From Bellilinea caldifistulae (lineage in GTDB: Bacteria; Chloroflexota; Anaerolineae; Anaerolineales; Anaerolineaceae), in contig NZ_LGHJ01000013.1 of the NCBI RefSeq assembly GCF_001306055.1, forward strand, positions 180,001-212,000: a stretch of 32,000 nt of DNA, read 5' to 3'. Position numbers and translations under genes: made by a program. The notes beneath the pieces are model-generated. The model made no database searches, was not told the origin of the DNA, and saw only the letters and a program-made list of their open reading frames with translations. Shown here one piece after another: positions 1 through 32,000 of the stretch; within the stretch, counting starts at the first letter, position 1, and each line of letters starts with the position of its first letter.

Positions 1-1470
1 GCGGAAACCATTCCTGAAGAATTTTCCGCCGCAGAAGACCAGCTGACATCTCTCCCACCTTTTGAAGAGGGTCTTGCGGCGCTTTCCGATGAACTTCACG
101 GCGTTTCAGCCGGGGAACAACCGGTAGAGCCAGAAGATTTCAGATCCTTCCTGGAGGAAATTCCCTCGCTAGGCGAAGGCGCTTCATCTGCTTTCATTTT
201 GGAAACACCATCTGACCAACCTGCGGTTGAACAAGAATTTGAGGTCTCTCCCTTTATCAGCGAGGAGCTGCCCGAATGGTTCGATGAACAGGTCCTCGAA
301 TCTTCCGTTGAACCTACCGGCGCTGCTCCCGAAGGTGAAGAGAGCCTCGAACCGGCCGAATTACCCGGCTGGCTGGAAGCCATGCGCCCCATCGAAGCGG
401 TTGCACCGGGGCGGGTCGGTACCGATGAAGATCAGCGCATTGAAACCAGCGGTCCCCTTTCCGGTTTTCAGGGTGTGCTTCCGGCTGAAGCATTGATCAC
501 CCAATACAGCAAACCTTCCATTTATTCCGCTCGTTTACAGGTCAACGAGAAACAGCGCAACTACGCCAATCTTCTGGAATCGATACTTCAACAGGAAAAA
601 CAAGGCCATCCTTCCAGCGGGGTGAAAAGCGCAGGACCGCAGATCCTTGCTCGCATGTTGATCGGAATTTTGCTGGCAGTAACGATTTTATTCGTCCTGG
701 TAGGCGGAGTTAGCCTTGCCTCACCGCCGGCTTTGTTTGCCCCAGAAAATGTGGCCTTCTTTTCTCAAATTCGTTCCCTAACTTCTTCCGCAGAATCGAA
801 CGCCCCGATACTTCTCGCCGTGGATTTCGAACCAGCCCTGGCAGGCGAGATTTCCACGGTTGCCTCACCGGTGATGGACGATTTGATCCAATCCGGAAAA
901 AGCATGGTGGTTGTCTCGATCAATCCCACCGGTGCTGTGCTGGCAGAAGAACTTTTGCTGAACAACGCTTCCGATGGACAAGTACTCAATTTGGGATATC
1001 TGCCCGGGGGAGTTTCTTCCATTGCGGCTCTGGCAAGCCAGCCCGCACTGGCTGCTTCGCGCGACCGGTTTGGAACCTACGCCTGGGATCGCCAACCCTT
1101 CCAGACCGTCCAACACATTACAGACTTTGCGGCGATACTGCTGGTTACCGACAACACCGACACCAGTCGTTTGTGGATTGAACAACTCACGCCGTTATTG
1201 GACAAAACCCCCCTGTTGGTCATCGCCAGCAATCAAGCCGCACCGATGATTCAACCTTACGTCCAAAACGGGCAGTCAGCGGGTATGCTGGCCGGGTTGC
1301 CCGGACTGGCTGCCTATCAGCAATTGAACGGACGAACCGTCGGGCTTTCTGCCGGCTATCTGGATGCCTACCAGGCCGGGTTGATGGTCATTGTCGTGCT
1401 GGTCCTCCTTTTTAGCCTGTATTATCTGGTGATGCAATTATTCAAGAAGCCCGAAATAAAGGGGAAATAA
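1..1470 (+). CDS. 5'-truncated hypothetical membrane protein: acidic N-region, TM, ~230-aa extracytoplasmic domain, C-terminal TM
   Basis: Frame 1 is open from base 1, so the listed Met at 199 is internal. Acidic region carries ELPEWF and ELPGWL motifs. Hydrophobic segments ILARMLIGILLAVTILFVLVGGV and GLMVIVVLVLLFSLYYLV. Stop lies 5 nt before the next gene. Confidence 0.6.
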   Translation, partial: AETIPEEFSAAEDQLTSLPPFEEGLAALSDELHGVSAGEQPVEPEDFRSFLEEIPSLGEGASSAFILETPSDQPAVEQEFEVSPFISEELPEWFDEQVLESSVEPTGAAPEGEESLEPAELPGWLEAMRPIEAVAPGRVGTDEDQRIETSGPLSGFQGVLPAEALITQYSKPSIYSARLQVNEKQRNYANLLESILQQEKQGHPSSGVKSAGPQILARMLIGILLAVTILFVLVGGVSLASPPALFAPENVAFFSQIRSLTSSAESNAPILLAVDFEPALAGEISTVASPVMDDLIQSGKSMVVVSINPTGAVLAEELLLNNASDGQVLNLGYLPGGVSSIAALASQPALAASRDRFGTYAWDRQPFQTVQHITDFAAILLVTDNTDTSRLWIEQLTPLLDKTPLLVIASNQAAPMIQPYVQNGQSAGMLAGLPGLAAYQQLNGRTVGLSAGYLDAYQAGLMVIVVLVLLFSLYYLVMQLFKKPEIKGK

Positions 1471-1475
1471 GCATC

Positions 1476-2153
1476 ATGGATGTTGATTTTGCCTGGACCG
1501 CGGTTGCTTTCATTCTCACCCTGTTAACCCTCAGTTATATTCTTGGGGATAATCCCCTCTTCCGTTTGGCTGCCTATTTATTTGTAGGTGTCTCTGCCGG
1601 ATACGTGGCCGTCATCCTGTTATTCGAGGTCATCGTTCCCCGTCTGGTTTCGCCGCTCATATTTGGCAGCCCTGCGGAAAAAATGCTCGCACTGGTACCG
1701 GCCGTGTTGAGCCTGTTGCTGCTTTTCAAATTATCTCCCCGGCTGACCACGCTGGGCAATCCCTCAATGGCGTTTCTGGTCGGCAGCGGTGCGGCGGTCA
1801 TCGTCGGCGGAGCGGTCAGCGGCACCCTTTTTGGACAAATCCGCGGCGCAATTCAGCCATTTGCGCTCTCCCAAAGCGGCAGCGGTTTGCAGACAGGCGG
1901 TCAGTTATTCGGTGGACTCATCCTGTTAATCGGTACAATCTCTACATTGGTTTACTTTCAATTCAGCGCCCGCCGAAAAGCCAATCAACAAACCAGGCGG
2001 CCCGCGGTTATTCAGGTGGCAGCCTTTGGCGGACAGATTTTCATCGCGATTACCCTCGGCGCTTTGTATGCTGGTGTCCTGGCGGCTGCCCTCACGGCGC
2101 TGATTGAGCGATTCGACTTCCTGCGCACGGCAATCCAAACCTTCCTTCCATGA
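1476..2153 (+). CDS. hypothetical multi-pass membrane protein
   Basis: 225-aa ORF with about 6 hydrophobic helices. AAGGGGA lies upstream of the ATG. 5-nt gap to the upstream gene and 3-nt gap to the downstream gene. Confidence 0.6.
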   Translation: MDVDFAWTAVAFILTLLTLSYILGDNPLFRLAAYLFVGVSAGYVAVILLFEVIVPRLVSPLIFGSPAEKMLALVPAVLSLLLLFKLSPRLTTLGNPSMAFLVGSGAAVIVGGAVSGTLFGQIRGAIQPFALSQSGSGLQTGGQLFGGLILLIGTISTLVYFQFSARRKANQQTRRPAVIQVAAFGGQIFIAITLGALYAGVLAAALTALIERFDFLRTAIQTFLP

Positions 2154-2156
2154 AAA

Positions 2157-3884
2157 GTGCCTATGACCACTTCACTAGTTGACGCCGAATCCGTTCTCGC
2201 CATTGAAATTGGCAGTATTCATACCCGCGCCCTGCTATTTGACGTGGTGGACGGGCAGTACCGTTTCATTGGCGCCGGTCGCGCTCCGACAACCATCCAT
2301 GCGCCGTTCTTTGATATTTCGGAGGGTATCCATCTGGCGATTTCCCATTTGCAGGAGATTACATCGCGCATCCTCTTGGAAGAATCACGCCTGATTCTAC
2401 CGGGGAAAGCAGATGGTAGCGGGGTAGATCAGGTTGTGTTGACATATACCGCCGGTCAACCGTTGCGAGTGGTGGTCATGGGTTTGTTGGAGGATGTTTC
2501 TGTGGAAAGCGCCCGACGTCTGGCTGCTTCGGCCCACACCATCATTACCGAAGCCATCGGATTGAACGACCGCCGTCCCCCTGAAGCGCAAATTGATGCG
2601 TTGCTGCGCGCCAGGCCGGATTTGATCATTCTTTCTGGCGGCACCGATCAAGGAGCGAGCCGCTCCATTGCTAAAAATGTTGACCTGCTCACATTTGCGC
2701 TACAAATCATCCCGCGTGAAAAAAGACCCGAAGTGATCTATGCGGGCAATCATGCCCTGGTCACCCCCGTCAAAGATGTGCTGAGCACATATACCCAGGT
2801 GCATGTTGCCCCCAATCTCCGCCCTGAGATTGATGTAGAAAACCTCTCCCCGGCACAGGATATCCTCGCAGATGCTGAATTTCACATCCGTTCGCGTCAA
2901 ATTGGCGGACTCCAATCGTATCGCTCGATACTGGCCGTAGAACCGCTTTCTGCGCCGTTTGCCTTTGCCCGAATGATCCGCTTTTTGAGCCGCATCAACA
3001 ATCCCGGTAAGGGAGTCATTGGAGTGGATTTAGGGGCAGGTAACCTGATTATTGCCAGCGCTTTTCAGGGAAATTCAGCGGTCAGTGTTTTGCCAATGGG
3101 TACCGGCCCGGGCATGGCACAGGCGCTGCGTACCATCCCCATTTCGGAAATCAGCCGCTGGCTTCCCATTCACATCCCCGAAAGCGTGGTGGAAGATTAC
3201 CTCTGGCATAAAACCCTCCACCCCACTTTGCTCCCTGTGACCACCGAAACCGCCGCGGTTGAACAGGCTGCCATTCGCCAGGTTTTGTGGAATGGATTAA
3301 ATCAGCATCGCACTCGCTATCCAAACACGCCGTTGTTAGCCGAACCCATCCTGGCTGCCGGCATGCCCCTCACCCAATGGTCACCCCAAACCAGCCTGAT
3401 GTTGCTGGTGGACGGCCTTCAGCCTTTCGGGATTACCACTTTTGTACAGGATGCTCATGGATTAACCGCAGCCCTGGGTATTATTTCCACCAATAACGCC
3501 ATACTTCCGGTTCAGGTCATCGAATCGAACGCCTTTGTGAATCTGGGAACGGTCATCGTCCCGCTGAGCAATGCCCGCTACGGTACCAGCATCCTCAAAG
3601 TGAAAGTAGAGTACGAGGCCGGCAACCAGATCAGTTTGGAAGTTCGGCAGGGCAGCGTTACGGCTTTACCCATCCAAACCGGACAAACCGCCAGGGTTCA
3701 TCTGCAACCCTTACGCCCCATCACCATTGACCCGATTGGCAAAGATACTACCCGCTCTTTCAAGGTGATTGGCGGTGTATGCGGAGTCATTGTAGATGCC
3801 CGCGGCCGTCCTTTATCCTTACCAACGGATGCCGCCCGGCGAAGGGACATGCTCAAAAAATGGGCAGCCGGCTTTGGCGCATAA
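2157..3884 (+). CDS. actin-fold (ASKHA) ATPase, glutamate-mutase accessory MutL/GlmL-like, orphan context
   Basis: N-terminal phosphate-1-like motif LAIEIGSIHTRALLFDVV and DLIILSGGTDQGASRSI, resembling the GGTDGG motif of the GlmL/MutL family. No glutamate mutase genes nearby. Start is GTG 2157 or ATG 2163. Confidence 0.6.
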   Translation: MPMTTSLVDAESVLAIEIGSIHTRALLFDVVDGQYRFIGAGRAPTTIHAPFFDISEGIHLAISHLQEITSRILLEESRLILPGKADGSGVDQVVLTYTAGQPLRVVVMGLLEDVSVESARRLAASAHTIITEAIGLNDRRPPEAQIDALLRARPDLIILSGGTDQGASRSIAKNVDLLTFALQIIPREKRPEVIYAGNHALVTPVKDVLSTYTQVHVAPNLRPEIDVENLSPAQDILADAEFHIRSRQIGGLQSYRSILAVEPLSAPFAFARMIRFLSRINNPGKGVIGVDLGAGNLIIASAFQGNSAVSVLPMGTGPGMAQALRTIPISEISRWLPIHIPESVVEDYLWHKTLHPTLLPVTTETAAVEQAAIRQVLWNGLNQHRTRYPNTPLLAEPILAAGMPLTQWSPQTSLMLLVDGLQPFGITTFVQDAHGLTAALGIISTNNAILPVQVIESNAFVNLGTVIVPLSNARYGTSILKVKVEYEAGNQISLEVRQGSVTALPIQTGQTARVHLQPLRPITIDPIGKDTTRSFKVIGGVCGVIVDARGRPLSLPTDAARRRDMLKKWAAGFGA

Positions 3885-3929
3885 ATCTGGTACAGAAGTT
3901 GCACTCTTCCACTTGAGGTCACAAGGAAA

Positions 3930-4979
3930 ATGATCGCTCCAGTCACCCATATTCTCCCTCTGGCACACATCCGCCGGGCTCGCATGTTACCGGGCAAGGG
4001 GCGTATTCTGGCACGGGTTGGACAAGAGGTCAACGCCGCTTATGTAGTTGCTGAGGCCGATCTGCCCGGCAGTCATATTCTGGTGGACGTGCGCCGAATA
4101 CTGGGATTAAAGCGGGTCGAACAGGCTCATCGCCTGATTGAGCGAAAAGTAGGTGAAAGAGTAGAAAAGGGAGACATCCTTGCCCAAACCGGCGGTTTGC
4201 TTCCCAAGGTGATTCGCGCCCCCGCCGATTCGACCATTGTGGCCATCCAGCGCGGTCAAATTCTCCTCGAAAAACCGGGCGAACACTTCGAACTCAAAGC
4301 CGGGTTAAATGGAGTGGTCAGCGAAGTCCTGTCCGAGCGAGGTGTCGTCGTTGAAACGCATGGGGCGCTGATCCAGGGGGTGTGGGGAAACGGTCAAATC
4401 AACGGCGGACTGCTGCAATTTGCCGTTTCGCAGCCGGATGAAGAGATTCATCGAGGCAATCTGGATATGAGTTTACGCGGCTCAATTGTTGTCGGTGGAT
4501 TTATCCACAAAGCCGATGCGCTGGACGCCGCCGAGGAATTACCACTGCGCGGGCTGGTACTTGGCAGTATTTCGGCCGCATTAATCAGTGCGGCTCAAAA
4601 ATGCAGCGTTCCGATTATGGTCACCGAGGGTTTTGGGCAAATCCCCATGAATCGGGCTGCTTTTCGTCTCTTGAAGACCCATGAAAAACGCGAAACCTCC
4701 ATTAACACCAGCTGGAATCCGGAATTTGGGGAAAGGCCGGAGATTGTGGTTTCGTTACCCTCCCAGGGCCAAACCCCGATGGATGTGGTGGAGTTTACGG
4801 TTGGGCAAACCGTGCGCATTCTCAGTGCGCCCCATAGCGGCGAAATTGGCACACTCGTCGCAATCCGGCCGGGGCGGGTTACCTTGCCGGGAGGTTTGCG
4901 GGTTCAGGTAGCGGAAATTCGTCTGGAAAATAACCAGCAGATTTCGTTACCACTCACAAACCTGGATGTGCTAGAATAA
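3930..4979 (+). CDS. hypothetical protein with barrel-sandwich-hybrid-like N-part and KOW-like C-terminus
   Basis: VGERVEKGDILAQT...IRAPADSTIVAI resembles a biotinyl/lipoyl-like hybrid motif. C-terminal VGQTVRILSAPHSGEIGTLVAI is KOW-like. AAGGAAA lies before the ATG. Confidence 0.5.
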   Translation: MIAPVTHILPLAHIRRARMLPGKGRILARVGQEVNAAYVVAEADLPGSHILVDVRRILGLKRVEQAHRLIERKVGERVEKGDILAQTGGLLPKVIRAPADSTIVAIQRGQILLEKPGEHFELKAGLNGVVSEVLSERGVVVETHGALIQGVWGNGQINGGLLQFAVSQPDEEIHRGNLDMSLRGSIVVGGFIHKADALDAAEELPLRGLVLGSISAALISAAQKCSVPIMVTEGFGQIPMNRAAFRLLKTHEKRETSINTSWNPEFGERPEIVVSLPSQGQTPMDVVEFTVGQTVRILSAPHSGEIGTLVAIRPGRVTLPGGLRVQVAEIRLENNQQISLPLTNLDVLE

Positions 4980-4997
4980 CCTCTAGGAGAAGCACCC

Positions 4998-5630
4998 ATG
5001 AACATAGACAATAATAATCCTGAAGAAAACCCTTTTGAAGAGTTCAAACCCGATTACCCAGAAGAACAGCCGCTGGAAGAAGAGGGCGAACCAAAAAGCA
5101 ACAAGACTTTCTGGCTTGTGGTCGGTGTAATTGCCAGCGTCTTTGTGTTGGCGGTAGTCGTCATCATCATCTTCGTCATTGCCAACCGCAACCGCGCCGG
5201 GGAGTACACCCAGCAGGCCGCCCAAATCAACGCCCAAAACACGGCAATCGCCCAACAAGCTACCGATATCTACGTTCAGGAAATTCGCCGCATGACAGAA
5301 AAAGCCGTCCTGCCGCCCACCTGGACGCCGACCGTCGTTGTGGTAATTGCTACCAGCACACCTCAACCGACAGCCACTTCGGGTGTCCTTGCAGAAGGCG
5401 ATTCGGCAGCCCGCACGGCAACGGTCGCAGCCTTCCTCACCTCTGTTGCGCAGGGCAGCCCAACCGTCCCACCCACCCTTGGGGCCGGCACGATCGCCCC
5501 CACCTCAACTGCCTTACCCAACACCGGTTTTATGGATGAAGTCGGTTTGCCCGGCATGTTTGGCGTAGCGCTTGCCCTCATTTTGGTTGTGCTGATCGTG
5601 CGGCGGTTGCGCCTCTCGACCAGCAGTTAG
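4998..5630 (+). CDS. LPXTG-type sortase substrate with an additional N-terminal TM anchor
   Basis: C-terminus is LPNTG, then the hydrophobic FMDEVGLPGMFGVALALILVVLIV, then RRLR: a classic sorting signal. N-terminus has an acidic 37-aa region then TM FWLVVGVIASVFVLAVVVIIIFVI. AGGAGA RBS lies 8 nt upstream. Confidence 0.75.
   Translation: MNIDNNNPEENPFEEFKPDYPEEQPLEEEGEPKSNKTFWLVVGVIASVFVLAVVVIIIFVIANRNRAGEYTQQAAQINAQNTAIAQQATDIYVQEIRRMTEKAVLPPTWTPTVVVVIATSTPQPTATSGVLAEGDSAARTATVAAFLTSVAQGSPTVPPTLGAGTIAPTSTALPNTGFMDEVGLPGMFGVALALILVVLIVRRLRLSTSS
5514..5528 (+). other. LPNTG sortase recognition motif (codons tta ccc aac acc ggt)
   Basis: Read directly; located 33 residues from the C-terminus. 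Confidence 0.75.
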
Positions 5631-5698
5631 TTGTCATCGGCTCTCATCAGGACCCATTTACCGGCTGTCAACCGACACGCGGGTGCCCTTACTCCTTG

Positions 5699-5734
5699 AA
5701 AAACATCAATCCCCGGCGAAAACCGTCGGGGATT
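5699..5734 (-). terminator. rho-independent terminator downstream of the phosphohexomutase gene
   Basis: 11-bp stem aatccccggcg / cgtcggggatt (one G-U pair) with loop aaaac. On the minus strand it is followed by gatgTTTTT. Confidence 0.55.
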
Positions 5735-5762
5735 GCCATTCTAATCGGACAGTCACCTTCTT

Positions 5763-7223
5763 TCAGGCGACACTGGCAGCCACTACCTCGCCGTACTTCA
5801 ACAATTCCTTGACCATCTCCATTGAACGCCCCTCTGCATACACCCTCAAAACCGGTTCCGTGCCGGAGGGACGAATCAACAACCACGAATCATCCGCTAA
5901 AATGTATTTGACTCCATCGCGGGTGCTGACCTCGACAATGGTCTCTCCGCCAATTTGAGCCAGGGCTTCGTTTTGCAGGCGGGATGTCATCTTATCCTTT
6001 GCTACCGGATGTTTCAGACGCAAATCCCGTCGTTCGTAGAAAGCCGGTCCGACTTCAGCCAGTAAATCATCAACCAGATCCACCAGACTTCCCCCCGAAT
6101 CGGCAACCATTTCCACGATCAACAAACCCATCAAAATGCCATCCCCTTCGGGAATGTGACCCTTGAAAGAAATTCCCCCGGACTCTTCTCCACCAATCAG
6201 AACATCTTCTTTGAGCATGTAATCGGCAATGTGATTGAAACCGACCGGGGTTTCGTGCAAAGTCATACCGTACTTGCGGGCAAGCCGGTCAATCATCCGA
6301 GTGGTAGAAACCGTCCGCACCACCGACCCTTTCCAGCCGCGTTTTTTCACCAGATACCGCAAAGCCAATGCCATGATTTTGTGCGGATCAACAAAATTGC
6401 CCCGCTCATCCATTGCCCCAATTCGATCAGCATCGCCATCGGTAGCCAGACCAAAACTACCCGCCCCTGTTGAAATAGCCCCGGCCAGCGCCCCCAAATA
6501 GCGGCTGATCGGTTCCGGATGAACACCGCCAAATCCGGGATTCATCTCCCCGCGAATCTCAAAAACCTCACAGCCGGTTCCCTGAAGAATGGAACGAATC
6601 ACGCCGCGTCCAGAGCCGTACATCGAATCCACCACAATCCGTTGGGGATTTTCTGCGATCAGGTCAAAATCAATCAACCGGCGCAGATGATCGGCGTAAG
6701 CCGGTATCGGGTTAAAGCGTTGAATCAGGCTCAACTGGCGAGCCTGCTCGAATTCCATCAGGTTGGGGCCGCGCGCCTGAGCCTCATTGTCATTAAGGTA
6801 AACCTCCACCTTCCGGCATTGTTCAGGGGATGCCGAACCGCCAAACGCGGCTTTGAGTTTTACACCATTGTAACGCGGTGCATTGTGGGAGGCAGTAATC
6901 ATAATTCCGCCAATCGCATTAAGATGACGCACCGCATACGAAATGGCCGGTGTGGGTGCATCTGCCTGCGCCAGATACACAGTAAAGCCATTGGCCGCCA
7001 GCACCCGAGCGGCTTCAGCCGCATAGCGATCCGAAAGGAAGCGGGTGTCAAACCCCACCACCATCAGCCGCGGATTCGCGACCAAACCATTACCTGTTCC
7101 GTTCAGCCAGCCATCGGTTGCCACGGCATCGGCAATTGCCTGTGTAACCAGCCGTAAGTTATTGAAAGTGAAAGTATCCGAGATAACCGCACGCCATCCA
7201 TCCGTGCCAAAATGTATTGTCAT
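5763..7223 (-). CDS. alpha-D-phosphohexomutase (phosphoglucomutase/phosphomannomutase family)
   Basis: FGTDGWRA N-terminus, active-site loop TASHNAPRYNG, Mg site DGDADR, sugar-binding GGEESGG. GGAG RBS lies 7 nt upstream. Confidence 0.9.
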   Translation of the reverse strand: MTIHFGTDGWRAVISDTFTFNNLRLVTQAIADAVATDGWLNGTGNGLVANPRLMVVGFDTRFLSDRYAAEAARVLAANGFTVYLAQADAPTPAISYAVRHLNAIGGIMITASHNAPRYNGVKLKAAFGGSASPEQCRKVEVYLNDNEAQARGPNLMEFEQARQLSLIQRFNPIPAYADHLRRLIDFDLIAENPQRIVVDSMYGSGRGVIRSILQGTGCEVFEIRGEMNPGFGGVHPEPISRYLGALAGAISTGAGSFGLATDGDADRIGAMDERGNFVDPHKIMALALRYLVKKRGWKGSVVRTVSTTRMIDRLARKYGMTLHETPVGFNHIADYMLKEDVLIGGEESGGISFKGHIPEGDGILMGLLIVEMVADSGGSLVDLVDDLLAEVGPAFYERRDLRLKHPVAKDKMTSRLQNEALAQIGGETIVEVSTRDGVKYILADDSWLLIRPSGTEPVLRVYAEGRSMEMVKELLKYGEVVAASVA

Positions 7224-7288
7224 ACCAATCTCCTGTGAAAAAATTATCAGGGTTATTCACCCTGCATTTTAACGGCATATTTCTAGAT

Positions 7289-8491
7289 TTACCATGCCGG
7301 CGCTGGCGTTGCGGTTGCCAGCAAAGCCTGCACCATCCACCCCACCAATCCATTTTCGGTTCGCACCTGCACCCAAATGGTACTTCCCTCTCCTCTCACC
7401 GGCTCAGAAATCACCTGCACCAGACTGCCATTGAGCAAGGAAGTTAATGCTCTTCCACCCGGTTCCTCGCGAACAATGGCGCCATCGCTCTGCGGGGCAT
7501 TGACCCGCGCCCAAACCGGTGTCGGCTGAGGAGTCACTGTCACCGTAGGCGTGAAGGTGGGTTGAATGGTTGCTGTGGGTGTGAACGTCGGCGGCAGGGA
7601 TGAGGGGGATGGCGATGGAGGGAGAGTGGCTTGGGAAGGCAAAGTCGAAGTCAGCGTTGGGGTTGGCGTACCAGTCGGTAAAGTAGCCACCACAACCGGT
7701 TGGGCCATCATCAGGCCGATAATCAGCACGGCTGCAATCAAACCAATGAGGATGATGGATGAACCGAGTGTATAGCCGAATACATTGGCGGGCTTCAAAC
7801 CCATTGCGAATAAAACAATCGAGCCGACCAGAGCCGACCATGCCAGATGAATGATGAAAACAATCACACCGTCCATCCATGAGCCGGGCAAACCATAACT
7901 TAGCGAAAACCCGGCCACCCCTAATGGCAACAACAGTTCATAGGCAATCGCCACACTGGCAACCAGCGGCTTCTGGCGCGGGGAACGTACCAGCATGTAA
8001 TTGGCCAGACCCACCCCAATTCCCAGCACAATGAAATTGGGTATTGAAAAGAGAGAAAAGTTAACCGGCATTGAAAGGGAGTTGCCCGGTAAAATCGCTT
8101 TTCCAATTCCACCGGCGAGTACGCCCAGCCCAAAAATGATCAAGCAGGCAATCGCCAGGCTGCTCAGGGCTTTCAGGAAAAACCTGCCCGATCCCACCAC
8201 AACCGCCAGTGAAAGTCCCAATGCTGGTCCAAGAAATGGGGCAATCAAAGCCGCCAAAAGATACAAAGCCGGCGAATCCAGCCACACGGCAACCCCTAAA
8301 ACAACCCCAGCAAAGAATGTGAACAGAAAAAATTCGTAACCGGGCGTAACCTGATGCGCCAGCTGTTCTAAAAAAGCCGCCCGCTCATCTCCCCCGGCAG
8401 GCAACAGGGAACGCCGCACCCGCCGACGGCGGGCAGGCGGCAGGCGATTTTCATCCTCAGGGAGCAAAGGTTCACTGGTCGGAATACTCAT
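7289..8491 (-). CDS. multi-pass membrane protein (DUF389-like, tentative) fused via a long Pro/Thr linker to a C-terminal SH3b-like domain
   Basis: About 7 TM helices (LIAPFLGPALGLSLAVVVG is DUF389-like). Roughly 60 aa of PT-rich linker (PTGTPTPTLTSTLP...TFTPTVTVTPQPTP). C-terminal WARVNAPQSDGAIVREEP...WVQVRTENGLVGWM is typical of bacterial SH3. The ATG overlaps the upstream stop (ATGA). Confidence 0.65.
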   Translation of the reverse strand: MSIPTSEPLLPEDENRLPPARRRRVRRSLLPAGGDERAAFLEQLAHQVTPGYEFFLFTFFAGVVLGVAVWLDSPALYLLAALIAPFLGPALGLSLAVVVGSGRFFLKALSSLAIACLIIFGLGVLAGGIGKAILPGNSLSMPVNFSLFSIPNFIVLGIGVGLANYMLVRSPRQKPLVASVAIAYELLLPLGVAGFSLSYGLPGSWMDGVIVFIIHLAWSALVGSIVLFAMGLKPANVFGYTLGSSIILIGLIAAVLIIGLMMAQPVVVATLPTGTPTPTLTSTLPSQATLPPSPSPSSLPPTFTPTATIQPTFTPTVTVTPQPTPVWARVNAPQSDGAIVREEPGGRALTSLLNGSLVQVISEPVRGEGSTIWVQVRTENGLVGWMVQALLATATPAPAW

Positions 8492-8958
8492 TGGCGTAAG
8501 GTGGCAATCAGCCGTAATGGTTTTTCCAGCAATTCCAGTGCGCTTAAGATATCCGGTACCACAATATCAGCAGCCATTAAGGCGGCAGTAGAAACGCCTT
8601 CACGCGAAAAGACACAAATCCCCAAAGCCGCTTCCGCCAGCATACCGGCATCGTTGGCGCCCTGTCCAATCGCAATCACCTGACTGGCACCCAGCGAGCG
8701 GACAAATTCGGCCTTTTGCTCAGCCTGATTGCCGGATTTAAGGCGATGGGCAGTCAAATTCAACTGATGGTCAATCATTTCCTGTCTGCCATGCGTATCC
8801 GCCGTAATCAAGTGAATCGTCAGACGGTCTTTTAAAACCGAAAGGCTGCGTCCCACCCCGTCTATCAGCTTGCCGTCTAAAGCCAGCGTTCCGTTGACAT
8901 CACAGACCAGATGGTTGAGCCTTAATTCACCGCGACCGGGGATATTAATCTCAATCAT
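8488..8958 (-). CDS. small HAD-superfamily protein, soluble P-type-ATPase-like (COG4087-like)
   Basis: Motif I variant LVCDVNGTL, plus ITADTHG and GQGANDAGML (GDGxND-like). I start it at Met147 of the listed 302-aa ORF, because the upstream part overlaps a credible opposite-strand lipoprotein gene and lacks protein-like composition. Confidence 0.75.
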   Translation of the reverse strand: MIEINIPGRGELRLNHLVCDVNGTLALDGKLIDGVGRSLSVLKDRLTIHLITADTHGRQEMIDHQLNLTAHRLKSGNQAEQKAEFVRSLGASQVIAIGQGANDAGMLAEAALGICVFSREGVSTAALMAADIVVPDILSALELLEKPLRLIATLRQ

Positions 8959-8964
8959 AAAATA

Positions 8965-8972
8965 ATTATAAT
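8965..8972. promoter_or_regulatory. palindromic ATTATAAT giving a TATAAT -10 box on both strands (divergent promoters)
   Basis: Minus strand reads TATAAT-tatttt-ATG (8958), a 6-nt spacing. Plus strand has TATAAT at 8967-8972, 37 nt before ATG 9010. Confidence 0.4.
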
Positions 8973-9009
8973 ACAGACTTAAAAAAGCATTTCCGGGTAA
9001 AATTAGCCC

Positions 9010-10053
9010 ATGTTCCTCAATCCGACTTTTTCGATCCGTTCTCTTGTCGCCTTTTTCCTGCTGGTTATTCTGATTGCCGGCTGTAACGGTAATCCGCCAA
9101 CAGCGCTGACACCCGCTCCGGCTCAAACGGAAATCGCAACATCTAATGTTCAACCTCCAGCAGAACAGCCCTCCCCCACCCCCCCACCGGCTCAAGTCTG
9201 GCTGGTGATTCCCAACGGCAGCGAGACAACTGCCAATGAGATAAAAACTTGGCTGGAAGACAAAGCCGTCTCTCAAAATTTTATTTTTGAAGTACACCCC
9301 CCTTCCGATCTGGAAAATCTCCCTGCCAATCTCCGGCTGGTTATTTTTTCGGGACCGGACGCCCAAACATCCGCCTGGGAAGACCGTTTTCCTCAAACTG
9401 GCCTGATCATCTTAAACGATGATTCAACCGAAGCCTCACAAAATGTAAGTGTGATCCGCTCAACACCCATCTTGCAAGCCTTCATCGCAGGTTTTATCAC
9501 CACCCTGATTGCGCCTGATTTCCGTTCGGGTGCTTTATTCAATCAAAACGACCCATTATTAAGTCAATTACAGGATGGTTTTATCAATGGGGGGCGATAT
9601 CTATGTGGCCGCTGCGCCCCGGTTTACGCTCCCATTGTGTTTTTTCCCCAAACCAGCACTTTCAACCCCGCCGGAGAGGTGCAGGACTGGATTGCCGCTT
9701 TTGACAGCCTTCACCAAAACCGGCTGGAGACCCTTTATCTTGCTGACCCGTTCTTACTCGAACCCCAACTACTGGAAGCCATAAGCCGCCAGAATGTTGC
9801 TTTTCTCACGACTCAAACCCCAGCCGAGGATTGGCGCAGCCAGTGGATAGCCACGCTGCAAGTTGACCGCTTGACTGCCTTAGAAAATGCCTGGGAAAGC
9901 TGGCAAAACGCCGAACCGGGAAAAGTCTGGCAGGCAGGCATCCGCATTGCCGAGTTCAATCCCGACCGCTTGACAGAGGGAAAATTAAATCTTGCATTGA
10001 AGACTCTCAACGACCTTGAGAACGGCTGGATTTACCCCCTCAGCATTCCCTAA
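9010..10053 (+). CDS. hypothetical lipoprotein
   Basis: Signal peptide with lipobox LIAGC, then a Pro-rich linker (QPPAEQPSPTPPPAQ). About 300-aa mature domain with no confident family. Confidence 0.7.
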   Translation: MFLNPTFSIRSLVAFFLLVILIAGCNGNPPTALTPAPAQTEIATSNVQPPAEQPSPTPPPAQVWLVIPNGSETTANEIKTWLEDKAVSQNFIFEVHPPSDLENLPANLRLVIFSGPDAQTSAWEDRFPQTGLIILNDDSTEASQNVSVIRSTPILQAFIAGFITTLIAPDFRSGALFNQNDPLLSQLQDGFINGGRYLCGRCAPVYAPIVFFPQTSTFNPAGEVQDWIAAFDSLHQNRLETLYLADPFLLEPQLLEAISRQNVAFLTTQTPAEDWRSQWIATLQVDRLTALENAWESWQNAEPGKVWQAGIRIAEFNPDRLTEGKLNLALKTLNDLENGWIYPLSIP

Positions 10054-10670
10054 CTGGATTGCTCCGGGCTGCCCATGAAGGGCTCGGCAGTTTCCGAGCC
10101 GGGGGCATTAATGCCCTCCCGCCGCAGCACCTTCCACAAAGTCAGGGCAAGGATTTTCACATCCAGCCACAATGACCAGTGATCCACATACCAAACATCC
10201 AGGCGAAACTTTTCTTCCCAGGTCAGCGCATTGCGTCCGTTGATTTGTGCCCAGCCGGTAATCCCCGGTAGCACCTCATGACGACGGGCCTGTTCGGGTG
10301 TGTAACGTGGTAAATACTCCACCAGCAGGGGCCGCGGTCCCACCAGACTCATTTCACCCCGTAGAACATTAAACAGCTCCGGTAATTCATCCAGACTGGT
10401 CGAGCGTAGAAAACGCCCCAGTGGAGTCAATCGTTCACCGTCGGGCAAGGGATTCCCGTTTTTGTCCACTGCGTTGCGCATCGTACGAAATTTATAGAGG
10501 GTAAAAATCTTACCCCCCAGACCGGGACGAGGCTGCCTGAACAACACCGGTCTGCCTTCCCTGAAGTAAATCAACAAGGTGATGATCCCCATCAACGGCA
10601 AAGCGATGACCATACCGACTGTGGTAAGCACCAGATCGAAAATTCGTTTTTCCAATGGTATACTCTTCAT
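10050..10670 (-). CDS. small monotopic phosphoglycosyl transferase (bacterial sugar transferase, PglC/WbaP C-terminal-domain type)
   Basis: KRIFDLVLTTVGMVIALPLM re-entrant helix, PVLFRQPRPGLGGKIFTLYKFRTM, DELPQ-like DELPELFNVLRGEMSLVGPRP. Confidence 0.9.
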   Translation of the reverse strand: MKSIPLEKRIFDLVLTTVGMVIALPLMGIITLLIYFREGRPVLFRQPRPGLGGKIFTLYKFRTMRNAVDKNGNPLPDGERLTPLGRFLRSTSLDELPELFNVLRGEMSLVGPRPLLVEYLPRYTPEQARRHEVLPGITGWAQINGRNALTWEEKFRLDVWYVDHWSLWLDVKILALTLWKVLRREGINAPGSETAEPFMGSPEQSS

Positions 10671-10682
10671 AGATCGCCAGAT

Positions 10683-10694
10683 GAATTATAATTC
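10683..10694. promoter_or_regulatory. palindrome GAATTATAATTC providing TATAAT on both strands between divergent genes
   Basis: Perfect 12-nt palindrome. The plus-strand -10 (10687-10692) lies 30 nt before ATG 10723. The minus-strand -10 (10690-10685) lies 14 nt before ATG 10670. Confidence 0.35.
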
Positions 10695-10722
10695 AGCCAA
10701 TTCCACAGCGGGAGCAGTAACG

Positions 10723-10974
10723 ATGAAGTTGGTCATCACCATTGAATATTGTGCCGTATGACACTATACCGAACGAGCCATCAGTTTGATGGCAAGTCTG
10801 CTGAAACAACATGAATCACGCATTCAACAAATTACGTTGATTCCCTCCGATGGAGGCTGTTTTGAAGTAACCGTCAACGGCAAACGGATTTACTCCAAAC
10901 TGCAAACCCATCGTCATGCCGAACCCGGCGAAATTCAAAATTTACTCTTATCTTATATCAAGGAAGGTGGTTAA
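10723..10974 (+). CDS. SelW/Rdx-family selenoprotein (83 codons) with UGA-encoded selenocysteine at codon 13
   Basis: ATG 10723 has a GGGAG RBS. It reads MKLVITIEYCAV-TGA-HYTERAISLMASLL...IPSDGGCFEVTVNGKRIYSK, and both ORF fragments (10579-10761 and 10786-10974) are in frame 1. The TGA falls at the second redox position of the family's CxxC/CxxU motif. Confidence 0.8.
10759..10761 (+). other. in-frame TGA, predicted Sec recoding codon
   Basis: Context is tgt gcc gta TGA cac (C-A-V-U-H). Confidence 0.75.
10777..10793 (+). promoter_or_regulatory. candidate bacterial SECIS hairpin
   Basis: Perfect 6-bp stem gccatc/gatggc with loop AGUUU, starting 15 nt after the UGA. A weak extension (C10774-G10796, A10773-U10797) crosses a 2x2 internal loop. 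Confidence 0.45.
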
Positions 10975-10978
10975 TTTT

Positions 10979-11965
10979 ATGGCGAAAAAAGGGAGAGTTT
11001 TTTCCGGCGCCCGACCAACCGGCCGGCAACACCTTGGCAATTACCTCGGTGCCATGCTCAATTATGTGGCCCTGCAAGAGGATTATGACTGCATCTACTG
11101 CATCGTGGATGTCCACGCACTTACCACGCTGGAGACCACCCTCGACCTGCGCCAGAATACCTACGAGATGGCACTGGACTGGCTGGCCGTCGGTATCCGC
11201 CCGGAAGAATCGATTGTTTTTGTCCAATCCCACGTACCGCAGGTGATGGAACTGCATACTTATCTTTCGATGGTCACCCCATTGGGCAAATTGACCGATT
11301 TACCCACCTTCAAGGAAAAAGCCCGCGAGCAGCCCCACAATGTGAATTACGGTCTGGTGGGCTACCCGGTTTTGATGACGGCGGATATCGTCCTCTATAA
11401 AGCCGATCTTGTACCGGTTGGCGTGGATCAGGCCCCGCATCTGGAATTTGCCCGCGAGACAGTCCGCTCGTTCAATCACCGATACAACACGCAGGTATTG
11501 ATTGAACCCCAAATGAAGGTGACTCAGGTACCCAAAGTCATCGGCATTGACGGTCAGCAAAAGATGAGCAAAAGCCTGAATAACCACATCGAACTGGCCG
11601 CAACCCCGGAAGAAACCCGCCAGCGGGTCATGCAAATGGTCACCGATCCACAACGCATCCGCCGCAGCGATCCCGGCAACCCGGATGTGTGCAATGTGTT
11701 CAGCATGCACAAAATCTTTTCCAGCCCCGAACAGGTGGAAATGGTCAATACCGAATGCCGCCGTGCCGGGATTGGCTGCGTGGACTGCAAGAAACTGTTT
11801 GCCGAAAACCTCAATCATCACCTGCAGCCCTTCCGCCAGCGCCGCGAAGAAATCTCCCAAAACCCGGATTTTGTGTGGGATGTATTGAAGGACGGCGCCA
11901 AACGCGCAAGTCAAATTGCCGAAGCAACCATGGTGGAAGTTCGGCAGGCAATCGGGTTGCCCTGA
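10979..11965 (+). CDS. trpS: tryptophan--tRNA ligase
   Basis: [16 protein letters not shown] (HIGH-type motif) and KMSKS present. GGAAGGTGG RBS lies inside the end of the upstream gene. The listed Met at 10916 is rejected as an extension. Confidence 0.93.
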
Positions 11966-12402
11966 TGCGCACGGTCATTCAACGCGTCAGACGCGGGGCG
12001 GTCAGCGTGGATGGCCGGCGCATTGCCGAAATTGGCAAAGGGCTGGTCATCCTGATTGGTGTGGGGCCAACGGATACACCCGAAACGGCTCAAGCACTGG
12101 CGCGCAAAATCGCCCAATTGCGCATTTTTGAAGATGATCAAGGCAAAATGAACCTTTCCTTGCTGGATATCGGCGGGGAGGCGCTGGTAGTTTCTCAGTT
12201 CACCCTGTATGCAGATGCCCGAAAAGGCAATCGCCCATCCTTTACCGATTCTGCCCCGCCCGAAATTGCTGCCCCTCTAGTGGAGCGGTTTGCCGGCTTT
12301 TTACGGGAACTCGGCATTCCCGTTCAATGCGGTGAATTTGGAGCCCACATGCTGGTTGAAATTGAAAACGACGGGCCGGTCACCATCTGGCTGGAAAAAT
12401 AG
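11965..12402 (+). CDS. dtd: D-aminoacyl-tRNA deacylase
   Basis: MRTVIQRV...GLVILIGVG...[17 protein letters not shown]. The ATG overlaps the trpS stop by 1 nt (cTGATG). Confidence 0.9.
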
Positions 12403-12414
12403 TGCCTGAAAATT

Positions 12415-12444
12415 GTTGACGCACTCTTCAGAGATGTGGTAATA
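12415..12444 (+). promoter_or_regulatory. sigma-70-type promoter for infC operon
   Basis: TTGACG, 18-nt spacer, TAATAT, with TGG immediately upstream of the -10 (extended -10). Confidence 0.55.
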
Positions 12445-12529
12445 TCATTTACGAACCGGCTGCATGAAAGATAAGCGGACGGTTTTGCCTAAATAATCCC
12501 ATTTGAGAAGATAAGAAAGGAGAAAGCCC

Positions 12530-13093
12530 ATTAGCACAACAAATTATCGGGTAAACGAATCCATTCGGGTGCCAGAAGTACGCGTTATTGGCCCTAATGG
12601 CGAAAATCTGGGGGTCCTGCCAATTGAAAAGGCTCTGCGTGCCGCGCGGGAAGCAGAATTGGATCTGGTAGAGGTTGCGCCGGGAGCAACCCCGCCCGTC
12701 TGCCGGATCATGGATTTTGGTAAATTCCTATACGAACGTACCAAAAAAGAACGCGAAGCCCGCAAATCGCAAACCAAAATCGAAGTCAAAGAGATTCGCC
12801 TTCGCCCAAAAACCAATGAACACCACCGCGGGTTCAAAACCCGCGATGCCCGCCGCTGGTTGCAGGATGGAATGAAAGTGCGGGTTACGGTTCGTTTCCG
12901 CGGACGAGAAATCACCTATCCCGAACTGGCACTGGAAGACCTGAAAGAAATTGCTCAGGAACTGGCAGATGTTTCCACCGTTGAACAGATGCCTTCCCTG
13001 GAAGGCAAAACAATGACCATGGTGCTTGCCCCAGTTAAAGGCGGCAAGAAAAAAGCCGTCGAAACCAGCGAAAAAGTTGCCAGCGAAGAGTAA
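12530..13093 (+). CDS. infC: translation initiation factor IF-3, ATT start codon
   Basis: AAGGAG lies 7 nt before ATT 12530. An in-frame TAA at 12512 closes the frame upstream. The ATT reading adds ISTTNYRVNESIR before VPEVRVIGPNGENLG, matching the conserved IF-3 N-terminus (RINE.IR.PEVR). Confidence 0.85.
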   Translation: MSTTNYRVNESIRVPEVRVIGPNGENLGVLPIEKALRAAREAELDLVEVAPGATPPVCRIMDFGKFLYERTKKEREARKSQTKIEVKEIRLRPKTNEHHRGFKTRDARRWLQDGMKVRVTVRFRGREITYPELALEDLKEIAQELADVSTVEQMPSLEGKTMTMVLAPVKGGKKKAVETSEKVASEE

Positions 13094-13119
13094 TTTCTGC
13101 TAATTTCAAGCCCGGCGTC

Positions 13120-13147
13120 TTGTTTGAATCCAAAAATCTGGTATAAT
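13120..13147 (+). promoter_or_regulatory. internal promoter upstream of rpmI
   Basis: TTGTTT, 16-nt spacer, TATAAT, with TGg extended -10 (ctgGTATAAT). Confidence 0.5.
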
Positions 13148-13200
13148 GAGCGGTCGCGGAAGCAGACCGTTATATCCATTTTTACGAGAGGAGAGTCACC

Positions 13201-13437
13201 GTGCCTCGCAAAGCAAAAGCAGGAAAAATCAAACTAAAAACCCATAAGGCAACCTCAAAACGGTTTCGCCTGACCGGGTCGGGCGTGCTTGTGCGCACCA
13301 AAGGCGGCAAGAGCCACCTCCGTCGCCGCACTTCCAAGCGCACCAAAGCCCTCTTCACCGAGATGCTCCCCGTTCAAGGGGAAAACATCATCAAACGGGT
13401 TCGTCGTTTGGCGCCTTATCTGGATAAGAAGGATTAA
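13201..13437 (+). CDS. rpmI: 50S ribosomal protein L35 (GTG start, N-terminally extended)
   Basis: KLKTHKATSKRFRLTGSG is the L35 signature. AGGAGAG RBS lies 7 nt before the GTG. Confidence 0.9.
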   Translation: MPRKAKAGKIKLKTHKATSKRFRLTGSGVLVRTKGGKSHLRRRTSKRTKALFTEMLPVQGENIIKRVRRLAPYLDKKD

Positions 13438-13530
13438 GGCCGGTTCGTTCATTCATCTTTTTGGTGCGGCTGTTGGGTGTTTACAACAGGTGAATTCACC
13501 GGCGCCCAGGGGTTCGCAAAGGAGTAAGCA

Positions 13531-13878
13531 ATGCGTGTAAAAGGTGGACCGCAAGGTCATCAACGACATAAGAAAGTTTTGAAATTCACCAAAGGCCAGC
13601 GCGGCACGAAACATTTTCTTTTCCGCCGGGCCAACGAAGCCATGCTCAAAAGCATGTGGTACGCCTATCGGGATCGGCGCACCCGCAAACGCGATCTGCG
13701 CAAGTTATGGATCACCCGCATCAATGCAGCTGCCCGCCTGAACGGGATTTCTTACAGCCGTTTGATCTATGCCCTGCGCAAAGCCAACATCAACCTCAAT
13801 CGCAAAATGCTGGCTGATCTGGCTGTGCGTGATCCTCAGGCTTTCGCCGCAGTGGTTACACAGGCTCAGGCGTCCTGA
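13531..13878 (+). CDS. rplT: 50S ribosomal protein L20
   Basis: [18 protein letters not shown]...[26 protein letters not shown]. Confidence 0.93.
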
Positions 13879-13913
13879 TCCGGACTCCAACGGTTCTGCA
13901 CAACGCTAACCCC

Positions 13914-13945
13914 AACGGGATGGACAACTTCCATCCCGTTTTCTT
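13914..13945 (+). terminator. rho-independent terminator after rplT
   Basis: 10-bp stem aacgggatgg / ccatcccgtt with loop acaactt, followed by ttctt. Confidence 0.7.
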
Positions 13946-13978
13946 AATGCGGTATACTTGTCCAGAGAGGCAAAGAAA

Positions 13979-14560
13979 ATGTCGGAGGTCAAGCGCGCTC
14001 ATACCTTTCCAAACGGACAGTGCTTTGAGCTGGTTCATGGGGATCTCACCCTTCAAAAGGTGGATGCGATTGTCAATGCTGCCAATGAATTTCTTCACCA
14101 TGGCGGCGGAGTGGCCGGCGCCATCGTTCGCAGGGGCGGCTGGGTCATTCAGGAAGAAAGTGATCGTTGGGTTGAGCAACAGGGGCCGGTTTCCCATGCT
14201 GCCCCGGCCTACACCACAGCCGGAAAGTTGCCCTGTAAATATGTGATTCATGCTGTCGGCCCGGTCTGGGGAGTCAACAATGCCGATGAACGACTCGCCA
14301 CGGCTGTATTCTCCAGTCTGCGGTTGGCAGAAAGTTTGGGCATTCATTCCATCGCCCTGCCGGCTATTTCAACCGGTATCTTCGGCTTTCCCAAAGATCG
14401 GGCAGCCCGGATCATCTTTCACACCATTGCGGAATATTTCAAGCAAAACCCACAATCTCAACTGGGGCTCGTCCGCCTGACCTTGTTGGACCAGGAAACC
14501 TTGAATGAATTTACCAGAATCTGGGACGAAGAAATGAGTCGGCAAACCCCATCATCATGA
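13979..14560 (+). CDS. macro-domain protein (ADP-ribose-binding/hydrolase type)
   Basis: GDLTLQKVDAIVNAANEFLHHGGGVAGAI, VIHAVGPVW and ALPAISTGIFGFP. ATG 13979 is preceded by GAGAGG; TTG 13958 is an alternative start. Confidence 0.85.
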   Translation: MSEVKRAHTFPNGQCFELVHGDLTLQKVDAIVNAANEFLHHGGGVAGAIVRRGGWVIQEESDRWVEQQGPVSHAAPAYTTAGKLPCKYVIHAVGPVWGVNNADERLATAVFSSLRLAESLGIHSIALPAISTGIFGFPKDRAARIIFHTIAEYFKQNPQSQLGLVRLTLLDQETLNEFTRIWDEEMSRQTPSS

Positions 14561-15342
14561 TTACTTCCATCCATAACCCCAAAATTCAACGAGTACGCGG
14601 ATTGATGCAGCAGCGTTCACGGCGGGAGGAAGAGCAAGCCTTTGTCATTGAAGGTGCGCGGCTGATTCAGGAAGCCCGCTTGAGCGGTGTTGCCCTCGAT
14701 CTGGTGTTGATCAGTAGCCAGCCATCCCCGCGCGCCGCACAACTGGCTGATGATCTTGCCGCAAAGCGTATCCCAATCGAGGAAGTATCGGCAGAATTGT
14801 TCAAGCGCATAGCGGATACCGAAAATCCGCAAGGCATTCTGGCAATCGTTCGCCAGCAGCCGCGAGACCTACCACCAGATTGGGATTTTCTCGTGGTGGC
14901 GGACAATTTACGCGATCCGGGCAACCTCGGCACATTGCTGCGCACCAGCGCTGCGGCGGCAGCGGACGGGCTCATCCTCACCCCTGAATGCGTTGATGTA
15001 TACTCCCCCAAAGTTGTCCGGGCAGCGATGGGCGCTCATTTCAAACTATCCATTTTGCAAAAAAAATGGGAAGAAATCATCCATCTTTGCCGTAGCCGTG
15101 CTGCAAAACCTGCCCAAATCCTGGTCAGCGAGGTCGAAAGTGGCACGCCCTGCTGGCAGGTTGACCTTCGTCAGCCGCTGGCGCTGGTGATTGGCAGTGA
15201 AGCCGAAGGAGTTTCCAAAGATGCCCGACAGGCTGCCGACCAACGCTTGATGATCCCCATGCCCGGTCAAATCGAATCGCTCAATGCCGCCGTTGCGGCC
15301 GGTATTTTGCTGTTTGAAGTCGTCCGCCAGAGGTTCTCATGA
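14557..15342 (+). CDS. TrmH/SpoU-family RNA 2'-O-methyltransferase
   Basis: NLRDPGNLGTLLRTS, LVIGSEAEGVS and IPMPGQIESLNAAVAAGILLFE. ATGA overlap with the upstream gene. Confidence 0.88.
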   Translation: MITSIHNPKIQRVRGLMQQRSRREEEQAFVIEGARLIQEARLSGVALDLVLISSQPSPRAAQLADDLAAKRIPIEEVSAELFKRIADTENPQGILAIVRQQPRDLPPDWDFLVVADNLRDPGNLGTLLRTSAAAAADGLILTPECVDVYSPKVVRAAMGAHFKLSILQKKWEEIIHLCRSRAAKPAQILVSEVESGTPCWQVDLRQPLALVIGSEAEGVSKDARQAADQRLMIPMPGQIESLNAAVAAGILLFEVVRQRFS

Positions 15343-16556
15343 AAATTCGCACCTTAACCTGCTTCTTTGATCCCCATCAAAATCCTTTTCCCGAAATGCT
15401 CCCCCATCTGGCAGCGTTTACCAACCAGGCTGCTCAACGCTTGCAACAAGCCGGTTTCGATTTGCAAACCCGTCGGCTGGCAACTACTCCCTTTCCCCTT
15501 TGGCTGGGTTCGAAAAATTTTGCAGAGGCAATTTCCCTCGTAAAAGAATGGGAGAATCGGGCTGAAACATCCGGATTTGCCTATCTTTCGCTCGGGTGCG
15601 CCATTCCAACTCAACCGGAAACCTACGATTGGATTTCGCCGCTGCTTTCGGCTACGCGCAATGTTTTTGTAACCGGTTTACTCACTACCTCCCAAGGAGA
15701 AGTAGATTTGGAAGCCGTGAAGCGGAGTGCCCACGCAATTTTGCTCAATGCCCCCATCGAAGCGAATGGCTTTGCCAATCTGCGCTTTGCTGCACTGGCC
15801 AACGTGCCTGCCGGCTGTCCCTTTTTACCGGCGGCTTATCATAACCCCGGCCAGCCGCCAGCCTACGCATTGGGTTTCGAATGTGCCGATGCCATTTTGC
15901 GTATATTTCAACAATCTGAAAACCTTACAACAGCCCGCCAGAATTTGATCATCGAACTGGAAACGAGCGCCTCACGTATCCGCGAACTTCTTGCTTCGTT
16001 GGAGGAACGTTTCGGGATCCAGTTTTATGGCTTCGATTTTTCGACTGCGCCATACCCACAGGATTGGTGCTCTGCCGGTGCGGCTTTGGAGCAGTTAGGC
16101 ATTTCCGCCCTCGGCGGGCATGGCTCATTGGCTGCTGCGGCGTTTCTGGCGGATTCCCTTGACCGGGGAAAGTGGAAGCGGACTGGCTTCAACGGTTTGA
16201 TGCTCCCCGTGCTGGAAGATTCGCGGCTGGCTCTCCGCGGTTCCCAAGGCACTCTGAAAATCAAGGACTTGCTGCTCTACTCTACGGTCTGCGGAACCGG
16301 GTTGGATACGGTTCCACTGCCGGGCAATTGTTCGGAGCAAAGCATCTCTGCTTTATTGCTGGACCTGGCTGCCCTATCACTACGGTTGGAAAAACCCCTC
16401 ACCGCCCGTTTGATGCCCATGCCGGGTAAACAGGCAGGTGAGCCGATCAACTTTGATTTTGAATTCTTCAGCAGCGGCAGCGTAATGGCGCTCGATTCCG
16501 GTGAGCTGAAGGGTCTGCTGGCTGCCAGCCGGGTAGTGGATATTCATCCGCGCTGA
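15339..16556 (+). CDS. DUF711/UPF0210-family protein
   Basis: MKIRTLT N-terminus, LMLPVLEDS, and YSTVCGTGLDTVPLPG resembling the conserved SAVCxxGLDM..PGD block. ATGA overlap with the upstream gene. Confidence 0.65.
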   Translation: MKIRTLTCFFDPHQNPFPEMLPHLAAFTNQAAQRLQQAGFDLQTRRLATTPFPLWLGSKNFAEAISLVKEWENRAETSGFAYLSLGCAIPTQPETYDWISPLLSATRNVFVTGLLTTSQGEVDLEAVKRSAHAILLNAPIEANGFANLRFAALANVPAGCPFLPAAYHNPGQPPAYALGFECADAILRIFQQSENLTTARQNLIIELETSASRIRELLASLEERFGIQFYGFDFSTAPYPQDWCSAGAALEQLGISALGGHGSLAAAAFLADSLDRGKWKRTGFNGLMLPVLEDSRLALRGSQGTLKIKDLLLYSTVCGTGLDTVPLPGNCSEQSISALLLDLAALSLRLEKPLTARLMPMPGKQAGEPINFDFEFFSSGSVMALDSGELKGLLAASRVVDIHPR

Positions 16557-16573
16557 TTCATTTCGAATCAGCG
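16551..16573. terminator. palindromic hairpin enclosing both convergent stop codons
   Basis: 9-bp stem cgctgattc / gaatcagcg with loop atttc. TGA 16554-16556 lies in the left arm and the minus-strand TGA (16570-16568) in the right arm. No strong U-tract. Confidence 0.4.
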
Positions 16574-17305
16574 TACTTTCTTGAAGTCAATCAAAATCAG
16601 GTTTTTATCGCAGTCGGCAAAGGTATCAAACACAACCCGCTCGGAAAGAGGCAAATTGGCCTGATCCAACAACCGCACCGAAAGCAAGCCCCGCGAAGCA
16701 ATTGGCTGATTGGCAATGGTAAATTCATAACCCGACGGGCCGTACTGGGCAGCCGTTCCGGTCAGACTGGTCATATCCACCCGCTTGCCGTCCAGCGTAC
16801 CCCGCAGCCAGACCCGAATGCCGGTCACAGGGCGGTTCTGCTCATCTACTACCCGACCGGCCACACCCATCCAGCCACAGCCACGGCTGGCATCATAAAG
16901 ATTGATCGAAATGGCCTGTGGATCACTCTGACGCATGAAAGTAAACCCTCCCGCCACATTGGTTTCGGTCGGTTCGGGCGTCTCCAGCTTTTCAATTGGC
17001 GTGCCAATAATCACAATGATCGGCTCTGTCGGTGTTGCCGTCGGGGGAGGAGTGGGGGAATAATCCGGTGTGGGGGACGGTGTCGGCGTCCATGTGGGAG
17101 GAAGCGCCAGCAGAGTTGATGTTGCAGTAGGCGCCTGGGCCAAAGCCGGCAAGGTTGGTGGCGGAAAAGGGTTCAAGGAAGACTGAGGATTGAGAAAAAC
17201 CATCAGGAAAAACGAAGCTGTCAGGGGAATCAGGGCAATGACAAACACCGTGGCCAGATTCCACGGCAGGTCTCGATTGGATTTTCGGGGTTGGGGTCTA
17301 TTCAC
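16568..17305 (-). CDS. membrane-anchored protein: N-terminal TM, Pro/Thr linker, carboxypeptidase-regulatory-like beta-sandwich domain
   Basis: GTG start with GAGGAGG RBS. TM is LATVFVIALIPLTASFFLMVFL. Linker is PPTWTPTPSPTPDYSPTPPPTATP. GVAGRVVDEQNRPVTGIRVWL is CarboxypepD_reg-like. Confidence 0.65.
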   Translation of the reverse strand: MNRPQPRKSNRDLPWNLATVFVIALIPLTASFFLMVFLNPQSSLNPFPPPTLPALAQAPTATSTLLALPPTWTPTPSPTPDYSPTPPPTATPTEPIIVIIGTPIEKLETPEPTETNVAGGFTFMRQSDPQAISINLYDASRGCGWMGVAGRVVDEQNRPVTGIRVWLRGTLDGKRVDMTSLTGTAAQYGPSGYEFTIANQPIASRGLLSVRLLDQANLPLSERVVFDTFADCDKNLILIDFKKVR

Positions 17306-17348
17306 GCACTACCTCCTCAGGGAGTTGGGTCGGTGAATTAATCATCTT

Positions 17349-18287
17349 TCACGGGTAGAGCATCTCAATTTGGGCCGCAGCACGCCGTGCTTCGAGCCAT
17401 TCCTGGAGGATTTTTTGTTGCAAGGTCAAGCGGGCTTCTCCGCTCAAAGGGTGACTTTCATCCCGCTGTTCGACTTGAACGATATGGTATCCAAAATCGG
17501 ATTCGATCACACCGCTGTATTCACCCGGTTGTAAACCGAATGCCGCCTCTTCTACCGCCGGAACGGTCAAAAAACCCCGCGGAAACCAGCCCAAATCGCC
17601 GCCGGTGAGCGGATCATACTGAAAAGCAAGGGTTGCAAAATCTGCGCCAGCCTGTAATTGGCGGTAGAGCGAATCGGCGGTGGAGCGCAAGCGTACCACG
17701 ATTTGACGAGCTTTTACCTGTTCAATTTGGGGGGGTAAACTGGCCACCACTTGATCGCGCTGGCGGGCGGCTTCCATTGCCCGGCGCAGCGCAGACCGAA
17801 AAACGCCTTCTTCAGCATACCCCATTTGACTCAGCCAGTCTTCGAAAGCCTGCCGTCCTCCTGCGTCCTCAATCAGTTGCTGGATGCGGTTATTCAACTG
17901 TTCATCATCCACGCTAAAGCCATTCTCACGGGCAGCCTGCGCCAGTAAAGTTTGCTCAATCAGGTCGTTTGCCACGAGGCGAATTCGCTCTTCGTCACTG
18001 CGCTGAATGGCAAGGTCACGGTCGGCGGCTTCCAATTGAATCAGCGAAGCCTCAAACTCCCGCAACGCCACCCTTTCCCCGTTGATGATTAGGGCTGCCG
18101 GTTCAGGGGTTGCTGTGATGGTTGCCGTAGGGCTGGGTTCAACTGGCGGCTGGGGAGTCCGCTCTGCCTGCGCAGGAATGTCGGTAACAGTCGGTCTGCT
18201 ACCGGTATTACAACCCGCCATAACCACCAGTAATAACACCCCCACTGCCAAAAATTTTTTCCAGTTTCTCCAATGGGCTAGATTCAT
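17349..18287 (-). CDS. PpiC/parvulin-type peptidyl-prolyl isomerase lipoprotein (PrsA/SurA-like)
   Basis: Lipobox VMAGC. Parvulin block is ARQIVVRL...ADFATLAFQYD...GGDLGWFPRG...FGYHIV. Confidence 0.85.
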   Translation of the reverse strand: MNLAHWRNWKKFLAVGVLLLVVMAGCNTGSRPTVTDIPAQAERTPQPPVEPSPTATITATPEPAALIINGERVALREFEASLIQLEAADRDLAIQRSDEERIRLVANDLIEQTLLAQAARENGFSVDDEQLNNRIQQLIEDAGGRQAFEDWLSQMGYAEEGVFRSALRRAMEAARQRDQVVASLPPQIEQVKARQIVVRLRSTADSLYRQLQAGADFATLAFQYDPLTGGDLGWFPRGFLTVPAVEEAAFGLQPGEYSGVIESDFGYHIVQVEQRDESHPLSGEARLTLQQKILQEWLEARRAAAQIEMLYP

Positions 18288-18310
18288 GAAAAAAATTATA
18301 ACCGATTTCA

Positions 18311-18347
18311 GGATAAAGCACCTCCCGCAGGTTGTCTGCGGGAGGTG
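18311..18347 (-). terminator. terminator after groEL
   Basis: Perfect 12-bp stem cacctcccgcag / ctgcgggaggtg with loop gttgt. The minus strand continues cTTTaTcc, a weak U-tract. Confidence 0.6.
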
Positions 18348-18376
18348 TACCTTTCAGAATTGGAAAGGTTGACGGT

Positions 18377-20008
18377 TTAGTATTCCGGCATCGGCGGAGT
18401 TGCCGGTTTTTCCTTTTCGGGAACTTCGGTGATCAACGCTTCAGTGGTCAGGATCATGGCTGCGATCGAAGCAGCATTTTCCAATGCACCGCGGGTCACC
18501 TTGGCAGGATCAATCACGCCGCCTTTAACCATGTTCAGGTACTCATCGCGCAGCACATCGTAACCGATCTTGGGGTCGTTCTCGCGTTTCTGAGCCTGGC
18601 GTACGTTTTCAATGATCACGGAACCCTCTTTGCCAGCGTTTTCGACGATCTTGCGCATCGGAACTTCCAGTGCTTTGCGGACGATGTTGACCCCGATTTG
18701 CTCGTCCTCATATTCCATCTTCAACGTGTCCAGCACGGGGATGGCGTTGAGCAGTGCCACACCACCGCCGGGGACAATTCCTTCTTCCACCGCTGCCCGG
18801 GTAGCCGAGAGGGCATCTTCAACGCGGTGTTTCTTCTCTTTCAGTTCGGTTTCGGTAGCAGCACCGACGCGGATGATCGCCACACCGCCAGCCAGTTTCG
18901 CCAGACGTTCTTGCAGTTTTTCGCGGTCGTAATCGCTGGTGGTCTTTTCAATCTCAACCCGAATCTGCTCAATGCGTCCGCGGATTTCGGCTTCATTGCC
19001 TTTACCGCCCACAATCGTGGTATTGTCTTTGTCCGCCACCACTTTTTCAGCGCGGCCAAGGTCCGCAATCGTCGTGGTTTCCAGCTTGCGGCCGGTTTCC
19101 TCAGAAATCACGCTGGCACCGGTCAGGATGGCAATATCCTGCAGCATTGCCTTGCGGCGATCACCAAAGCCGGGGGCTTTAACCGCCAGCACGTTGAGCA
19201 TTCCGCGCAGTTTGTTCAACACAAGGGTCGCCAAGGCTTCACCATCCACATCCTCGGCAATGATCACCAGGTCGCGTTTGCCAACCTGCACCAGTTTTTC
19301 GAGAATGGGGACAATATCCTGTGCAGCAGAGATTTTCTTGTCGTGGATGAGGATGTAAGGATCCTGAATGACGGCTTCCATGTGTTCAGGATCGGTGATG
19401 AAGTAGGGGGAGATGTAACCGCGGTCGAACTGCATACCTTCGACATATTCGGTCTCGAATTCCAGACCTTTGGATTCTTCGACGGTGATCACGCCATCTT
19501 TACCGACTTTATCCATCACCTCGGCAATCAGGTTACCAATGGTGCGGTCCTGAGCGGAAATGGTCGCAACATTGGCAATGTCCTCTTTGGTGGTGATGTC
19601 AATCGCCTGTTTGCGGATTTCTTCCGAGACCAGTTTTGCAGCGGCTTCGATACCGCGTTTGAGCAGCATGGGGTTGGCGCCGGCGGCTAATGTTTTTAGA
19701 CCCTCGGTAACGATGGCATGCGCCAGCACGGTAGAGGTGGTGGTGCCGTCACCGGCAATGTCATTGGTTTTGGTGGCTGCTTCTTTGAGCAGCTGCGCGC
19801 CCATGTTTTCGAACGGGTCTTCCAGTTCGATTTCTTTGGCAACGGTCACACCGTCGTGGGTGATGGTGGGTGAACCGAACTTGCGGTCCAGTGCTACATT
19901 GCGGCCTTTGGGGCCCAGGGTGGTTGCCACAGCAGTAGCAACGATATCAATGCCGTTCTTCAGACGACGGCGAGCCTCTTCCGAAAATACCAGTTGTTTG
20001 GCTGCCAT
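18377..20008 (-). CDS. groEL: chaperonin GroEL
   Basis: [16 protein letters not shown]...[12 protein letters not shown]...[15 protein letters not shown]; 543 aa. Confidence 0.97.
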
Positions 20009-20044
20009 AGGTGTTCTCCTTTGATTATTTGATGATTTGAAAAA

Positions 20045-20344
20045 TTACTTGGTTTCGACAATGGCGAGCAGGTCGCTCTCGCGCAGGATGAGCAATTTCT
20101 TGCCCTCAACCTTGATTTCGGTGCCTGCGTACTTGGCAAACAAAACTGTATCGCCCTCTTTCACATCCATCGGAATGCGTTTACCGTCTTCATCCCGATC
20201 ACCAGGGCCGACCGAAAGAATGACACCCTTCTGGGGTTTTTCTTTTGCCGTTTCGGGAAGAACGATACCACCCGCAGTAACTTCTTCCTGTTCAATCGGT
20301 TCAACCACGACACGGCTGCCTAACGGTTTAAGATTGACACTCAT
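20045..20344 (-). CDS. groES: co-chaperonin GroES
   Basis: [12 protein letters not shown]...[16 protein letters not shown]...[10 protein letters not shown]. Confidence 0.96.
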
Positions 20345-20386
20345 ACAAACCTCCCACTACTGAAATTCGATTGGATTGTGAACATT

Positions 20387-20413
20387 TTAGCACTCTCTTA
20401 TCCTGAGTGCTAA
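20387..20413. promoter_or_regulatory. CIRCE operator (HrcA binding site)
   Basis: TTAGCACTC-N9-GAGTGCTAA, a perfect match to the consensus inverted repeat, lying between the promoter and the groES RBS. Confidence 0.9.
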
Positions 20414-20423
20414 ACCAGTGCGT

Positions 20424-20452
20424 ATCATACCCACCTTTGGAAGGAAAGTCAA
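20424..20452 (-). promoter_or_regulatory. sigma-70-type groESL promoter
   Basis: Minus strand reads TTGACT, 17-nt spacer, TATGAT, immediately upstream of CIRCE. Confidence 0.7.
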
Positions 20453-20497
20453 GGGGTTTCGCGAATCTCTTACAAAATTCTGATATTTTTTAGCGGT

Positions 20498-21874
20498 TTA
20501 TGGCGCTTGAATACCGTAAGAGGCGCAGATTTGCTCACTGGGGTCAATAATGGCGCGGATGGTCGGATCACTTCCGTAGCGAGCACGTACTTCCGCCAGC
20601 ACCTTGACCGCCTCCTGACAGTAATCCAGACCGGGTCGGTGCATACCCGCCAGCACCGAACCGTAGGTATAGTAGTAGATCAAAGAAGCCGGCGATAATT
20701 CCAACCCCTGAATCTCAATCGGCGGGTCAACATCCGGGTTGCACTGGCGAACTTCGCAGGAAATCGCAGCATCACAGCCACGCACGGCGCATTGCAAAGC
20801 CGGAATGGCGCTTTCATAGTTTCGAGCGCGGAAGTAAACCAGGCCTAACTGGCCGTAAATATCCGGGTCTGCCGGCAGCATGCCCAATGCCGTCCGCACA
20901 TTCAACGATGCCGCAAAGAATTCTCCCATCTGAGAATAGGTGCGCCCAATCGCCAGATAGGGGATGGGATCCTGTACGCCAATTTGTTTATTGATGGCTA
21001 CCGCTTTGGCATAATACGAAAGAGCCTGTTCGTAGTACTCCTTTACCTCAGGGTGATCACTGCCAACCACTTCTGCCCTTTTCAAACCAAGCGTGCGGTA
21101 ATTTGCCCCAATCCGAATGTAAAGCGGGGTAAAGTTGGGGGTAATTTCAGCCGCTTTCAGATATTCTTCAATGGCTGCCCGATAATCCCCCAGCGATTCC
21201 TGTACATACCCGCTCACGCGGTGAACATCCATCAAATCCGCTCCGCGTTCCAAAGCCTGGCGCATGCTCTCGTCGGCCTGCACGTATTTCTGCTGATCAA
21301 TCAAGATTTCGGCGTAATAGGCATGGGCCAGCGCGTTATTGCTGTCAAATTGCAGCGCACGGATGACCGACTGCTCGGCTTCGTTGAGATAGCGTTGGGC
21401 ATCTTCTCCGGCATACACCGAGTTCCAGTCATAAACAAAGGCGCGGATGGCCAGCACAAAAGAATCCTCCGGAGCCAGCTCGGTGGCTTTGTCAATGTTT
21501 TCGCGAGCAGCCCTCAGCCGTTCAACACGAATCGCATCGGTGGTGGAAAGACTGGAATAATAGGTTTGAATACGGGCCAGTTCGGCAATCAACCGCGCGT
21601 TGGTGGGTTCTAACTCCATCGCCCGTTGATAGGCTGCAATGGCAGCCGGCAAATTCCCAGCGACAAACTGGGTTTCCCCCTCCAGCGCGTATGAACGCGG
21701 AATCCGTGTTGGGGTTGGTGTGGGTAGAAACAGGGCTTCCACCTGACCGCTCTGGTAGCCCCGTAAAACAAATAGGCCCGCCATCAGCAACGCCAGTAAG
21801 AGGACAATCCGATAGGGGTTGCTGTGGCCATTTCGGTTTCTAAATATGGGGCGGTGGTTGTTTAAATCAATCAT
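20498..21874 (-). CDS. membrane-anchored TPR-repeat protein
   Basis: Starts at MIDLNNH (Met34 of the listed ORF, GGAAAG upstream), which removes the overlap with the upstream gene. TM is IVLLLALLMAGLFVL, followed by PTPTPTR and multiple TPR units. The C-terminal region is Cys-rich. Confidence 0.8.
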   Translation of the reverse strand: MIDLNNHRPIFRNRNGHSNPYRIVLLLALLMAGLFVLRGYQSGQVEALFLPTPTPTRIPRSYALEGETQFVAGNLPAAIAAYQRAMELEPTNARLIAELARIQTYYSSLSTTDAIRVERLRAARENIDKATELAPEDSFVLAIRAFVYDWNSVYAGEDAQRYLNEAEQSVIRALQFDSNNALAHAYYAEILIDQQKYVQADESMRQALERGADLMDVHRVSGYVQESLGDYRAAIEEYLKAAEITPNFTPLYIRIGANYRTLGLKRAEVVGSDHPEVKEYYEQALSYYAKAVAINKQIGVQDPIPYLAIGRTYSQMGEFFAASLNVRTALGMLPADPDIYGQLGLVYFRARNYESAIPALQCAVRGCDAAISCEVRQCNPDVDPPIEIQGLELSPASLIYYYTYGSVLAGMHRPGLDYCQEAVKVLAEVRARYGSDPTIRAIIDPSEQICASYGIQAP

Positions 21875-21893
21875 CTTTCCATCCCTGCCGTTT

Positions 21894-23144
21894 TTACGGC
21901 TCGGGTGTCGGGCTGGGGGTTGGCAGGCTGCCTTCGGCAACTTGCTGGCAAATATTGATGATTTCCTGCGCATTGGCGACCGAGACCTGCTCGATGGCCA
22001 CCGTTTCCATCACGGCTCGGGCGATCAACAACGCCTCTCCGCATTGAGCCTGACGAGCTAACGCCAATCCGTAAATATAATAATATTCAGAGATCGGCCA
22101 GTACGAAAGCGGCAATCCCTCAACCACTTTTCCATCTTCGGTTGTACCTCCTTGTACCGCCAAACGGAGGGCTTGAATGGCGCGCGGGTAGTCACCGCGC
22201 CGGTAATGCATCACCCCCAAGTTACCGTAGAGATACGGGTCAGTGGGGTTATTCTCAATGGCTTTTTCTGCATATTGAATTGCGCTGGCAAACTCGCCCT
22301 GGATGAAATAAGTACGGGAAAGATAAGTCAACGGCAGCGGGTCGGTCGGGTTGAGGGTGCTGGCACTGGTAAAGGCGCGGATGGCTTTGGGGTAATCCCC
22401 CAATGCCCGGTAGTTCCTGCCAAGGTAGATATACAAATCGGAGATGTAGGGGTTTTGCGCAATGGCCGCTTCAAACTCGGCTACTGCTTCTTCGTAGTTG
22501 GTGGTAAATTCCAGCACCAGCCCCCGGGCGCGGTGAGTTTCCAGTGCATTTGGCGCCATGGACTGCGCCTTGCGTGAAAGCTCAATGGCGCGGTTCAGGG
22601 CATCGGGATCCCCGGCAGAGGACTGGGATTTCAACGCCAAAACCTCAGCCAGATAGGCGTATGGCACGGGGTTGTTCGGGTCGAGTTCAATCGCCTGATT
22701 GAGGGACGCTTCGGCATCCAGATAATTACCGCTCAAGCCCTGTGCGTATCCGCGTAACGCCAGTGCAGCAGCGTTGTTCGGGTTGATCACCAGCGCATTA
22801 CCGGCGTTATCCACCGCCGCTTGATACTGGTTGGTGTACACCTGCAAGCGTGCAATATTCAGGTAAATGGTCGGATTATCCGAGTTGACCAGCAAAGCCG
22901 TCTGATACACCTGTATGGCTTGCTTGAACTTACCCTCGCGCACAAATTGTTCCGCCTCAGCCAGATAGGACTCCGGCGAGCGGGTAGGGGTCGGCGTAGG
23001 CACAAACAACGGGGGGGTTTGCGGCACCACTACCTGATTGATATAAATTCCTCCGCCAATCAGCAACAATAAAATGATCACGGTCAGCGGGTTGGAAGTC
23101 CGCCGACGGCGGTTCATTCTTAATCTACTACCTCGTAAATACAT
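21894..23144 (-). CDS. membrane-anchored TPR-repeat protein (paralog of the downstream gene)
   Basis: TM is LTVIILLLLIGGGIY, followed by PTPTPTR and about 8 TPR units. Start is ATG 23144 (the promoter abuts it) or ATG 23117. Confidence 0.8.
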   Translation of the reverse strand: MYLRGSRLRMNRRRRTSNPLTVIILLLLIGGGIYINQVVVPQTPPLFVPTPTPTRSPESYLAEAEQFVREGKFKQAIQVYQTALLVNSDNPTIYLNIARLQVYTNQYQAAVDNAGNALVINPNNAAALALRGYAQGLSGNYLDAEASLNQAIELDPNNPVPYAYLAEVLALKSQSSAGDPDALNRAIELSRKAQSMAPNALETHRARGLVLEFTTNYEEAVAEFEAAIAQNPYISDLYIYLGRNYRALGDYPKAIRAFTSASTLNPTDPLPLTYLSRTYFIQGEFASAIQYAEKAIENNPTDPYLYGNLGVMHYRRGDYPRAIQALRLAVQGGTTEDGKVVEGLPLSYWPISEYYYIYGLALARQAQCGEALLIARAVMETVAIEQVSVANAQEIINICQQVAEGSLPTPSPTPEP

Positions 23145-23151
23145 ATCAGGG

Positions 23152-23181
23152 ATATTACCATCAGATTTTAAGAAACGTCAA
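23152..23181 (-). promoter_or_regulatory. promoter abutting the TPR gene start
   Basis: Minus strand reads TTGACG, 18-nt spacer, (TGG)TAATAT, then 7 nt to ATG 23144. Same TTGACG-N18-TGGTAATAT architecture as the infC promoter. Confidence 0.6.
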
Positions 23182-23229
23182 GCGCTGGCGTTGAAGCTTT
23201 AAGGCCTGGTTAATCTTTCCGGTTTTGGC

Positions 23230-23258
23230 TTGCCTGCTTTCTCACCAACGGCTAAAAT
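23230..23258 (+). promoter_or_regulatory. promoter abutting trmD start
   Basis: TTGCCT, 17-nt spacer, TAAAAT, then 6 nt (ggaagc) to ATG 23265. Confidence 0.55.
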
Positions 23259-23264
23259 GGAAGC

Positions 23265-24017
23265 ATGCGTTTTGATGTTTTCAGCCTTTTCCCCGCGGTG
23301 ATCCGCCCCTACCTCGAAATCAGCATCCTCCAGCGCGCCATTGAAAAAGGACTGCTGGAAGTCCATCTCCATGACATCCGCTCGTTTACGACGGACCGAC
23401 ACCACATCACCGATGATGCCCCTTTTGGCGGCGGTGGCGGGATGGTCATGAAACCGGAACCGATTTTTACCGCCGTGGAAAGCGTGCTGGGCAGCCCACC
23501 GGCCTGTCCGGTGATTTTGCTGACCCCTCAGGGCAGAACCTACACCCAGCAAGTGGCTGCCGAACTGGCTGCCTATCCTCACCTTGCCCTGTTGTGCGGA
23601 CGATATGAGGGGATTGACGAACGAGTCCGCGAACATCTGGTCACCGATGAAATTTCCATCGGCGATTATGTGCTGACCGGTGGTGAACTGCCCGCCCTGA
23701 TTCTGATCGACTCGATCACCCGCCTGATTCCCGGCGCGTTGGGCGACCCGGACGGCGCACAGGATGATTCCTTTGCCAGCGGTCTGCTGGAATATCCGCA
23801 TTACACCCGCCCGGCAGAATTTCGCGGCTGGCGCGTGCCGGAGGTGCTGCTTTCCGGCAACCACGCCGAGATTGCCCGCTGGCGGCGTCAGCAAGCCCTA
23901 TTGCGTACGTGGAAACGCCGCCCCGACCTGCTGGAAAAAGCCGATTTATCGGATAGCGACCGCCGGTTTCTGGCATCCCTTACAGACGAAAAAACCGACC
24001 AATCCCCCTCAACCTGA
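23265..24017 (+). CDS. trmD: tRNA (guanine37-N1)-methyltransferase
   Basis: [10 protein letters not shown]...[17 protein letters not shown]...[12 protein letters not shown]...[14 protein letters not shown]. Confidence 0.93.
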
Positions 24018-24052
24018 GGTACAAATCCATCTTTCATTCAAGAGGTGCTTTC

Positions 24053-25312
24053 ATGACTCCCCGTTTCAGTTTCGGTAAAACCTTTCTGCTGGGATTTGGT
24101 TTTTTTGGCGTCAGCGTGATTTGGAGTGTGTATAACGCTTACGTCCCCATTTTTCTGGCCAACCGTTTCAATCTGGCACCCGCTCTGATCGGCTTTTTCA
24201 TGACGCTGGATAACATTGCCGCCCTGTTGATTCAGCCGCCCATTGGAGCGTGGTCAGACCGTCTGCGCACTCCCATTGGACGGCGCATGCCCTTCATTCT
24301 GGTCGGCGCGCCGATTGGCGCGGTGGCTTTCGGTTTGATTCCGTTGCAGACCCTTCTGCCGTTGTTTGTTGCCTGTACCAGCACTTTGCTGCTCAGCATG
24401 GCATTGTGGCGCACACCGGTGGTGGCGCTCATGCCAGACATCACCCCATCCCAGTACCGCTCGCAGGCAAACGGCATCATCAATTTCATGGGCGGGGTCG
24501 GCGCCATCATCGCCTTTTTATTCGGGGCAACGCTGTACGAGATGAATCCGGCTTACCCGTTCTGGCTGGGCTCGGCACTGGTCATTCTGGCGACACTGAT
24601 GGTGTTCATCTTCATCCGGGAGCCAAAAGAGTACGAAGTCACCGATAAAACCGAACCCAATTTGCTGGTCAGCCTGCAAAAGGTCATCCGGGAGGAGGAA
24701 AAATCCCCCCTGCGCATCCTGCTGGCAATTTTCTTCTGGTTTGTGGCCTACAACGCCATTGAAGCCTTTTTCACCCTCTACTCGGTCAATCATCTTGGGC
24801 TGTCCGAATCGGATGGCGCTCGATTGCTGGGGCAGCTTTCGCTCTTCTTTGTCATCATGGCCCTGCCGGCCGGTCTGATCGGCGGGCGAATCGGGCGGCG
24901 GCGTACGATTATGACCGGGATTGTGCTGCTGGCTTCCTGCATGCTGGCAATGTTTTTCGTCCCTGCGGATGTTCTGACCATCTCACTTGCCCGGCTGCCC
25001 GTCCTGGGTAATGTCCCCGTGGTTGGCACCATTCTCATGCTGGCCGGCGTTTCGTGGGCATTGATCAACATCAACTCGCTGCCGATGGTAGTGGACATGA
25101 CCGATGACTTGCACATCGGCACCTACACGGGCTTGTATTATCTCTTTTCAACCATGGCGGCCATCCTTGGTCCGAATCTCAACGGCATCATCATCCAGTT
25201 GAGCGGTTCGAATTATGCACTGGTCATGCTTTTCGGTCCGCTTTTCATGTTGCTGGCCTTGATCATGATGCTGGGTGTTCGGCGCGGTGAAGCCAAAACC
25301 CGGACTTCTTGA
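24053..25312 (+). CDS. MFS transporter (GPH/SLC45-like)
   Basis: About 12 TM helices. GAWSDRLRTPIGRRMPFILVG is typical of glycoside-pentoside-hexuronide or sucrose-type symporters. Confidence 0.8.
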   Translation: MTPRFSFGKTFLLGFGFFGVSVIWSVYNAYVPIFLANRFNLAPALIGFFMTLDNIAALLIQPPIGAWSDRLRTPIGRRMPFILVGAPIGAVAFGLIPLQTLLPLFVACTSTLLLSMALWRTPVVALMPDITPSQYRSQANGIINFMGGVGAIIAFLFGATLYEMNPAYPFWLGSALVILATLMVFIFIREPKEYEVTDKTEPNLLVSLQKVIREEEKSPLRILLAIFFWFVAYNAIEAFFTLYSVNHLGLSESDGARLLGQLSLFFVIMALPAGLIGGRIGRRRTIMTGIVLLASCMLAMFFVPADVLTISLARLPVLGNVPVVGTILMLAGVSWALININSLPMVVDMTDDLHIGTYTGLYYLFSTMAAILGPNLNGIIIQLSGSNYALVMLFGPLFMLLALIMMLGVRRGEAKTRTS

Positions 25313-25338
25313 ACGGAAAACAGGTGTCAAGTGTCAAC

Positions 25339-25367
25339 TTGTCATCTTTTCCAAAGCGTTGTATACT
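25339..25367 (+). promoter_or_regulatory. promoter of the BMP-family lipoprotein gene
   Basis: TTGTCA, 17-nt spacer, TATACT. Preceded by the tandem repeat GTGTCAA GTGTCAA (25324-25337). Confidence 0.5.
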
Positions 25368-25458
25368 TGAAGCAAGTTGCGGGGGTTTTCTGAAACCCAC
25401 CCATCGCAACCGAGTCGTCCCCAAATTCCAATCCTAATTTTTTGGAGGAGAAAAACAC

Positions 25459-26505
25459 ATGTTCAAAAAGCTCTACCTTGTTGTAGCAGTGTTGATCATT
25501 GCCAGCATGGCGCTTTCCGCCTGCCAGCAAGCAGCAACACCCGCCCCCCAGGAACCGGCTGCACCGAAAATCAAGGTCTGCCAGGTCACCGACACCGGCG
25601 GTATTGATGACAAATCCTTCAATGCCACCGCCTGGAAGGGTGTTGAAGACGCCATGAAGGAATTGGGCGTCGAAGGTAAATATCTGGAATCCCAGCAACA
25701 GACCGACTATGAAAAGAACATCAATGCCTTCATCGAAGATGGCTGCGATCTGATCGTCACGGTCGGCTTCCTGCTGGGTGATGCCACCAAAGCTGCCGCC
25801 GAAGCCAACCCCAATCAGAAATTCGCCATTGTGGACTTCGCCTACGATCCGACGATCCCCAACGTGCTCGGCTTGACCTTTGCAACCGATCAGGCTGCTT
25901 TCCTGGCGGGTTACGCCGCTGCCGGCGCTACCAAGACCGGTAAAGTGGGTACTTTCGGTGGTATCCAGATCCCGCCGGTAACCGTCTTCATGGACGGCTT
26001 CGCCCTGGGCGTCAAATACTACAACGAAAAACACGGTACCAACGTGGAAGTCCTCGGTTGGGACGTCGCCAATCAGACTGGCCTCTTCACCGGCAACTTC
26101 GAAAGCACTGATGACGGCCGCCAGCTGGGTCAAACCCTGATGGACGAAGGTGCCGACATCATCATGCCGGTAGCCGGCCCGGTTGGGTTGGGTACTGCCG
26201 CTGCCGTCCAGGAACGCGGTAACGCCTGGATCATCGGTGTGGATACCGACTGGACGATCAGCGCTTCGCAGTTCACCGATGTGATCTTCACCTCGGTGTT
26301 GAAGCGAATGGACAATGCCGTGTTTGAAGCTGCCAAAGAAGTTGTGGAAGGCACCTTCAAAGGCGGTCTGTATGTCGGCACGCTGGCGAATGACGGCGTG
26401 GGCATCCCCGAATTCCTGGCCGGCCGCATCTCCGACGACCTGAAGGCCGAACTTGAACAGGTCAAGGCCGATATCATCGCCGGCAAGATCAAGACAACCC
26501 CCTAA
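25459..26505 (+). CDS. BMP-family (Med/PnrA-like) ABC-transporter substrate-binding lipoprotein
   Basis: Lipobox LSAC, then DTGGIDDKSFN, DQAAFLAGYAAA and KVGTFGG. GGAGGAG RBS. Confidence 0.88.
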   Translation: MFKKLYLVVAVLIIASMALSACQQAATPAPQEPAAPKIKVCQVTDTGGIDDKSFNATAWKGVEDAMKELGVEGKYLESQQQTDYEKNINAFIEDGCDLIVTVGFLLGDATKAAAEANPNQKFAIVDFAYDPTIPNVLGLTFATDQAAFLAGYAAAGATKTGKVGTFGGIQIPPVTVFMDGFALGVKYYNEKHGTNVEVLGWDVANQTGLFTGNFESTDDGRQLGQTLMDEGADIIMPVAGPVGLGTAAAVQERGNAWIIGVDTDWTISASQFTDVIFTSVLKRMDNAVFEAAKEVVEGTFKGGLYVGTLANDGVGIPEFLAGRISDDLKAELEQVKADIIAGKIKTTP

Positions 26506-26534
26506 TTCTCATCACCATACCCCATAACAAAGAA

Positions 26535-26568
26535 GGGCTGGCTTATGAAAGCCAGCCCCGATTTTTTT
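26535..26568. terminator. rho-independent terminator between convergent genes (probably bidirectional)
   Basis: 8-bp GC-rich stem gggctggc / gccagccc with loop ttatgaaa, followed by cgaTTTTTTT. The minus strand continues ttctttgtt. Confidence 0.8.
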
Positions 26569-26579
26569 ATTCCACAAGA

Positions 26580-26888
26580 TTACTCCGCGCGACTTACGCG
26601 CCGGCCTTTCTGGCGCGGGGCGGTCTTGGGGTTAATCCGCCGCTGACGCACGGTCGTCTTGCCGGCATTGGGGCTCAGGATCAGAGACAATTGATTGAGG
26701 GCATTCAGGTCATATTCCCGCCGGCCACACACATCACATACCCACGCCGGAAAATCCGGCACGGTGATCAAATCCTCACCCAGCCAGGTGTAATATACCA
26801 CCCGCGTGCGGTGCATCTGGCCTGCCTGACATTCGCTGCAGGGGATGAAAAATTCAGAGGGGAGCATTCTATTGCGGTCAAACTTCAT
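26580..26888 (-). CDS. YgiT-type zinc-finger protein with basic C-terminal tail
   Basis: CSEC...(x)...ITVPDFPAWVCDVCGRREYD matches the YgiT/MqsA-N zinc-finger pattern. No HTH follows. The ATG overlaps the lepB stop (ATGA). Confidence 0.6.
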   Translation of the reverse strand: MKFDRNRMLPSEFFIPCSECQAGQMHRTRVVYYTWLGEDLITVPDFPAWVCDVCGRREYDLNALNQLSLILSPNAGKTTVRQRRINPKTAPRQKGRRVSRAE

Positions 26889-27481
26889 GGCTGATTCTTC
26901 GCAATCACGGTAATTTGGGTGGTCAATACCTTCATCTCTTCCAATGGCCAGTATACCACGAATGCCTTGCCAACGATATTTTCAACCGGAACAAATCCCC
27001 AGGTATGCGAATCCGAGGACTGATTGCGGTTGTCACCCAGCACAAAAACCTTTCCTTCTGGCACCTGCCAGGAACCGGTGTACATGGGCGGAGCGTTGAT
27101 ATAGGGTTCCTTCAGAGGATATCCATTGACTTTCACCAATCCGTCGGCGATCTCCACAACATCACCGGGCAAACCAATCACCCGTTTGATGTAGTCCTCC
27201 TGCGGGCTGTAATGAAAGACAACTATATCCCCCCGTTTGATTTCACCGAAACGGTAGGCCAGTTTATGCACCAGCACAAATTCACCCGGTTTGAGAGTCG
27301 GCTGCATGCTGATATTTTCGACTCGCACGCGCGCCACTACTGCGTCAATCGCAAAATACAACACAAACGCCAATAGCAGCGTTTGGAAAATCTCCCCCAA
27401 TGACTTCAACCAGGAAGAGGTCTTTTTTTCGCCAGTTTCGGGCGCTATTCCTTCACGCGGTTCAGGAATTGAAGATTGCAC
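26885..27481 (-). CDS. lepB: signal peptidase I
   Basis: SMQPTL (catalytic Ser), KRVIGLPGD (Lys box) and GDNRNQSSDSH. Confidence 0.92.
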   Translation of the reverse strand: MQSSIPEPREGIAPETGEKKTSSWLKSLGEIFQTLLLAFVLYFAIDAVVARVRVENISMQPTLKPGEFVLVHKLAYRFGEIKRGDIVVFHYSPQEDYIKRVIGLPGDVVEIADGLVKVNGYPLKEPYINAPPMYTGSWQVPEGKVFVLGDNRNQSSDSHTWGFVPVENIVGKAFVVYWPLEEMKVLTTQITVIAKNQP

Positions 27482-27538
27482 CGATCTCGCTCCACACCGA
27501 TAACTTGATTGGAAAACTTCTTATCATGATCTTTGTTG

Positions 27539-27567
27539 ATTATATGCCTGCCATCCAAAAGCGGCAA
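27539..27567 (-). promoter_or_regulatory. lepB promoter
   Basis: Minus strand reads TTGCCG, 17-nt spacer, TATAAT; about a 58-nt leader. Confidence 0.6.
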
Positions 27568-27570
27568 GGA

Positions 27571-28491
27571 TTAATCCCTACGCAAGCGAACCCCACAGGC
27601 TCGGCAGAAAATATCACCGCTTTCAGCCCGCCGCCCGCATTGATGACAATATACCACACTGCTGGTTTCTTCCATCACGCTTACCGCTGGCGAGCGTTTG
27701 TGGCGGTAACGCCGAGTGGACGGACTGGCTTCCCGGTCACGCCGGATAAAAAACCAAGAAACCAGCACGACCAGTAAAACCCCGCCAACCACCAGAATAA
27801 ATACCGGTAGAAGCCCGGAGGCCGAAGTTCGTCCAGGCGTGGTTTCATCCAGCGGCTGGGCCGGCTGAACCGGCAACATCCCCACCGAAAGCGAATCGTC
27901 GGCTTTTTCATAGCGCACATTGACTTTAAAGGTAGTGCCGGCATCCACTTTGCCCACCGGATTGGTAAAGTAGATAAAGCCATCACTAAGCCGCTGTCCG
28001 CCATCGAAACCGGGGTAAGCCTGCATTTTTTCGGCATTAGCCGGCTGCTGAACCGAAACAACCAGATTTTGAACGCTGAAATCGCCATTCCACTCATAGG
28101 TAAATTTTCTCAGCTGGCCTTCGCGTTCCAAACGAGGATCGTAGTACTCGACCTGCAAATTCGCCGAGGGGGTTGTAAAGTTGATCTGCAGCCAGTCACC
28201 GCGGACTTCGGTCGTGTAGGTCAGGTTATACAGCAAGCCGTCCACATCCTCCCATGCCACATTATACGGTGCGCCGGCCGCGCGGGGAAGGCGCAGGCTG
28301 ATCTGAGCCGGCAGACTGACACTGGCTGCCAGAGTGAGCCGGTAAATCACCAGCACATCCGGCCGGTCAAACTCCGGTAGAATTTGAATCACCACACTAT
28401 CCAGGGGTGTGTTACTCTGAGCCTGTACGGGTTGAGTGATCCACAACCCCAATAAAGCGATGAGGAGAATACCCTTCCGAAAAACCGACAT
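27571..28491 (-). CDS. type-I membrane protein: signal peptide, ~220-aa exodomain, TM, cytoplasmic zinc ribbon
   Basis: Signal peptide is ILLIALLGLWITQPVQAQ. TM is LLPVFILVVGGVLLVVLVSWFFI. C-terminus is CHQCGRRAESGDIFCRACG. ATG 28491 with GAAGGAA RBS (the listed start 28494 is TTG). Confidence 0.65.
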   Translation of the reverse strand: MSVFRKGILLIALLGLWITQPVQAQSNTPLDSVVIQILPEFDRPDVLVIYRLTLAASVSLPAQISLRLPRAAGAPYNVAWEDVDGLLYNLTYTTEVRGDWLQINFTTPSANLQVEYYDPRLEREGQLRKFTYEWNGDFSVQNLVVSVQQPANAEKMQAYPGFDGGQRLSDGFIYFTNPVGKVDAGTTFKVNVRYEKADDSLSVGMLPVQPAQPLDETTPGRTSASGLLPVFILVVGGVLLVVLVSWFFIRRDREASPSTRRYRHKRSPAVSVMEETSSVVYCHQCGRRAESGDIFCRACGVRLRRD

Positions 28492-28611
28492 CAAAGCCGT
28501 TCCTTCTTTGAAATATGGGTTATCTTACCATAATCTGTTCTTTTTTTGAAATCGCAGCACCTCAAAATCGAGTATAATTTTGAGGACTGGACAGGAAAGG
28601 AAGCAAGACCC

Positions 28612-29520
28612 TTGCGCCGAAGACGAACGGTCGAAGAACTCAGTGTCGAAGAGTTGAGGCAAATACTGGTGGAAAAGCGCCGGGCCGAACGCGAACAACG
28701 GCTGGAGCGCTTCCGCCGTACTGGCAGGGTGGTGCGGGTTGAACCTCAACCGAATGTTTCGGCATTCCAGTCCATCCAGCCGTTTGACGAGGTGGAAAGC
28801 GACTTTGAGCAGGCATCTCCCCGCCGTAAATCCAACCGCTGGTTGGATCGTCTATTGCTTTTCGTAGAAATTGCAGCGGTACTGGGACTGGCATTTGTGC
28901 TGCTCAACGGCATGAATCTGATTCGTAGTCTCAATCAAGAAGTGGCAGCCGCTTTGCAGCAGCCGACCTTCACCCCCACTCCGCTCATTCAGGCAGTGGT
29001 GCTGCCCTCCGGTCATACCCCGCCCAACTCGCCGGGCGGGGTACGCCCCAACGACGCCGAAATCCCCGAACACCTGCGTCCGCTGGTACAGACCTTTGCC
29101 AGCCTGCCGGTCCCCACTCCCAGCCCGGAACAAGCCGTCCGCATCCAGATCCCTGCCATTGGCGTGGATGCACCAGTCGTACAGGGAGACGGCTGGGAAC
29201 AACTCAAAAAAGGGGTTGGCACAATGATTGGCTCACCCAATCCGGGGCAGAAGGGCAATCTGGTGCTTTCAGCCCATAACGATGTCTTCGGTGAAATCTT
29301 TCGGGATTTAGACAAACTCAAAAAAGGCGACGAAATCATCATTTACACCAGCCAGCGGGCATTCGTCTATGTAGTCCAGCAATCTCAAATTGTGGAACCA
29401 ACCCGTGTTGAGGTACTTGCTCCTACTCGCGAGGCAGTGGTCACGTTGATTTCCTGTTACCCATACATGGTAGATACCCAGCGGATTGTAGTGACCGCTA
29501 ATTTTGTCGAACAAAGATAA
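28612..29520 (+). CDS. sortase (transpeptidase) with long charged cytoplasmic N-extension
   Basis: LVLSAHNDVFG (catalytic His), VVTLISCYPY (TLxTC-type Cys), QRIVVTA (Arg). TM is LLLFVEIAAVLGLAFVLL. Preferred start is TTG 28612 with GGAAAGGAAG 8 nt upstream; a TATAAT at 28573-28578 lies inside the longer 28546 reading. Confidence 0.85.
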   Translation: MRRRRTVEELSVEELRQILVEKRRAEREQRLERFRRTGRVVRVEPQPNVSAFQSIQPFDEVESDFEQASPRRKSNRWLDRLLLFVEIAAVLGLAFVLLNGMNLIRSLNQEVAAALQQPTFTPTPLIQAVVLPSGHTPPNSPGGVRPNDAEIPEHLRPLVQTFASLPVPTPSPEQAVRIQIPAIGVDAPVVQGDGWEQLKKGVGTMIGSPNPGQKGNLVLSAHNDVFGEIFRDLDKLKKGDEIIIYTSQRAFVYVVQQSQIVEPTRVEVLAPTREAVVTLISCYPYMVDTQRIVVTANFVEQR

Positions 29521-29543
29521 AAAATTTTAATGAGGAGTTTTGA

Positions 29544-29756
29544 ATGAGCAAGAAACAAAAACGCCGCGTTTCATCCAGCGAATCCATCAGTCGCGAAAGT
29601 CCTGCCAAAAGCAGCCAGGCTCCTACCGGGCGCTACTCAGCCAGCGCCGAGTTCAACCCGGATTACACCCCAATCATCAAGGACTTAAAACGAATCGGTG
29701 TTCTGGCCGGTTCTTTTATCGCGCTCCTGATAGTTTTGTCTTTCTTTTTGCGTTAG
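29544..29756 (+). CDS. small tail-anchored membrane protein (70 aa)
   Basis: GAGGAG lies 6 nt before the ATG. Basic/Ser-rich N-part, C-terminal TM VLAGSFIALLIVLSFFL. Preferred over the overlapping 73-aa frame. Confidence 0.55.
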   Translation: MSKKQKRRVSSSESISRESPAKSSQAPTGRYSASAEFNPDYTPIIKDLKRIGVLAGSFIALLIVLSFFLR

Positions 29757-29787
29757 GTTGACCGGACAGCCAAAGGTACCCCGTAAC

Positions 29788-30099
29788 TCAACCGCCGGTT
29801 GCAACCGCGACCAGTGTCAGGCGGTCACCATCTTTGGGCGTATCGTCCATCCGAAAGGCTGGCTGAGCCATCTCCCCGTTGATGATGAACAGGTTGGAAT
29901 TCAATAAGGACTTTTTATCATCCTGAATGATGATCCCAACCATATCCGGGTATCGCTCGGCCAGCCATTCAACGATTTGTCCGTAAGTAATCCCGCGTGG
30001 AAATTCCACTTCAATCGCCGGTGTACCGGCGATATATTTTGCCAGATTGGTGAATTCAATCGTAATCCGAATGGTATTTGGAAGGCTGGCGTTCATCAT
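29788..30099 (-). CDS. MoaD/ThiS-family ubiquitin-like protein ending in Gly-Gly
   Basis: 103 aa. The C-terminus ...INGEMA...DGDRLTLVAVATGG-stop fits the beta-grasp sulfur-carrier pattern. The ATG overlaps the upstream stop (TAATG). Confidence 0.7.
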   Translation of the reverse strand: MMNASLPNTIRITIEFTNLAKYIAGTPAIEVEFPRGITYGQIVEWLAERYPDMVGIIIQDDKKSLLNSNLFIINGEMAQPAFRMDDTPKDGDRLTLVAVATGG

Positions 30100-30428
30100 T
30101 ACTTAAAACAGAAAGAGAACAAAACAGCCCCCAGAGAAGTTCCCACCCACCAGTAATCCTGCATCACCTGGGGAAATGAAGTTGCCTGGCGGGCGGCCAA
30201 CCCCACCAGCATCAGAGCAACCGCAATTCCAACCAGCACCCAGCTGCGAATTTCATATCTTGGCTTGTTCGGGTCTGGCAGAGCAACTTTGGCGCCTTTT
30301 CCGGCCTTTTTGGCTTTAAGAGCCTGTTCGCGCTCCAGCCGTCGTTTTCTACCGCGCAGCATGGCCAGCCGCAGATAAAAGAATAACATGGCCACTGCCG
30401 TGATCACCAGTCCAAAATCAAATTTCAT
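30099..30428 (-). CDS. small hypothetical membrane protein (3 TM)
   Basis: Helices GLVITAVAMLFFYL, WVLVGIAVALMLVGL and WWVGTSLGAVLFSF, with a Lys/Arg-rich loop. ATGA overlap with the upstream gene. Confidence 0.6.
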   Translation of the reverse strand: MKFDFGLVITAVAMLFFYLRLAMLRGRKRRLEREQALKAKKAGKGAKVALPDPNKPRYEIRSWVLVGIAVALMLVGLAARQATSFPQVMQDYWWVGTSLGAVLFSFCFK

Positions 30429-30934
30429 TCCAATCCTCCAAAGTCCTTCTTCCAGACGTATTTGAGAACCGTATTGTAAAAAGTCTGCAGGGAAGGTTTT
30501 GGGCCTTCCTTTATCCGCAGCATTCTGCAGCGCGGCGTGATTTCTACAAACATCGTCCCGCTTTCACTCATTTCGGTTGGCACTTTTTCTAGTGCGAATA
30601 CACGGGTATTCGGCAGGCGCACCATCGGCAGGCGCTTTTCGGGCGTCTGCACCAGCGCCATCATGTAAAATTCATAATTGACCGTTGGAGTAGGCAAGCG
30701 CACCAATACTACCCGTGACTTTTTTTCCGGCACCTCGCGGAGTTCATATTGAGCGCCGGCAAATGAAGAGCATTTGGAATCATCCAGGCGCTCCCCCACA
30801 TGATCCCACCAGAATTTGAGGAACTTCAACCCATCCCGTTCAAGATATTCCAAAAAACCTTTGGTTTGAGAATGAAACAGAGTCGGCAGGGCTTCGTGGC
30901 AAAAGTTATAGTGCTGGCTCTTGTTTTTATCCAT
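30425..30934 (-). CDS. hypothetical cytoplasmic protein (169 aa), no recognised family
   Basis: Start moved to MDKNKSQ (GAGGAG lies 6 nt upstream), which removes the 26-nt overlap with the NmrA-like gene. Confidence 0.55.
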   Translation of the reverse strand: MDKNKSQHYNFCHEALPTLFHSQTKGFLEYLERDGLKFLKFWWDHVGERLDDSKCSSFAGAQYELREVPEKKSRVVLVRLPTPTVNYEFYMMALVQTPEKRLPMVRLPNTRVFALEKVPTEMSESGTMFVEITPRCRMLRIKEGPKPSLQTFYNTVLKYVWKKDFGGLE

Positions 30935-30944
30935 ATTCCGCTCC

Positions 30945-31823
30945 TCAATCAAGTTTTTGAATTTCTGCACTCAGAAATTCATCGAACGTGGTGGGGTTTC
31001 TCCCTAAAAGCATCCTCAAGACATTCGGGTTGCCGCGCATGCCGTAATTTTCGTAGTAAAGAAACATTTTCAACAGGGTATTGACCGCATATTCCGACAT
31101 GCCCCCCGCCAGCATTTTACGCTGCCAGGCATCACGGTCTATCTCTACTGCTTCAACGGGTTTCCCAAGATACTGAGAAAGCCTTTGAGCCGCTTCTCGG
31201 GCCGAGAGAGCTTCCGGGCCGCATAATTCGTAAATGGCACAGGAATGGGATTCTTCCAGCAGCACGCTCGCCGCGGCCTCGGCCACATCCGCTAAATCCA
31301 CCTGACTGAGCGGCGCATCAATCGAATAAGGAATGCCGTAAACCCCATCCCGCTCAATGGACTGCCAGTAGCCCAGAAGATTCTGCATGTAAACAGCCGG
31401 TTGAAGAATGGTAAAATCCACCCCACTGGTGAACAAGCGCTCTTCAACCCGCAGTTTCTGCCAGTGATGCGGCATTTCCTCCGCCTGGGGGTGCAGCACC
31501 GAATGATAAACAAACCGCAGCACTTCATTGGAACGGGCGGCCCGGATCAGGTTTTCGGCTATGCGCAGTTCATCCGGGTGCATGTTCGGCGGAATGTGAT
31601 AAACCACCCGGATTCCCCGCATGGCTCGCTCCGCCAGCGAAAAATCCAGCAGATCACCTACGATGAAGTCATCTACGCCCATCTGGCGGAGGGGCGCCGT
31701 GTTAGCATCCCGACGCACCCACGCCCGAAGTGCTGCGCCCTTCTCGATCAGCGCTGCACACACCGCCAGGCCGGTTTTACCGCCAGCGCCGGTTATAAGA
31801 ATTTTGTCGGTTTCACTCATCAT
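30945..31823 (-). CDS. NmrA-like / atypical SDR NAD(P)-binding protein
   Basis: ILITGAGGKTGLAVCAAL Rossmann motif at residues 8-25; overall NmrA-like length. Confidence 0.85.
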   Translation of the reverse strand: MMSETDKILITGAGGKTGLAVCAALIEKGAALRAWVRRDANTAPLRQMGVDDFIVGDLLDFSLAERAMRGIRVVYHIPPNMHPDELRIAENLIRAARSNEVLRFVYHSVLHPQAEEMPHHWQKLRVEERLFTSGVDFTILQPAVYMQNLLGYWQSIERDGVYGIPYSIDAPLSQVDLADVAEAAASVLLEESHSCAIYELCGPEALSAREAAQRLSQYLGKPVEAVEIDRDAWQRKMLAGGMSEYAVNTLLKMFLYYENYGMRGNPNVLRMLLGRNPTTFDEFLSAEIQKLD

Positions 31824-31838
31824 CGCGTATTATATTCC

Positions 31839-31877
31839 AAAAAGGCTCCCGATGTCCGGGTGACGACATCGGGAGCC
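31839..31877 (-). terminator. rho-independent terminator of a minus-strand gene lying beyond or at the window end
   Basis: Perfect 13-bp stem ggctcccgatgtc / gacatcgggagcc with an 8-nt loop. The minus strand continues TTTTT. Confidence 0.7.
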
Positions 31878-32000
31878 AGGTTAATTGGGTTGAACGCCGT
31901 TATAACCCTTGTTCAGCCCGTTTATCTCGTCAGCATCCCCAATCAGACGTTGGGATTGAGCCGTTCAACCGGGGGTTTCCAGACGTTGGTGATCAGGTTC

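Follow-up and report, generated by a model that had tools for sequence, protein, structure and literature searches.

Positions 10723-10974 (forward strand) of the window, by which we mean the whole stretch of 32,000 nucleotides from Bellilinea caldifistulae analyzed here, very probably represent one gene that is translated into a SelW-like protein containing selenocysteine (Sec), with the UGA at 10759-10761 decoded as Sec. From ATG 10723, the frame reads MKLVITIEYCAV, TGA (10759-10761) and HYTERAISLMASLL...KEGG, and ends with TAA at 10972-10974, which yields 83 residues including Sec13. The start codon is preceded by a Shine-Dalgarno sequence, GGGAG (10710-10714, forward strand), with a spacer of 8 nt, and GGAG or GAGG was found ahead of the start in all six orthologs for which the upstream sequence was inspected, the start in these cases lying 11-15 codons 5' of the TGA. 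The predicted CxxU redox motif occupies 10750-10761 (forward strand) and consists of Cys10 (TGT), Ala, Val and Sec13 (TGA). The statements of the initial annotation on the ATG, the GGGAG, the TGA, a hairpin behind the TGA and the gap to trpS were all confirmed by direct reading. The identical sequence, including the TGA, is present in four independent Bellilinea assemblies (an NCBI isolate genome, a JGI metagenome and two Logan assemblies), so that a sequencing error can be dismissed. The TGA is also present in two ENA contigs, and the window sequence agrees with contig DF967971.1 of GCA_001050215.2.

Protein family and coding constraint on both sides of the UGA

When the stop is replaced by Cys, the translated frame scores 68.5 bits against the Pfam family Rdx (PF10262; cut-off 22.6 bits) and 55.2 bits against TIGR02174 (CXXU_selWTH; cut-off 34.2 bits), in accord with the Rdx/SelW assignment proposed originally. 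The PF10262 match covers residues 5-75 (profile positions 2-72 of 74) and takes in the N-terminal CxxU segment. Against the equivalog model NF041051 (SelTWH_Campy), the window protein reaches 75.3 bits, under the cut-off of 88 bits, and thus belongs to the broad Rdx family only and not to the Campylobacter-type equivalog. The closest solved relatives by sequence, 2fa8, 3dex, 2p0g and 2obk, are bacterial Cys-type SelW-related proteins, in which the second Cys of CxxC aligns with the window TGA; in particular, YCAV-U stands opposite YCTQC of 2fa8 and 3dex, with the CxxU motif aligned to CTQC.

A structure model was made with AlphaFold on an unedited ortholog (P0011) that shares 65% identity with the window protein. 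With a pLDDT of 94.1, the model shows the thioredoxin-like beta-alpha-beta-beta-beta-alpha fold, its elements following one another as beta1 (residues 3-10), the loop with the motif (10-13), alpha1 (16-33), beta2, beta3, beta4 and alpha2. The PDB structures that match it best are all SelW-related proteins (2fa8: TM 0.87, rmsd 1.2 A); MIEN1, mouse SelW and thioredoxins come next. The Cys-type SelW-related structures (2fa8, which is Atu0228, 2p0g, 2obk, 2oka, 2ojl and 3dex) share the fold with the ortholog model at TM 0.83-0.90, rmsd 1.0-2.4 A and 23-35% identity, and carry the motif at the same position; however, the motif is CxxC, so that these proteins need no SECIS element, and they are about 20 residues longer. 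The eukaryotic members of the family (SelW, SelT, SelH, Rdx12 and MIEN1) likewise adopt a thioredoxin-like fold in which beta1 and alpha1 flank a CxxU or CxxC, and mouse SelW (2npb) and 2ljk were recovered, but at a greater distance from the ortholog model (TM 0.65-0.74). As judged from the profile matches, and with the fold taken from the 65%-identical ortholog, the window at 10723-10974 encodes a SelW-like protein of the Rdx (SelT-SelW-SelH) family. Both the PDB alignment and the ortholog model place the CxxU at the beta1-alpha1 junction, where Cys10-x-x-Sec13 would form the redox center, and by analogy with the family the product would be a small thiol/selenol oxidoreductase.

A scan of one genome per species with the part of the gene downstream of the TGA confirmed at least 539 relatives among 600 candidate stretches, and we analyzed the best 80 of these, all of which come from Anaerolineae or other Chloroflexota. 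The comparison of orthologs that the initial annotation had called for came out in favor of a single gene: the TGA is found at the identical codon in all 80 species representatives, the N-terminus is conserved, and no ortholog starts functionally at the downstream Met. The sole TGC belongs to a distant, paralog-like Cys form (L007), which is 49% identical, has the motif CWEC and lies in another gene neighborhood. The start is located 11-12 codons 5' of the TGA in 71 of the 82 orthologs (range 10-16) and is ATG in 75.

The pattern of substitutions upstream of the TGA is that of coding sequence. The Cys of CxxU is invariant in all 82 orthologs, both synonymous codons being used; the invariant Tyr and Cys before the TGA show synonymous codon splits of 46:36 and 55:27. 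Over the nine codons 5' of the TGA, the entropy of the third position in the orthologs is 1.51, compared to 0.70 at the first and 0.54 at the second position. Within the genus Bellilinea (the window and two further species, L008 and L009), the stretch of all 12 codons 5' of the TGA has a pS of 0.71-0.89 as opposed to a pN of 0.03-0.05. Judged by these substitution patterns, the 12 codons that precede the TGA are under purifying selection as coding sequence, also inside Bellilinea, and so are, in the same frame, the 10 codons between the TGA and Met 10789.

The candidate SECIS hairpin

Folding with ViennaRNA yields a hairpin at 10777-10793 (forward strand), in which a 7-bp stem, GCCAUCA/UGAUGGC (10777-10783 with 10787-10793), closes a GUU loop (10784-10786); an equivalent description is 6 bp with an AGUUU loop. 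The hairpin begins 15 nt, and its loop 22 nt, from the UGA. In bacteria, the apical loop of a SECIS element is expected 16-37 nt from the UGA and contains a conserved G (PMC10778597; for the loop G, also PMC1088965), and the predicted hairpin fits this spacing and loop-G rule. The earlier proposal that it acts as a SECIS element thus gained support from position, distance and covariation among orthologs, but the window hairpin by itself is not better than chance, with z = -1.3 against dinucleotide shuffles and z = -0.5 against synonymous recoding. Averaged over the orthologs, the synonymous-recoding z is -1.0. This energy shift is modest because palindromes are favored by the encoded peptide itself, A-[IVA]-[SG]-L-[MTA]-A, and we therefore relied on pair counts and pair-level covariation. 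The significance of the hairpin accordingly comes from the comparison of orthologs and not from the window sequence.

In that comparison, a hairpin is present at the expected place in all 82 orthologs. Its loop begins 17-22 nt 3' of the UGA in 76 of them, a G occurs among the first two loop positions in 80, and GU is found in the loop in 76. In the register seen in Bellilinea (columns 25-31 with 35-41 of alignment A3), 87% of the cells are paired, compared to 20-53% in registers obtained by shifting the 3' arm 1-3 nt. Double-sided changes were detected in five of the seven stem pairs, with 63 compensatory cells, and none of 500 shuffles matched either the observed paired fraction or the covariation score. 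Some of these compensations alter the amino acids encoded by both arms, as in Ile(AUC)...Met(AUG), Val(GUC)...Thr(ACG) and Ala(GCC)...Ala(GCG), which implies that the RNA structure constrains the protein sequence. The Cys form mentioned above (L007) lacks the hairpin, with three of seven and one of six pairs. According to the pair counts, a second register, CGGGCC-GUGA-GCCUG, is used by 27 of the 82 orthologs; it lies approximately 4-5 nt nearer to the UGA and encodes the same RAVSL peptide by different codons.

The hairpin of E. coli fdhF and of the SelB-type SECIS in general is likewise located directly 3' of the UGA within the reading frame, with the loop 16-37 nt away and a G, usually GU, in the loop. 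The Bellilinea element differs in its GUU (or AGUUU) loop, in that no bulged U is evident, and in that its orthologs fall into two registers 4-5 nt apart. Thirteen orthologs have the loop GGUCU, which we take to be the loop of the SECIS elements of E. coli fdhF and Moorella fdhA. Rfam gave no matches on the window, a result of little weight, since Rfam is not known to include a model of bacterial SECIS elements.

If the hairpin at 10777-10793 functions as in the established bacterial pathway, SelB-GTP carrying Sec-tRNA(Sec) would bind it in the mRNA and would bring Sec to a ribosome that has the UGA in its A site, resulting in Sec at codon 13. Eukaryotic SECIS elements, by contrast, are located in the 3' UTR and are read by SBP2 and eEFSec, not by SelB (PMC10778597).

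Probable selenocysteine decoding and alternative readings of the locus

The gene could be an ancestral selenoprotein gene that has become a non-functional relic following the loss of the Sec-decoding trait in Bellilinea, although we regard this as very unlikely. In its favor, the operon has a selD gene nearby in 19 relatives, but not in Bellilinea or in its closest relatives, two Thermanaerothrix loci (L010 and L015). Furthermore, a tblastn search of approximately 51 kb (the window and 10 kb on each side) found nothing, the queries being SelA, SelB and SelD of E. coli and one SelD from Anaerolineae; ARAGORN gave no hits on the window, and no tRNA-Sec was detected in the window or in the 10-kb extensions on either side. 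Bellilinea is also absent among the 120 SelD matches listed (62-100% identity) for the closest available Anaerolineae SelD; because these matches are saturated by metagenomic Anaerolineae sequences, they are uninformative with respect to Bellilinea. The negative results on the machinery are the weak point of the Sec reading for Bellilinea itself, but they cover the surroundings of the locus and the matches listed and do not speak for its absence from the genome.

The relatives point in the other direction. In 19 of the 80, selD is located 3-7 kb from the SelW-like gene, and all 18 of these selD genes that are readable through the catalytic site have themselves an in-frame TGA (CAG-U-ASKL), the 19th being cut by a contig end; hence the clade decodes Sec. 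SelB has been reported in Anaerolinea thermophila and in single-cell genomes of Anaerolineales (PMC4959059). The 61 relatives that have no selD within 10 kb nevertheless keep the TGA, so that the position of selD appears to be simply variable. In one locus (L047), the neighbors of selD encode a cellulase, a deaminase, a gamma-glutamyltranspeptidase, UvrC and a GTPase, which are unrelated to selenium. Furthermore, a relic would be expected to decay or to revert to Cys, whereas all three Bellilinea species retain the TGA, the start codon and all seven of the seven stem pairs, and, despite nearly saturated synonymous sites (pS up to 0.89), the codons 5' and 3' of the TGA alike show a pN/pS far below 1. 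At the level of the sequences, the purifying selection within the genus and the intact stem in three species argue against a recent loss of the Sec trait in Bellilinea.

The public records describe the locus differently. The only product that we found in them is a truncated protein of 61 aa (10789-10974, forward strand; GAP11515.1, KPL75947.1, UniRef100_A0A0P6XJL9), which begins at ATG 10789 (MASLL..., P0001) and bears the name 'SelT/SelW/SelH family protein' although the fragment is devoid of the redox center; an X-containing full-length version is absent from the protein collection. A homolog search returned 679 proteins, the Bellilinea entry included, most of which are about 61 aa long and begin just 3' of the TGA position. 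Taken at face value, the NCBI, JGI and UniProt records would mean that the UGA terminates an upstream ORF of 12 codons and that a separate Rdx fragment of 61 aa starts at Met 10789, the whole being a pseudogene or a split gene. The 62-aa fragment alone indeed scores 41.9 bits on Pfam Rdx. However, it lacks strand beta1 and the entire redox motif (profile positions 1-21). The initial annotation had pointed to the missing Shine-Dalgarno sequence of the downstream fragment, and there is in fact none ahead of either 10786 or 10789, but the TTG at 10786 that it used as the start is only the first start given by the ORF lister, whereas the public records use ATG 10789. Moreover, purifying selection acts in one and the same frame 5' of the TGA and over the 10 codons that lead from it to the Met, and an identical 'split' would have to be maintained in 80 of 80 species. 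Given these observations, the annotated arrangement is extremely improbable, and the 61-aa protein is a gene-calling artifact: the callers halt at the UGA and resume at the next Met. SelW genes are known to be often truncated or missed in annotation (PMC4607533).

Equally hard to credit is a read-through of the UGA by a near-cognate tRNA-Trp or tRNA-Cys, or under a reassigned code, which would produce CxxW or CxxC. Some callers do place Trp at this codon in orthologs: a few 'full-length' metagenomic entries (P0011-P0017) read YCAVW. These entries have TGA at the DNA level (shown for L005), and the Trp is an artifact of translation with code 4 on contigs of 0.6-2.8 kb. Although this reading could also draw on the fact that the Sec machinery was located neither in the approximately 51 kb around the Bellilinea locus nor among the 120 SelD matches listed, it leaves a covarying hairpin at SECIS distance with no role; members of the family have Cys or Sec at the position in question, and a Sec-type selD is close by in relatives. 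In addition, TGA is the commonest true stop in the window, serving as the ordinary stop of 10 of the 21 other genes, so that the genetic code is standard.

The operon with trpS and dtd and relation to known systems

The Sec-encoding SelW-like gene is followed by trpS (10979-11965, forward strand), which encodes a tryptophanyl-tRNA synthetase (TrpRS) of 328 aa with PDB matches 2el7 and 2g36, and by dtd (11965-12402, forward strand), which encodes a D-aminoacyl-tRNA deacylase (Pfam Tyr_Deacylase) and whose start overlaps the trpS stop. The third gene of the operon, dtd, follows trpS collinearly in the relatives as well. As the initial annotation had stated, the selenoprotein ORF ends 4 nt before the ATG of trpS and holds within its 3' end the trpS Shine-Dalgarno sequence AAGGAAGGTGG (10960-10970, forward strand). 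Its further claim, that the SelW-like gene heads a trpS-dtd operon, is borne out across the clade, trpS being the next gene after the SelW-like gene in at least 68 of the 82 loci. In 45 of these 68 loci, no more than 9 nt separate the SelW-like stop from the start of trpS, with an ATGA overlap in 24, so that translational coupling is the rule. The SelW-like gene is the first cistron of a conserved selW-like/trpS/dtd operon, with trpS translationally coupled to its end. Scans for promoters and terminators gave counts at chance level. Beyond this core and a divergent sugar-transferase gene, synteny is lost between Bellilinea/Thermanaerothrix and the other genera, and the downstream neighborhood of Bellilinea and Thermanaerothrix differs from that of the selD-bearing relatives. 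This breakdown of synteny outside the core implies that the adjacency of the selW-like gene and trpS is maintained and not merely inherited.

The TrpRS contains the motif C238-x21-C260-x6-C267-x2-C270 (nt 11690-11788), with all four Cys retained in every one of 64 orthologs. A [4Fe-4S] motif C-x(21-24)-C-x6-C-x2-C has been described in the TrpRS of Thermotoga maritima (PMC2954223), and 2g36 is the second-best PDB match of the window TrpRS (3.5e-80). The downstream enzyme shares this Cys motif in the anticodon-binding domain with the T. maritima TM0492 type, and the downstream trpS probably encodes a [4Fe-4S]-type TrpRS.

The small Rdx fold, the N-terminal CXXU with UGA-encoded Sec, and the closely following SECIS element, which is located within the ORF and carries a G in its apical loop, are shared with the known bacterial SelW-like proteins, such as those of Geobacter sulfurreducens, Desulfotalea psychrophila and Symbiobacterium thermophilum and those found by Zhang and Gladyshev in the Sargasso Sea and GOS data (PMC1088965, PMC1794560), as is the problem of truncated or missed genes (PMC4607533). 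Bacterial SelW-like proteins have been recognized since 2005 as a CXXU selenoprotein family with an in-ORF SECIS (PMC1088965) and outnumber all other selenoprotein families in the Sargasso Sea data (PMC1088965, PMC1794560). The family, the CXXU motif, the in-ORF SECIS and the truncation artifact are therefore already known and would not surprise a specialist in selenoproteins. However, the class Anaerolineae does not appear in the three publications cited here (PMC1088965, PMC1794560, PMC4607533), and a 2006 survey counted three selenoproteins in three families for the whole phylum Chloroflexota (PMC1794560). Compared to the known genes, the Anaerolineae gene stands out as the first cistron ahead of trpS and dtd and in the two SECIS registers among its orthologs. 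What is new here is that the gene is universal in Anaerolineae, that its SECIS occurs in two registers, that it is coupled to a probable Fe-S trpS and that a Sec-type selD is frequently found nearby.

The Bellilinea and Levilinea records that we examined lack the catalytic N-terminus with the CxxU center, and most of the homologs of about 60 aa fall short in the same way; in the DNA itself, this interrupted gene is shared by at least 80 species of Anaerolineae. Estimates of the selenoproteome and of selenium dependence are thus too low for Anaerolineae, which are abundant bacteria of anaerobic digesters and sediments, and a systematic annotation error is corrected for this class. The hairpin further provides a natural example of SECIS evolution within coding sequence, in which pairs of amino acids co-vary for the sake of the stem and two registers serve one peptide.

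The conserved operon with a probable Fe-S TrpRS also offers a lead toward the function of bacterial SelW-like proteins. As a speculation, to which we assign a low likelihood, the selW-like/trpS junction across Anaerolineae might be functional and not historical: either the SelW-like protein would serve as a redox partner of the cluster cysteines or the Fe-S cluster of TrpRS, or Sec decoding at codon 13 would gate the expression of trpS and dtd. In the latter case, the amount of TrpRS, whose substrate tRNA-Trp is the main near-cognate reader of UGA, may be tied to selenium and SelB status. If true, either version would for the first time assign a physiological role to a bacterial member of the SelW-like family.

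Selenophosphate synthetase genes near the operon

In 19 of 80 Anaerolineae relatives (the best 80 of at least 539), the SelW-like/trpS operon has a gene for selenophosphate synthetase, selD, at a distance of 3-7 kb, namely at the loci L062, L027, L052, L019, L038, L033, L078, L073, L023, L032, L014, L047, L017, L083, L022, L058, L071, L072 and L074 (for example, L047:13526-14593 and L052:8615-9673). All 18 of these 19 genes that were readable through the catalytic site contain a single in-frame TGA there (NCAG-U-ASKL), a signature by which the 18 SelD proteins are classified, from sequence, as the Sec type. In the database records of the operon-near SelD, the N-terminus is missing and approximately 320 amino acids are left.

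Selenium dependence occurs in some molybdenum hydroxylases. Approximately 1-7 kb past the window's right end, the Bellilinea contig L091 carries a gene cluster for a molybdenum hydroxylase that resembles xanthine dehydrogenase (L091:3834-9881; FAD_binding_5, Fer2, Ald_Xan_dh_C/MoCoBD and CoxG), accompanied by a xanthine/uracil permease, with cyclase and AllG genes farther out. Neither selD nor any other marker of the selenium-dependent molybdenum hydroxylase trait was seen at this cluster.

SECIS registers and a Cys-form homolog

Alignment of the region 10753-10812 of the window with its orthologs revealed two alternative SECIS registers: in one, the loop is GUU or GGUCU and lies 21-22 nt past the UGA; in the other, the loop is CGUGA and lies 17 nt past it. 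Through differing codon choice, both encode the identical RAVSL peptide. Because the CGUGA register is concentrated among orthologs with the C-terminus ...LVGE, the sequences suggest a clade-specific shift.

The sole Cys-form homolog among those fetched (CWEC, codon TGC; L007:5319-6799) differs from the SelW-like/trpS locus in gene context, being flanked by a DsbA-like gene on one side and crcB/DUF190 on the other; it has neither an adjoining trpS nor a SECIS-like hairpin. This homolog looks less like a Sec-to-Cys revertant of the SelW-like locus than like a separate subfamily.

The downstream TrpRS and gene junctions

The TrpRS encoded downstream (10979-11965) contains a C-x21-C-x6-C-x2-C motif (Cys codons, 11690-11788) that fits the motif with which the Thermotoga maritima enzyme (PDB 2g36) binds its [4Fe-4S] cluster, and all four cysteines are kept in 64 of 64 orthologs located after a SelW-like gene. 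When the SelW-like/trpS junction (10972-10981) was compared with orthologous junctions, the SelW-like stop and trpS start were at most 9 nt apart in 45 of 68 loci and formed an ATGA overlap in 24 of 68; in the window, the dtd start overlaps the trpS stop (11965).

Within the selenoprotein ORF, the hairpin CCTCCGATGGAGG, with CTGTTTTG after it (10844-10856), resembles a terminator and coincides with the conserved PSDGG codons. It is probably non-functional, given that terminator-like sites in the region are at the chance level (6 observed against 5.1 expected).

Tryptophan in place of selenocysteine in databases

On contigs of 0.6-2.8 kb, metagenome gene callers rendered the TGA as Trp (P0011, encoded at L005:57-308 and L006:173-424, and P0012-P0017), apparently through their choice of genetic code 4. 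The resulting full-length 'CAVW' proteins in the ENA and JGI collections are spurious, and such W-for-U entries could serve as a marker for mining missed selenoproteins.
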